From a bacterium (GTDB lineage Bacteria > Myxococcota_A > Bradymonadia > UBA7976 > UBA1532), in the NCBI GenBank assembly GCA_041389985.1, contig JAWKQS010000014.1, positions 14,553 through 78,552 of the forward strand: DNA of 64,000 nucleotides. Reading direction: 5' to 3'. Of the stretch, positions 1 to 64,000 are shown piece by piece. The notes under the pieces were generated by a model. That model made no database searches, was not told the DNA's origin, and saw only the letters and a program-made list of their open reading frames with translations. How positions within the stretch are numbered: the stretch's first letter is position 1; the number at the start of each line of letters is the position of its first letter. The translations under genes and the position numbers were made by a program.

Positions 1-655
1 GCACCGTCAGCCACTCTGGCGGCTCGCCCGCCACCGCCTCGCGGGCCTGGATGCGCGCGGACCGCAGCCGCACGATCTTCTCGTTGTCCAGCTTCCAGTC
101 CCGCAGCCCCAGCTTCGGCGGCCCGTCGGCCCCTGTGCGCTCCACCACGCTCACCTGCAGCAGCGGCCCCGGCATCGACTCCACGGGCACCGCCCCCGCG
201 CCGAAGCCCACCGTGATCCGCGGCCCGCACGCCCCGTACAGCACCACCCCCGCGCCCGCTGGCGTCACGCGGGGGATGGCCCGCGGGTAGCGAAACCGGT
301 CCCACCCGACCCCGCGGACGATGGTGTCGCCCACGGCCAGGCTGTCGGCCATGCAGCGAATCGGCCACCGGCCGGTCAGCTTGCCGTCGCCGTCCAGATC
401 CACCGCGCGCCCGGATCCGAGCACATCGGCCTCCGCCAGCCACGCCGGCAGGGGCACGTCGGCCAGCGCCAGCGGCTCCGCGGTGAAGGCCACCGGCGCC
501 GTCGGCACCTCGGCCCCCGGACGCGGGGACACCCGGATGGACACCACCCGCCGCCCCGCCGCGGCCGAGAACACCGTCAGCTCGGGCAGGCCGAAGGGGT
601 GCTCGCCGGCCCAGGCCAACCCATTGATCAGCAACAAGAAAACCAGAAGCCGCAC
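1..655 (-). CDS. Secreted hypothetical protein (5' part; gene runs off the window start)
   Basis: Reverse-strand reading gives a protein-like sequence starting at GTG 655 with a GGAGGGGG RBS 8 nt upstream and N-terminal signal peptide MRLLVFLLLINGLAWA. No stop before position 1, so it is absent from the ORF track. Confidence 0.5.
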   Translation of the reverse strand, partial: MRLLVFLLLINGLAWAGEHPFGLPELTVFSAAAGRRVVSIRVSPRPGAEVPTAPVAFTAEPLALADVPLPAWLAEADVLGSGRAVDLDGDGKLTGRWPIRCMADSLAVGDTIVRGVGWDRFRYPRAIPRVTPAGAGVVLYGACGPRITVGFGAGAVPVESMPGPLLQVSVVERTGADGPPKLGLRDWKLDNEKIVRLRSARIQAREAVAGEPPEWLTV

Positions 656-797
656 CCGCGCCCCCTCCCCTCGGCGTGGCGACCACCGCCCCGCCCGCGG
701 CAGTATCCCGTGCGGACCCCGCTCGAAGCCAGCCGGCCGGTGTGGTCAGATCCCACGAGCCCGCCGTCGGGTGAGGCAGGACCACCCAGGAGATCCC

Positions 798-1634
798 ATG
801 CCACGCACCACGCACCTCCTCCTCCTCGCCGCGTTCATGACCGCCTGCGTCGCCGACCCGGACGCCGAAGACCGCGACGCCGGCGCCGCCGATGCGGCGG
901 CCGACCGGGGCCCCGCCCCCGCCTGCGACCTGCCCCGCACGGCCGTGACCACCCTCGAGGCCCTGCCGCAGGCCCCCGCGCCGGCCTGTGACGCCTACCA
1001 CCCGCCCCGGACCGTCGGCGTCCGCGTCGACGGCCCCGACGGCCAGCGCATCGCCGTCGAGGACGAAGAGCTCGGCGACCAGACCTTCCACTTCGGCGGC
1101 ACCGTCGCCGCCTCCCTGCCCGGCGGCGGCTTCACCCTGCGCACGGGTGCCGGCGACTGGACCTTCACCCTCACCGTGCCCGAAGGGCTGCCCGTCCCCC
1201 ACTTCCCGGTCGGCATGGAGCTCAGCGTCCAGGTCCAGAGCGCCTGGGCCTGGGGCTTCAGCAACCTGGGCATCCTCATCTCGGGCGAGCACCCGCTCTT
1301 CGCCGCCGACACCGGCCTCACCGGCCTCACCCCTCGCGGCCTCACCGTCGACGTCGACCGCGACGAGATGTGCCTCGTCCACGGAGAGGGCTACGACGGC
1401 ATCGAGCAGTACCGCCTCGCCGCCACCCACGCCGGCGGCACCACCCGCGTCCTCCCGGGCGGCTGGGCGGTGCTGCCCATGGCCGACGGCTACCCGCTCG
1501 CCTTCACCAACCTGATGAGCCACCAGCCCCCGTGGACGGATGACTACTGGAACTACGCCTGGGTGGCCTACGCCATCCAGTGCGGCCCGCCCGCCATGGA
1601 GCCCGGCGCCCCCGACGCGGGCGTGGTGCCGTGA
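798..1634 (+). CDS. Hypothetical lipoprotein
   Basis: ATG at 798 preceded by AGGAG. N-terminus MPRTTHLLLLAAFMTAC is a signal peptide with a lipobox Cys. Upstream in-frame part of ORF 321..1634 is antisense to the neighbouring minus-strand gene. Confidence 0.55.
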   Translation: MPRTTHLLLLAAFMTACVADPDAEDRDAGAADAAADRGPAPACDLPRTAVTTLEALPQAPAPACDAYHPPRTVGVRVDGPDGQRIAVEDEELGDQTFHFGGTVAASLPGGGFTLRTGAGDWTFTLTVPEGLPVPHFPVGMELSVQVQSAWAWGFSNLGILISGEHPLFAADTGLTGLTPRGLTVDVDRDEMCLVHGEGYDGIEQYRLAATHAGGTTRVLPGGWAVLPMADGYPLAFTNLMSHQPPWTDDYWNYAWVAYAIQCGPPAMEPGAPDAGVVP

Positions 1635-1850
1635 GCTGAGCGACGCCACCGCGTCCAGCTCGGCGCGAGAGTCAACGCTGCCCAGCGCGTCGAGCCCGGC
1701 ACGTCGCGGCCGGCTCGCCAGCCCCCAAGCCGCCGTCGGGCGAGTGCACCAACGATCGTCCACCACACACGGATTGCATGGCCGATTGCTCCCAGATGAC
1801 GCAGGATGCGCCGCGGACCAGCCCGGGGCGCGGCCCGGCAGGAGAACAGA

Positions 1851-3693
1851 TGCGACGCATTGGCGGGTGGTGGGTGGTGGCCCTCCTGGCCCTCGGTGGC
1901 TGTGACGACGCGGGCACGACGGAGACGCCGGCAGACTGCCGCAACGCGGCGCTGGCGTGCGCGCCGGGGTTCGAGTGCGCGGCCGTCGGAGGGGGGTTCG
2001 AGTGCGTCCGGGCGGCCGACGTCGACGCCGACGGGGCGGACGCCCAGGCCCGCGACGCGGTGGCGGACGCGCAGCTCGAGCGAGACGCGGCGGTGGTCGA
2101 GCCCGACGCGGGTCCTTCGGCCCGACCGGGCGGGTCCTGCGGGCCCGATCTGCCCTGCCTCGACGGCGAGTGCCGCGATGACCTGCCCGGCGGCTTCTGC
2201 CGCGTCCCGTGCCAGGACGACGCCGCCTGCGGTCCCGACGCGGTCTGCTCGACCGGGGGGTCGTGCCGCACCCGCTGTGACGACCTGGGCTGCCGCCGCG
2301 GCTGGGTGTGCGACGGCCGCGAGGAGCCCGCCGTCTGCCGCCCCGACTGCAACGAAATCGCCTGTGGAAACGAGGACATCTGCAACCCCGACTCGGGCCT
2401 GTGCGAGCCCGCGCCGGTGTGCGTCCCCGAGACGTGCAACGAGAAGGACGATGACTGCGACGGCATGCTGGACGAGGGCGTGCAGAACGCCTGCGGCGGC
2501 TGCGGCGACGTCCCCGAGGAGACCTGCAACGGCCGCGATGATGACTGCGATGGCGCCGTGGACGAGGCCGTCCTGAATGCCTGCGGGGCCTGTGGCGACG
2601 TGCCCGAGGAGGCCTGCAACGACGTGGACGATGACTGCGACGGCGAGGTGGACGAGGGGCTGCGCAACGCCTGCGGGGACTGCGGACCGGCCCCGCCGAG
2701 CTCTGCAATGACATCGACGACGACTGCGACGGCACCGTGGACGAGGGCGCCCGCAACGCCTGCGGGGCGTGCGGCCCGCCGGCCGTCGAGGCCTGCGACG
2801 GCGTGGACGCCGACTGCGATGGCGCCGTGGACGAGGACGCCCCCTGCGCGGCCGGGCAGATCTGCCTCGAAGGGCGGTGCCGCCAGCCGCGCAGCGAGGC
2901 CGGCGGGCCGTGCCGGGTCGACGACGACTGCGCAGCCGGCGTGTGCAACGACGAGCCCATCTTCCCCGGTGGGTGGTGCCAGGTCGACTGCGCCCGTGAC
3001 GTCGACTGCGGCGCCGCCGCGGCCTGCCTGGACGTCGGCGTGCTGGCCTGTCTGGAGCGCTGCGACGCGGCCGCCGACTGCCGCCCGGGCTGGGTCTGCT
3101 ACGCCGACGACGGCATCTGCTTCCCGTCGTGCCAGAACATCGGCTGCGCCGCGGGCTACCTCTGTGGGGCCGACGGCTTCTGTGCCATCCCCGTCCTGAA
3201 CATCACGGTGACGCAGGTCTTCCTCAGCCCGGGCGTGAGTGATGGCAGCGCCTGGGATGGCTTCGGCAACGTGGGCCAGGCCGACTTCGCGGCCGCCGCC
3301 CAGGCCGCGCTGTCCGGTAACCTGGCGAGCCTCACCGCGGTGGCGGCCCAGTTCGCCAACGCCGCCTACGCCCCGCCCGATCCGTTCGGCACCGCCACGC
3401 TGCTCCAGGGCCCCATCAGCCGCTCCCTCAACCTGGCCGAGATCCAGGACACCTACTCGCCGCAGTGGGCTGGCATCTCGTGGCGCGTCGCCCTGGACCC
3501 CGCCGCCGACACCCGGGTGCGCATCAGCCTGACGGACGCGGACCTGGCCAACGACGACCCCATCGGCACCGTCGAGGTGGGCCAGGCGGACCTCATCGCG
3601 GCCCAGGCCGCGGGCCGCGTCTTCCCCGTCGCCACGGTGAACCAGGGCAACGGCCACATCATCGCCGTGGCCATCAGCGTCCGCGCCGAGTAG
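1851..3693 (+). CDS. Cys-rich secreted lipoprotein with tandem CxxDDDCDGxxDE...NACGxCG repeats (MopE-like putative metal-binding motif); apparent -1 frameshift near 2690-2700
   Basis: Signal/lipobox MRRIGGWWVVALLALGGC. At least six copies of the CNxxDDDCDGxVDEGxxNACGxCG repeat. The repeat continues in a second frame (ORF 2737..3693) after a single-base loss in a ccccgcc run. Confidence 0.6.
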
Positions 3694-3888
3694 CCCTGCT
3701 GGCCTGATCTCGCTCGGCCGCTCCAGTTCGCTTCATCCACCGCCCACGTTGTCGAACTCCACCCCCCAGATGTTCGGGGGGCACATGGCCCACCTCCGGC
3801 CGCCATGCTCTCGACGTCGCGACGCCCACGACACGGTGTGGTGGGCGTCCCAGGCGGGAGCGAGGCTCCCGGAAGGAGGCGTTCTGCC

Positions 3889-6800
3889 ATGCCACACGTC
3901 CACCACCATCCACTCGCCCGCTGGCTGTGCGGCCTCATCGCGCTGGCCGGCTGCGCCCCCACGACGTCGACCCCGGAGCCCGACACGCCGCCGGCCGTGG
4001 CGCAGCGCTCCGATCCCCTGAGCGACGAGTGCGTCGCGCCCGGGTGCGGCAACGGCGCCCTGGAGGCGTACGAGGCCTGCGATGATGGCAACACCAAGGG
4101 CGGCGACGGCTGCTCGGCCACCTGCCTGCGGGAGCAGGCCGAGCCGAAGCCGGCGGGCGTCATCCGCCTGCAGAACCGCACCCTCTCGCCCGCCGAGGCC
4201 ATCGACCCCGCCCTCGTCGCGGCGGCCGCCGAGGCGCCGCAGCCCTACCTGCACGCCATGGCGGTCTTCGACGAGCGCCCCGACTCCGAGGCCCCGGCCG
4301 CGTGGGCCGAGGCCGGCATCGAGCTGGCGGGCTACATCCACGCCGAGGTCTACATCGTCAAGCTGCCCCTCACCGAGACGGCGGACGGCGAGCCCATGGA
4401 CGAGGCGGGCTTCGAGGCGCTGCGGGTGCGCCTGGGGGCGAAGCACCTGGTGGCCTTCGCGCCGGGCGACCGCGCCGACGAGGCCACCCAGGCCGGCGAT
4501 CTGCCCGACTGGGCGGTGGATCCGGCCACGGGCCTGGCCCATGTGCTGGTGCTGGTCTACGGCGGCGTGCCCGCCCACGACCGCGACGCCCTCATCGAGG
4601 GGATCCAGGCCGGCGACGAGCCGGCGGTCCTGGCCTCCGAGGCGCTGGTGGCGGTGACGACGCCCGTCGAGGCGCTGCCGACCCTGCTGGCCAGCCCGCT
4701 GGTGGAGTGGATCGAGCCCGGCCCGCACCCCGCCGACGAGCTGATGGACGCCGTGCGCGCCAACCTGGGCGTGACCAACGCGGACCGCCCGAGCCTGTGC
4801 CTGACGGGCGCCGGCGTGCGCCTGGCCACGGTCGCCGAGACCGCGCAGGCCAACCACCCGGACTTCTACACCTACGACGTCAACGGGGTGCAGGGCGCCT
4901 CCCGCCTGCTCGCCGGTGCCGCCGGCGGCGGGACCCATGGCACCCATGTCATCGGCATCATGGCGGGCAACGGCTGGCTGAGCCAGGCGCTGGGCGGCCG
5001 GCCGTTCCAGTGGCGCGGCGTGGCCCCGGAGGCCCAGGTGACGGACGCGGAGTGGTACTCCGCCAGCCCCACCGGCGTGCGGCCCCACGCCGCCGGCAGC
5101 TCGACCGTCCCCATCGGCTTCGACGGCTTCTACGACGCCGGGCTCATGGACATGGACGCCCGCATCCGGGGCGATGCCCACCTGGGACACTTCTACACCC
5201 AGCTCTGGGCGGCCGGGAACAACGGCGGCGGCTACGCGGGGGGGGCCACCGGCCAGGGCTCCGGCTCCGGCACCCGGGGCAACTACGCCGTCGTCGCCAC
5301 CGGCAAGAACACCATCAGCGTGGCCAACATCTTCGCCGAGGACTTCCGCTGGGCCTCCAGCTCCATGGGCCCCAGCCACGACGGCCGCATCAAGCCCGAG
5401 GTGGCCGCCCCCGGCTGCCGCCTGCGCCACCCCTACCAGGACGTGGCCTTCGAGGTGGAGTACCTGCGCGTCGTGCGCCCCGCGCCGGGCGACGCCGACC
5501 TGAACTACGACTTCGAGGGGCCCACCATGGATGGCTGGTACCCCTGGCAGATGTGGCGCGAGAAGGCCACCGGCCCCACCAAGGTGGCGTCGCCGGGGGG
5601 CCACGCCGCGCGCTTCATGCTCACCGGGCCGCGGCCCCTGGTGCAGTGGAGCAAGTATGAGGTGGCCGCCGGCGAGCGGACCATCCATGACTACTTCAAC
5701 GGCACCTACGGCGGCCTGAGCAAGGCCAACGACGAGATCCACCTGCGCTACCGCTACGCCGGCGGCGAGCCGCTCTTCGAGGGCGGCCACATCCTCCTCT
5801 GGTGGTTCTGGAACCTGACCGACGCCAACCCCAACAACGACCAGGTGCGCTACCTGGAGGTGCCCATCCGGGCCGACGGGGCCTGGGACACCATCGTGCT
5901 GCCCGCCAGCGCCCTGGGCGACTGGGCCGGCCACCCCATCGACACGCTGCGCCTCTCGCCCGGCGCCCCCAACCCCGGCGCCGTCATCGCGGCCGGCGAG
6001 ATCAGCCAGTATGCCGGCATGTGCGGCACCTCCATGGCCTCCCCCGCCGCCACCGGCGTCGTCGGCCTGCTGCTCGAGGAGCTGGCCACCACCCGCGGCG
6101 TGGATCTGGACGATCCCCTGTCGCCGTCGCCCTTCGCCTGGGGCAGCCCCGGCACCGGCCGCCCCCTGCCCTCGACCTTCCGCGCCCTGCTCGTCCACAG
6201 CGCCCGGGATCTGGCCCGCGTCGCCCGCATCGGCGACACCAACGGCGCCGACACCGGCGAGCCGCCCTCCTACCACAAGGGTCCCGACTACACGATGGGC
6301 TACGGCGCCGTGGACGCCGAGGAGGCCGTGCGCGTCCTCCAGGAGAACGCCGCCGGCAACCTGCCCATCTACGAGCGCCAGGCCGCCCCGGCCACCACCC
6401 AGGTCTTCAACCTCACGGTGCCCCCCAACCAGCGGGCCCCGCTCAAGGTCACCCTGGCCTGGAGCGACCCCGGCATCTCGCCGACCGGCCTCCAGCACGA
6501 GAAGAAGCTGGTCAACGACCTGGACCTGGAGCTGCGCGCCCCGTCGGGGGCCGTCCACCGGCCCTGGTCCATCGATCTGCCTTACATTCCCTACAGTTGC
6601 CCGACGTGTCTCCCCCCGCAGGCGGTCGGCGACGAGCCCGTCACCACCGCCGACTTCGTACCGGCGCGCAACGACCTGAAGAACAGCCGCGACAACCTCG
6701 AGATGGTCTACGTCGAGACGCCGGAGGCTGGCGTCTGGCAGGTGCGCGTCTCGGTGCCTCCGCTGCCGACCGGCCCCCAGAAGTACTCCATCATCCTGGG

Positions 6801-7979
6801 CCAGCCGGCCCCCCCGGCCGACGAGCTGGCCGGCGGCAAGGTGGCGTTCGTCTCCGATCGCGGCGGCATCCCCGCCGTCTACATCTCGCAGAACGACGGC
6901 AACCCGCCCGTGGCCCTGCCCAGCATGGGCGCCCCCGCCCGCGATCCCGAGTGGTCCCCCGACGGCCGCTACGTGGCCTACGTGGCCTGGGAGACCGTCT
7001 CCGGCGCCGACCAGCTCATCGTCTGGGACACCGTCGGCACCAACCACCACCTCATCACGACGCCCTTCCCGGGCTACCGCTACCTGAGCCACCCGTCATG
7101 GGCCCCCGACGGCAGCGAGATCTTCATCGGCTACCACGACGACCCGCAGGAGAAGGCCATCGGTGCCGTCGCCTTCCCCAGCGCCACCACCCGCACCCTG
7201 TACGCCACGCCGCCCGGCGGCTTCTGGAGCCCCGACGCCCCGGTCTACGGCGGCGTCGACCCCACCGGCCGCGCGCATGTGCTCGTCTACGCCACCGGGG
7301 CCTGCGTCGAGAACGCCCTCTTCCGCATCCCCGTGGAGGGCGGCGCGCTGGATCGCGTCTGGGCCGACGGCTTCCCCAGCACCCGCGCCCTCTTCCCCTC
7401 CGCCACCCGGGACGGCCGGCGCATCCTCTTCACCAGCGAGGACTACCTGGTGGGCACCCCGGGCTTCGACGACTACGAGGTGGTGGAGGTCGGCGCCCTC
7501 GAGGGCGTGACCACCCGCCACACCAGCGACGCCGGGCCCCAGATCGCCGCCTACGCCATCGGCGGCGTCGGCGAGTGGGCCGCCGAGACCCGCGCGCCCG
7601 GCGGCCGCCGCGACATCATCCTGCAGCACAACGGCGTGCGGCAGGCCCTCGCCATCGCCGACCCCGGCAACGCCTACGACGACTACCACCCGAGCTGGTG
7701 GAAGGCCGATCCCAGCGTGCCCGTCCCCCCCCCCAACGCCCCCGCCATTTCCTGCCCCGCCACCGTCATGTGGCCGCCGCAGGTGGCCCCCTGCGGCCCC
7801 CGCACCCCGCCCCCGCCACCGCCACCAGCGTCTGCGGCGGCCCGGTGCAGATCGACGTCGACCCGCCCACCGTCTCGGGCGGCGGCTCCCACACCGTCAC
7901 CTACACCGCCACCGACCGCCTGGGCCACCAGGCGAGCTGCACGACGGTCGTCTCGTGGCAGTGCATCTCCAGCAACTGA
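3889..7979 (+). CDS. Subtilisin-like (S8) serine peptidase with N-terminal myxobacterial Cys-rich repeat, TolB/PD40-like beta-propeller repeats and C-terminal HYR-like domain; apparent frameshift near 7790-7815
   Basis: RBS GGAAGGAGG then ATG 3889. Lipoprotein signal LARWLCGLIALAGC. Motif CGNGALEAYEACDDGNTKGGDGCSATC. S8 His motif HGTHVIGIMAG and Ser motif GTSMASPAATGV. PD40-like DPEWSPDGRYVAY and SHPSWAPDGSEIF. C-terminus ...PTATSVCGG...TVTYTATDRLGHQASCTTVVSW continues in the ORF 5802..7979 frame after a poly-C tract. The frame-1 read-through to 8481 crosses non-coding 43-bp repeats. Confidence 0.7.
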
Positions 7980-8010
7980 TGGTGGCGTGAGCCGTACCGG
8001 CGCCCTCGAC

Positions 8011-8464
8011 GGCGTCCGGGGCACCCCCTGCCCACCTCGAACCGCCCTCGACCGCGTCCGGGGCACCCCCATGCCCACCTCGAACCGCCCTCGACCGCGT
8101 CCGGGGCACCCCCTGCCCACCTCGAACCGCCCTCGACCGCGTCCGGGGCACCCCCCTGCCCACCTCGAACCGCCCTCGACCGCGGCCGGGGCACCCCCCT
8201 GCCCACCTCGAACCGCCCTCGACCGCGTCCGGGGCCCTCCGATCCTGCCTCGGAGTCGCCCCGACCGGCCCCCGGGGCCCTCCGATCCTGCCTTCGAGTC
8301 GCCCCGACCGGCCCCCGGGGCCCTCCGATCCTGCCTTCGAGTCGCCCCGACCGGCCCCCGGGGCCGTCCGATCCTGCCTCCGAGTCGCCCCGACCGGCCC
8401 CCGGGGCCCTCCGATCCTGCCTTCGAGTCGCCCCGACCGGCCCCCGGGGCCCTCCCCGCCCCCC
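8011..8464. repeat. Two adjacent direct tandem-repeat arrays: unit A about 42-43 bp x5.6 (8011-8249) and unit B 43 bp x5 (8250-8464)
   Basis: Unit A is cgccctcgaccgcgtccggggcaccccctgcccacctcgaac. Unit B is cgatcctgcc(t/c)(t/c)(c/g)gagtcgccccgaccggcccccggggccctc. Copies are near-identical, head-to-tail with no spacers. The unit length is not a multiple of 3. Confidence 0.85.
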
Positions 8465-8534
8465 TCGAAGCGCCCGCTTGAATCCCGCCGCGCCCCGTGG
8501 CCCAATGCCGCAGGGCGATCGTCGGGAGCATCGG

Positions 8535-10751
8535 GTGTACTACTGCCGCCGCTGCGAGATGGGCCGCGCCCTGGCGGCCACCCCATGCCGCCACGGCCCG
8601 ACGCCCCTGGTCAGCCTGGCGGGCTTCACCGTCGGCAGCTTCATCGGCCAGGGCGCCCACGGCCGCGTCTTCGGCTGCACCGCCGACGGCCGTGAGTGGG
8701 CCGTCAAGATCATCGACCTGCGCACCGCCGTCAGCGGCGCCGACATCCGCCGCCTCGTCGACCGCGAGAAGGCCGCCCTCGTGCGCCTGCGCCACCGCCA
8801 CGTGATCGCCCTGCACCAGACCGGCGAGCACGACGAGCTGCTGTTCCTGGTGGTCGAGCGCCTGGAGGAGACGCTGCGCCAGCGCATGCAGCAGCCCATC
8901 GCCCTGCCCCGCGCCCTGGAGTACGCCGCCTGCCTGGCCGACGCCCTGGCCTACGTCCACGACGCCGGGTCGCTGCACCGGGACGTGAAGCCCGAGAACA
9001 TCGGCTTTCGCCGCGACGACTCCCTGGCCCTCTTCGACTTCGGCCTGGCCGCCGACCGCACCACCGGCCGCGCCGCCCACACCACCGGCGTCGTCGGCAC
9101 CTGGCCGTACGCGGCCCCCGAGCAGATCCTGACCCGGGAGAGCGACCAGGCGACGGACGTCTACAGCCTGGGCGCCGTGCTCTTCGAGCTCTTCACGGGC
9201 GGCTCCCACCGCCCCGTCCCGGATCAGCTGAACCCCGTCGCGTGGCTCGCCCAGCCCATCCCCGCCTGGCCGACCGAGCGGGCGCTGCCGGTCGGGATCA
9301 CCCCCCTCGCCGACCTCATCCACGCCTGCCTCGCCCGCGAACCCGGCACCCGCCCGGCCATGTGGCAGGTGCAGGACGCCCTGGGCGAGCTGGCCGACCG
9401 GGCCCACCTGGACTTCGCGCGCCTGGCCGGCGAGCACCAGCGGCTGACGCGGGAGGTGGAGGCCGCCCGCGCAGAAGCCGCTGATCTGACTGCGAAATCC
9501 AAGCAGGCCAGGACGACCGCCCAGCAGGCCGAGGCCCGACGCGCCACCGCCGAGGCCGAGGGCAAGCGCCTCGCCGAAGAGCTCGACCGCCTGCGCGCCG
9601 AGGCCGCCCGGGCCGAGGACGAGGCCCAGCGCGCCGCCGCCAGCCGCAGGCGAGACGCCCAGGAAGCCGAGACGCGGGCCGCGAAGGCCGAAGCCCGGCG
9701 CGAGGCCGCCGAGGCGAAGCGCGCGACCGCCGAGGCCAGCGTCACGGCGCTCCAGGCCGAGCGCGACCGGCTCACGAAGGAGCTGGAGCGCTTGCGGACC
9801 GGGGAGACGTCGTCGACGGAGCCATATCCGGAGGCGATGAAGCACGCCCGTGAGGCCCTCGGGACGAAGCGGGCGCAGGCCCCGCCGCCGACCGCCGGCC
9901 AGCTCATCGCACCAGCGACGGCGACCCGACCCGCGCTGCGGTGGGTTCCGTCCGGCACCTTCACCATGGGCAGTCCCCCCGACGAACCGGGCCGAGGCGA
10001 CGACGAGGTGAGGCACCCGGTGACGCTGTCCTCCCCGCTCCTGGTGATGGAGACGCCCATCACCCAGGGCCAGTGGGCAGCGCTGCTGGGCACGCGCCCC
10101 TCGTACTTCCGCCAGGGCGGCGACACCTGCCCGGTGGAGCGGGTGAGCTGGTACGAGGCGGTGGCGTTCGCGAACGCGCTGTCGGCGGCGGAGGGCCTGA
10201 CGCCAGCGTACCGGGTGGGGCCAGCGTCGGGCACGCTGGGCGGGGGGTTGGCAGCGGGCCAGCCATGGGCCGCCGGCGACTTCCAGTACGCTTCGGTAGA
10301 GCCGGTGCCGGGGGCGAGCGGCTACCGCCTGCCGACGGAGGCGGAGTGGGAGGGCTGGCCCGCGCAGGGACGCCGGGGGCCATCTACGCGGGAACGCTGG
10401 AGATTCTGGGCGAGCGCAACGCCTGCCCTGGACCCCATCGCCTGGTATGGGGGCAACAGCGCCAAGGCGACGCACCCGGTGGGGCAGAAGGCGGCCAACC
10501 CGTGGGGCCTGCACGACGTGCTCGGCAACGTCTACGAGTGGTGCTGGGACGGGTATGCCCCCTACCCGACGGGCATGCAGCAAGACCCACACGGCCCACC
10601 CACCGGCGTCCACCGGGTTGTCCGTGGCGGGTCGTGGATCACGAACGCGCGGTGGGTGCGGTCGGCGAACCGCAACCACTGCGGCCCGGTCAGGCGGTAC
10701 GCGGTCATCGGGTTCCGCCTCGTTCGCCCCCCCAGCTCGGTCGGACCTTGA
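8535..10751 (+). CDS. DGR target 1: Ser/Thr protein kinase, coiled-coil, FGE-sulfatase (C-type lectin fold) domain with VR at the C-terminus
   Basis: Hanks kinase motifs IGQGAHGRVF, HRDVKPEN, DFG and APE. Long Ala/Glu/Arg coiled coil. FGE-sulfatase signatures RLPTEAEWE, THPVGQKAANPWGLHDVLGNVYEWCWD and RVVRGGSW. Start chosen at GTG 8535 (GGGAG RBS 6 nt upstream; VYYCRRC zinc-ribbon N-terminus like the paralogs). Alternative in-frame starts are ATG 8505 and TTG 8478. Confidence 0.8.
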   Translation: MYYCRRCEMGRALAATPCRHGPTPLVSLAGFTVGSFIGQGAHGRVFGCTADGREWAVKIIDLRTAVSGADIRRLVDREKAALVRLRHRHVIALHQTGEHDELLFLVVERLEETLRQRMQQPIALPRALEYAACLADALAYVHDAGSLHRDVKPENIGFRRDDSLALFDFGLAADRTTGRAAHTTGVVGTWPYAAPEQILTRESDQATDVYSLGAVLFELFTGGSHRPVPDQLNPVAWLAQPIPAWPTERALPVGITPLADLIHACLAREPGTRPAMWQVQDALGELADRAHLDFARLAGEHQRLTREVEAARAEAADLTAKSKQARTTAQQAEARRATAEAEGKRLAEELDRLRAEAARAEDEAQRAAASRRRDAQEAETRAAKAEARREAAEAKRATAEASVTALQAERDRLTKELERLRTGETSSTEPYPEAMKHAREALGTKRAQAPPPTAGQLIAPATATRPALRWVPSGTFTMGSPPDEPGRGDDEVRHPVTLSSPLLVMETPITQGQWAALLGTRPSYFRQGGDTCPVERVSWYEAVAFANALSAAEGLTPAYRVGPASGTLGGGLAAGQPWAAGDFQYASVEPVPGASGYRLPTEAEWEGWPAQGRRGPSTRERWRFWASATPALDPIAWYGGNSAKATHPVGQKAANPWGLHDVLGNVYEWCWDGYAPYPTGMQQDPHGPPTGVHRVVRGGSWITNARWVRSANRNHCGPVRRYAVIGFRLVRPPSSVGP
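10603..10736 (+). repeat. DGR variable repeat VR1 (last about 45 codons of target 1)
   Basis: 134 nt identical to the TR except at 9 positions, all of which are adenines in the TR (A to T or G). Confidence 0.85.
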
Positions 10752-10815
10752 GTCTAGAGTCTAGAAAGTGTGTTGTGCGCGGCAGATCTGCCGTGGCGCG
10801 GCACTCCGCGGCAGA
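10752..10815 (+). promoter_or_regulatory. Conserved post-VR element (palindromes TCTAGAgTCTAGA and CGGCAGATCTGCCG); candidate cruciform/hairpin next to the IMH region
   Basis: Starts right after the target-1 stop. A near-identical copy (2 mismatches) follows the target-2 stop in the same relative orientation (13186-13250). Further GGCAGATCTGCC-type palindromes at 10831-10844, 10857-10876 (perfect 20-nt palindrome) and 10893-10904. Confidence 0.6.
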
Positions 10816-10933
10816 CGCCGGCACCTTCTTGGCAGGATCTTGCCGACTGGGTGCCGTCATCGGCAGATCTGCCGATGGCGGCAAGACCGCCAACGCCGAT
10901 CTGCCGCATTCGGCAATCGCTCAGGGGGTCCCC

Positions 10934-11467
10934 ATGGAGCTTGACCTGCGCCAGGCGGCGGCGCTCATCGGCCGGCGCGAGCGGACGCTGCGCGACCAGC
11001 TCGTCCGGGGCGCCATTCGGGGCCGGAAGGTGGGTGGTCGCTGGGTGGTGCGCGAGGAAGACCTGCCCATCGACGAGGCGCGGCGGCAGACGCTGCGGGG
11101 CCGCGCGGACGCAGTGCGCGCGAGCGTCGAGACGGCCATCGCACGGCGCCAGCCAGCCATGACCATCGAAGACGTCGAGGTCTTCCGCCTGGGGCGCGAA
11201 GCGCTCCACCGCCTCGACGCCGGGCACGGCGAGATCGCGAGCGCGATCCGGGAGGCCTTGCTGCACATGGGCGTCGCCCACCATGAGTACGACGCGGGCC
11301 GCAAGCAGGCCGAGTGGGGGCGAGCCCGGATTCAGCTCGCCCGCGCCGTGCTCCTGCGCCTGCTCCCCGCCGCCACCGACTCCACTGCCGAGGTCGCGGA
11401 CGCCCTGGAGCGCGACGTCATCCCCCGCCTGGGTGGCCTGCTCCGCCGCACGGCGGAACGCCCATGA
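10934..11467 (+). CDS. Excisionase-family helix-turn-helix DNA-binding protein (DGR-associated)
   Basis: ATG 10934 after AGGGGG. N-terminus LRQAAALIGRRERTLRDQLVRGAIRGRKVGGRWVVREEDL matches the excisionase/MerR-like HTH pattern (...GRRWRI.REDL). The stop overlaps the next start (ATGA at 11464-11467). Confidence 0.6.
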   Translation: MELDLRQAAALIGRRERTLRDQLVRGAIRGRKVGGRWVVREEDLPIDEARRQTLRGRADAVRASVETAIARRQPAMTIEDVEVFRLGREALHRLDAGHGEIASAIREALLHMGVAHHEYDAGRKQAEWGRARIQLARAVLLRLLPAATDSTAEVADALERDVIPRLGGLLRRTAERP

Positions 11468-11800
11468 AGCAGGCACCGCTGGCCGTGTTCGCCCACGATC
11501 TGGCGGTGTGGCTGCATGGGCAGGCACAGCGCGCCTCGGTCGCCCACCAGGCGACGGGGCTGCCGGCGGCCGCCGCGGCGCAGAGTCGGACGCTCCTCAT
11601 CCAGGTGAGTCTGGCGCTCACGTTCCGCGAGGGCCGAGGCGAACACCAGCGCGGGGCGGACGAGGCCCTCGCGAGCCTACGGGTCTTGCTGCGGCTGGGA
11701 GAGGCCATCGGCTGGCTCACCCCGGCGGGCCTGCTGCACGCCGCCGCCCTCATGGATCCGGCGGGCCGCATCCTGGGCGGCTGGCGCCGGGGGCACCAGC
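11464..11800 (+). CDS. avd: Avd-like accessory variability determinant (3' end uncertain; ORF formally runs to 11991)
   Basis: Helical protein of about 110 aa. Its C-terminal segment ...LRVLLRLGEAIGWLTPAGLLHAAALMDPAGRILGGWRRG resembles the Bordetella bAvd C-terminus (...VGRILGSWIARVNRKG) of the four-helix-bundle family. Translationally coupled to the HTH gene. The tail beyond about 11800 is low-complexity and overlaps the convergent RT gene. Confidence 0.5.
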
Positions 11801-12732
11801 AGTCCCAGGTGGGCGGCGAGGCTGCGCTCGACGTCGTTGGGGGCCCCTCCCAGGGCGCTGGTGACACGCTGCCCGAGCCGGCGCCAGGCCCGCGGCAGGG
11901 GCTGCGCGCCCGCCGTCGACACCGCGTGGCCCAGCCCATGGAGCACTTCGCCGCGGTGGATGACGGGCGCGTCGGGCCGCTTGAGCCGTAGGCCACGCTC
12001 GGCCTCCAGCCAGACTCCCAGGTCGGTCCGGATCCGCCGGAGTTGCCGACGATCGTCGGAAAACATAAACAGATCATCCACATAGCGTACGTAGCCAGGG
12101 ACGCGAAGGGTGCGCTTGACCCAGGCATCGAGGCCCGAAAGGTAGACGTGGGTGGCCAGAATCTGACTGGTCAGCGCGCCGATCGGCAGGCCTCGACCCG
12201 GTGGTGGCCAGTCGGCCGGCAGGCCCATGAAGGCCCGGACGTCGGTACGGCGGTACAGGGTCGTGCCCTGGTCGAGGATGCGGCCCACCAGCGCCAGCAC
12301 GGGCGGTTCGCGCACGAAGGCGGCGAGCAACGCATGCAGACGCTCCACCTGCACGCTCGGGAAGAAGGCGCGCACGTCCAGATGCAGGGCAAAGCGATGG
12401 CGGCGCTTCAGCCTGAGCAGCGCCAGCACGGCCCGGTGGGTCCCGAAGCCGGGACGACAGGCGTGGTTCTCGGGCATCAGCCGGCGCTCGATGGCGGGCC
12501 AGAGGGCCGTCATCAAGGCCGTGTGCACGACGCGGTCCTCGATGGGCGAGCGGGCGATGACGCGGGGCTTGGGATCCCGGATGAGGAGAGGCTCGCAGGG
12601 GGCGGGCTGCCAGGTCTCAGCAGCGAGGGCGGTCGCCAGCCGGAGGGCGACCTCCTCCCGGCGAAAGAAGAGCCAGGCGCCCTCAGGGCGGTGCCGCTTG
12701 CCACGCAGCGTCCGGTCGACCGCCGCCAGCAA
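11677..12732 (-). CDS. DGR reverse transcriptase
   Basis: RT motifs: N-terminus LLAAVDRTLRGKRHRPE...LLIRDPKPRVIARSPIEDRVVHTAL. FFPSV. DGR-specific motif 4 IGALTSQ (about 12163-12183). YVDD box GYVRYVDDLFMFSDD (about 12073-12084). C-terminal ...ERSLAAHLGL thumb-like segment. The start is uncertain (TTG 12732 proposed; no in-frame ATG; ORF frame open up to 13227 through the TR). Confidence 0.8.
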   Translation of the reverse strand: MLAAVDRTLRGKRHRPEGAWLFFRREEVALRLATALAAETWQPAPCEPLLIRDPKPRVIARSPIEDRVVHTALMTALWPAIERRLMPENHACRPGFGTHRAVLALLRLKRRHRFALHLDVRAFFPSVQVERLHALLAAFVREPPVLALVGRILDQGTTLYRRTDVRAFMGLPADWPPPGRGLPIGALTSQILATHVYLSGLDAWVKRTLRVPGYVRYVDDLFMFSDDRRQLRRIRTDLGVWLEAERGLRLKRPDAPVIHRGEVLHGLGHAVSTAGAQPLPRAWRRLGQRVTSALGGAPNDVERSLAAHLGLLVPPAPAAQDAARRIHEGGGVQQARRGEPADGLSQPQQDP

Positions 12733-12887
12733 TGCCGCAGGATCCGTGATGCGCGGGAAGAGGCCGCCGACGCTACGCAGAGGTGCACCCGCGGGCGTTC
12801 GACCGGACGTGCCGTCTACCAGGACGCGGGTGCGAGGTCGGCCGGGGCCGACGGCTGGACGCCTGCTCGGGGCCACGCAGGCCGCGG

Positions 12888-13021
12888 GCTGGGGGGGCGA
12901 ACGAGGCGGAACCCGATGTTCGCGTTCCGCCTGACCGGGTCGTTGTGGTTGCGGTTCGCCGACCGCACCCTCCGCGCGTTCGTGTTCCACGACCCGCCAC
13001 GGACAACCCGGTGGTCGCCGG
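12888..13021 (-). repeat. DGR template repeat (TR)
   Basis: 134 nt with 23 adenines, including 7 AAC codons in the VR reading frame (WNTNARRVRSANRNHNDPVRRNANIGF). Matches VR1 and VR2 except at adenines. Lies immediately 5' of the RT on the same strand. Confidence 0.85.
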
Positions 13022-13185
13022 ACGGCATCCACCCTGCCCGCATGATGAGGACGGCTGACCCGGCGGCGCAAGCCCCGCGGTGCCGGGTTCGGCAGCTCCG
13101 GGTGCCGCTGGCGGCAAGAAGTGATCTGAATCTGCCGCACACGGCACCGAAACGGCAGAAACCTGCCGCGGAGTGCCGAATCTTG

Positions 13186-13250
13186 CCGCGGAGTGCCGCG
13201 CCACGGCAGATCTGCCGCCCACAACACACTTTCTAGAATCTAGACTCAAG
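13186..13250 (-). promoter_or_regulatory. Second copy of the conserved post-VR palindromic element (downstream of VR2)
   Basis: The reverse complement matches 10752-10815 with 2 mismatches. An additional CGGCAG-AAAC-CTGCCG hairpin lies at 13153-13168. Confidence 0.6.
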
Positions 13251-15959
13251 GCTCGACCAGGCTGGGGGGGCGAACGAGGCGGAACCCGATGACCGCGAAC
13301 CGCCAGACCGGGTCGTTGAGGACCCGGTCCGCCGACCGCACCCTCCGCGCGTCCGTGTCCCACGACCCGCCACGGACAACCCGGTGGTCGCCGGTGGGTG
13401 GGCCCGATGGGTCCGGGTGGACGCCCGGCGGGTAGGGGGCGTACCAGTCCCAGCACCACTCGTAGACGTTGCCGAGGACGTCGCGCAGGCCCCACGGGTT
13501 GGCCGCCTTCTGCCCCACCGGGTGCGTCCCCGAGAACTTCGCCGGCCGCTGCATCTCCGGCCAGCCCGACGAATCGTAGCCCTTCTCCACCCCGCTGTTG
13601 CCCCCGTACCACACGATGGGGAGTCCAGGGGCTGGCGCGTTGTTCTTGCCCAGAATCTCCAGTGTTCCCGCGTAGATGGCCTCCCGACGTCCCCGCACGG
13701 GCCAGCCACCCCACTCCGCCTCCGTCGGCAGGCGATAGCCGCTCGCCCCCGGCACGGGCTCTACCGAAGCGTACCGGAAGTCGCCGTCGGCCCATGCCTT
13801 GTCCGCTGGCAGACCCCCTGCCGAGCGTGCCCGACGCCTGCCCTACCCGGTGGCTGCGTCAGCCCTCCGCCTTCGACAACGCGCTCGCGAACGCCACCGC
13901 CTCGTACCAGCGCTCACCTGCCCACTGGGCAGGGTGTCGCCACACGCCCCGAAGTACGAGGGCTTCGCCTCAGCACCGCAGACCACTGGCCCTGCGACCT
14001 CCGTCTCCATCACCCACAGCGCCTGAGTCACCGTCACCTCATGCGGCACTCCTCATCGTCGTCGCGGCCCGGCCTCGCCCGCGCGCCGGCATGGCAGTGG
14101 CCCTTCTTGCCGTCCGGGCTGCCCATGCAGAACTCCCAGCGGGGACGGCGGAGTGCGGGGCGCTGGGGGTGGCGCTGGCGACCAGGGCACCCGGTGCGGG
14201 AGTGGAAGCGGTGGGGCGTCAACTGCCTGGGATGGTGGTGCCGCGTCCACGGCCAATGGCGGCCGGGCCGCATCAACGGCGAGGGATGGTGGTGCCGCGT
14301 CCATGGCCACCGGCGGCCGGGCCGCATCAACGGCGAGGGATGGTGCTGCGTCCACGGGTTCGCGCTGCTCTTCGCCGCCGGCCGAGGCGCCCACGACGAG
14401 CCCAATGCCGATTCCACGAGCAGGGCGCCTCCGACGCTCGCGCCGAGCATGACCCGGCGGCGGCGGGCGTTATGGCTGCGCTGTGCTTCCAGGCGCTCGG
14501 CGTCGGCCAGGGCCTGCCTGGCCGACGCGAGACGCTGGGCCTCCGCGCTCGCCTCGGCGCGCGCGCTTCGCACGGCGTCGCGGGCGATCTCGCTGGTGGC
14601 GCGCAGAGCGGTCGCCTCCCGACCCGCCTCGCTGATGCGCTCCTGCAGGGTCTCCAGCTCCACCGCCAGGCGGGCGGTCGCGACCGCCCGCCGTGTCGCC
14701 AGGTCTCGCTCCAGGGCCTCCACGGCAGCGGCCCGCTCAGCAGCCAGGCGGTCCCTCTGGGCCCGCTCCTCCACCTTCGCATGCTTCAGCTGTCGGTCCG
14801 CCGACGCCCGCGCCTCCGCCAAGGCGGCCTCCGCGGCCGCACGCTGGCTGGCCAGCTCGCGGGCCAGAGCATCCGTGGCAGCGGCGCGCTCCTCCGCCAG
14901 CTTCTTCCGCTGCGCGGTCTGTTCGGTCCTGGCCTGCCGGGCGATGCGCTCGGCCGCGGCTCGCGCCTCGGCGACCGACGCCTGGGCCTCTGCGAGCGCC
15001 GCCTGCTCGGTAGCCAGCCCAATCTCGACCTGGACGAAGCGGGCGTGGGCCTCGCCCAGGCCGGTGCCCAGGCGGTCGGCCAGTTCCGCCACGACGTCCA
15101 GCACTGCCCAGGTGTCTCGCGGGCGAGCGCCTGCCTCGACCGCGAGGCACTGGAGGATGAGCCGGTCCAGCGCCGCAGGACGGGCGGGGTCGGGCGGGAG
15201 CGGTGGCACCGGCTGGCGGGCGTATGCCTCGTAACCCCCTGAAAACCCTTGGGGTCGGTGGCTCCTGCCGGCGATGAGCTCGTAGAGGATGGCCCCGAGG
15301 GCATAGCGGTCCGACCAGGGACCGTCGCGGCCAAAGACCTTCGGAACGAGCTGTTCCGGCGCAGCGTAGGGCCGACTGAACCCCTTGACGCCCACCGTGG
15401 TGGCGCTGTCGCCGCGGCGCACGCCGGCCAGGCCGAAGTCGAAGACGTAGAGGTGGTCGCGGTCGTCCAGGCCCAGGTTCTCGGGCTTCAGATCGCGGTG
15501 GATGACGCCGACGTCGTGCATGTAGGCCAGCGCGTCGGCGAGCTGGGCGGCCAGCTGAATGGCCCGAGGCAGGGTCAGCAGGCGTCCCGGAGCCGCTCGC
15601 AGGACGTCCTCAAGCGTGCGCGGGACATACTCGGTAATGAGGCAGAGCCGACCCGCGACCTCTTCGGCATGGATCAGGGCGATCACATGGGCATGGGCCA
15701 GCTGCGTCAACGTCGCGCGCTCGCGGCTGAACAGCTCGTGGGCGTCGTCAGGTCGATCGAAGCCGTTGGGGTCGATGACCTTGATCGCCCGGCGGAAGTC
15801 GCCCTGGAAGCACTTCGACACCCGGGAGGCGCGCGACTTCTGGATGGACGCCCCAGCCTTCCAGCTGTCATCCAGGCCCGGGATGAGCGCCGTCGGGTGG
15901 TGGCCCTCGGTGCACCGGTCGCCGTCGGTGGGGATGAGGCAGAGCGGGCAGAGGTACAT
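13246..15959 (-). CDS. DGR target 2: Ser/Thr protein kinase, coiled-coil, FGE-sulfatase (CLec) domain; reading frame interrupted at least 3 times (likely sequencing errors)
   Basis: ATG 15959 (MYLCPLC zinc-ribbon N-terminus). Kinase motifs HRDLKPEN, DFG and APE. Coiled coil. FGE domain split over ORFs 14034..16010, 13843..14049 and 13246..13755 (HEVTVTQALWVMETEV..., RLPTEAEWGGW..., THPVGQKAANPWGLRDVLGNVYEWCWD, RVVRGGSW), ending in VR2. Confidence 0.7.
13261..13394 (-). repeat. DGR variable repeat VR2 (3' end of target 2)
   Basis: 134 nt. It differs from the TR at 11 TR-adenine positions plus one C-to-G. Confidence 0.8.
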
Positions 15960-16149
15960 CAGCCGTCCCACCCCAGCTCGAGCTCCAGGCCGCCACCTTC
16001 CAGCAGGCACGGCCCGCGGGCGGTCTGGCCGCGGGGGAGGCGGCGGCCGTCGACGCGCAGGGTGCCGGCGGCGTCCTGGCGGCCGACGGTGAGGGCGTCG
16101 CCGGTGACGTCCACGAAGAAGTGGACGCGGGCCATGCGGTGGGTGGCGC

Positions 16150-16600
16150 CGAGCAGGGGGTGGAAGCCAGCGATCGGGTCGGCGGTGTGGCGGCGGCCGA
16201 AGTGATGGCGACCAGGGGGAGCGTCAGCGTGCCGAGCCAGGCAGGCTCGTCCTCGATGGGGCGGGCGGCGTGGGCCGAGCGCCAGCGGAGGGTGGCGGCG
16301 GTCGCGGCGCGCGGGGCGCTGGGACCGGCGGGGGGGTGCTCCAGCACGGCCAGCAGCTCATCCAGGAGCGGGATCGGCGGCGTGATGACGAGGAGCCGCG
16401 CGTTGCGCAGCCAGGCCGCGAGCGCGAAGACGTCGCTGTACAACTCGTTGAGATCGCTGATGATCTGGTCACCGGGCCGGTCCTTGACGGGCAGGGCGTT
16501 GATGCGGCGCTGGTCGAGGCCGACGAGCAGCATGCGACGACGCTGGGGCTCGCAGAGATCCGTCGCGACGACGGCCGTTTGCAACGCCTGGAGCTGCTCC
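16150..16600 (-). CDS. Hypothetical protein (boundaries uncertain)
   Basis: Protein-like segment KVITREQLQALQTAVVATDL...LLVITPPIPLLDELLAVLEHP within ORF 15868..16827. Candidate GTG start about 16600. The tail is low-complexity. Confidence 0.3.
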
Positions 16601-16743
16601 CTGGTGATCACCTTGCCCTCGTGCCCACCGGTCCCGAGCGAAGATCGCCCGATTGGCGTGCGGGGGCAAGGGGGCGGCGCTGCACTTCCTCGCCTGCCCA
16701 CGAAGGTTGCGGTAGGCTCACATTCCCCGGAGGAGCGCGCGCC

Positions 16744-17697
16744 TTGACCACATCCCCTGCCCTGCCCCGTGTGCCGACGTCCGCTGATGTGGCGGCGGCG
16801 GCGGCGCGCCTGGCGCCCTGGATCCACCGCACGCCGGTGATGCGGGTGAAGGGGCCGGGGGCGCGGCCGATGGTGGTGAAGCTGGAGGGGATGCAGCGGT
16901 CGGGCAGCTTCAAGATGCGGGGGGCCCTGAACAAGCTGATGCTACTCGGGCGCGAGGCGCGGCGCGGGGTGGTGACGGCGAGCGGCGGAAACCACGGGCT
17001 GGGTGTGACGTGGGCCGGGTGGCTGCTGGGCGTGCCGGTGCATGTGTTCCTGCCCGAGAACTGCTCGCCGTGGAAGCGGGCGGCCCTGGAGGGGGCGGCG
17101 GCGCGGGTGCGGGTGGCGGGGCAGGTCTACCCCGAGGCGGAGGCGGCGGCGATGGCCTTTGCCGAGGTGGAGGGGCTGCCGTTCATCCCGGCTTACGATG
17201 ATCCCGATGTGATCGCCGGCCAGGGCACGGCCATCGCCGAGCTGGTGGAGGACGCCCCGGATGTGGGGACGATCGTCATCGCGGTGGGGGGCGGCGGGCT
17301 GGCGTCGGGGGCGGTGCTGGCGGCGGCCGGGCGCAAGGTGGTGGGCGTCGAGCCGTACGGGGCGCCCACGATGCATGCGGCGCTGCGGGCCGGCAAGCCG
17401 GTGAGATTGAACGATATTCAGTCGGTGGCGGCTGACTCCCTGGGGGCCGGGAGGGCCGGCGAGCTGACGTTCGCCATCTGTCGGCGCGGGCTGGATCGGG
17501 TGGAGCTGGTGGAGGATGACGCCATCCGTGCAGCGCAGCGCTGGCTGTGGGAACATCTGCGGCTGGTGTATGAGCCGGGAGGCTCGGCGGGGCTGGCGGC
17601 CCTGGCGACGGGGGCGCTGGACGGCGATCCGGGGCCGGTGGGCATCTTGCTCTGCGGGGCGAACACCGATCCGGCGGCCCTGGGAGGGGTGCATTGA
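16744..17697 (+). CDS. Threonine/serine dehydratase-family PLP-dependent enzyme
   Basis: TTG start with GGAGGA RBS. PLP-lysine motif SGSFKMRGA, plus GGGGL and a Gly-rich loop. Confidence 0.75.
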   Translation: MTTSPALPRVPTSADVAAAAARLAPWIHRTPVMRVKGPGARPMVVKLEGMQRSGSFKMRGALNKLMLLGREARRGVVTASGGNHGLGVTWAGWLLGVPVHVFLPENCSPWKRAALEGAAARVRVAGQVYPEAEAAAMAFAEVEGLPFIPAYDDPDVIAGQGTAIAELVEDAPDVGTIVIAVGGGGLASGAVLAAAGRKVVGVEPYGAPTMHAALRAGKPVRLNDIQSVAADSLGAGRAGELTFAICRRGLDRVELVEDDAIRAAQRWLWEHLRLVYEPGGSAGLAALATGALDGDPGPVGILLCGANTDPAALGGVH

Positions 17698-18602
17698 AGG
17701 ACGAGGATCTGACCGGGTTGCAGCGCCGCGCGGCGGCGTTCTTTCAGGACTTGCAGCGGCGCATCATCGCGGGCCTGGAGGCCTTCGATCCGACGACGCG
17801 GTTTCGGCTGGATCGCTGGGAGCGGCCCGGGGGCGGCGGCGGGGACACCTGCGTCATCGAGGGGGGGGCGCTGCTGGAGAAGGGCGGCGTGAACTTCAGC
17901 GAGGTGCACGGCGAGCTGCCGGCCGACTTCGCGGCGAAGCTGCCCGGGACGGGGACGGGGTTCTGGGCCGCCGGGGTGAGCCTGGTGCTGCACCCACAGA
18001 ACCCGTATGTGCCCACGGTGCATGCGAATTTTCGGATGATCCGGCAGGGCGACAAGGCGTGGTTCGGGGGCGGGGCGGATCTGACGCCCTACTACCCCTT
18101 CGAGGAGGACGCGCGGCACTTCCACCGCACGCTGAAGGCGGCCTGCGACGCGCACCACCCCGACTTCCACCCGCGCTTCAAGGCGCAGTGCGATGACTAC
18201 TTCTACCTGCCGCACCGGCAGGAGGCCCGGGGCCTGGGTGGCATCTTCTACGACCACCTGACGGGCGACGAGCACGGGATGGATCTGGAGCAGGTCTTCG
18301 CCTTCGCCCAGACGGCGGGCGACGCGTTCCTGCCGGCGTACGTGCCCATCGTGGAGCGGCGGCGAGGCCTGGCCTTCGGCGAGCGCGAGCGCGGCTGGCA
18401 GGCCATCCGGCGGGGGCGGTACGTCGAGTTCAACCTGATGTACGACAAGGGCACGCTCTTCGGGCTGCGCACGAGCGGGCGCATCGAGTCCATCCTCATG
18501 TCGCTGCCGCCGGTGGTGCGCTACGTCTACGACCACCAGCCCGAGGGCCCCGAGGCCGCGCTGCTCGAGGCGCTGGTGCCCCGCGACTGGGCCGCGGAGT
18601 AG
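17694..18602 (+). CDS. hemF: Oxygen-dependent coproporphyrinogen III oxidase
   Basis: Motifs GGGADLTPYYPFEEDARHFH, RRGRYVEFNLMYD and WFGGG. Start overlaps the upstream stop. Confidence 0.85.
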   Translation: MKDEDLTGLQRRAAAFFQDLQRRIIAGLEAFDPTTRFRLDRWERPGGGGGDTCVIEGGALLEKGGVNFSEVHGELPADFAAKLPGTGTGFWAAGVSLVLHPQNPYVPTVHANFRMIRQGDKAWFGGGADLTPYYPFEEDARHFHRTLKAACDAHHPDFHPRFKAQCDDYFYLPHRQEARGLGGIFYDHLTGDEHGMDLEQVFAFAQTAGDAFLPAYVPIVERRRGLAFGERERGWQAIRRGRYVEFNLMYDKGTLFGLRTSGRIESILMSLPPVVRYVYDHQPEGPEAALLEALVPRDWAAE

Positions 18603-18605
18603 CCG

Positions 18606-19721
18606 GTGCTCATCTGCCCCGTCTGCGAGAGCATCTACCCCGCCGGCACCTACGACCGGTGCCCGCAGGATGGGGCGCCGCTCTATGTGTTCGGCGAGGG
18701 CGAGGTCAAGAAGCTCTTCGAGCCCGGGGACAAGGTCGGCGGCAAGTACGAGATCATCGAGGAGATCGCGCGGCGTGGCGGGGCGGGGCGGACGTTCCGG
18801 GCGCGGCAGACCAACCTGGATCGCGAGGTCGAGCTGCGGATTCTGCCGGCGGACAGCCTGATCAAGCCCGGCGACCAGGCGCGGTTCCAGCGCGAGGTCG
18901 AGACGTGGGGGAAGCTGCGCTCGGACTTCCTGGTGCGGCTGTACGACTCGGGCTTCACGGAGGACGGCGCGCCGTACATGGCGCTGGAGTACATGCCCGG
19001 CGGGACGCTGGGGCAGCGGCTGCGCATCGCGGGGCCTCTGGCCGACGCGCAGCTTCGGGTGGTGGCCGAGCACGCCTTGAAGGCCCTGGACGCGGCCCAC
19101 CAGGCGGGGGTGCTGCACCGCGACATCTCGCCCGACGCGCTGGTGCTCGGGAAGCGGGCCGATGGGCGGCCGTACTGTCGGCTGACGGGGTTCGGCCTGG
19201 CGAAGCTGATGGATGACATGGAGGATGACCCCACGGCCATCACCATGACGGGGCAGGTCATCGGCAACCCGGCCTACATGGCCCCCGAGACGATGATGCT
19301 CGGCACGCTGGAGCCGCGGACGGACCTGTATTCGCTGGGCGTCACACTCTACGAGCTGGCGTCGGGGCGGCGGCCGTTCGTCGGGGACTCGCTCGCCGAC
19401 CTGCTGGCGGCCCATGTGCGGGGGACGCCGACGCCGCTGCGCCAGTACCGGCCGGACCTGGAGCCGGCCCTGCGCATCGTCATCGACCGGCTGCTGGAGC
19501 GCGACCCGGCGAGCCGGTTCCAGACCGCGGCCGAGGCCGTCGTCGCGCTCCAGGACGAGCTGGCCGCCTGGCCCGACGCCGACGCCGGCTTCGCGCCCGC
19601 CGCCCCGGTGGCCCTGCCCGGCTGGCACCGGCCGCGGCAGACGCCGACCTGGCTGCCCTGGCTGCTCATCACCCTGGGCGCCATCGCTCTCGGCGTCATC
19701 GTCGGCGTCGCGCTGGCCTGA
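18606..19721 (+). CDS. Ser/Thr kinase-like protein (probable pseudokinase) with N-terminal zinc ribbon and C-terminal TM helix
   Basis: MLICPVCESIYPAGTYDRCPQDG. Kinase fold with degenerate motifs: HRDISPD, GFG instead of DFG, and no GxGxxG loop. APE present. C-terminal WLLITLGAIALGVIVGVALA. Confidence 0.65.
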   Translation: MLICPVCESIYPAGTYDRCPQDGAPLYVFGEGEVKKLFEPGDKVGGKYEIIEEIARRGGAGRTFRARQTNLDREVELRILPADSLIKPGDQARFQREVETWGKLRSDFLVRLYDSGFTEDGAPYMALEYMPGGTLGQRLRIAGPLADAQLRVVAEHALKALDAAHQAGVLHRDISPDALVLGKRADGRPYCRLTGFGLAKLMDDMEDDPTAITMTGQVIGNPAYMAPETMMLGTLEPRTDLYSLGVTLYELASGRRPFVGDSLADLLAAHVRGTPTPLRQYRPDLEPALRIVIDRLLERDPASRFQTAAEAVVALQDELAAWPDADAGFAPAAPVALPGWHRPRQTPTWLPWLLITLGAIALGVIVGVALA

Positions 19722-19776
19722 GGCCCGACGCGCCGGGTGGGCGGGCGAGGCCCGACCGAGCCGCAACCACCCGGAA

Positions 19777-20891
19777 CTACTCGAAAACTGCCTCCACCGC
19801 GTCCTCGCTCGGGTGGACGAGCCGGCCGACGATGGACAGCCACGTCAGGGCCGCGGTGACGGCCAGCGTGATGGCGATGCCGAGGCAGAGCTCGGTGAGG
19901 CCGGGGCGCTGGCCGAAGGCGGCCAGCAGGAGCGCGGCGCCGGCGGCGATCGCGGCGACGAGGACGAACCGGCTGCGGGCCTGCGTCCAGGCGTCGTCCA
20001 GCGTCCGGCCCAGGCCGCGGCCGCCGTGGGCGACGGCGAGCAGGGCAAGGCCAGCGACCCCCTGGGCGATCAGGAAGAGCGTGCCGAAGGGTCGGGGCTC
20101 GAGGACGAGGGCGGCCAGGAGCGCCAGGCTCGTCGCGCCCGAGGCGACGAAGGCGGCGCTGGCGAGCCGCATCCGGGGGACGCGCCAGAGGGGCAGGCCC
20201 GCGACGAGCATGCCGGCGCCGGCCAGCGCCTCGACGGCGAAGAGCACCCGCATGGGGGTGTCGCGGGCGAGGGCGATGAGGTGGCCGTGGCCCGCGATCC
20301 CCAGGAGCGCGAGGGCCACCGTCGCCGCCAGGCGCAGGTGCAGGCCCCGCCGGTGGCCCACAGCACCGCCACTACCGCGACCAGCAGCGCCGTGGCGTGC
20401 AGCATCTCGCCCAGGCGCCAGCTGCTCGCCGCCAGGCGCGGCGCGAGCTGTGCCCCCACGACGAGCACGATCGTAGCGAGGCTGAGCAGGCTCTGGCCCA
20501 CGTCCCGGCGGCGGCGCTCCAGGCCGATGACCAGGCAGACGGCGGCCGCCTCGGCGCCCACCGACAGGGCCTTCGCCAGCAGGGTGAGCGTCTGCGGGTC
20601 GACCCGGGAGAGGCCGTCGGTCAGCAGGAGCAGGCCGATCGTCGCCTCTCCCATGGCCCGGCCGATCAGGCAGAGCCCGGCGGCCACCAGCAGGCCGCCG
20701 CGGCCGGCCGAGGCGAGGCGCAAGGCGCCCATCGCCGAGATGATCAGGCCCGTGGCCGTGACGACCTGCTCGGCGGCCCAGCGGCTCTGCATCGGCCCAT
20801 CCACCCCCGACCACACGAGCTGCAGGGCCGAGGGCGCGAAGACCGGGATCAGCAGGCCCCCGAGGAGGAGGCGAAGCCCGCGGGGCGGCAT
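19777..20891 (-). CDS. Integral membrane protein (hypothetical); apparent frameshift near 20340-20400
   Basis: Multiple hydrophobic helices split between ORFs 20070..20891 and 19777..21033. ATG overlaps the ptrB stop (TGATG). Confidence 0.45.
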
Positions 20892-23041
20892 CAGCGCCAG
20901 CGCTGGAGGCTGGGATCGAGGATCTGCAGGAAGAAGGCGTACACCAGCGCGGTCTTCTCGTAGCGCTTGTAGCGCCCCGACGCGCCGCCATGGCCCGAGT
21001 CCATGTCGGTGTCGAGCAGCAGCAGGTGGTCATCGGTCCGCAGGCTGCGCTGCTTCGCCACCCACTTCGCCGGCTCGAAGTACTGCACCTGGGAGTCGTG
21101 CAAGCCGGTGGTCACGATGAGGTGGGGGTAGGCGGTGGCCTTCAGGTTGTCGTAGGGCGAGTACGACAGCATGTAGTCGTAGGAGGCCTTCTCGTTGGGG
21201 TTGCCCCACTCGTCGTACTCGCCGGTGGTGAGGGGGATGCTCTCGTCCAGCATGGTGGTGACGACGTCGACGAAGGGCACGGCGGCGTGCAGGCCGCGGT
21301 AGAGGTCGGGCCGCAGGTTCATGACGGCGCCGATGAGGAGGCCGCCGGCGCTGCCGCCCCCGGCGAAGACCTGGTCGGGGGCGGCGTAGCCCTGCTGGAC
21401 CAGGTGGGTCGTCACATCGATGAAGTCATTGAAAGTGTTCATCTTCTTGAACATCTTGCCGTCGTCGTACCACGCCCGGCCCAGCTCCTGGCCGCCCCGG
21501 ATGTGGGCGATGGCGACCACGAAGCCCCGGTCCAGCAGGGAGAGCCAGCCGGGGTTGAAGTCGGGGTCGATGGAGTAGCCGTAGGAGCCGTAGCCGTACT
21601 GGTAGAGCGGCGCGGTGCCGTCGATGGGCGTGGACGCCCGCCGCACCACCGACACCGGCACGCGGGCCCCGTCGCGGGCCGGCGCCCACACGCGCTCGAC
21701 GACGTAGTTCGCGGGGTCGAACCCGCCCAGCACCTCGTCGCGCTTGAGCAGCGTCCGCGCCCCCGTGGCCATGTCGTACTCGAAGACCGAGTCGGGGGTG
21801 CGCAGCGAGCCGTAGAGGTAGCGCAGCTTCGTCGACGCGGGCTCCGGGTTCTGGCCGGGGGCCAGCGCCGCCACGAAGACCGCCTCGTCGACCGGCACCG
21901 CCTTGCTCTCGCCGTCGGCCCAGCGGATGACCCGCAGCGTCTGCAGCGCGTCCTTGCGCTCCTCGACCGCCAGCCAGCCGTCGAACGGGAGCACGGCGCC
22001 CAGGAAGGTGTCGTCGCGGTGGGGCAGGATCTCCGTCCAGGTGCTCCGGTCGGCCGAGGTGGCCACCGGCGCCTTCATCAGCCGGAAGTTGCGGGCCTGC
22101 CAGTTGGTCCGGATGTAGAAGGCGTCGCCGTGGTGCCAGACCGCGTACTCATGCTCGGGGCTGCGCGGCACCACCGGCTGGAAGGTGCCGAGGGGATCGG
22201 CCGCGTCGAGGACGAGCACCTCGCTCACCAGGGTGCTCCAGGTCTCGATCTCGACGAAGCGCCGGGAGCGGCCCCGGTCGATGCCGACGTAGAAGGCCTC
22301 GTCCTTCTCGTCGAAGACCAGCACGTCCTCGGCGGCGGGGCGGCCGAGCTGGTGGCGCCACACCTGGCAGGGCCGCAGCGTCGTCTCGTCCTTCTTCACG
22401 TAGAAGACGGTCTGGTCGTCGGCGGCCCAGGCGAGGTCGCCCGCCATCTGCGAGACCCCGTCCGCGAAGACCTCACCCGTGCGTAGATCCTTGATCTTCA
22501 ACACGTATTGCCGCCGACCCACGTCATCTTCGGACCAGGCCAGGAGCTGCTCGTTCTCGCTGATCTCCAGGTCGCCCACCTGGAAGAAGGCGTGGCCCTC
22601 GGCCAGGGCGTTGACGTCGAGGATGACCTGCTCCGGGGCCTCCATGCTGCCGGCCCGGCGGCAGTAGATGGGGTACTCCTTCCCGTCGGCGAACCGCGAG
22701 TAGTACCAGTAGCCGCGGCGCTGGACCGGGACGGAGGCGTCGTCCTTCTTCAGCCGCCCCTTCAGCTCCTCGAACAAGCTGGCCTGCAGGGCCTCGGTCG
22801 GCTTCATCACCGCGCGGGTGTAGGCGTTCTCGGCGTTCAGCCAGGCGAGCACCTCCGGGGCGGCGCGCTCGTCGTCGCGCAGCCAGTACCAGGGGTCCTG
22901 GCGGGTGTGGCCGTGGATCTCCAGGGCGTGGGGGATCTGGCGGGCGACGGGCGGCACGGGCCGATCGGTCATGGGAGCCTCGGGCTTTCGGGGGGCGCCA
23001 CAGGCGGCGGTGAGCAGGGCGATGAGGGGGACGAGCCGCAT
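20891..23041 (-). CDS. ptrB: Oligopeptidase B / protease II (S9A prolyl oligopeptidase family)
   Basis: ATG 23041 with GGAGGT RBS. Lipoprotein-like N-terminus MRLVPLIALLTAACG. Catalytic Ser motif GGSAGGLL. Full-length propeller plus peptidase domains. Confidence 0.85.
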   Translation of the reverse strand: MRLVPLIALLTAACGAPRKPEAPMTDRPVPPVARQIPHALEIHGHTRQDPWYWLRDDERAAPEVLAWLNAENAYTRAVMKPTEALQASLFEELKGRLKKDDASVPVQRRGYWYYSRFADGKEYPIYCRRAGSMEAPEQVILDVNALAEGHAFFQVGDLEISENEQLLAWSEDDVGRRQYVLKIKDLRTGEVFADGVSQMAGDLAWAADDQTVFYVKKDETTLRPCQVWRHQLGRPAAEDVLVFDEKDEAFYVGIDRGRSRRFVEIETWSTLVSEVLVLDAADPLGTFQPVVPRSPEHEYAVWHHGDAFYIRTNWQARNFRLMKAPVATSADRSTWTEILPHRDDTFLGAVLPFDGWLAVEERKDALQTLRVIRWADGESKAVPVDEAVFVAALAPGQNPEPASTKLRYLYGSLRTPDSVFEYDMATGARTLLKRDEVLGGFDPANYVVERVWAPARDGARVPVSVVRRASTPIDGTAPLYQYGYGSYGYSIDPDFNPGWLSLLDRGFVVAIAHIRGGQELGRAWYDDGKMFKKMNTFNDFIDVTTHLVQQGYAAPDQVFAGGGSAGGLLIGAVMNLRPDLYRGLHAAVPFVDVVTTMLDESIPLTTGEYDEWGNPNEKASYDYMLSYSPYDNLKATAYPHLIVTTGLHDSQVQYFEPAKWVAKQRSLRTDDHLLLLDTDMDSGHGGASGRYKRYEKTALVYAFFLQILDPSLQRWR

Positions 23042-23097
23042 GGGGACCTCCGGGGGGCGATCCCCGGAGGCTGCCACACCTCCCCGGTTGCCCAGGC

Positions 23098-26000
23098 TCA
23101 GCGGCGGATGATCAGGTTGTAGTGGACGACCGCCTCCAGCGGGGTGACGACCACGTAGTAGGTACCCGCGTTGAGGCCGAGGGTGGTGGACGGCCCCACG
23201 TCGAGGCTGCCGTCCACCTGGCGGAGGCGCTGCCCGAAGCCGTTGTAGAGCTCCAGGCGGACGCGCCCGAAGTGGGCGCCGTAGGTCACGGCGATGGTGG
23301 TCTCCCGGCGCTGGTCCAGCCGGAAGCTGTAGCGATCCACCGGGTCGAAGCCGGTGCAGACGTCGAGGTCGCGGTACTCCTGGTTGTCCAGGAACCGGAT
23401 CTGGCGCACATCCTCGTTGGGATCGAGGGCGTCCACGCAATCGAAGCAGCCCGGGGGGCCCCCGGCGTCGTTGCAGAACACGACCGGCTCCACCGTGAGG
23501 CTCGCGGAGTAGCCCAGCGGGGCGTCGAGCTGGCTGCCGTCCACCAGCGCGATCAGGATGGCCGGATCGAAGACCAGCAGCTCGACGCCGCCGTCCACCG
23601 ACCGCCCCACGGCGTCGCCGTCGAGGGTGAAGACGCCGACCTGGGCCAGGGCGTCGACCGCCGCGCCCAGCGTCGCGAAGCGCACCCAGGCGGGGCCATC
23701 GGTGCCGAACAGGTAGTAGTCCTGGGGATCGAAGTCCTGGCAGAGGGTCAGGCCCTCGGTGATCCCCGGATCGATGGGGGCGGCGTCGTCGGGGACGTCG
23801 TTGTCTTCCAGCGCGTCGTCGCAGGCCGAGAGCGCCCGGCAGGGGCCCCAGTCCGCCCACTGGCCGGCGTCGTCGCAGACGCGCTGCTGCTGGCCAGGCT
23901 GGCCGCCGGCGTTGCAGGCGCGCTCCTCCACCGCGCCGGGCTGGCACTCGATGGGCGAAGCCTGGACGGTCAGGGTGCTCTGGCCCGAAGAGAAGCGGAA
24001 GCCGTCCACGAACAGGTACCAGGTGCCCGCCGGCAGGATCTCCTCGATGCGCGACCAGTTGCCCTGGCCGCCGTCGTCGTCGCACGCGATCTCGGTGCCC
24101 TGATCGAGGCAGTCGGCGCGCAGGAAGAGCGCGGTGTCGTAGTCGGCCCGCGTGATCTCGAAGATCACGTGCACCGGGGCATCGTTGCTGAAGCGCAGCA
24201 CCTGCTCGCCGCCCGCCGCGTTGCCCGCGCAGCTCGCGAGGTGCCGGCTGACCCGGTTGCGGGTGTCGAAGCCGTAGGTGGCGCCGTTCTCCAGCACGTC
24301 GAGGTCGTAGGCCAGGTCCAGGCAGGGATCATCGGGCGAGACGCAGGCGCTCCAGTCGCCCCAGGCGCCCTGGAGGCAGGTGCGCACCTGCTGGCCGCGA
24401 TCCTGGTTGCAGCCGCGCTGCTCCTGGGCCCCGTCCACGCAGACGTCGGGATCGACGCAGCCACCGAAGCCGCCCCACTGGCCGGCGGCGCAGACGCGGG
24501 TGCGGGTGCCGCGCCCGTTGAGGCCGCAGGCCTCGTCCTCGCTGGCGCCGTCCACGCAGACGTCGGGATCCGCGCACATGCCGTAGGCGCCCCACTGCCC
24601 GTTCACGCAGGTCCGGGATCGCATCCCGCGGCCGTTCTGGCCGCAGGCCTGGGACTGATCGGCGCCATCGCGGCACACATCGGGATCGGCGCAGTCGCTC
24701 CACCGCTGCCAGAGGCCGCCCGCGCAGAGCCGCGCCTGGGTGCCGCGGTTGTTGAGGCCGCAGGCCCGGTTCTCCATCGCGCCGTCGCGGCACTCCCCCG
24801 CGCCGATGCAGGCGGACCAGTCGGCCCACTGCCCGGCGACGCACTCGCGCCGCTCCTCGCCGTTGCCATTGGGACCACAGACCCGGGTCTCTTCGCGGCC
24901 ATCCACGCACACATCGGGATCCTGGCAGGCCGAGAACGCGCCCCAGCGGCCATTGGCGCACTGGCGAGACTGGGCGCCCCGCCCGTTGAGGCCGCAGGCC
25001 TGCTCTTCCACCGCGCCATCCCGGCAGATGTCGGGATCCACGCACATGCCCCAGTCACCCCACCGGCCCGCCGCACAGAGGCGAGCCTGGGCCCCGCGGC
25101 CGTTGACGCCGCACGCCCGCGACTCCTCGGCCCCGTCCAGGCACTGGTCGGGATCCGCGCACATGCCCCAGTCGCTCCACTGGCCGCGCCGGCACTGGCG
25201 AGCCTGGGTACCGCGGGCGTTGAGGCCGCAGCCGCGGTTCTCGGTGCGGCCGTCCACGCAGACGTCGGGATCCACGCAGGCGCTCCAGGCGCCCCAGGCG
25301 CCCCCGGCGCAGACGCGCTCCTGGCTGCCCCGGCCGTTGAGGCCGCAGCCACGCTGCTGCCGATCCCCGTTGCCGCAGTCGGCGTTGACCACGCACTCGC
25401 CGAAGCCGCCCCACTGGCCATCCGCACACGTCCGCACCTGGGTGCCGTTGCCGCCGTCGCCGCAGGCGCGCTCTTCTTCAGCGCCGTCCACGCACACGTC
25501 GTCGTCCCGGCAGGCCCCGAAGTCGCCCCACTGGCCGGCCGCGCAGGTCCGCGTCCGCAGCCCGCGGCCGTTGAGCCCGCAGGCCTGGTCCTCGGTGCGA
25601 CCGTCGAGGCAGACGTCGGGATCGGCGCACGCCCCCCAGGCCCCGAACACCCCGTTCATGCAGGCGCGGCTCTGGGTGCCGCGGCCGTTGAGGCCGCAGG
25701 CCCGCGTCTCCGGCACGCCATCCTCACAGCGATCCGGATCCTGGCAGGCGCCATACTCACCCCACTGGCCCTGCTGGCAGGTGCGCGTCTCGACGCCCCC
25801 GCCGTTGAGGCCGCAGGCGCGCTGCTCCTCGGAGCCATCGGCGCACACATCGGGATCGGCACACGCCGACCAGGGGCCGAAGCGGTTGTCCACGCAAATA
25901 CGCCGCTGAGCGCCGCGGCCGTTGAGACCACAGGGGCGCTCCTCCTCGCGGCCGGGCAGGCAGTCCGCCACCTGCTCGCAGGCCCCGAACTCGCCCCACT

Positions 26001-26919
26001 GGCCGTTCACGCACGTGCGGCTGTGCTGGCCCAGGCCATCGGCCCCACAGGCCTCGACCTCCTCGGCCGTGTCGCGGCAGACGTCGACGTCGACGCACTC
26101 CCCCTCGGGCACCCACTGGCCGTCCCCGCAGCTCTCGCGCACCTCCCCGCGCCCGTTGAGGCCGCAGGGCACGGATCGCTCGCTGCCGTTGGTGCAGGCA
26201 TCGGGATCGACGCAGGCTTCCCAGGCCGCCCACGCGCCGTCGGCGCCGCAGGCACGCACCTGGCTGCCCCGCTCGTTGAAGCCGCAGGCGCGCTCCTCCG
26301 TGGCCCCGGGATCACAGGCACCCGGCGCCTGACAGTCGCCCCAGGCCCCCCAGTGGCCGCCCTCGCATGCGCGAGTCGCCTCGCCCCGATCGTCCGCGCC
26401 ACAGGCGCGCCGGTCGACGCGACCATCGACGCACTCGTCGGGATCGGCGCAGGCATCCCACATCGGCCAGTTGCCCTGGTTGTCGCAGGTCCGCCGCTCC
26501 ACCCCCCGGCCATTGAGGCCGCAGGCGCGCTCTTCCTCCTGGCCCGTGCTGCACTCCCCCAGGCGACACTCGCTCCAGGCGCTCCACTGCCCCTCGGCGC
26601 CGTGGCGGTGGCGGGCGCCCGCCATCGCAGCCCTCCGGGTCGGTCTCCTCGGCCCCGTCCGAGCAGATGTCGGGATCAGCGCACTCGCCGAACGCCGTCC
26701 ACATCCCCCCGGGGCAGGTGCGCAGCTCCTCGCCCCGTCCGTTGATGCCGCAGGGCCGGCGCTCCTCGTCGCCGGGCGTGCAGGCCCCGCCGACGGCCGC
26801 GTCGGGCGCCGCGTCGCCCGCGGCGTCGGGCTGCCCCTCTCCCGTGAGATCCGGGTTGTCATCGGTGCAGGCGGCCAGCCCGAGCAGCAGGCTGGCCAGG
26901 AGCAGCGCGCGTGTACGCA
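23098..26919 (-). CDS. Large secreted protein with about 21 tandem TSP1-like repeats and a C-terminal PPC-like domain; apparent frameshift near 26615-26635
   Basis: Signal peptide MRTRALLLASLLLGLAAC (ORF 26312..26950 frame). About 40-aa repeats ACGLNGRGxQxRxCxxGQWGxWGxCxDPDVCxDGxxE resemble the thrombospondin type-1 pattern W..W..C..CG.G.Q.R.C. C-terminal ...ACDDDGGQGNWSRIEEILPAGTWYLFVDGF. Confidence 0.65.
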   Translation of the reverse strand, partial: CVHARCSWPACCSGWPPAPMTTRISRERGSPTPRATRRPTRPSAGPARPATRSAGPAASTDGARSCAPAPGGCGRRSASALIPTSARTGPRRPTRRAAMAGARHRHGAEGQWSAWSECRLGECSTGQEEERACGLNGRGVERRTCDNQGNWPMWDACADPDECVDGRVDRRACGADDRGEATRACEGGHWGAWGDCQAPGACDPGATEERACGFNERGSQVRACGADGAWAAWEACVDPDACTNGSERSVPCGLNGRGEVRESCGDGQWVPEGECVDVDVCRDTAEEVEACGADGLGQHSRTCVNGQWGEFGACEQVADCLPGREEERPCGLNGRGAQRRICVDNRFGPWSACADPDVCADGSEEQRACGLNGGGVETRTCQQGQWGEYGACQDPDRCEDGVPETRACGLNGRGTQSRACMNGVFGAWGACADPDVCLDGRTEDQACGLNGRGLRTRTCAAGQWGDFGACRDDDVCVDGAEEERACGDGGNGTQVRTCADGQWGGFGECVVNADCGNGDRQQRGCGLNGRGSQERVCAGGAWGAWSACVDPDVCVDGRTENRGCGLNARGTQARQCRRGQWSDWGMCADPDQCLDGAEESRACGVNGRGAQARLCAAGRWGDWGMCVDPDICRDGAVEEQACGLNGRGAQSRQCANGRWGAFSACQDPDVCVDGREETRVCGPNGNGEERRECVAGQWADWSACIGAGECRDGAMENRACGLNNRGTQARLCAGGLWQRWSDCADPDVCRDGADQSQACGQNGRGMRSRTCVNGQWGAYGMCADPDVCVDGASEDEACGLNGRGTRTRVCAAGQWGGFGGCVDPDVCVDGAQEQRGCNQDRGQQVRTCLQGAWGDWSACVSPDDPCLDLAYDLDVLENGATYGFDTRNRVSRHLASCAGNAAGGEQVLRFSNDAPVHVIFEITRADYDTALFLRADCLDQGTEIACDDDGGQGNWSRIEEILPAGTWYLFVDGFRFSSGQSTLTVQASPIECQPGAVEERACNAGGQPGQQQRVCDDAGQWADWGPCRALSACDDALEDNDVPDDAAPIDPGITEGLTLCQDFDPQDYYLFGTDGPAWVRFATLGAAVDALAQVGVFTLDGDAVGRSVDGGVELLVFDPAILIALVDGSQLDAPLGYSASLTVEPVVFCNDAGGPPGCFDCVDALDPNEDVRQIRFLDNQEYRDLDVCTGFDPVDRYSFRLDQRRETTIAVTYGAHFGRVRLELYNGFGQRLRQVDGSLDVGPSTTLGLNAGTYYVVVTPLEAVVHYNLIIRR

Positions 26920-27050
26920 TGGTGGGTCCCCCCTCGAAAGCAGAGACCAAAATAACTCAAGCGGCCACGACGAATCGAGCGGCAATCCAGGCCCGCGGGT
27001 GACCGGGGCGGTGCTCGCACACGGACCCATATGTAGGGAAATCAGGTACT

Positions 27051-30708
<3,658 letters not shown>

Positions 30709-30709
<1 letters not shown>

Positions 30710-31638
30710 CAAAGCCTCCGGGCGTGCACGGTCAGGACGGTGAAGTGAGGGGGGCGCCGCTCCCGCTGGGTGGGGGCGCAGAGCTCGACGGCGAAGCCGG
30801 CGGCGGCCAGGCGAGCGGCCAGTGCGTCGGCGTCGAAGCCGGGCTGGCGGTGGTCGTAGCGGGCCACCGCCTCGGCGTGCTCGTGGGCGGCCAGGGTCAC
30901 GGCCACGAGCTGGCCACCGGGGCGCAGCACGCGGGCCGCCTCGCCGAGGACACGATCGGGATCGTCGGCGTGGCAGAGGGCGCCCAGCAGCAGCGCGGCG
31001 TCGAAGCGGGCATCGGGCAGCGGCAGGGCGTGCATGTCGCCGCGCACGAAGCGCACATTGCCCAGCGCGCGCAGGCGCGCCTGGCCGGCCGCCGTCACGC
31101 GGGCGCTCCAGTCCACGCACGTCACCGACCGCACCCGGGGGGAGAGCAGCTCGGCCAGGGCGCCGTCCCCCGACGCGATGTCCACCACGTCCCCCAGCCG
31201 CACCAGGCCCACCGCCCCGCGGGCGAACGAGGCCCAGGTGCGGCCCGGCGAGTAGTGCCGCGCCATGCGGCCGGCCACCTGGTCGGCCCACGTCTCCCCC
31301 GACCGGGCCCGGACCACCTCGGCCACGCGCCGCCGATCGTCGGCCAGCACCGGATCGCGGGTCTGATCGGCCACCAGGGCCCAGAGCTGCCGGGCGGCCG
31401 GGGGCATGGCGTCGAGGGCGTACAGGGCCGAGGTGCCCTGGGGCTCCACCGTCACCAGGCCGGCCTCGCGCAGCCGCGCCAGGTGCGTCGACACCCGCGA
31501 CTGGCCCAGCCCCGTGACGCGCACCAGCTCGGCCACCGTGAGGGGCTCGACCCCCAGGGCGCTCAGCAGGCGCACCCGGGTGGCGTCCCCGAGGAGGCGG
31601 CAGAGATCGGTGGCGGCGGCCAGGTCAACCATGGGCAT
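30709..31638 (-). CDS. ArsR-family HTH fused to SAM-dependent methyltransferase
   Basis: Motifs [28 protein letters not shown]...[30 protein letters not shown] and [15 protein letters not shown]. Stop overlaps the metH start (TGATG). Confidence 0.75.
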
Positions 31639-31722
31639 CCGTTTATCAGGATGGACGGATGAAGTAAATCGGGAGAGCGCCCCGGGGCGCGATGGCGGAA
31701 GATGCCGGCCCGGAGGTGCCCC

Positions 31723-32223
31723 ATGCTCGATCTGCTCGCCGAGGCCGAGGCCGCCCTGCCCACGCTGCTCGCCGACGCCGCCGCCTGGCGCAGCCTGCGC
31801 ATCGACTACCACCCGCCCATCGTGGAGCGGCTGTTCCGGCCCTTCGGCGACGGCGGCCGCCTGAGCCTGCACCGGGCGTGGCCCTGCGATCCGGGCGAGG
31901 CGCTCTTCCACCCGCACCCCTGGCCCAGCGCGATGCGCATCGTCAGCGGGCGCTACCGGATGATCGTCGGGCACGGCCCCGGGGTGGTCGCGCCCCCGGT
32001 GGCCGCCACCCTCGAGCTGGCCGCCGGATCCACCTACACCATGACCGATCCCGACGCCTGGCACGCCATCTCGCCCATCGGGGGGCCCTCCCTGTCGGTG
32101 ATGGTCACGGGCCGCCCGTGGGATCGCCCGGCGCCCGTCGAGCCGACCGGGCCGCTGGGGCCCGTCGCGCCGGCGGACGTGGCCGCGCTCCTCGCCGCCT
32201 TCCGCGCGGTCTACGCGGCGTAG
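31723..32223 (+). CDS. Hypothetical protein
   Basis: ATG with GGAGG 5 nt upstream. Protein-like composition. Divergent from the ArsR-MTase gene. Confidence 0.45.
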   Translation: MLDLLAEAEAALPTLLADAAAWRSLRIDYHPPIVERLFRPFGDGGRLSLHRAWPCDPGEALFHPHPWPSAMRIVSGRYRMIVGHGPGVVAPPVAATLELAAGSTYTMTDPDAWHAISPIGGPSLSVMVTGRPWDRPAPVEPTGPLGPVAPADVAALLAAFRAVYAA

Positions 32224-32300
32224 GCGGCCGCCGGTCGCGTCGGGGCATCATCGTCCCGGCGGCGCTGACAGGCCGCCCCGCTGCATGCTAGGACTGCGAC

Positions 32301-33359
32301 GTGACCGACATCCACCAGCGCAAGCTCGATCACATCGAGCTCTGCAACACCGCCGACGTCGAGGGCACCGATCACGGGGGCCTCTTCGCCGAGGTGCACC
32401 TCGTCCACGACGCCCTGCCCGAGCTGGCCATGGGCGAGCTGGACCTCTCGACGCCCTTCCTCGATCACCCGCTGCGCGCGCCGCTGATGGTCACCGGCAT
32501 GACAGGGGGGCCCGCCGAGGCGGGGCGCATCAACGCTGGCGTCGCGCGGGTCTGCGCGCGCCTGGGGCTGGCCTTCGGCGTCGGCAGCCAGCGCGTGATC
32601 ACCCGCGACGCCGCCTCGGCCGCCACCTTCCAGGTCCGCCGCGTCGCGCCTGACGTGGTGCTCGTGGGCAACCTGGGGGTCAACCAGGTGCGCGATCTGG
32701 GGGTGGGCGTCGTCCGCGAGCTCATGGCCCGCATCGAGGCGGACTACCTGGCCGTCCACCTCAACCCGGCCCAGGAGCTGGCCCAGCCCGGTGGCGAGGC
32801 GGATCACGATTTTCGCAGTGGTTACGCCACCATCGGCGCGCTGGTCGAGGCGCTCGACGGCCGGGTGATCGTGAAGGAGTGCGGCACGGGGCTCTCGCCG
32901 AAGGTGGTGCGCGGGCTCGCGGCGCTGGGCGTCCGGGCCGTGGACGTGAGCGGGAGCGGCGGCACGAGCTGGGTGAAGGTCGAGGCGCTGCGGGCCCGGG
33001 GCCGCAAGGCCGCCCTCGGCGCGCTCTTCGCCGGCTGGGGCATCCCGACGGCGGCCGCCGTGCTCGGGGCCGCGGGCCTCGGGCCCCAGGTCATCGCCTC
33101 GGGGGGCGTGGGCGATGGCCTCGCCCTGGCGCGGGCCCTCGCCCTCGGCGCCCAGCTCGGCGGCTGCGCCCGGCCCGTCCTCCAGGCCTTCCTGGCGGGG
33201 GGCGAGGAGGGGGCGCAGGCCTTCCTCGAGGATGTGATCGAGGCGCTGCGCATGGCCCTCGTGCTGACGGGCTGCCGGCGCCCGGCCGAGCTGGCCGCGG
33301 TGCCCCGCGTCCTGGGGCCGCGGCTCGCCGCCTGGCAGCGCACCTGGGAGGCGGCATGA
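32301..33359 (+). CDS. fni: Isopentenyl-diphosphate delta-isomerase, type 2 (FMN-dependent)
   Basis: Motifs MTDIHQRKLDHIELC...MVTGMTGG...GSGGTSW. Confidence 0.85.
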   Translation: MTDIHQRKLDHIELCNTADVEGTDHGGLFAEVHLVHDALPELAMGELDLSTPFLDHPLRAPLMVTGMTGGPAEAGRINAGVARVCARLGLAFGVGSQRVITRDAASAATFQVRRVAPDVVLVGNLGVNQVRDLGVGVVRELMARIEADYLAVHLNPAQELAQPGGEADHDFRSGYATIGALVEALDGRVIVKECGTGLSPKVVRGLAALGVRAVDVSGSGGTSWVKVEALRARGRKAALGALFAGWGIPTAAAVLGAAGLGPQVIASGGVGDGLALARALALGAQLGGCARPVLQAFLAGGEEGAQAFLEDVIEALRMALVLTGCRRPAELAAVPRVLGPRLAAWQRTWEAA

Positions 33360-34627
33360 CCGACTCGCGCATCCCCGGGTTCTACAAGCTGGATCTGGGC
33401 GCCCGGCACGCCGAGCTGCGGACGCGGTTCGGCCTGACGGACGCCGATCTCGCGGTGCTGCGCGACGGGGGCGCCCTCGACTGGGCCCGCGCCGACAAGA
33501 TGGTCGAGAACTGCATCGGCGTGATGGGGCTGCCCGTCGGGCTCGGCCTCAACTTCCTGGTCAACGGCCGAGACGTCGTGGTGCCGATGGCGGTGGAGGA
33601 GCCCTCCATCATCGCCGCCGTCTCCCACATCGCCCGGCTGGTGCGGCCCCATGGGGGCTTCCAGGTGGACGCCGACGCGGGGCTGATGATCGCCCAGGTG
33701 CAGGTGGTGGACGTGCCCGATCCGGTGGCGGCCGAGCGCGCGCTGCTGGCGGCCCGCGGGCGCATCCTGGCCCGGGCCAACGCGGTGCACCCCAACATGG
33801 CGGCCCGCGGCGGCGGCGCCCGCGACCTGGAGGTCCGCCGGTTCGGCGAGCCCTTCCCCATGCTGGTGGTGCACCTGCTGGCCGACTGCTGCGACGCCAT
33901 GGGGGCCAACGCGGTCAACGCCATGGCCGAGGGCATCGCCCCCCTCGTCGAGACGCTCACCGGGGGCCGCGTCTGCCTGCGCATCCTCAGCAACCTGGCC
34001 GACCGCCGGCTGGCGCGGGCGGCCTGCTCACTCCCGGAGGAAGCCCTTGCAGGTCGAGGATTTACGGGCGCCGAGGTGGCCGACGGCGTGGTGCAGGCGT
34101 GGCGCTTCGCCGCCGTGGATCCCTACCGCGCCGCCACCCACAACAAGGGCGTGATGAACGGCATCGACGCGGTGGCGGTGGCCACGGGCAACGACTGGCG
34201 CGGCGTCGAAGCGGGCGCCCACGCCTGGGCCGCCCGGGACGGGCGCTACACCTCGCTGACGACGTGGTGGCGTGCCGACGGCTGCCTGCACGGCAGCATC
34301 GAGCTGCCCCTGGCGGTGGGCACCGTGGGCGGCTCGACGGGCGTCCACCCCACCATCGCCGTGCTGCGCAAGCTGCTGGGCGTCGAGACGGCCCGGGAGC
34401 TGGCGGGGGTCATGGCCGCCGTGGGCCTGGCCCAGAACCTCGGCGCCCTCAAGGCCCTGGCCACCGAGGGCATCCAGCGCGGGCACATGAGCCTGCACGC
34501 GCGCCAGGTGGCCCTGGCCGTGGGCGCAGAGGGAGAGCTGGTGGATCACGTCGCCCGCATCCTCATCGAGCGCGGCGAGATCAAGATGGAGACCGCCCGC
34601 CTGATCCTCGCGGAGCTGGACCGGTGA
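33356..34627 (+). CDS. HMG-CoA reductase
   Basis: Motifs ENCIGVMGLPVG, DAMGANAVN and HMSLHARQVA. ATGA overlap with fni. Confidence 0.85.
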   Translation: MTDSRIPGFYKLDLGARHAELRTRFGLTDADLAVLRDGGALDWARADKMVENCIGVMGLPVGLGLNFLVNGRDVVVPMAVEEPSIIAAVSHIARLVRPHGGFQVDADAGLMIAQVQVVDVPDPVAAERALLAARGRILARANAVHPNMAARGGGARDLEVRRFGEPFPMLVVHLLADCCDAMGANAVNAMAEGIAPLVETLTGGRVCLRILSNLADRRLARAACSLPEEALAGRGFTGAEVADGVVQAWRFAAVDPYRAATHNKGVMNGIDAVAVATGNDWRGVEAGAHAWAARDGRYTSLTTWWRADGCLHGSIELPLAVGTVGGSTGVHPTIAVLRKLLGVETARELAGVMAAVGLAQNLGALKALATEGIQRGHMSLHARQVALAVGAEGELVDHVARILIERGEIKMETARLILAELDR

Positions 34628-35565
34628 GCGCCCGGCTCGGCACCGGGGCCGCCCCCGGCAAGGTCATCCTGTTCGGCGAGCACGCGGTGGTCTACGGGCA
34701 GCCCGCCGTGGCGGCCGCCATGAGCACCGGCCTGGGCGCCACGGTCGAGCCCGCGGCAGGCCCCCCCACCCTGCGCATCCCGAGCTGGGGGCGGGGCGGC
34801 CTGGAGGTGCGGGCCGGCGGCACGAGCGCGGGCCCCGACTCCATCGCCCGCGGCTTCACCCGCGCCCTCGAGGTGCTGGGCCTGGCCGGCGAGCCCCTCG
34901 CCGTGACCATCGAGGGCGACCTGCCCCTGGGCGTGGGCCTGGGCTCGAGCGCGGCGTTCGCGGTGTCGCTGCTGCGCGCCCTGGCGGACTACCGCGGCGT
35001 CCCCCTCGCCGCCCAGGCGCTGCTGGCGGCGGCCGCCGAGGTCGAGACCGTGTTCCACGGCACCCCCAGCGGCCTGGATCACACCGTCGTCACCCGCGGG
35101 GGCTGCCTGCGCTTCGCCCGGGGGGAGACGCCGGCGTTTCGCGCCGTCCGGTTGGCGCGGCCGCTGCCGGCCGTCATCGCCTGGGCCCCGCGCGAGGGCA
35201 GCACCCGCGACGCCGTCGAGGGCCTGCGCGCCCGGCGCGACGCCCTGCCCGCCCAGTATGACGCCCTCTTCGCCGCCATGGGCGCGGTGGCCGAGGCCGG
35301 GGTGGCGGCGCTGGAGGCGGGCGATCTGGCCACCGTCGGGCGGCTCTTCGACCTCAACCACGGCTACCTGAGCGCCTGCGGGGTCTCCAGCCTCGCCAAC
35401 GAGACCATGGTCGCCCTCGCCCGCCGCCACGGCGCGGTGGGGGCCAAGCTCACCGGCGCCGGCCTCGGCGGCGCCACCATCGCCCTGTGCCCGGACGACG
35501 CCGAGAGGGTGGCCACCGCCCTCGTCGACGCCGGCTTCCGGGCCATCGTCTCGCGGATCGGATGA
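34624..35565 (+). CDS. mvk: Mevalonate kinase (GHMP family)
   Basis: Motifs KVILFGEHAVVYG and PLGVGLGSSAA. GTGA overlap with the upstream gene. Confidence 0.85.
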   Translation: MSARLGTGAAPGKVILFGEHAVVYGQPAVAAAMSTGLGATVEPAAGPPTLRIPSWGRGGLEVRAGGTSAGPDSIARGFTRALEVLGLAGEPLAVTIEGDLPLGVGLGSSAAFAVSLLRALADYRGVPLAAQALLAAAAEVETVFHGTPSGLDHTVVTRGGCLRFARGETPAFRAVRLARPLPAVIAWAPREGSTRDAVEGLRARRDALPAQYDALFAAMGAVAEAGVAALEAGDLATVGRLFDLNHGYLSACGVSSLANETMVALARRHGAVGAKLTGAGLGGATIALCPDDAERVATALVDAGFRAIVSRIG

Positions 35566-36305
35566 TGCGTAGAGCTTTGCTTTTGCTGGTTTTTTTCGCC
35601 CCGGCGGCCCACGCCGGCGAGCTGGAGCTGTCGGCGGGGTTCCTGCGCGGGGAGTGGAAGGCCGATGGCGTCGTCCGCGGCCTCACCGGCCTCGATGTCG
35701 CCGGCGCCTGGCTCCACGGCCCGTGGCGGGTGGGCCTGTCGGCCCGCATGCTCACCAGCGTGCGCGATGACGCGGGCGACTGTGACGGCCCGTGCTACCC
35801 CGCGCGCGCCGCCGACGCGCGCCACGATCCCATGGGCGCGCTCTCGGGCGGGTGGTTCGGCAAGTGGGGCGGCGGCCAGGCCGGCGTCGCGCTGCTGGGC
35901 AAGGACACCGACGAGACGTCGGCGCGCCTGAAGATCCGGCCGTCGCTGCTCTTCCAGGCCGGGCCCGATGTGCTGCACGTGGCCGGCACGCTCTGGGAGC
36001 CCTCGTCGTGGGTGCCGGCTCCGGGGCGCACGCGCCTCGGCGTGGGCACGAAGCTCGATCGCGTCGCGGGCTGGATCGGCGTCGCGACCGACGAGACGCA
36101 GGTGCTGGGGGGGGCGGTGGGGGTGCGCGCCGCCCTGTCGGAGAACCTGGCCCTCAACGCGGGCGTCGCCCTCGCCCCGGACGCGGCCGAGTTCCTGCTC
36201 ATCCGCGCGGGCCTGACCTTCGTGCTGGGCAACGACGAGCCGCGCTGGCCCGGCGCCGCCGAGGCCCCCGACTCGCCGCCCCCGCCGCCAGCGCCGCCGG
36301 GCTGA
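35562..36305 (+). CDS. Secreted hypothetical protein (beta-rich)
   Basis: Signal peptide MMRRALLLLVFFAPAAHA. ATG overlaps the mvk stop. Confidence 0.55.
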   Translation: MMRRALLLLVFFAPAAHAGELELSAGFLRGEWKADGVVRGLTGLDVAGAWLHGPWRVGLSARMLTSVRDDAGDCDGPCYPARAADARHDPMGALSGGWFGKWGGGQAGVALLGKDTDETSARLKIRPSLLFQAGPDVLHVAGTLWEPSSWVPAPGRTRLGVGTKLDRVAGWIGVATDETQVLGGAVGVRAALSENLALNAGVALAPDAAEFLLIRAGLTFVLGNDEPRWPGAAEAPDSPPPPPAPPG

Positions 36306-36362
36306 CCGCTGGCCCCGCCCTTGCGTGGGGACGACCCGACCTCTCGACCCCGGAGCAGCCCC

Positions 36363-37217
36363 ATGCGCGCCCTCGCCCTCGCCGCCCTGATCGCGGCGCT
36401 CGCCGCGTCCCTCGCCGCCCCCGCCGCCGCCGAAGAGCCCGGCGCCTGGCGCCTGCAGAGCGCCCTCCAGGCCCGCACCAACAGCCTGGGCATCGGCCTT
36501 CTCACCTACAGCGGGTACCGGGTAAAGCTCTTTGATTCCGAGAACATCCTGCTGAAGGGGGCCTTCGCCGAGGCGGGCGTCGTCACCCAGCTCAGCCCGG
36601 CCTCGTTCCACCCGGGCGTCTACGTCCAGGTGGCGCCCGTCACCCCGCTGGTCTTCCGGTTCGCGGCGCGCAAGCTCGGCTACTTCGGCCTCTTCGGCAC
36701 CGTGGTGGAGTACCCGTCCGCCACCTCCGACTGGAGCCCCAGCGCGCTGGACGACAACGCCCGCTACGCCGAGCCCGCCGTGGGGGCGGCCTGGGAGGCC
36801 AGCGGCATGCTGCGGCTGAAGTTCGGCCGGGTGCTCGTGCTGCACGAGCAGCAGCTCCACGGCCTGCGCATGGACGCCGTGGCCGCTGACCACTTCTGGT
36901 ACGAGTCCATCAACGATCTGCTGGTGGCCTCCCACGATCAGGTCCATGTGATGAAGGCCACCGGCGCGGTGCTCGTGGACGGGCGCCTCGACGACACCTT
37001 CCTGGTCCTGGGCGGCCACTGGGAGAGCTACGCGGCCCGGGAGTCGGGCTCCACGCGGCAGATCACCGGCCTCGTCGGCCTGTGGCGCCCGCGCATGGAC
37101 TGGTGGGGCGAGCCCTCCTTCGCGGCCCTGGCCGGGGTGATGCTGGAGGACAAGTACCGCCAGTGGACGCCCTACATCGGCGGCCAGGCCATCGTCACCT
37201 TCGGCGGCGTGGAGTAG
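36363..37217 (+). CDS. Secreted hypothetical protein
   Basis: Signal peptide MRALALAALIAALAASLAAPAAA. Confidence 0.55.
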   Translation: MRALALAALIAALAASLAAPAAAEEPGAWRLQSALQARTNSLGIGLLTYSGYRVKLFDSENILLKGAFAEAGVVTQLSPASFHPGVYVQVAPVTPLVFRFAARKLGYFGLFGTVVEYPSATSDWSPSALDDNARYAEPAVGAAWEASGMLRLKFGRVLVLHEQQLHGLRMDAVAADHFWYESINDLLVASHDQVHVMKATGAVLVDGRLDDTFLVLGGHWESYAARESGSTRQITGLVGLWRPRMDWWGEPSFAALAGVMLEDKYRQWTPYIGGQAIVTFGGVE

Positions 37218-37220
37218 GCG

Positions 37221-38249
37221 TCAGAGGGGGCCGGGCGGGATGCGACCCGCCCGGATGGTCGCCGCCTGGGACGGCGAGAACGGCAGCCCGAGCACCGCCG
37301 GGTCCTGCTGCCGTGACCGGAACAGATCCAGGATGAAGTGCATGCGGTCCGCCAGGTCCGACCAGTCCTCGGCCGCGCTCTCGGCCGTGCTGTTCGGCGT
37401 GGGATCCCAGGCCTCCACGAGGGCCCGCAGCGCCGGCAGATCGGGCTCGGCGAGCTCGGCGGGGAACATGCGGCCGTCGGGCAGCGGGGGGACGTCGCGC
37501 CCCAGCGTCATCGTCCCCCCGGGCAGGGCGATGCCCATGAGGCCGGTGCTGACCTCGCGCCACATCTCCTCGAACTTCCAGGTGAATCCGGCCACGATGC
37601 GCCGCAGGAACCGGGGCGTGCCCAGGGTGTCGGCCAGCCCGCCGGCCCGCGCCTTGAGGCGCTCCAGGGCCCCCAGCATGCTGCCGGCGATCTGGGCCTG
37701 GAGGCGCGTCTGCTCGTGGACGCCCACCTGGCCGTTGGCCAGCAGGATGAGCTGGGCACGCGTCCCCGGATCGGGGGTCTGGCGCGCGTCCCAGTAGGCG
37801 GTGAAGGCCTGCCGCAAGCGGTCCTGGCCTTCGTCCACCGACGGGCCCGGGCGCAGCTCCGCCAGGAAGCCATCCAGCCGGGCGCCGGGATCGGGGCCGT
37901 CGAGGACTTCCAGGAAGCGGGCGAACAGGGGGGCCAGCTCTCGGTAGACCTTGAAGTTGCCCTCGCTGATCTGCGCGCTCACGTCGTCGAGGGCGTCGTC
38001 GAACCGCTCCAGCAGGGGCTCGAGCGGGCCGAAGTGGGACGGCAGGCTCTCCAGCCGGATGAACCGGCCCGCCTGCTTCGAGGCCCACGCCGCGAAGGCC
38101 ACCCAGGGAGCGTTCCGGGTGCAGATGCGCGCCGACACGGCCTGGGCGATGTCGTGGTAGGACAAGGTGATCTGCAGGTTGCGCAGGGTGGGATCGCGCA
38201 CGTCGCAGATGGCCGCGCAGGCCGCCGCCGAGGTGAAGGGGGTGTGCAT
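37221..38249 (-). CDS. Hypothetical protein
   Basis: 342-aa protein-like ORF. Convergent with the 36363..37217 gene. Confidence 0.5.
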   Translation of the reverse strand: MHTPFTSAAACAAICDVRDPTLRNLQITLSYHDIAQAVSARICTRNAPWVAFAAWASKQAGRFIRLESLPSHFGPLEPLLERFDDALDDVSAQISEGNFKVYRELAPLFARFLEVLDGPDPGARLDGFLAELRPGPSVDEGQDRLRQAFTAYWDARQTPDPGTRAQLILLANGQVGVHEQTRLQAQIAGSMLGALERLKARAGGLADTLGTPRFLRRIVAGFTWKFEEMWREVSTGLMGIALPGGTMTLGRDVPPLPDGRMFPAELAEPDLPALRALVEAWDPTPNSTAESAAEDWSDLADRMHFILDLFRSRQQDPAVLGLPFSPSQAATIRAGRIPPGPL

Positions 38250-38311
38250 GGCGGGATCATCGGCCCGAGGCCGGGGTGTGTAAAGCGGGACGGTGCGGCG
38301 CGGCCCCCGCG

Positions 38312-38340
38312 TTTACAGGGCTCGGTGCGCCGGGTATAAC
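38312..38340 (+). promoter_or_regulatory. Sigma-70-like promoter: TTTACA, 17-nt spacer, TATAAC
   Basis: Lies in the divergent intergenic region. Predicted TSS about 38347, only a few nt before the first in-frame GTG (38351). Confidence 0.4.
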
Positions 38341-38350
38341 GCACGGCCTT

Positions 38351-40024
38351 GTGCCCGTGCTGGAGGTGGACGTGTCCGAGACTGCCGAGCTCCTGCTGCG
38401 CGCCGTGGCGTCGGCCCTCGCCGACGACCGCCGCGTGCTCGTCTTCGGGGACTCCTTCGAGCTGCTGGAGCTGATGGCCGCGGCCCCGGTGAAGGAGCTG
38501 GTGGTGGTCTCCGCCCTGGCCGATCCCGACGCCCCGGCCGGCAGCACCGTCCTCGGTGCCCCGCTGCGCATGCGGCCGGACTGGGCCGAGCGCCCCAACT
38601 CCAAGGATCTGGTGGTGGACGCCCGCGGCGACGCCCCGCCCGAGGAGGTCGCGCGGGTGCTGAAGAAGCAGGGCGTCTACCTCGCGGCCACCGAGACGCC
38701 GGCCCTGGCCGCGCTGCCGGCGCGGCGGGTGGTACAGGCCGGCTTCGCGCCGGCCCTGGTGGTGGGCGAGGGCGGGCCGGTGCTCGCGTTCGGCGCCGCC
38801 GGCGATGAGGGACCCGCGGTGTACCTCGGCGGCACCACGCCGCCGCCCGACGTGGCCGCCGTCGCGCTGCTGCCCGCCGAGCTGGCCCCCGCCACGGCCC
38901 GCGTCGAGGCGCTCGAGGCCGAGCTGGCGGACGCCCGCGGGGAGCTGCAGGCCCAGGGCGAGGCCCTCGAGTCGGCCATGGCCCTGGGCCAGCGGACGCT
39001 GGAGCTGGAGGACGCCCTGGCCGCCGGGGAGCGCGCGCTGGCGGCCGCCCGCAGCGGCGAGCAGGGCGCGCAGGCGGCGCTGGCGGCGCTCCAGGCCGAG
39101 CACGCCGAGCTGGAGGCCGCCTACACCCGCACCCGCGACGAGCTGGCCGAGCGCCGCGTGCAGGATCGCCGGGCCGACGCCGTGCGGGCCCGCTTCGAGG
39201 CCGCCCGGGCCGAGATGACGGCCGAGCTGCAGGCCCTGCGCGAGCAGGTGCGCGCCCTGGGCGAGCCCGCCGAGGACGCCGCCGCGGTGCTGGCCGAGCG
39301 CGACGCCGCCCGGGCCGCCTACGCCGGCGCCGCCGACGCCCTGGCCGCGTGCCAGGCCGCCCTGGGCGTCACGCCCCCGGCCCCGCCCCCCGCCTATGTC
39401 GACGCCCCCGCCCGCGCGGCCTGGCTGGACGCGGCCCGCGCCCGCCTGGTCGATGCGGGGCCGGCCCGGCCCGCCGAGGGGGGCGCGCGCGAGACCGAGA
39501 TCGGGGCGCTCATCCAGGCGGTGCGAGAGCGCGACGCGGCCCTCGCGGCCCTCGGGGGCGCCACGACGCCGCCCGCGCCCGCCGCCCCCACGGCGATCCC
39601 CGTGGAGGTGGGCGCGCTGGAGGCCAAGATCGCCGCGCTCGAGGCTGGCCTCGACGCCGAGAGGCGCGCGCGCCAGGCCGAAGCCCGGGCCTCCCGGGAG
39701 CAGGTCCAGGCCGCGGAGGCGGTCCTCGCCGATCGGCAGCGGCTGCTGGCCGAGCTCTCCGACGCCCGCCAGGCGGCCGCCCGCGCCCGGCTCACCGGGG
39801 TCGCCGGCGAAGAGAGCCGGCGGCGCCTGACGGCCGAGCGCGCCCTGCGCGACCAGCGCATCGCGGACCTGGAGGCCATGATGGCCACCCATGTGCGGAT
39901 GCAGGCGCTGCTGGGGGAGGCCCTGGCCGAGGCCGAGGCGGCGCGCGACGACGCCGAGGCCGCCCGCCGGCTGGTGGAGTCCAACCTGCGGCTGCTCGAG
40001 AACGAGCTGGGCCGCCGCGGCTAA
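38351..40024 (+). CDS. Coiled-coil protein with N-terminal globular domain (hypothetical)
   Basis: Long Ala/Glu/Arg-rich heptad-like region. The start is ambiguous: in-frame GTGs at 38276, 38351, 38357 and 38372, with GGAGG at 38363-38367. Confidence 0.55.
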   Translation: MPVLEVDVSETAELLLRAVASALADDRRVLVFGDSFELLELMAAAPVKELVVVSALADPDAPAGSTVLGAPLRMRPDWAERPNSKDLVVDARGDAPPEEVARVLKKQGVYLAATETPALAALPARRVVQAGFAPALVVGEGGPVLAFGAAGDEGPAVYLGGTTPPPDVAAVALLPAELAPATARVEALEAELADARGELQAQGEALESAMALGQRTLELEDALAAGERALAAARSGEQGAQAALAALQAEHAELEAAYTRTRDELAERRVQDRRADAVRARFEAARAEMTAELQALREQVRALGEPAEDAAAVLAERDAARAAYAGAADALAACQAALGVTPPAPPPAYVDAPARAAWLDAARARLVDAGPARPAEGGARETEIGALIQAVRERDAALAALGGATTPPAPAAPTAIPVEVGALEAKIAALEAGLDAERRARQAEARASREQVQAAEAVLADRQRLLAELSDARQAAARARLTGVAGEESRRRLTAERALRDQRIADLEAMMATHVRMQALLGEALAEAEAARDDAEAARRLVESNLRLLENELGRRG

Positions 40025-40052
40025 CGAGCCGTTTCTCTTCAGGAAAGAGCGA

Positions 40053-41282
40053 TCAGCGGCGCTCGATGTTGCCGGCCTGGAGCGTCTGCTCGAGCGCCTT
40101 GGTGGCCAGGGCGGCGTCGCGGGCGAAGGCGTAGGCCAGGTCGGCCCCGCGCACGCGCTTGACGAGGGCGGGCCGCGGCTCGGGGCGGGCCGCGTAGGCG
40201 CGGTCCAGGGCGGCCGAGAACTCCTCCGCGTCGGCGGGGGTGTCCCAGGTGGACAGGGTGGTGACCACCGAGCCCTCCGGCCCCTCCTCGACGGCGGTGT
40301 AGTCCCCATCCCAGCCGGCCCCCGCCGCGATGGCGTCGGTCAGCGGGAGGAAGCCCAGCAGGATCTGGCGGTGGTGGAACTCGCCCGCCGTCCCCTCCCA
40401 GGTGCGCTTGTAGCCCGGCCACCCGAGGGCCGGCGTCTTGACCACGCTGGGCACGTCGCGCTTTGGGTGGTAGCGCTCGGGGTGCAGGATCTGCTCGGTG
40501 CTCGCCGGCGGATCCGCATAGATCTTGCGGACTTCCGCCCAGGACATCCCCGCACGGCGCAGGGCGCCGATGAAGAGCAGGCCCTGCTGGTAGGGGAAGA
40601 TGAGCGACTGCTTGAGGTAGTCGGGGGCCACCGCCATCACCGGGAACTGGGGGCTGGCCATCTGCATGGGCAGGCTGGCCGCGACGGCGCTGAGGCCGAA
40701 GCCCGACTCGGTGATGTCCACCCCCAGCTCCATTTGCTGGTAGTTGAACATCACCACCGTGGCGTCCCCCTCCAGCAGGGCGGCGTGGGCGAGCACGGCG
40801 TCGTGGGTGTAGACCTTGGAGTCGATGAGCTTGCCGCCACCCCACTCCTGGTCCTGGATGGCGTGGAAGATCTCGTGGGCCATCACCGGCTCTTGCAGGA
40901 AGATGGGCAGCCACGCGGCGATGTGGAGCTCCTGGCGGGTGTGGTCGTAGAACCCGGCCACCTGCTCGGCCAGCAGCCGCGTCACGAAGCCGCCGTAGTC
41001 GAGCTCGGCGGGCAGCAGGCCCTGCAGCTTGAGCAGCTCGCCCTCGCCGTGCACCTTCTCGGCGCCGTACTCTTCCTTGAGGCGGTCCTGGATGAAGCCG
41101 GTGATCTGGTCCTTGTCCTTCACGCCCATCTTCAAGGGCCGAGACAGCTTCTGGTCGCGCAGCTTCTCGACGCGGGCCAGCGCCCGGCGGGCCATCGTCT
41201 CCAGCGCCTGGGGATCGGGGGGCGCCGCCTGCCCGCCGAGGACGTCGAGGAGGAGCACCAGCAAGGGGGACAGCCAGGACAC
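40053..41282 (-). CDS. Secreted HExxH zinc-metalloprotease-like protein
   Basis: GTG 41282 with GGAG 8 nt upstream. Signal peptide. Motif PVMAHEIFHAIQDQE. Confidence 0.6.
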   Translation of the reverse strand: MSWLSPLLVLLLDVLGGQAAPPDPQALETMARRALARVEKLRDQKLSRPLKMGVKDKDQITGFIQDRLKEEYGAEKVHGEGELLKLQGLLPAELDYGGFVTRLLAEQVAGFYDHTRQELHIAAWLPIFLQEPVMAHEIFHAIQDQEWGGGKLIDSKVYTHDAVLAHAALLEGDATVVMFNYQQMELGVDITESGFGLSAVAASLPMQMASPQFPVMAVAPDYLKQSLIFPYQQGLLFIGALRRAGMSWAEVRKIYADPPASTEQILHPERYHPKRDVPSVVKTPALGWPGYKRTWEGTAGEFHHRQILLGFLPLTDAIAAGAGWDGDYTAVEEGPEGSVVTTLSTWDTPADAEEFSAALDRAYAARPEPRPALVKRVRGADLAYAFARDAALATKALEQTLQAGNIERR

Positions 41283-41392
41283 GTGAGTCACTCCAAGGTC
41301 GGACGCGCCACGGTGGCATGACGGCCGACCGGCGCGCAACGGCGGGCCCGGAGGTCGCAACACCGCCCGGGGCGGGTCTGTTCCCGGCGGGT

Positions 41393-42865
41393 CTACATGC
41401 CCAGGGTGAAGGGCCCGACCAGGAGCGTCCAGGCGGTGATGACCACGGCCGAGCCGAGGTTGATCGCGAACCCGACCCGGGCCATCAGCGGCAGCGGGAA
41501 CAGGCCGGTGGCGTAGACGATGGCGTTGGGCGGCGTGGCCACCGGCAGCATGAAGGCGCAGGAGGCCGCCAGCGTGGCCGGGATCATGAGGGCGACCGGG
41601 GGCACCCCCATGGCCACCGCCAGCCCGCCGATGACCGGCAACAGCACGGTGGCGGTGGCCGTGTTCGACGTCACCTCGGTGAGGAAGGTGACGAGCAGCA
41701 CGGTCGCGAGAATGACCACCCAGAGCGGCGCGCCCTCGACCAGGGTCGCCAGGCCGGCCCCCAGCCAGGTCGAGAGGCCGGTCGTCTCGAAGCCCCCCGC
41801 CAGGGCGAAGCCCCCGCCGAAGAGCAGCAGGATGTGCCACGGCGTGCGCGCCGAGTCGCGGTACGCCAGCAGCGCCTGGCGGTCGCCTCCGCCGGCCGGG
41901 ATGAGGAAGAGGGCCACCGCCGCCGCGATGGCGATGGTGGAGTCGGAGACGTAGCGCCCCGGGAAGCCCAGCCAGGCGAAGATCCAGCGGTTGCCGATCC
42001 AGGCCACGACGGCGAGGCCGAACACCACCGCCACCCGGCGGCCCCCCGCCGTCCACGGCGCCGAGGGCGCCAGCAGGGCCCGCACGGCGGGTGCCTCCGG
42101 GGGGAGCGCGCTGCGCTGGACCGGGAGGGCGACCCGGGTGAGGTAGCCCCAGATGAGGACGACGAGCAGCAGCGCCAGGGGTGTGGCGAAGGCCATCCAC
42201 GCGGTGAACGACACGTCGACGCCGAACTTCCGCGCCACGCCCGCGAAGACGATGTTGGGCGCCGTGCCCAGGTAGGTGCCCATGCCGCCGACGCTGGCGG
42301 CGTAGGCGATGCCCAGCATGAGCGCCTGCCCGAAGGGGCCGGGCTCCTCTCCCTCGAAGCCCCGGGCCACGGCCAGCGCGACGGGCAGCATCATCACCGT
42401 GACGGAGGTGTTCATGAGCCACATGGACAGGGCCGCCACGGCCAGCATGAAGCCCAGCACCAGGCGATCGCCGCGGGTGCCGACCCGCCGGACGATGGCG
42501 GCCGCCATGCGGCGGTGCAGATCCCAGCGCTCGAGGGCGAAGGCGAGCTGGAAGCCGCCGAAGAACAGCCAGATGAGATCGTGGCCGTAGGCCGGCGCCG
42601 TCTCGGCCGCCGAGCGGATGCCGAGGAGCGGGAAGAGCGCCAGCGGGAGCAAGGCCGTCACGGCGACGGGGACGGCCTCCGTCATCCACCAGCACGCCAT
42701 CAGCATGGTCACGCCGGCGACGCGCTGCCCGGCCACCGAGAGGTCGGTGCCGCTCACCAGGAGGAACGTGCCCACCGCCAGGACGGGTCCCAGCCAGAGT
42801 CCCACATGGGCGGTGCGTCCCACGCTGGCAGTGGATGGCGGCGGCATGTCTGCGCTGGTGGTCAT
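41393..42865 (-). CDS. DASS/SLC13-family anion:sodium symporter
   Basis: About 12 TM helices. Family-typical segments ...GGFALAGG... and LPVATPPNAIVY. Confidence 0.8.
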   Translation of the reverse strand: MTTSADMPPPSTASVGRTAHVGLWLGPVLAVGTFLLVSGTDLSVAGQRVAGVTMLMACWWMTEAVPVAVTALLPLALFPLLGIRSAAETAPAYGHDLIWLFFGGFQLAFALERWDLHRRMAAAIVRRVGTRGDRLVLGFMLAVAALSMWLMNTSVTVMMLPVALAVARGFEGEEPGPFGQALMLGIAYAASVGGMGTYLGTAPNIVFAGVARKFGVDVSFTAWMAFATPLALLLVVLIWGYLTRVALPVQRSALPPEAPAVRALLAPSAPWTAGGRRVAVVFGLAVVAWIGNRWIFAWLGFPGRYVSDSTIAIAAAVALFLIPAGGGDRQALLAYRDSARTPWHILLLFGGGFALAGGFETTGLSTWLGAGLATLVEGAPLWVVILATVLLVTFLTEVTSNTATATVLLPVIGGLAVAMGVPPVALMIPATLAASCAFMLPVATPPNAIVYATGLFPLPLMARVGFAINLGSAVVITAWTLLVGPFTLGM

Positions 42866-42983
42866 GGTTTCCTCGACACGGCCAGACCGGCAAGGCGTAC
42901 CACGTCCCGCCCCGAGGGTGAATCTCGCTCCCATGTGGCAAGGCCTGTTACGATGCCGCGCTCGGTTGACTCCAGGAAGACGC

Positions 42984-45305
42984 ATGCGCACCGCTCTGCT
43001 CCTCGCCTTCGCCCTGCTGTTCCCTCCGGCGATGGCGATCGCTCAGCCGGATCCCGATGAGGACGGCGACGTCGCCGATGAGGCCGACGGCGACGAGGCG
43101 CCCGCCCCCGCGAAGGCCGACGCCGCCGAGGGCGACGGGGAGGCCGACAAGGCCGACACGGCGGAGGCCGACAAGGCGGACACGGCCGACAAGGCCGACA
43201 AGCCCCGCAAGAAGAGGAAGGCCCCCAAGAGCAAGCCGGCCGACGACGAGGGCGACGACGGCGACGACGAGGCGCCCCCGAAGGCCGAGCCGCCGGCGGA
43301 GCCCGCGGCCGACCCGAAGGCCGAGCCGGCCCCCGCCGAGAAGACGGTGCTGTCCGAGAAGGCCACGGACGACGGCCGCCCGCCTCTGCGCCAGCGCGCG
43401 GCCGGGGTCGACGGCGCCATCGGCCTCGATCGGACCTGGTCGGCCGACCCCGGCGCCGAGGGGACCTTCCGCCTGAAGTTCGCGCTGCGCTGGTTCAACG
43501 CCACCGACTGGCCGATCGAGGGCAGCGACAACAGCTTCCTGGGCACGACGTTCGCGGCCGCCTACAGCCCCCTGCCCTTCCTGGAGACCTCGCTGGCGGT
43601 GCGCAGCACCAGCAATGACAACCCGGGCAGCCGCCCCGGCCTGCTGCAGACCCAGGGCGACCTGGATCTGGGGCTGAAGCTCGGCCACTTCTTCACCCCC
43701 GTCATCGGCGCGGGCGCGGGCGTGCAGGTCCATGTCCTGGGGGGCGTGGGCAACGTGGGGGCTGATCTCGATGGCATCGGGGCGACGTTCAAGGCCCTGC
43801 TGACGGTCGACCTGGAGCGGGCCGCCATCGCGCCCCTGCGCATCCTCCTCGACGTCGGCTACACCCTCGAAAACGGCGAGTCCGTCTACGCCGATCAGGC
43901 CCAGGAGCCTGATCTGATTCAGGAATGGGCGCTCCAGGCGTGGCGGTACGATCGCCTGCTGCTCGCCCTGGGCGTCGAGGTCCCGGTGGCCCCCTATGTG
44001 GCGCCGTTCCTGGAGTACCGCATCGGCACGCCCTTCCTGGTGGAGCTGTCCCGCCGCGGCCGGGGGGCCGAGACCTTCGACTTCAGCTCGGTGCCCCACA
44101 CCGTGGCCGGCGGCGTGCGCGCCTTCCCCGTGCCCGAGGTGGCCGTCGACGTCACGGGCCGCTTCGGCCTGAGCGACACGCCCTTCACGGGGGTGCAGTC
44201 GACCCCCCCGTGGGAGGTGGTGTTCGGCCTGAGCTACACCCTCGATCCGCGACCGAAGGTGGTGGAGCGCGAGGTGGCGCCCGTGAAGCCCGCGGTCGTG
44301 CGCGCCGCCGACGTCGGTGTGAGCGGGCGCGTGGTGGATGAGGACGGCAAGCCGGTCAGCGGCGCGCGCATCGCGTACAGCGGCAGGGACGTGAGCGTGT
44401 CGGCCCATGTCGCGGACGACGACGGCCGCTTCGCCGGCTACCGCTTCGCCCCTGGCACGCTGCGCGTCCGCGTCGAGGCGGAGGGCTACCTGCCCAAGGC
44501 GGTCAAGACGACGCTGAAGGAAGACAAGGACAAGAAGCTCAAGATCAAGCTGCGGCGCGATCCGAAGACGCTGAAGGGCAAGCTCGAGATCCGGGCCTTC
44601 GACGCCAAGGGCAAGCCCATGGGCGCCCAGGCGAAGCTGGATGATCCCGGGGCGTCGGCGGGCGAGCTGCGCGCGGAGGCGCCCCTGGTGCTGGAGCTGG
44701 CCGCCGGGTCCTTCACGCTCGAGGTGTCGACGGCGGGCTTCAAGACCATCCGGCAGCGCGTCGAGGTCAAGGGCGGCGAGTCCACGCCCATCCGCGTGGC
44801 GATGCAGCGAGGCCGCGGCGTGCTCAACGTGGGCGAGGAGGGGGCGCGGCCGGCCCTCACGCCGCCGGCGCCCATGGCCGCCGAGCCCGCCCCCCGCCGC
44901 GCCGCAGCCGCCGCCCCCGCCGAGGCCGGCCCGACGGCCACCCTGAAGGGCAAGCGTGTCCAGCCCGTGGGCGCCATCGAGTTCGCGGACGGGTCGGCGA
45001 AGCTGACCGGCGGCGGCAAGCGCGCGGTGGCCAGCGTGGCGGCCCTGCTCAAGCAGAACGCCGGCATCAAGCGCTTGCAGGTGGCCGCCCACACCGACAA
45101 CGCCGGCGAGGACGCCGCCCTGCGCGCCCTGAGCCTCCAGCAGGCCCAGGCCATCAAGGCCGCCCTGGTCTCCCGGGGCGTCGCGGCCGATCGCATCAGC
45201 GTCCAGGGCCTCGGCCCCGACAAGCCCATTGCCCCCAACGTCTCCGCCCGCGGTCGCGCCCGCAACCGCCGCGTCGAGCTCGATGTCCTGGAGATGGCGC
45301 CATGA
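42984..45305 (+). CDS. OmpA-family outer-membrane protein with acidic N-terminal linker
   Basis: Signal peptide MRTALLLAFALLFPPAMA. C-terminal OmpA-like domain (...HTDNAGEDAALRALSLQQAQAIKAALVSRGV...NRRVELDVL). Confidence 0.8.
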   Translation: MRTALLLAFALLFPPAMAIAQPDPDEDGDVADEADGDEAPAPAKADAAEGDGEADKADTAEADKADTADKADKPRKKRKAPKSKPADDEGDDGDDEAPPKAEPPAEPAADPKAEPAPAEKTVLSEKATDDGRPPLRQRAAGVDGAIGLDRTWSADPGAEGTFRLKFALRWFNATDWPIEGSDNSFLGTTFAAAYSPLPFLETSLAVRSTSNDNPGSRPGLLQTQGDLDLGLKLGHFFTPVIGAGAGVQVHVLGGVGNVGADLDGIGATFKALLTVDLERAAIAPLRILLDVGYTLENGESVYADQAQEPDLIQEWALQAWRYDRLLLALGVEVPVAPYVAPFLEYRIGTPFLVELSRRGRGAETFDFSSVPHTVAGGVRAFPVPEVAVDVTGRFGLSDTPFTGVQSTPPWEVVFGLSYTLDPRPKVVEREVAPVKPAVVRAADVGVSGRVVDEDGKPVSGARIAYSGRDVSVSAHVADDDGRFAGYRFAPGTLRVRVEAEGYLPKAVKTTLKEDKDKKLKIKLRRDPKTLKGKLEIRAFDAKGKPMGAQAKLDDPGASAGELRAEAPLVLELAAGSFTLEVSTAGFKTIRQRVEVKGGESTPIRVAMQRGRGVLNVGEEGARPALTPPAPMAAEPAPRRAAAAAPAEAGPTATLKGKRVQPVGAIEFADGSAKLTGGGKRAVASVAALLKQNAGIKRLQVAAHTDNAGEDAALRALSLQQAQAIKAALVSRGVAADRISVQGLGPDKPIAPNVSARGRARNRRVELDVLEMAP

Positions 45306-48300
45306 GACTGCTCCGCTGCCTGCCCGGTGTCCTGCTTGTTCTGCTGGCCGGCTGCGGCCGATCCAGCCTGGAGTGCGAGAGCCACGGCGACTGCGGGAGG
45401 GCCAGGCGTGCGTGGCCGACCACTGCGTCAGCGGGCCGGAGTGCGTCGAGGGCCTGTGCCCCCGCGGCCTCATCTGCGTGGCCAGCGTCTGCGTCGACGA
45501 GGCGCGGCTGCCCGGCGAGTGCGGCGGTGATGTGACCTGCCCCGTGGGGAGCGTCTGCGTCGCGGGGGCCTGCCTGCCCGACTGCGGCGACGGCGCCGCC
45601 TGCCAGCTCCTGGACGCCGGCCCGGACGCTGGCCCCGATGGCGGCACCGATGGCACCGTCGGGTGCGCCACCGACGAGGCCTGCGGCGCGGGCCGGATCT
45701 GCGAGGCCGGTGTCTGTCGCGACGGCTGCCGGGCCGACGGCACCTGCCCGCCGGCGAGCGCTGTGATCCCGATCGCCTGATCTGCGTGGGGATCGCTGCC
45801 GCGACGATGGCGACTGCACCGCCGCTCTTCGGCCAGTGCATCCCGGGCGGCCCCGGCTGCCGGGCCGACGCCGAGTGCGGCCCGGGCCTCGTCTGCGATC
45901 GCGTGCAGGGGGTCTGCGTGGCCGCCGTCTGCATGATCGACGCCGACTGCCCCCCCGGCTCCATCTGCGAGGCCGGTGAGTGCGTGGGCGCCCCGGGCTG
46001 CCGCGACGATCGCGACTGCCCCGCTGGCCGGCTGTGCGTCGCGGGTGAGTGCCTCGACGTGGCCTGCCGCAACGACCGCGACTGCCCCCGCGGCGAGATC
46101 TGCGAGGCCAACGAGTGCGTCCCGGCGCCCCAGTGCCGTCGCGACAGCGACTGCCCCCTCGACTTCCGCTGCGTCGAGGGCCTGTGCCGCTTCACGCCCG
46201 AGTGCCAGGTGGACGTCGACTGCCCCCCCGGCGAGCGCTGCGAGCAGAACCGCTGCATCGCCGACGTGGAGTGTCGCGCCGACGACGAGTGCCCGCCGGG
46301 CTTCCGGTGCGGCGACGCTGGCCGCTGCGTCTTCAGCGGCGAGTGCCTCGACGACACCCAGTGCCCCCCGCGCTCCATCTGCCTGGACAACCTGTGCGTC
46401 CGCAACGGCTGCCGGGCCGACCGCGACTGCCCGCCCGGCCAGGCCTGCGGCGCCGCCGGCCAGTGCGAGCCCGCCCCCGAGTGCCGCGGCGACGCCGACT
46501 GCCCCCTCGGCACGGCCTGCATCGAGAACGCCTGCGTGGTGGTGCCCGCGTGCCGCGATGACGCGGGCTGCCCGGACGGCCGCGTCTGCGTCGACAACCG
46601 CTGCGTCATCGCCGGCTGCATGCAGGACCTCGACTGCCCGGCCGACACCGTCTGCGTCGGCGGCGCCTGCGTCCCCCGCGCGTGCCGCACCAACGACGAG
46701 TGCCCCGCCCCCCTGGGCTGCGTGAACGGCGCCTGCCTGCCCGTCGAGTGCGTCGAGGATCGCGACTGCCCCATCGGCGCCCAGTGCCGCGGCAACCTGT
46801 GCTTCTTCCCCCCCAACTGCCGGACGGACGACCAGTGCCCGCCGGGCAACCGCTGCGTCGGCGGCGCCTGCGAGCCCGCCGGCTGCCAGGACGATCGCGG
46901 CTGCCAGCCCGACGAGCAGTGCGAGTTCGGCCGGTGCGTGGCGCTGGAGTGCCGCGAGGACCGCGACTGCGGCCCCGACGTCTTCTGCATCAACAACGCC
47001 TGCGTCCCCGACTTCCAGTGCCGCCAGGACCAGGACTGCCCCAACCCCCTGACGTGCCAGGGCGGGCGCTGCCGCATCGCCAACCAGTGCGAGGTGGACG
47101 CCGACTGCCCCCCCGGCATCGAGTGCGTCTTCGGCGCCTGCATCCCCCTGCCGCCGCCCCAGTGCCAGCGCGACGCCGACTGCGGCCGCCGCGAGCAGTG
47201 CCTCTTCGGCCAGTGCATCCCAGGCGGCCCCGGCTGCCGGGCCGACGCCGAGTGCGGCCCGGGCTTCGTCTGCGATCGCGTGCAGGGGGTCTGCGTGGCC
47301 GCCGGCTGCGTCGTCGACGCCCAGTGCCAGCCCGGCCAGGTCTGCGAGGGCAACGTGTGCGTGCCCGCGCCGGAGTGTCGCGTCGATGCCGACTGCGGCC
47401 CGGGCGAAGCCTGCCGCGGGGGCATCTGCACCTTCGTCGGCGAGTGCCGCGTGCCCCGTGACTGCCCTGGCGGGTTCACCTGCCAGGACTTCCGCTGCAC
47501 CCCCATCCAGGCCTGCGGCCCCGGCCAGCCCTGCGCCGACGCCGAGATCTGCATCAACGGCCGCTGCGTCCCCGACGGGGCCTGCCAGGACGACGCCCAG
47601 TGCGGCGCGGGCCTGCGCTGCCTCGATGGCCGCTGCCAGCCCGAGTGCATCGGCGACGTGGACTGCGCCGCGGGTGAGCAGTGCCGCGAGGGCCAGTGCA
47701 TCTTCGCCGGCGAGTGCCGCCGCGACGTGGAGTGCCCTGCCGGCCTGATTTGCCAGGAGTTCCGCTGTGTTCCGCCTGCCCCCGAGTGCATGGCGGCGGC
47801 GGACTGCGGCGCCGGCTTCGACTGCGTGCGCGGCCGCTGCGTGTTCACGGGCGAGTGCGCCGACGACCGCGACTGCGGCCTGGGCGAGATCTGCCAGGAC
47901 GCCCTCTGCGTGCCCTCCGCCCAGTGCGGCGACGGTCGCCCCTGCCCGATGGGCGAGATCTGCGCCAACGGCCGCTGCGTCTTCCAGGGCGAGTGCCGCG
48001 TCAACGCCGACTGCCCCGCCCTCTTCTCCTGCCAGGCCTTCCGCTGCGTCGAGACCGGCCGGTGCGAGAACAACGCCGACTGCCCGGCGGGCCAGATCTG
48101 CGACGGCATCAGCCGCACCTGCATCGCCGACGTGGCCTGCAACGGCAACGCCGACTGCGCCCGCGGCGAGCGCTGCATCGCGAACCAGTGTCGCCCCCTC
48201 GACTTCTGCCGCCAGGACGCCGACTGCCCCGCGGGCGGCTTCTGCGACCAGGCCGCCCAGATCTGTCGCCCCACCCCCGACTGCTTTGGCGACGGGGACT

Positions 48301-50510
48301 GCGCCGCCAACGAGCGGTGCGACCAGGGCGTGTGCCAGCCGGTGGTCTGCCGCGTCGATGCGGACTGCGACAACGAGTTCACCTGCGCGGCCGGTCGCTG
48401 CATCCCGCCGTTCTTCTGCCAGCGCCGCGCCGACTGCCCCTTCCCGGAGAACATCTGCGAGAACGGCGTGTGCGTGACGCCCAACGGCTGTCGCAACGAC
48501 GCGGACTGCGGCCCCGAGGAGAGCTGCGTGGCCGGGCAGTGCGTCTTCATCCCGCCCCCGGAGTGCCAGCGTGACGCCGACTGCCCCGCTCAGCAGGTCT
48601 GCGAGTTCGGCTTCTGCACCCTCCGCGCGTGCCAGAACGACGCCGAGTGCCCCATGGGCCAGGCCTGCCAGGGCGGTCAGTGCGTCGAGGCCCCCAACCT
48701 CTGCCGGCTCGACACCGACTGCGCCCGCGGCGAGCTCTGCCGCAACGGCCAGTGCGCCGTGGTCCCGGGGAGCTGCCGGGCCGACGCCGAGTGCCCCCTG
48801 GGCCAGAGCTGCTCCCAGCAGTTCTGCCTGCCCTTCTGCCGCGACGACAGCCGCTGCCCCGCGGGCCAGGCCTGCGGCGCCGACCGCCAGTGCGCCCCCA
48901 TCGAGAACCCCTGCCGCGTCAACGAGGACTGCCCCGCGGGCGAGTTCTGCGCCGCCGGTGGCCAGTGCCAGGTGGGCTGCCGGGCGGCCGACGAGTGCCT
49001 CCCCGGCCTCGCCTGCGTCGCGGGGCGGTGCGTGGACCAGGCCGGGTGCCGCAGCGCCGACGACTGCCAGGCGGGCCAGCAGTGCGTCAACCGCGTCTGC
49101 GTCGGCCAGCCCCTGGAGTGCCGCGTCGACGCCGACTGCGGCGGCGGGCGGCGGTGCCAGGACGGCGTCTGCGTCCTCGACGGCTGCCAGGATGACGCCG
49201 ACTGCCCGGCCGGCCTGAGCTGCGTCAACGGGGCCTGCCAGCAGGCCCCCGTCTGCGCCGGCGACGCCGACTTCCCCACCCTGATCTTCAACGGGGCCGG
49301 GGTGCAGCGGCTCGTCGTCGACACCACCGGCGCGCGCAACGCCTACACCGCGACCTGCGGCGGCAACGCCGGCGGCCTCGATCAGGTGGTCCGAATCGAC
49401 CTGCGCGTGGCCGCCCAGGTCGACATCGAGGTCACCCAGGCCACCTACGACACCGTGCTGCACCTGCGGCGGATTTGCGACGACGCCGACACCCAGGTCG
49501 CCTGCGACGACGACGGCGGCCAGGGCACCCGGTCCCGCCTGACCCTCCAGGTGCTCCAGGCCGGCGGCTACTTCCTCTTCGTGGACGGCTTCGGCAACGA
49601 CCGGGTCGGCGGGCCCACCACGGTCGAGATCCGCGTCGCCGACCTGGCCGCGTGCCAGGTGGACGCCGACTGCCCCAACGCCGGCCGCTGCGTCGGCGGG
49701 GCCTGCGTCCCCGGCGGCTGCCAGGCCGACAACCAGTGCGCCGCCGGCGAGATCTGCCTCGGCGGCGAGTGCCAGGCGGGGCGCCGCTGCCGCGTCGACG
49801 CCGGGTGTCTCAACGGTGACATCTGCGTCGGCGGCCTCTGCCGCGAGCCCCAGTGCACCCTCGACACCGACTGCGCCCGCGGCCTGATCTGCGAGGCCCG
49901 CCAGTGCCGCGCCCCGCAGTGCGCCCGGGACAACGACTGCGCCGCCGGGAGCGTCTGCGTCGAAGGCCGCTGCGAGATCGCCCAGTGCATGGTGGATCTG
50001 GACTGCCCCGGCGCGACCATCTGCGAGGACGGCCGGTGCACCGATCCGCTCTGCCTGCGCGACGACCAGTGCGCCGCCAACGAGCGCTGCCGGGCCGGCC
50101 GCTGCGAGCTGCGCGCTGACTTCTGCGGCCAGGACGCCGACTGCGCCGCCGGCCAGATCTGCGAGGGGGAGGCCTGCCAGGGCACCAACGGCCGCTGCGC
50201 CGACATCGACGCCTGCGGCGCCGCCGACTACTGCATCAACGGCAACTGCACGGCCCCCGTCCAGTGCCAGAACAACCAGCAGTGTCGCCGCATCGTGCCG
50301 ATCTTCACCTGCCAGCAGGGCATCTGCCGCCCGCCGGTCAACCAGTGCCGCCGCAACAGCGAGTGCGCCGTCGGCGGCAGCTGCGTGTTCGGCATCTGCG
50401 CCCCCCTCCAGAGCCCCGAGTGCGTGCGCGACGTGGACTGCGGCGACGGCCGCCTCTGCGAAGGCGAGCGCTGCGTCGCCCCCGGATCTGCCGGGGGCTC
50501 CGCACCGATT
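45302..50510 (+). CDS. Giant Cys-rich secreted lipoprotein (about 1700 aa) with about 60 tandem 25-30-aa repeats CxxDxDCPxGxxCxxGxC and an internal PPC-like domain; at least 2 frameshifts near 45420 and 45770; 3' end not resolved
   Basis: N-terminus MRLLRCLPGVLLVLLAGCG. The repeat array runs through ORFs 45302..45535, 45229..45780 and 45663..50828. The ECF-sigma terminator at about 50510-50558 bounds the 3' end. Confidence 0.55.
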
Positions 50511-50558
50511 CCAGAGAGAAAACGAGGAGTTCCCGGCGCCGCAGGGGCGCGGCGCCGG
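50511..50558 (-). terminator. Putative intrinsic terminator for the minus-strand ECF sigma gene
   Basis: Perfect 10-bp GC stem ccggcgccgc / gcggcgccgg (50533-50542 and 50549-50558) with a 6-nt loop, followed on the minus strand by ttttctctct after 12 nt. It sits between convergent genes. Confidence 0.4.
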
Positions 50559-50564
50559 CGCGGC

Positions 50565-51440
50565 TCAGGCGGCCGCGCGCACGGAGAGCAGCCAGCCCGC
50601 CTCGGGGGCGCTGACCTCGAGGCCCGTCCCGATCTCGGCCGACCAGGTGAGCATCGAGAGGCGCAGATCGCGGTCGCCCTGCAGCTCGCCGAAGCCCACA
50701 TGCCCCTCCAGGCCGGGGATCTGGCGCAGCAGCGGCACGAGGGCCCGGTCGCGGCGCAGCCGGGCCCGGCGGACCACGTTGCCCACGTCGGTCGCCTTCA
50801 GCTCCAGCCGCTCGGCCACCGCGGGTAGCCCAGCCCCTCGATCTCCACCAGCACCAGCGCCGCGCGCTCGGTCCGGGGCAGGCCGTTCACGGCTTCCATC
50901 ACGGCGTCGCGCAGGGCCAGGGCCAGCACGTCGCGGTGGGCGCGCAGCAGGCGCCGCTCGGGATCGCCCCCGTCCGTCGCCCGCGGCCACGGCTCGTCGC
51001 CCGCACCCGCGGGCGGTCGTCCATCGTGCCCCGGTACTCGGGCCGGCGACGGCGCAGGAAGTCGATGGTGCGGTGATCAGCGATGGAGAGGAGCAGGGCG
51101 TAGCGGATGCTGTGCTCCTCGCGATCGGCGAGGCGGATGAGGCGCTGGATGGCCATGGCGGTCGTCGCCACCAGATCCGCCACCTCCTCCGACTCGGGGT
51201 CCTGCCCGGACGAGGCCAGCCGCCGACGGATGCGGCCCGCCAGCCGGCGCTGGAGGACGTCAAAGACGAACGCGGTGAGGGCGCCGTGCGGTAGCCCAGA
51301 TCCAGGCAGCCGTTGAGGACGCGCTCGAAGCTGGCGATGGTGTCCACCTCGGGGCAGGCGGCGGTGGCGTCCAGCAGCGCGAGGACGGCGCGGCGGCGCT
51401 CAAGGCGAGCGTCATCGGCGTCGGCCTGTTGCACGCGGCT
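50565..51440 (-). CDS. ECF-type RNA polymerase sigma factor (reading frame interrupted at least twice)
   Basis: Region-2-like ADLVATTAMAIQRLIRLADREEHSIRYALLLSIADHRTIDFLRRRR. Region-4-like ...LVLVEIEGLGYPAVAERLELKATDVGNVVRRARLRRD. The pieces lie in three frames. Confidence 0.45.
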   Translation of the reverse strand, partial: SRVQQADADDARLERRRAVLALLDATAACPEVDTIASFERVLNGCLDLGYRTAPSPRSSLTSSSAGWRAASVGGWPRPGRTPSRRRWRIWWRRPPWPSSASSASPIARSTASATPCSSPSLITAPSTSCAVAGPSTGARWTTARGCGRRAVAAGDGRGRSRAAPAARPPRRAGPGPARRRDGSRERPAPDRARGAGAGGDRGAGLPAVAERLELKATDVGNVVRRARLRRDRALVPLLRQIPGLEGHVGFGELQGDRDLRLSMLTWSAEIGTGLEVSAPEAGWLLSVRAAA

Positions 51441-51544
51441 GCGCACGGCGACCCGGAAGCGGCGGAGCGGACCCGCCACGCCCAGGGGCGGGCTGACGTG
51501 GGTGGCGGCGGCGGCGTCGAGGGTGAACGGGGCGAGCGGCGCGT

Positions 51545-52176
51545 TCATCGGGCCACCCCCCGGCGGCGAGCGGCCAGGAAGGCCAGGGCCAGCAGGCCGA
51601 GGACGCCCACGGGCGCGGGGCCGCCCGGCGCCGCGGCGCAGCCGCCCGATCCTCCGATCGCCGTCGGCACGGGCGACGCCTCCCGCGAGGGGCTGGGGGC
51701 GGGCTCGTCCGCCTCGGGGCCCGCGATGGGCGCGTCATCGGCCGGGATGGACAGGTCCAGCTCGACCTCTTCGGTGGGATCCGGCGACGCGGCCTCGTCC
51801 TGGGGCCGGCCCTTGCCACCGGGCTGCATGCTGAAGCCGCCGCCGACGCCGGTGCCGACCTCCGGGCCCCCGAAGCCGGGCTGGACGCCGGGATCGGGCA
51901 GGCTGGGATCCACCGGCGGCGTGCCCGGGCTGACCTTCGGGACGGGGAGGATGAACGCCACCAGGTCGCCCTGACCGGCGCAGAACTCCTCGGGGCTCAG
52001 GGCCCCGGGGTACCGCGCCACGTCGAGGGCGACGGCGATGACGTCGTCGTCCATGGAGACGAACCCGAGGTCCGCGCCCACCAGGACGCCACCGTCGGCG
52101 CAGTCGATCAGGGGGTCGCCTGGGCCGCCCCTGCGAAGCCCAGGATCAGCCCCAGGACCGAGGTCATCCGCATCAT
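51545..52176 (-). CDS. Secreted protein with MYXO-CTERM-like sorting signal; frameshift in a C5 run near 52100
   Basis: GGGAG RBS then ATGATG. Signal peptide MMRMTSVLGLILGFAGAAQA. C-terminus ...GGSGGCAAAPGGPAPVGVLGLLALAFLAARRRGVAR (Cys, then hydrophobic stretch, then Arg cluster). Confidence 0.55.
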
Positions 52177-52316
52177 GTGTCCCACTCCCGCCGTCAGCCG
52201 GTGAACGGCGTTCCCGGGGGAACCACGATGCAAAGTCGGAGCCAGCCGGAATAACTTCGGCAAACCACTGAAATCAGAGAACTATCCCGGCCTCCGCGGG
52301 TCGGGGCGTCAGGCGT

Positions 52317-52790
52317 TCACCCGCGAACGGCTGCCGAGAAGGCCGCCTGGATGGCCTCGGCGCGGGGGCCGCGGGCCTCGAGGCGGAGGCGCCGCCCGCT
52401 GCCCTCGTGGGTGAGGGCGAGCCAGAGCACATCCGCCGGGAGCACCTCCGGGGCGCGGCCCGGCCACTCCACGAACCCCACCCCGTCGACCCCCAGCAGG
52501 TCCTCGAGGCCGAGGCCCAGCAGCTCGTCGGGATCGCTGATGCGGTAGAGATCGATGTGGTGGAACGGCAGCCGGCCCGGGTGGGACTGCAAGATGGCGA
52601 AGGTGGGGCTGTTGACGTAGTGGCCCGGCCGGACCGCGAGGCCCCGCGCGACCCCCTGGGCGAAGCAGGTCTTCCCCGCCCCCAGGTCGCCCACGGCGGC
52701 AACGACGTCGCCCTCGGCGAGCAGGCGCCCCAGCACCTCGCCGGCCGCGCGGGTCGCGTCCTCGTCGGCCAGGAACCAGCCCTCCGTCAT
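52317..52790 (-). CDS. tsaE: tRNA threonylcarbamoyladenosine biosynthesis ATPase TsaE
   Basis: Motifs GDLGAGKTCFAQG...VNSPTFAI. Confidence 0.8.
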   Translation of the reverse strand: MTEGWFLADEDATRAAGEVLGRLLAEGDVVAAVGDLGAGKTCFAQGVARGLAVRPGHYVNSPTFAILQSHPGRLPFHHIDLYRISDPDELLGLGLEDLLGVDGVGFVEWPGRAPEVLPADVLWLALTHEGSGRRLRLEARGPRAEAIQAAFSAAVRG

Positions 52791-53278
52791 GCCGCCGCGA
52801 GCTCCCGGCGCAGCCGCTCGACCACCGGCCGATCGGCCGGGGGCAAGGGCAGCTCCACCAGCTCGGCCGCCGTCAGCCAGCGGATCTCGGCCACCTCCAG
52901 GCACCGCGGCTCCCCCTCGACGAGGCGCGCCTCGTACACCAGGAGGATGACCTCCTTCTCGGGGTAGACGTGGTGGCCCACGGCGAAGACGTCACCGACG
53001 GCCACCCGCACCCCCAGCTCCTCCTCGATCTCGCGGGCCAGCGCGACGTCGGGCGCCTCGCCGGGCTCGACCTTCCCCCCGGGGAACTCCCAGGCGTGGG
53101 CGAGGTGCGTGCCGGCCGGCCGGCGGCTGACCAGGAAGAGCGACGCCTCCGGGCTGCCGTCCCGGCCCCGGATGAGGCCCGCGGCCACGACGATCCGCTT
53201 CAACGGCGAAAGCCCGGCCGCCCGGTGTGGGCCGACGACTCGAGGCGCAGCCCCAGGAGCGCGCTGTAGGGCAGGCAC
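52787..53278 (-). CDS. NUDIX hydrolase (MutT-like)
   Basis: Nudix box GGKVEPGEAPDVALAREIEEELG. Stop overlaps the tsaE start. The true start may be TTG 53213. Confidence 0.7.
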   Translation of the reverse strand: MPALQRAPGAAPRVVGPHRAAGLSPLKRIVVAAGLIRGRDGSPEASLFLVSRRPAGTHLAHAWEFPGGKVEPGEAPDVALAREIEEELGVRVAVGDVFAVGHHVYPEKEVILLVYEARLVEGEPRCLEVAEIRWLTAAELVELPLPPADRPVVERLRRELAAA

Positions 53279-53492
53279 CAGGTGGCCTCGGCCGACTCGG
53301 CGGTGACGAAGCCCTCACCCAGCGTCATGTGGCGCAGCTTGCCGAGGGGCACGGGCCCGGCGGCGCTGGCGAGCAGGAGAGCGAAGGTGTTGCCGTCCTC
53401 GGCGACACTCCAGAAGTCCCCCTCCCCCTTCATCTCGGGGCGGGTGGCAAGCATGGCGGCGAGCAGGGGCTGATCCATGGGTCGGTCTCTCG

Positions 53493-54830
53493 TCACGGGT
53501 TGAAGTCGCACCGTCGGATGCAGAGCTGGTCGGTGACGTTGCCGTCCTGGTCTTCCAGATCGATGCAGTCGTACCCCTGGGGGCACTCGTTGGGGGCCGG
53601 CTGGCAGCGCTCGAAGCAGAAGTCGCCGATGGGGTTCTCCTCCTCGTCCTGCAGCGAGAGGCAGCGGGCGGTGTCGCCGCACGACATCTCGCTCATGGGA
53701 TCGCAGCCCTCCTCGCAGTGCCGGCCGGGGGCAATGACGCACTGGCGGGTCGCCAGGTCGCAGACCTCGCCGAAGCCGCAGTGGTAGTTGCCGCCGCAGC
53801 CGCGGTCCCGGCAGGACCCGCCGACGCACTCCTTCGTGGCGTCGCCGCAGTCGTTGTCCACCTGGCAGCCCGGCACGCACTGGCGCTGGTCCACGTCGCA
53901 GTAGGTCTCGCCCATGGGGCAGTCGGCGCTGGTGAGGCAGCCGCCGGGGACGCCGCAGTGGCCGTCGTTGCACACGCCCCCGCGCCCGCAGTCCCCGTCG
54001 CCCATGCAGGGCGGCCCGCAGCGCAGGCCCTGGCAGACCTCGCCGTTGGGGCAGGCCAGGTCGTTGCCGGCGCAGCCCGGCTGGCAGCGCCCGAGGGCGT
54101 CGTCGCAGAAGGCGTCCGGCGGGCAGTCCGCGTCCTCGGCGCAGCCGCGCAACGCCGCGCAATCATTGGCGTCGGGCACGCAGACCTGCGCGCCGGCCAG
54201 CTCCCGGCAGGTGTAGCCCGGGCCGAGGCCGTCGCAGGTGGCCTGGCCGGTACAGCCGCGCAGGCAGTGCGTCAGGCCGGCCGGCCCCACCGGGGCGCAG
54301 ACGTCGTTGCGGCGCTCGCACGCACCCGCGTCGGCGCAGCGACCGCAGGGCGCCACGCGGGCCGTGCAGGTGCCGGTGCAGCCGTCGCAGTACTCCTGGG
54401 GCGAGCACTGCAGATCGCGCTGGCAGGGGTTGCCGGCCGCCGCGACGCAGTAGCCGGTGCACGCGCACACCTCGCCGGCGCCGCAGGCCGCCGCGTCCGC
54501 CGCGCAGGGTGTGCGGGGCAGGCAGACGCCCCGGCCGGCGCACTGGGCGCTGGGCCCGCACTCGGCGTCGTCGGCGCACCCGGGCAGGCACGCCCCCTCA
54601 TGGCAGAGCGTCCCCGCCGGGCAGGCCTGGTCGTCCATGCAGGAGGCCATGCCCCGCCGGCTCCGCCGCGCCGCCGGCCCGCCCGCACCGCCCGCGCCGC
54701 CGCCCGCGCCGCCCGCGCCGCCGCCCGCGCCGCCGCCCGCCCCCCCATCGGCCGTGGCGCCGCCGCCCCCGTCGTCACAGGCGCCGAGCGCCAGAAGCAG
54801 GGCGAGCGGGATGATGCGGGCGATGTGCAT
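53493..54830 (-). CDS. Cys-rich secreted lipoprotein
   Basis: ATG 54830 with GGAG upstream. Lipobox ...LALLLALGAC. Gly-rich linker. Many paired-Cys modules. Confidence 0.6.
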   Translation of the reverse strand: MHIARIIPLALLLALGACDDGGGGATADGGAGGGAGGGAGGAGGGAGGAGGPAARRSRRGMASCMDDQACPAGTLCHEGACLPGCADDAECGPSAQCAGRGVCLPRTPCAADAAACGAGEVCACTGYCVAAAGNPCQRDLQCSPQEYCDGCTGTCTARVAPCGRCADAGACERRNDVCAPVGPAGLTHCLRGCTGQATCDGLGPGYTCRELAGAQVCVPDANDCAALRGCAEDADCPPDAFCDDALGRCQPGCAGNDLACPNGEVCQGLRCGPPCMGDGDCGRGGVCNDGHCGVPGGCLTSADCPMGETYCDVDQRQCVPGCQVDNDCGDATKECVGGSCRDRGCGGNYHCGFGEVCDLATRQCVIAPGRHCEEGCDPMSEMSCGDTARCLSLQDEEENPIGDFCFERCQPAPNECPQGYDCIDLEDQDGNVTDQLCIRRCDFNP

Positions 54831-54883
54831 GGGACCGAACTCCACGTCCAACTGCTGGATCGAGAAGGGAAAACCGCCGGGGC

Positions 54884-56755
54884 TCAGCGGATCTGGAAGG
54901 GCAGCGTCACCTTGTGGTTGGTGCCGTCGAAGGCGGGCACCTTGACGCCGCCGAGGGCCTGGCGGACGCAGGAGTTGCCCCGCCCGCTGCCGCCGATGAG
55001 CTGGGTGTTGATGAGGCTGCCGGACGGCAGCACGGTCACCTTCACCTCGACGCTGCGCAGGCTGGGATCGCGGCGCGCCTCGTCCTCCAGGCACTTCACG
55101 AGCTGGCCGCTGCGCTTCTGGAGGGCGCGATCGAAGGCCGCCCGGTCGAACCCGGCGCCCGTGCCGGCCCCGAGGGCCAGCTCGCTCTGCTCGGCCTGCC
55201 GGGCCTCGCGCGCCATCTGGCGGGCCTCCTCCTGGGCCCGCTTCGTCGCGGCGGCGTCGGCGTCGGCCTTCTGGCGTGCCTTCTTCTCAGCCACCGTCTC
55301 AGGCAGCTCCTCGGGGAGCGTGATGGCGGGGAGCGACCCCTGGATGGGGGCGACGAGCTGATCGAGGAAGGCCTTGGTCGGCGTGGGCAGCGACGACTGG
55401 TACCACATCCAGGCGCCCGCGCCCCCGCCCGCGACGAGGAGCGGCAGGCCGACCGTCAGGAACAAGAGCCGGTTGCGCCGCCGGGCGCGGGCCCGGGCCG
55501 CCGCCTCCGCCCGCTTCTTCTCCCGCTCGGCCTTCTCGTGCGCCCAGGCCCGCAGGTCTTCCTCGAACGCGGGGAACTCGGCCAGGCCGAGGCGCCGGTC
55601 GGTCTCGAGATCGTAGAGCGTCGTGTCGGCGGTGATCTCTTCGGCGAAGAGCTGCTTGACGACCTCCTTGCGGGTGAACGGGCCGAAGTCGGTGCCGCCC
55701 TTGTCCACCAGCCAGCGCTGCAACGTGCCGTCGTCCGCGGGGCCATCGCCGGCGTCGCCCACGAGATCGGGCACCGCGGGGGCGCCCGGCGGGGGCGGCA
55801 GGGCGGGCGAAGGCACCGCCGGCGGTCCGGCCGGGGCCACCACCTCCAGCGACTCGTCGCCGCCGTCGCGCACCGCCGCCACCGCGTCGGACAGGGCCTG
55901 CTTGAGCGCCTTGGGATCGGCCAGGGCGTCGGGACGGCTGCGGTCCACCGAGCGCGCGATCAGCTCGGCGATGTCGGCCGGGAGGCCCTCCCGCACGTCG
56001 CCCACCTGGGCTTCCGTCACCGGCCGCCCCACCAGCAGCGCCAGCAAGATGAGCCCCAGGGCGCGCATGTCGGCGTCGGCCACCGAGACCTGTGCCCCGA
56101 CCGGGAAGGGCCGATCCCAGCGATCCAGCCGATCGGCCGTCTGGGCCAGGGCGCCGCGCACCTCGGCCAGGCCGAACTCGGCGACGCGTACCCGCCCGGA
56201 ACGACTGATGAAAACCGCTGAGGGCCGGAGGGTGCCGTGGCCGAGCTCGCCCGCCCCGATCAGGGCGTTGCAGATGTGGGCCACGAGGTTGTAGGCCCCC
56301 TTGAGGCCGAACCGCTTGCCGGCCTCGGCCTTGCGCTCCAGCACCGCCGTGAGGGGCCGCCCGTCCACGTGCTCGCGGGCGAGGTAGCGCCGGGTGCCCT
56401 CCTTGCCCACGCCGAAGGTGCCCACGATGTTGCGGTGGTTGAGGGCCGTGGCCGTCTTCACGGCGGCCCGCAGCTTCTCGGTGGTGGCCCGGTCGTTGGC
56501 GATGGCGGGGTTGAAGAGCAGGATGACGATGCGCTTGCCGCTGCGCTCGTCCACGGCCTGCCAGGCCGTGCCGACGCCGTCCTCCCCGAGGCGCTCGTCG
56601 AGCACGAAGCGGCCCCCCAGCGTGTCGCCGGGCTTGACGGCCTCGGCCGAGGGCGGCGGCGGCGGACGGCCGCCCGCGTCGTCGGGGCGGCCCGCGCCGC
56701 GGGTCTCGTCGGGAGGGGGCGGCGGCAACGCGCCCGAGGTGTCCGCGGTCTCCAC
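54884..56755 (-). CDS. Kinase-like protein (pseudokinase) with TM helix and C-terminal domain
   Basis: GTG 56755 immediately after the upstream stop (GGAGAG). Kinase fold with GHG in place of HRD and EFG in place of DFG. TM segment LLFLTVGLPLLVAGGGAGAWMWY. Confidence 0.55.
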   Translation of the reverse strand: METADTSGALPPPPPDETRGAGRPDDAGGRPPPPPSAEAVKPGDTLGGRFVLDERLGEDGVGTAWQAVDERSGKRIVILLFNPAIANDRATTEKLRAAVKTATALNHRNIVGTFGVGKEGTRRYLAREHVDGRPLTAVLERKAEAGKRFGLKGAYNLVAHICNALIGAGELGHGTLRPSAVFISRSGRVRVAEFGLAEVRGALAQTADRLDRWDRPFPVGAQVSVADADMRALGLILLALLVGRPVTEAQVGDVREGLPADIAELIARSVDRSRPDALADPKALKQALSDAVAAVRDGGDESLEVVAPAGPPAVPSPALPPPPGAPAVPDLVGDAGDGPADDGTLQRWLVDKGGTDFGPFTRKEVVKQLFAEEITADTTLYDLETDRRLGLAEFPAFEEDLRAWAHEKAEREKKRAEAAARARARRRNRLLFLTVGLPLLVAGGGAGAWMWYQSSLPTPTKAFLDQLVAPIQGSLPAITLPEELPETVAEKKARQKADADAAATKRAQEEARQMAREARQAEQSELALGAGTGAGFDRAAFDRALQKRSGQLVKCLEDEARRDPSLRSVEVKVTVLPSGSLINTQLIGGSGRGNSCVRQALGGVKVPAFDGTNHKVTLPFQIR

Positions 56756-56757
56756 CG

Positions 56758-57198
56758 TCAGCTCTCCACCGGTTCGGACTCGAAGAGATCGATCAGCCAG
56801 GCCGCGTCCACGCGGCGAACCACGATGCGCCAGGTGCGGCCCGCGAGGGGGCCCAGCACCACCCGCCGCTCGTCCGTCTGGCTGCCCTTGTCGAGGGTCG
56901 CCCGCTGGGGCAGATCCAGCTCGAACTGCCAGCCGGGCCGGACCGCGAGCACCTGGGCCGCCTCCTCGGGCGTGGCCTCCGGCGCCAGCCCCAGGTCGGC
57001 GGCGAGGTGAGCGCGGGCGCCGGGCGTCAGGCTCTGCCAGACCAGGTCGCCCCGGCCGGCGCGGATGCCGGCCACGAAGCGCTCGTACGCGGCCACCGCG
57101 GGGTCCTTCTCGCGGCGGGCGCACCCCGGCGTCACGAGCACGGCCCCCAGCAGGGCGAGCAGGCTCCACGGCACGGCGGTCAGGGCGAGACGGCGCAC
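56758..57198 (-). CDS. Lipoprotein (hypothetical)
   Basis: Signal peptide VRRLALTAVPWSLLALLGAVLVTPGCA. GTG start is tentative. Confidence 0.45.
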   Translation of the reverse strand: MRRLALTAVPWSLLALLGAVLVTPGCARREKDPAVAAYERFVAGIRAGRGDLVWQSLTPGARAHLAADLGLAPEATPEEAAQVLAVRPGWQFELDLPQRATLDKGSQTDERRVVLGPLAGRTWRIVVRRVDAAWLIDLFESEPVES

Positions 57199-57277
57199 GG
57201 GGTGATTCTGCCCGCCGCGAGGCCGTGCACGCAACCGGTCGTTGACGGGAGCCCCGGCGGACGGGTACTCCCAAGCC

Positions 57278-57940
57278 ATGCGCGCCCTCACCCTCGCCGT
57301 CCTGCTGTGCCTCCCGGCCCTCCCCGGCTGTGAGGAGAACCTCGATCCCGCCACGCCGGCCGGCGCGATGCACCAGCTCCGCGACGCCGTCATGGCCCGC
57401 GACGCCAACGCCCTGCTGGCGCGCAGCTCGGCGGCGACCCACCAGCGCCTCGCCGAGCTGCACACCCTGCTCAAGGAGCAGCGCCAGGCCATCGCCGAGC
57501 GCTACCCCGACGAGCACCGGGCCGCCGCCCGCACCGCGTACCCGCCCGAGGTCCTGGAGGCCCACGACACCGGGGCGCTGTTCCGCGCTCTCGTCGCGAA
57601 GCGGCTGGAGGCCCTCGAGACCAGCGACGGCCTGCGCTACGGCCTGACGGTCATGGGCACCCCCGCGGGCGAGGGCGAGCGGGTCCAGGTGTCGACCCAG
57701 AGCGGCGAGACGTTCGAGTTCGTCCTGGAGGACGGCCGCTACGTGACGACGGCCTTCGAGCGCGTCCTGGGCCGCAACCTCGAGCGCGCCCGCGTCTACC
57801 AGCAGACGCTCACCGAAAACCTCAAGGTCTTCGAGGAGTTGAAGCGTCGAGAGGCGAACCGGCGGGCCAAAGAGGAGGCGGCGGCCCCAGGCTCAGATGG
57901 GGCGCCAGGCGAGCCCGCCGCACCGGCCCCAGGCCCTTGA
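57278..57940 (+). CDS. Lipoprotein (hypothetical)
   Basis: Signal/lipobox MRALTLAVLLCLPALPGC. Confidence 0.6.
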   Translation: MRALTLAVLLCLPALPGCEENLDPATPAGAMHQLRDAVMARDANALLARSSAATHQRLAELHTLLKEQRQAIAERYPDEHRAAARTAYPPEVLEAHDTGALFRALVAKRLEALETSDGLRYGLTVMGTPAGEGERVQVSTQSGETFEFVLEDGRYVTTAFERVLGRNLERARVYQQTLTENLKVFEELKRREANRRAKEEAAAPGSDGAPGEPAAPAPGP

Positions 57941-58361
57941 CGCGCTCCAGGTCGGCCAGGCGCGCGTAGGGACGCCCCGCCACCACCCGCGCCGCCAGGG
58001 CCGGCCCCAGCCCCGACACCGCCCGCAGCTCGTCCACCGTCGCGCCGTTGGCGTCGAGCGGCACCCCCCGCGCCAGGCGCTGGGCCGCCGGCAGGGCGTC
58101 GACCCGGCTGTGGCAGCGGCCGCCCTCCACCACGGCCTCCACCACCACCCCCGCGCGCACCGGCGCCCGGGGCGGGCAGCGCAGCAGCAGCCCGGCCAGC
58201 TCGCCCACCCCGCAGTGCAGCGTCGTCACCCCGTCCTGGCGCCAGCCCACCGGCTGGCCGGCGCAGGCCGCCGACGTCGGCCCTGGCCGGGCCAGACGGC
58301 CCTGCCCCAGGGCCGCGACCATCGCCAGCGCCAGCGCCCCTACCCCATGTCGTGCCCACAT
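57822..58361 (-). CDS. ComEA-like helix-hairpin-helix DNA-binding protein
   Basis: Signal peptide. Motif [43 protein letters not shown]. Confidence 0.55.
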
Positions 58362-58459
58362 GCCTCATCTCCGCGTCGTGCCCTCATCCCTTCGGTCAGA
58401 GGCGGCGCGTGTCGCAGAGAAAGTGCGAGATCGACCAAAAAAAGTCGGGCGGCGACCCC

Positions 58460-59167
58460 TCAGCCGGCGGCGAGCGCAGCGCGCATCGCCCCCGCGCAAT
58501 CGGTGAAGATGCCCGTCACCCCGACCGCCGCGAGGGCCCGGGCCCGGGCGGGGTCGTTGACCGTCCACACATGGATGGCCACCCCGCGGGCGCGGCAGGC
58601 GGCCACCCGCGCGGGCGTCACCAGGTGCGCCGGCGGGTGCCAGGCCGCCGCGTCGAGCCGCTCCAGCTCCGCCTCCAGCTCCCCCTCGGCCAGGGCCTCG
58701 CACAGAAAGGCGCGAGGGAGATGGGGCGCACGGAGCCGCGCCTCGGCCATGGCGTCGGCCGAGAAGCTCGACAGCAGGATGGGATCGGTGGCGCCGCGGG
58801 CGGCCAGCACCGCCAGCACGGCGTCGAGGGCGGTGGCGTCCTTGATCTCGACGTTCACGGGCACGGCGCCGCCGACCCGGGCGAGCACCTCCGCCAGCGT
58901 CGGCATGGTCTCGCCGCCGACGAGGGGGAGCGCCCGCAGGACCGCGGCCGGCTCCCGGGCCAGCGCCACGTCCAGCCCCCCGAGCGCGAGGCGGCCGGTC
59001 GTCTCATCGTGGAAGACGAGCGGCACCCCGTCGGCGCTGAGGTGAACGTCGAGCTCGATGCCATCCGCTGCCTCCGCCAGGGCCCGGGCGAAGGCCGGAC
59101 GGGTGTTCTCGAGGGGGCCACCGGCGCCGTGGCTGCCGCGGTGTGCCCAGAGCTTGATCCTGGTCAT
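58460..59167 (-). CDS. Glycerophosphodiester phosphodiesterase
   Basis: Motif WAHRGSHG...ENTRPAF...[24 protein letters not shown]. Confidence 0.8.
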
Positions 59168-59535
59168 GGGAGCCGCCCTCCGAGCCAGAGGCCCCCGGCG
59201 GCAGCGGCCAGGCCCACCCCGACGTTCAGCGCGATGTTGGCGAGGGCCAGGGCCGGCGCGACGCGCCACGCACTCACGGTCTCCACGCTGAAGGTCGAGA
59301 ACGTCGTCAGGCCCCCGAGCACCCCGGCCGTGGCCCCCGCGCGCAGGGCGGCGGGCCAGGCGGGCTGCCGGGCGAAGATGGGCACCAGCAGGCCGAGGAT
59401 GAACGACCCGAGCAGGTTCACCCCCAGGGTCGCCCAGGGCAGCTTCGCCCCGGCCAGGCCGGGCGACGCCCACCGTGGCCCCCAGCGCGTCACGGCCCCC
59501 AGGCCCCCACCGATGAAGACGGCCATCGCGGTCAT
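59164..59535 (-). CDS. crcB: Fluoride ion channel CrcB/FluC
   Basis: Motif [10 protein letters not shown]. Four TM helices. AGGAGG RBS. ATGA overlap with the GDPD start. Confidence 0.8.
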
Positions 59536-59618
59536 GGGCTCCTCCTGTGTGCCGCGTACCGGTAGTGTTGACGGGCGGCCGCCCCTTGTCCAGCGTCCGC
59601 CAGCGGGAGGTGCGCTGC

Positions 59619-60853
59619 ATGGATCTGGATGTGCTGGTCGAGGGGGCCGCCGAGGTGTTCGACGGCGAGGCGCTCTGGCCTGGCGGGCTGGTGGGCGTCC
59701 ACGCGGGCCGCGTCGCCTTCGTCGGCCCCACGGTTCCGGCCCCCTGGCGGGTGGGCGCCGCCACCCGCCGCCTCGACGCCGCCGGCGGCCTCGTCACCCC
59801 GGGCCTCGTCGATCCCCACACCCACGTCGTGTTCGCCGGCGACCGCAGCGGCGAGTACGCCGGCGGGCCGCGGGCCGGCCCTACCTCGAGATCGCGGCCG
59901 CCGGCGGCGGCATCGCGGCCACCATGCGCGCCACCCGCGCCGCCGATCGGGCCACGCTGGTGGCCGCGGCCCGACCCCGGCTCGACCGGCTGCTGGCCTG
60001 TGGGGTGACGACGGCCGAGAGCAAGTCGGGCTACGGCCTCGACCTGCCCACCGAGCTGCGCATCCTGGAGGCGACGGCCGAGCTGGCGGCCAGCCACCCC
60101 ATCGACCTGGTCGGGACGTTCCTCGGGGCCCACACGGTCCCCCCGAGCACCGGGCCGACCGCGCGGTCTACCTCCGCGCGGTCATCGACGCGATGATCCC
60201 CGCGGTGGCCGCCCGGGGGCTGGCTGAGTTCTGCGACGTCTTCGTCGAGCGCGGCGCCTTCACGGCCGATGAGGGGGAGCAGGTGCTGCGCGCGGGGCTC
60301 CGCCCATGGCCTGCGGCCCAAGGTCCACGCCGATCAGCTCACCGCGTGCGGCGGGGCCGAGCTGGCGGGGCGCGTCCGGGCCGTGAGCGCCGACCACCTG
60401 GAGCATGTGTCGGACGCCGGCATCGCGGCGCTGGCCGCCGCCGGGACGGTGGCCGTGCTGCTCCCGGGCGCGGCCATCTTCCTGGGCGACGACAGCCGCG
60501 CCCCGGCCCGCCGCCTCATCCAGGCCGGCGTGCCGGTGGCCCTGGCGACCGACTGCAACCCCGGCACCTGCATGACCGAGGATCTGCTGCTGATGCTGAC
60601 GCTGGGCATGAGCCGGCTCGGCCTGTCGCCGCTGGAGGCGCTCCAGGCGGTCACGGTGCACGCCGCCCGCGCCATCGGGCGCGAGGAGGTGGCCGGGCGC
60701 CTCGCCGCCGGGCGGCCCGCCGACGTGGCCGTCTTCGACGTGCCGTCCCACCGCCACCTGCCCTACCGGTTCGGCCTGCCGCCCACCCGCGCCGTCCTCA
60801 AGGGTGGCGCGCTGGTCTACCGCGAAAAACGCTTGGATTCCGCGATCTTCTGA
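59619..60853 (+). CDS. hutI: Imidazolonepropionase; 3 apparent frameshifts
   Basis: GGGAGG RBS then ATG 59619. N-terminus [20 protein letters not shown]-terminus in ORF 60269..60853 (...[14 protein letters not shown]...). Middle part lies in a third frame. Confidence 0.75.
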
Positions 60854-60855
60854 CG

Positions 60856-61465
60856 TCAGTCCAGCAGCCGCGAGGGCTCCCACGCCGCGCGGACGGCGTC
60901 CTCGGCGACGTCGCCGTCGGCGAAGAAGACCAGCTCGCCATCCACGAAGCCCACGACCGTGCTGGCCCCCGCGGGCAGGACGCCGCCGTCCACGAGGCCG
61001 TCCACCTCATCGAGGCCCGCCTCGTCGCAGTCGGCCGGCGTGAAGGCGGCCGGCTCGCCGCTGCGGTTGGCGCTGGTGGCCACGACGGGCTCCCCCAGCC
61101 GCTCCACGAGCGCCTGGGCCAGGGGTGGCTGGAGGCCCGCACGCCCACCATGTTGGTGCCCGCCGTCACCGGCGCGCTCAGCCCGGGGAAGGCCGGCACG
61201 ACGAGCGTCAACGGACCGGGCCAGAGGCGCTCGGCCAGGACACAGAGCGGGCTCTCGAGCAGCAGGCGCAGCGCATCAGCCGACGGCACCAGCACCGGGA
61301 GCGGCCGTCCCTCCGGGCGGTGCTTGATGGCCACCACCGGGCCGCCGCGGCGGCATCGGCGGCGCGACAGCCGATCACGTAGCCCGCCTCGGTGGGGAAG
61401 ACCACCACCCCCCCCGCGCGCAGCCGCGCGGCAGCGACATCCAGCGTCAACCGGCGCAGTGCCAT
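60856..61465 (-). CDS. tsaC: L-threonylcarbamoyladenylate synthase (YrdC/TsaC family); 2 apparent frameshifts
   Basis: Motifs VVVFPTEAGYVIGC, LWPGPLTLVVPA and VVATSANRSGEPA, in three frames. Confidence 0.7.
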
Positions 61466-63026
61466 GCCCGCTCCACCTCCGCGAGGGCGTCCACGACGTC
61501 CCGCGCGATCAGGGCGCCCTCACCGCGGTGCGCCCGCGCCCGGTCCCCCGCGCGCGCATGCCAGAGCACCCCCGCCCGGGCGGCCGCCTCCGGGTCGAGC
61601 CCCCGGGCCAGCAGCGCACCGATCACCCCCGCCAGGACGTCCCCCATGCCCGCCGTGGCCATGCCGGGGTTGCCGGCCGGGCACAGCGCCAGGGATCCGC
61701 CGGGCGAGGCGACCAGTGTATGGGCTCCCTTCAGGACAGTCACGGCCCCCGTGCGCTCGGCCAGGGTCGTGGCCGCCCCGAGCCGGTCGGCCTGGACCTG
61801 CGCCGCGGTGCTCCCCAGCAGGCGGGCCGCCTCCCCCGGGTGGGGCGTGATGACCAGCGCCGGCAGGCCCCGCAGCTGCTCGGGCCGGGGGCCCAGGTGG
61901 TTGAGGGCGTCGGCGTCCAGCACCGCCGGCCGCGCCAGCCGGGGCAGGAGGGCCCGCAAGACCTCCCCGGCGAAGGGCGTCGTCGGCATGCCTGGCCCCA
62001 GCACCACGGCGTCGCGCGTGGCGATCTCTGCCAGCAGGGCCGCCGCCGCCGCCTCGACGTCGGTGCCTGGGAAGGCATCGAGGTACATGGCCTCGCAGAG
62101 CGCGGGGGCCAGCAGCGGGTGCGCCGCCGAGGGCAAGGCCACCGTCACCAGACCCGCGCCGGCGCGCTGGGCGGCCTCGACCACCAGGCGCGCCGCCCCC
62201 GTCCGTCCCGGCGAGCCGGCGACGGCCAGCACATGCCCCAGGTCGCCCTTGTGGGCGTCGGGACGCCGGGACGCGAAGGCCGGCGCCAGGGCCGGGCGGG
62301 CCAGCACCTCCCGCGACGGCAGGCCGGCCAGCGCCAGCGGAGGCATGCCGATGTCGACGACCCGCAGGCGCCCCCGGAGCGCGGGGCCGGATCCGAGCCA
62401 GAGCCCGAGCTTGGAGGCGACGAAGGTGATCGTCTCGTCGGCGGCCACCGCCTGACCCAGGACGGCCCCCGTCCGCCCGCAGAGCCCGCTGGGGATGTCC
62501 ACGGCCACGGTGAAGCCCGGCTGGGCGTTGATCCACGCGATGGCCTCGGCCAGCACGCCGCCCACCTCGCCGCGGGCCCCCGTCCCGAGGAGGGCGTCGA
62601 CGACCGCGTCGAAGTGGCGACCCGAGACCGCCTCGGCGAAGGCGCTCACCGTGTCGAGGACGCGCACCGGCACCCCGGCCGCCCGGGCGGCGTCCAGCAT
62701 GACGCGGGCGTCCCCCTGCACCCGGCCGGGCTCCCCGCAGAGGAAGAGGATGGGCGCGTAGCCCCAGCCCAGCAGGTGGCGCGCCGCCACGGAGCCGTCG
62801 CCCCCGTTGTTGCCGACGCCCACGCACACGGCCACCGCCGCGCCGGTCGGGATCCGCTCCGCGACCGCCCGGGCCACGTGGCGGCCGGCGTTCTCCATGA
62901 GGGCCACCCCGGCACGCCCAGGCCCTCGATGGCCCGGGCGTCGACGGCGCGCAGCTCCTCGGGCAGCAGCACGCGCCACCCATGGGCGGACCCCGGCGCC
63001 TCGACCTCGAAGCCCGCCGGGGTCAT
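61447..63026 (-). CDS. nnr: Bifunctional NAD(P)H-hydrate epimerase/dehydratase; frameshift near 62900
   Basis: YjeF N-terminal domain (GVGNNGGDG) and C-terminal domain (HKGDLGHVLAVAGS...TPHPGE). The N-terminal 40 aa lie in ORF 62646..63026. Confidence 0.75.
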
Positions 63027-63361
63027 GCCGCCGCCCCCACCAGCAGCGCCACCGCCAGATCGCCGTCATGGCTGAGGCTGAGGAGCCAGGGGAGCGGCCC
63101 GTCGTGGGCGAAGAGCGCCGGCGCCCCGCGGTCGTCGCGCCGGATCTCCAGGTCGACGAAGCGCCCGGGGACGCCGAGGCGGTGGGCGGCCCGCTTGGCG
63201 GCGAGGCGGGCCGCGAGGTGTTGGGCCCCGAAGCGACGCTCGGTGCAGTAGCTCCACTCCGCCGCCGTGAACAGGCGGCCCAGGCGGCGCGGGCTCCGGG
63301 TCAGGATCGCGTCGATCCGTGCCACGGACACCACCTCGAGGCGAGCGGGCGGCGGGCCCAT
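63023..63361 (-). CDS. acpS: Holo-[acyl-carrier-protein] synthase
   Basis: Motif FTAAEWSYC...HLAARLAAKRAAHRL...VDLEIRRDDRGAP...LSLSHDGDLAVA. Confidence 0.8.
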   Translation of the reverse strand: MGPPPARLEVVSVARIDAILTRSPRRLGRLFTAAEWSYCTERRFGAQHLAARLAAKRAAHRLGVPGRFVDLEIRRDDRGAPALFAHDGPLPWLLSLSHDGDLAVALLVGAAA

Positions 63362-64000
63362 CAGGTGAGACGCCGCTGGCCCCGGTCCATGGCGGCCAGG
63401 AAATCCGCCACCGAGCCCTCCAGCCCCTTCAGCATGGCGCGCGCCAGGCAGGCGTGGCCGACGTGGACCTCCGAGAACCGGGCCGCCGCCATGAGCACCT
63501 CGATGCTCGCGAGGCCCAGCCCACCCGAGAGCGCCACGCTCAGGCCGAGCCGCTGCGCCAGGGCCGCCGCGTCCACCAGGCGCGCCAGCTCCTGGCGCCG
63601 CTCGAGGCCCCGCGCCGCCGCGTAGCGGCCGGTGGCGAGGATGGCCACCTTCACGTCGAGGCGGTGCAGCGCCTTCACCTGCTCCAGCGCCGGCTCGATG
63701 CGGACCCCCACCTCGACGTCGGCGTCGTGCAAGTGCCCGATATGCTTCTTCAAAGCGTCCTTGAGGACGTGAGCGTCCAGGCCACCGACGGCCCCGTCGC
63801 GGTGCTCGGGGACGAGGGTCACCCGGTCGGGCCGGATGTCGAACGCCGCGCTCACGATGTCGGCGGTGGGGGGGATGTCCAGCGTCAGGCGCGTCGTGAC
63901 GGACTGGCGCAGCAGCACCAGATCCCGCGGTCGCAGGGCCCGCGGCCCCTCCTTCAGCGACACGACGATGCCATCGACGCCGGCCAGCTCGGCCAGCACC
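63361..64000 (-). CDS. pdxJ: Pyridoxine 5'-phosphate synthase (3' part; gene continues past the window end)
   Basis: C-terminal PdxJ-like sequence ...HVGHACLARAMLKGLEGSV. Stop overlaps the acpS start. Confidence 0.8.
   Translation of the reverse strand, partial: VLAELAGVDGIVVSLKEGPRALRPRDLVLLRQSVTTRLTLDIPPTADIVSAAFDIRPDRVTLVPEHRDGAVGGLDAHVLKDALKKHIGHLHDADVEVGVRIEPALEQVKALHRLDVKVAILATGRYAAARGLERRQELARLVDAAALAQRLGLSVALSGGLGLASIEVLMAAARFSEVHVGHACLARAMLKGLEGSVADFLAAMDRGQRRLT

Follow-up and report, generated by a model that had tools for sequence, protein, structure and literature searches.

A minus-strand open reading frame as the very probable reverse transcriptase gene of a chromosomal diversity-generating retroelement

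The closest described system to the locus studied here is the diversity-generating retroelement (DGR) of Bordetella bacteriophage BPP-1 (bRT, Avd, TR, Sp RNA, Mtd; PDB 8ub7, 4dwl). In its reverse transcriptase (RT), bRT, residues I181, G182 and Q187 contact the template base and the incoming dNTP (preprint 10.1101/2023.10.23.563531). Other DGRs diversify kinase, TIR or NTPase proteins that bear C-type lectin (CLec) domains; these are the “conflict system / antigen sensor” proteins known from bacteria of multicellular type (Wu et al. 2018, target class b12, PMC5758913; Kaur et al. 2020, PMC7159879; Dore et al. 2024, PMC10907252). Here we analysed a 64-kb window (the whole stretch of DNA under study), in which a minus-strand ORF (11677..13227) had been proposed to encode a DGR-type RT with a template repeat (TR) immediately 5' of it. 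The ORF was indeed present, and its assignment was borne out by every test performed. We are highly confident that it encodes the RT of a chromosomal DGR, with a probable start at codon 12780. The features of the element are collected in Table 1.

Table 1. Coordinates of the DGR and associated features within the window
Feature	Position	Strand	Basis
DGR reverse transcriptase gene	11677..12780	-	Pfam RVT_1, homolog alignment, start-codon census, PDB searches, AF2, Foldseek
LLAAVDRTLRGKRHRPE in RT ORF	12732..12682	-	
DPKPRVIARSPIEDRVVHTAL in RT ORF	12576..12514	-	
FFPSV in RT ORF	12366..12352	-	
RT motif 4, IGALTSQ	12163..12183	-	aligns to bRT I181-Q187 of 8ub7_A
Catalytic YVDD box (RT motif 5)	12073..12084	-	aligns to YMDD of bRT
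ERSLAAHLGL in RT ORF	11829..11800	-	
Template repeat (TR), 134 nt	12888..13021	-	repeat comparison with VR_A, VR_B
TR-RT spacer, conserved structured non-coding RNA	12781..12887	-	comparative alignment, RNAalifold
Spacer conserved element CCCCGAGCAGG	12872..12862	-	25-locus alignment
Spacer hairpin P1	12852..12837	-	RNAalifold/alignment
Spacer helix P2	12833..12825 pairs with 12793..12785	-	RNAalifold/alignment
Spacer GGUAG	12820..12816	-	alignment
Spacer hairpin P3	~12816..12801	-	RNAalifold/alignment
VR_A, 3' end of target A	13261..13394	-	repeat comparison with TR
Target A, Ser/Thr kinase + coiled-coil + FGE-sulfatase (C-type lectin fold)	13246..16010	-	Pfam, tblastn
Region between VR_A and TR	13022..13259	-	same IMH-like sequence, palindromes, GGCA/TGCC repeat array
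Palindromes between VR_A and TR	13232..13244, 13204..13217		
VR_B, 3' end of target B	10603..10736	+	repeat comparison with TR
Target B, intact 757-aa ORF: Pkinase + coiled-coil + FGE-sulfatase	8478..10751	+	Pfam
Region downstream of VR_B	10737..10933	+	IMH-like divergent sequence, palindrome, repeats
Palindrome TCTAGAGTCTAGA, downstream of VR_B	10753..10765		
CGGCAGATCTGCCG, downstream of VR_B	10780..10793, 10861..10874		
HTH_17 + four-helix-domain protein gene	10934..11467	+	Pfam
Avd (accessory variability determinant) gene	11464..11991	+	bAvd PF22296, NF033474, family profile

The RT ORF matched Pfam RVT_1 (E 1.2e-11), carried the catalytic YxDD box and had 406 homologs, with E values down to 1e-181. 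It was unbroken over 367 codons, ending in a TAG stop codon (11679..11677), and all catalytic and template-contact residues were kept, including the template/dNTP-contact residues R74, I76, I181, G182 and Q187 of bRT. The conserved core, which ends near 11794, is 330 residues long, a bRT-like length, and a maturase or endonuclease domain was absent; the C-terminal ~38 codons form a low-confidence tail (AF2 pLDDT <50) that runs antisense to the Avd ORF. The RT motifs quoted in the original prediction were all found at or near where it had placed them, far beyond chance. QGxxxSP is the form that motif 4 takes in group II and retron RTs. Among near-full-length homologs (>=300 aa), [ILVM]GxxxSQ was present in 118 of 118 and QGxxxSP in 0 of 118. 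The best solved relative by phmmer was chain A of the Bordetella phage DGR RNP, i.e., its reverse transcriptase (8ub7_A, E 1e-25), and a profile search gave this same chain 165 bits (2e-47), versus ~80 bits or less for the group II intron RTs that came next. Foldseek likewise returned 8ub7_A as its top match (E 1.6e-18, TM 0.83 normalised to target), and the AF2 model of the RT had a pLDDT of 88.7. We assigned the RT to the DGR type because bRT is its closest relative, IGxxxSQ is invariant, the TR/VR mismatches are adenine-specific and an Avd homolog is present. Of note, the GenBank record labels the gene merely “RNA-directed DNA polymerase”, and the source is an unclassified MAG lineage of 74% GC.

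As originally predicted, the TR lies directly 5' of the RT on the same strand, 107 nt upstream of the RT start position. Comparing the repeats, we found that VR_A departs from the TR at 12 positions, of which 11 are TR adenines (hypergeometric P 3.6e-9), and VR_B at nine, every one a TR adenine (P 2.8e-8), so that 20 of the 21 pooled mismatches fall at adenines. Every one of the 23 TR adenines occupies codon position 1 or 2 of the target frame, in which the TR encodes ...SWNTNARRVRSANRNHNDPVRRNANIGF. Each VR codes for the C-terminal end of an FGE-sulfatase domain (E 7e-39 over residues 489-750 of 757 in target B, which also matched Pkinase at 4e-38, and 2e-23 in the C-terminal fragment of target A); no further VR was found elsewhere in the window. 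A gene with an EAD5 adaptor domain adjoins target A.

In DGRs, the 3' end of the VR bears an IMH and that of the TR a non-identical IMH*, often with an inverted repeat after the VR only. Here, the TR and both VRs share an identical GC-rich segment of 29 nt, beyond which VR_A and VR_B continue in a common sequence and the TR in a divergent, IMH*-like one; palindromes follow the VRs. Judged by sequence, the IMH/IMH* arrangement appears to be in place. Downstream of VR_B, CGGCAGATCTGCCG occurs twice, and a GGCA/TGCC array holds 13 motif copies versus 2.7 expected per 200 nt. Every VR at a gene end is followed by such an array, and the post-VR region, array included, also recurs ahead of both the operon containing avd and the TR-RT unit.

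The spacer between TR and RT, which is analogous to the “Sp” region of BPP-1, was examined in an alignment of 25 loci. RNAalifold predicted 19 pairs, compensatory changes being seen in 16 of these; 91% of alignment cells were paired, a level reached by 0 of 500 shuffles, with slid controls at 28-53%. The signal came from this comparative analysis, the single-sequence fold z-score of the region being -1.1. In a published survey, stem-loops of such kind were predicted in 207 of 278 Avd-containing DGRs. The spacer GGUAG and a CGA near 12801 carry nearly invariant adenosines across the 25 loci, which are mere candidates for the cis-priming site. When RNA duplexes resembling those of BPP-1 were predicted, either TR:Sp or an upstream/downstream “cPRT Stop” duplex, no clear signal emerged in this GC-rich sequence.

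On the opposite strand, an avd homolog converges with the RT, such that the two ORFs overlap at their 3' ends: the conserved Avd core spans 11464..11793, and the ORF then reads 65 more codons antisense to the RT. Its scores against PF22296 (1.8e-5) and NF033474 (4e-6) were under the curated cut-offs of Pfam and NCBIfam; a profile built from 24 syntenic Avd homologs matched only BPP-1 Avd (4dwl_A, 9e-6; 8ub7_B, 2.3e-5). The preceding gene, encoding an HTH_17 + four-helix-domain protein, overlaps the Avd start with its stop codon (ATGA). This gene and avd are translationally coupled in ~40 loci of the RT clade, in Myxococcota, Planctomycetota, Acidobacteriota and other phyla. It is a candidate clade-specific DGR accessory gene. 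A relative, L002, whose RT is 66% identical, also shows the convergent RT/Avd layout and the duplicated post-VR region. The publications consulted contained no description of the HTH-avd pairing or of the convergent layout.

The HTH protein may combine a DNA-binding domain with an Avd-like bundle, and it might bind the conserved GGCA/TGCC arrays, so as to mark target sites or to regulate the two convergent units jointly. To see whether its C-terminal domain is an Avd paralog, the two families were compared by hhalign, which gave no significant match (probability 0.2%, E 0.34); Pfam found nothing besides HTH_17 in 34 family members, and the structure model rests on 4 sequences. The GGCA motif proved not to be a universal feature upstream of the HTH gene, being enriched in some loci, with different lineage-specific repeats in others. 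For a 100%-identical HTH protein, no record of the encoding contig was found. That the HTH_17 + four-helix protein is a dedicated, undescribed DGR accessory factor and, separately, that the RT is an active enzyme initiated at CTG is a two-part reading that we offer tentatively, as possible rather than probable.

Turning to the start of the RT, the polypeptide most probably begins at codon 12780, a CTG (12780..12778) that occupies the conserved RT start position. All 14 aligned full-length homologs begin at the matching residue, and in genome loci the start codon reads ATG 24 times and GTG 8 times, CTG being found only here and in a sister MAG (GCA_041390005.1, NCBI), in which the same locus is ~99% identical. 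A 29-mer across the RT start, in search of ATG/GTG variants, had no match in JGI metagenome contigs. Against this placement, the position offers no canonical start codon; CTG initiation is rare, and here it is putative. The GenBank record (MEZ4472097.1, 399 aa) instead has the RT translated from GTG 12876, with a 32-residue Arg/Pro-rich N-terminal extension. This GTG is the nearest canonical in-frame start upstream, the frame is open, and NCBI annotation adopts it. However, the extension is absent from all homologs, and the codons in question (12876..12781) have a non-coding GC composition by codon position (GC1/2/3 of.81/.81/.69 versus.77/.52/.86 in the RT body). Moreover, these 32 codons coincide exactly with the spacer RNA; across 24 relatives, its helices show covariation and invariably lie upstream of the RT start. 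CTG 12780 sits 4 nt after the spacer helix; a Shine-Dalgarno-like sequence was not found before GTG 12876. Because the annotated N-terminus is thus a conserved RNA element, we regard the GenBank start as mis-annotated and translation from GTG 12876 as unlikely. In line with the original prediction, the upstream part of the long ORF is the TR read in another frame together with non-coding sequence.

A different concern is whether a start at CTG 12780 signals an element that has ceased to function. In such a relic, the RT start would have been lost (ATG/GTG to CTG), the RT would no longer be made, the TR/VR differences would be historical and the cassette would be decaying along with its targets. 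Consistent with this, the conserved start position reads CTG in no locus besides this one and its sister, both the RT and the Avd ORFs extend beyond their conserved ends, and both targets show frame damage. The frame of target A is broken several times and holds one in-frame stop, all within 13760..14100 (tblastn versus target B; three-frame comparison with the L002 targets), so that it is a paralog in decay, or else its assembly is faulty. Target B, when set against the canonical sequence found in relatives, shifts frame briefly and then recovers (~10340..10418); the damage in both reflects either gene decay or assembly indel errors. Against a relic stand the intact RT ORF with its full set of catalytic and template-contact residues, the full preservation of the TR adenines and the comparison with the sister MAG. 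Between the two assemblies, the VR_B differences amount to 12 substitutions and one deletion, each falling on a TR adenine, and no base substitution affects a non-adenine position; the only other differences, one base insertion and a shorter C-run, resemble assembly noise. Twelve adenine-site differences between ~99% identical assemblies would imply retrohoming after their divergence, and this points to recent DGR activity. VR_A, on the other hand, appears static, because its adenine-site substitutions are identical in the window and the sister MAG. VR_B, in the intact target B, therefore looks like the currently active recipient, and VR_A, in the disrupted paralog, looks frozen. The sister MAG is noisy, with a garbled TR and many indels, so the VR_B difference could partly be a population-consensus artefact; the strict confinement of the differences to adenine sites argues against this. 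We accordingly consider a relic improbable, and, apart from the CTG at its start position, we take the DGR to be an ordinary, apparently active representative of a known class.

The original prediction had tentatively placed the RT start at TTG 12732, having noted that no in-frame ATG was available. The latter holds for the N-terminal region, as in-frame ATGs first occur internally (12513 and 12477). TTG 12732 is a canonical alternative start, in frame and just within the conserved region, yet a start there would drop 16 conserved residues (RSVGGLFPRITDPAAL), of which L7 and L11 are nearly invariant among homologs. These residues align to the N-terminal extension of bRT (residues 8-22) and are modelled with a pLDDT >93, and no relative starts at this TTG, making such a start highly unlikely. 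Codon 12780 thus remains the preferred start.

That the RT belongs to a group II intron, a retron or a defence-type (DRT/Abi) system carries a negligible probability: its matches to TIGR04416 group_II_RT_mat (68.8 bits), retron St85 (35 bits) and Drt3a (32 bits), and the generic RT and weak UG models that were all PADLOC returned, are to be expected because any prokaryotic RT gives them, whereas the curated cut-offs lie far higher (300, 235 and 200 bits, respectively), the length is near that of bRT with no maturase or endonuclease domain, motif 4 reads IGxxxSQ rather than QGxxxSP, a cognate TR/VR pair and Avd adjoin the gene, and Rfam (8000..16500, E up to 1) revealed no intron or retron RNA, its one match being at chance level. 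The DGR assignment of the original prediction was therefore left standing by the profile search.

By homology with the BPP-1 system, an RNA comprising the TR and the structured spacer would be bound by the RT together with Avd. The RT would then copy the TR into cDNA, misincorporating opposite template adenines, and the cDNA would take the place of the VR that forms the 3' terminus of a Ser/Thr-kinase/C-type-lectin-fold gene, thereby randomising up to 23 first or second codon positions of the target's ligand-binding surface. The current recipient would be VR_B, whose target B is intact, with VR_A residing in a disrupted paralog.

The locus leaves the understanding of DGRs unchanged. It adds, from an unclassified 74%-GC MAG lineage, a well-resolved DGR with RT, TR, spacer RNA, Avd, two VRs and kinase/C-type-lectin targets, in keeping with the emerging view of DGRs as diversifiers of sensor domains in kinase-type conflict or signalling proteins. 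Furthermore, comparing two near-identical MAGs provided an in-situ sign of adenine-site turnover in one VR and of stasis in the other, and the conserved HTH accessory gene of this RT clade is a testable candidate. As minor curiosities, we note the CTG at the start position, the overlapping convergent RT and Avd ORFs, the decayed second target and an undescribed HTH/four-helix protein near GGCA-repeat arrays.

In comparison with the BPP-1 DGR, the RT is alike in length and fold, sharing IGxxxSQ, the YxDD box and the template and dNTP contact residues, at only ~25% identity to bRT. Common to both elements are the Avd partner, a TR immediately upstream of the RT, a structured TR-RT spacer RNA, adenine-specific TR/VR differences, a VR at the C-terminus of a C-type-lectin-fold domain, and a GC-rich IMH-like segment and inverted repeats downstream of the VR. 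They differ in that the BPP-1 element resides in a phage and targets a tail fibre, whereas the present one is chromosomal, with two VRs in cytoplasmic-type Ser/Thr kinase/FGE-sulfatase proteins. In addition, avd is here not placed upstream of the TR; it is convergent with the RT, overlaps its 3' end and is preceded by an additional HTH gene, and a CTG occupies the RT start position.

With the CLec conflict-system DGRs, the locus shares targets that join an N-terminal signalling domain (Pkinase) to a C-terminal FGE-sulfatase/CLec domain bearing the VR, an EAD5 adaptor-domain gene adjoining a target (here target A) and several targets per TR; its relative L002 has TIR-kinase-FGE targets. As in the opposite-strand architectures of Wu et al. 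2018 (e.g., B3, TR-(avd)-RT), avd lies opposite the TR-RT unit, and at least two transcription units are therefore needed. In contrast to B3, the order here is TR-RT-(avd)-(HTH) with overlapping 3' ends, and a copy of the post-VR region stands before both the HTH-avd operon and the TR-RT unit.

The minus-strand ORF assigned to the reverse transcriptase (RT), 11677..13227, is present as claimed, and every motif quoted in the original prediction lies essentially where it had been placed (see table). The RT region matches Pfam RVT_1 (E 1.2e-11) and has 406 homologs in the database (top E 1e-181), so that, with the motifs in place, the observation is real and chance can be excluded. When the PDB was searched with the RT sequence, the top match was 8ub7_A (E 1.1e-25), the RT of Bordetella phage BPP-1 (bRT), titled 'Diversity-generating retroelement (DGR) ribonucleoprotein reverse transcriptase', followed by group II intron RTs at E 1e-8 or weaker. 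A profile built from 16 family members again returned 8ub7_A (2.2e-47, 165 bits, residues 3-306 of 328), with runners-up at ~80 bits, a wider margin than with the single sequence. Similarly, an AlphaFold2 model made from a 48-sequence alignment (mean pLDDT 88.7) had 8ub7_A as its top Foldseek match (E 1.6e-18, TM 0.83 normalised to the target). In bRT, residues F66, R74, I76, I181, G182 and Q187 touch the template base and incoming dNTP (preprint 10.1101/2023.10.23.563531), a numbering with which that of 8ub7_A agrees; by alignment, the window RT keeps R74, I76, I181, G182 and Q187.

The rival reading, a group II intron, retron or Drt RT, is rejected: the respective NCBIfam models scored 68.8, 35 and 32 bits against cut-offs of 300, 235 and 200, Rfam found no intron or retron RNA near the RT, and motif 4 reads [ILVM]GxxxSQ in 118 of 118 homologs ≥300 aa long and QGxxxSP in none. 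PADLOC gave generic RT matches only. The DGR assignment of the original prediction thus holds, bRT being nearest by sequence, profile and fold, and a template repeat (TR) with variable repeats (VRs) being present.

Features of the DGR locus (window positions unless marked L002, a relative)
Feature	Position	Strand	Remark
TR	13021..12888	-	134 nt, RT strand; repeat match to two VRs
VR_A	13394..13261	-	match to TR
VR_B	10603..10736	+	match to TR
GGCA/TGCC array	10737..10933	+	3' of VR_B, 5' of HTH gene
GGCA/TGCC array	13022..13259	-	3' of VR_A, 5' of TR
GGCA/TGCC arrays, L002	9484..9712 and 11860..12043		
Target B	8478..10751	+	intact ORF
Target A kinase ORF	16010..14034	-	
Target A FGE fragment	13755..13246	-	
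HTH_17 protein	10934..11467	+	177 aa
Avd homolog	start 11464	+	overlaps HTH_17 stop by ATGA
RT motif LLAAVDRTLRGKRHRPE	12732..12682	-	
RT motif DPKPRVIARSPIEDRVVHTAL	12576..12514	-	
RT motif FFPSV	12366..12352	-	
RT motif IGALTSQ	12183..12163	-	
RT motif YVDD	12084..12073	-	
RT motif ERSLAAHLGL	11829..11800	-	

VR_A differs from the TR at 12 positions, 11 of which are TR adenines (hypergeometric P 3.6e-9), and VR_B at nine, all of them TR adenines (P 2.8e-8); each of the 23 TR adenines occupies the first or second codon position in the target frame. No additional VRs were found elsewhere in the window. TR and VR end in an identical, GC-rich stretch of 29 nt, beyond which VR_A and VR_B have common sequence absent from the TR, a divergence that resembles IMH versus IMH*, the elements at the 3' ends of VR and TR. 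Among the L002 repeats, the IMH and downstream sequence accompany the three gene-terminal VRs, which differ mostly at adenine sites, whereas two internal repeats lack these sequences and carry many non-adenine changes. The palindromes TCTAGAnTCTAGA and CGGCAGATCTGCCG lie 3' of the VRs, the latter in three copies within the GGCA/TGCC arrays, which hold 13 and 15 copies of the GGCA/TGCC motif where ~2.7 would be expected in 200 nt. The GGCA/TGCC cores are conserved between the window and L002 lineages, with variable spacers between them, and the arrays may serve as operators or mark targets. Other clade members have different repeats at this position. A single copy of GGCAGATCTGCC, at 2855, was deemed chance; it lies just past a coding tandem repeat (2428..2836, +; 90-nt period, ~4.3 copies) of Cys-rich CNxxDDDCDGxVDEG..NACGGCG units.

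The RT start was originally proposed at TTG 12732, which we reject, as it would cost 16 homolog-conserved residues that align to bRT 8-22 and are modelled with pLDDT >93. GenBank instead starts the protein at GTG 12876 (MEZ4472097.1, 399 aa), adding 32 codons that coincide with the TR-RT spacer (12887..12781) and whose GC by codon position (.81/.81/.69) is unlike that of the RT body (.77/.52/.86). This spacer precedes the RT start in 24 related loci and forms three helices with strong covariation: 16 of 19 pairs have compensatory changes and 91% of cells are paired, compared with 28-53% in slid controls, and none of 500 shuffles was as well paired. Helix P2 is formed in the window by 12833..12825 and 12793..12785, and a CTG begins 4 nt beyond the helix end, at 12780. 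The N-terminus M(R/K/W)TVxGLF is found in 14/14 full-length aligned homologs, its equivalent here being LRSVGGLF. Among genome loci whose alignment extends to residue 1, 24 have ATG and 8 have GTG at that residue, and CTG occurs only in the window and its sister MAG. Taken together, the covariation, homolog N-termini and codon census make CTG 12780, rather than 12732 or 12876, the probable RT start, and the 32 codons upstream of it are regarded as non-coding RNA.

The sister MAG (L001; GCA_041390005.1, contig JAWKQU010000017.1) carries the same locus at ~99% identity, with differences concentrated in the DGR region. Its VR_B differs from that of the window by 12 substitutions and one deletion, all at TR-adenine positions, as well as by a one-base insertion and a C-run of reduced length that have the appearance of assembly noise, while the adenine-site substitutions of VR_A are identical in both. 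These differences indicate that retrohoming into VR_B postdates the split of the two populations, which in turn indicates that the RT is expressed despite its putative CTG start. A caveat is that the L001 sequence is noisy, with a garbled TR and several indels, including in the RT; where L001 residues depart from the family consensus, those of the window follow it. Against window 12160..12510, the L001 RT has two tight difference clusters, one altering conserved motif-4 residues (WPTPGRCLPFGALSSQ) and one scrambling TALWPAIE to TASGYWRE, and there are indels near 12598..12660 too. The clusters, indels and garbled TR are artefacts that probably arose when a mixed population was assembled or reduced to a consensus.

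Each VR lies at the end of the FGE-sulfatase (C-type lectin fold) domain of a Ser/Thr-kinase protein. In target B, two compensating indels near 10340..10418 shift the ~22 codons that they enclose out of frame, as judged against the relatives' canonical EWEYLARAGT..AIYAG.L.ILGERNAPALDPIAWYGGNS, and in target A several frame breaks and one in-frame stop fall in the FGE domain, within 13760..14100 (-). The sister MAG shows another indel pattern at the same places, and the defects are either real decay (pseudogenisation) or assembly indel errors. Between its coiled-coil and FGE domain, target A carries a 27/54-nt tandem repeat (14216..14349, -) encoding PWTRHHHPSPLMRPGR-like units. Directly upstream of its kinase, overlapping the start, is an effector-associated domain 5 (EAD5) gene (15868..16614, -; E 4e-6), which ties the DGR targets to a 'conflict system' adaptor repertoire. 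Directly upstream of target B, 8001..8475 holds a ~11-copy tandem array of a 43-nt unit (86-97% matches) in the Pro-rich tail of a formal 1558-aa S8-peptidase ORF; the period is not divisible by 3, and in the sister MAG the peptidase gene is called at 1065 aa, with a distinct gene of 331 aa after it.

The Avd homolog (accessory variability determinant) matched PF22296 (1.8e-5) and NF033474 (4e-6), both under cut-off, and a profile of 24 syntenic homologs matched BPP-1 Avd chains only (4dwl_A, 9e-6; 8ub7_B, 2.3e-5). Wu et al. list avd, HRDC, MSL and CH1 as accessory genes (PMC5758913); a limited search of the DGR literature found no description of an HTH_17 accessory. RT homologs end a few residues beyond ...AAHLGLL, whereas the window ORF is 38 codons longer, a tail modelled with pLDDT <50; judged by these homologs, the conserved RT core is placed as ending near 11794. 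The Avd ORF likewise continues 65 codons beyond its conserved GGWRR end. Because both ORFs read beyond their conserved ends in GC-rich sequence (74% across the window), they overlap convergently by 315 nt (11677..11991), versus 33 nt in L002, and antisense transcription over both 3' ends is implied.

Across ~40 related loci, distributed over Myxococcota, Planctomycetota (among them the isolate Engelhardtia mirabilis), Acidobacteriota and further phyla, HTH, Avd, (TR) and RT follow in this order on one strand, the HTH stop usually overlapping the Avd start. HTH-Avd is convergent to TR-RT only in the window and L001, and in L002 and L003, whose RT is 66% identical to the window RT. In the window and L002 lineages, the sequence following each gene-terminal VR is duplicated ahead of the HTH gene and ahead of the TR. 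The gene encodes a DGR reverse transcriptase of a kind already known, ordinary and apparently active. Of minor interest are its non-canonical start, the way in which the RT and Avd ORFs converge and overlap, the conserved accessory gene for an HTH protein with its repeat arrays, and a pair of targets of which one is live and the other frozen or decayed. CLec targets containing a kinase or TIR/NTPase, cassettes with components on opposite strands, IMH/IMH* and structured RNA downstream of the TR have all been described before (jointly PMC5758913, PMC7159879, PMC10907252 and 10.1101/2023.10.23.563531).
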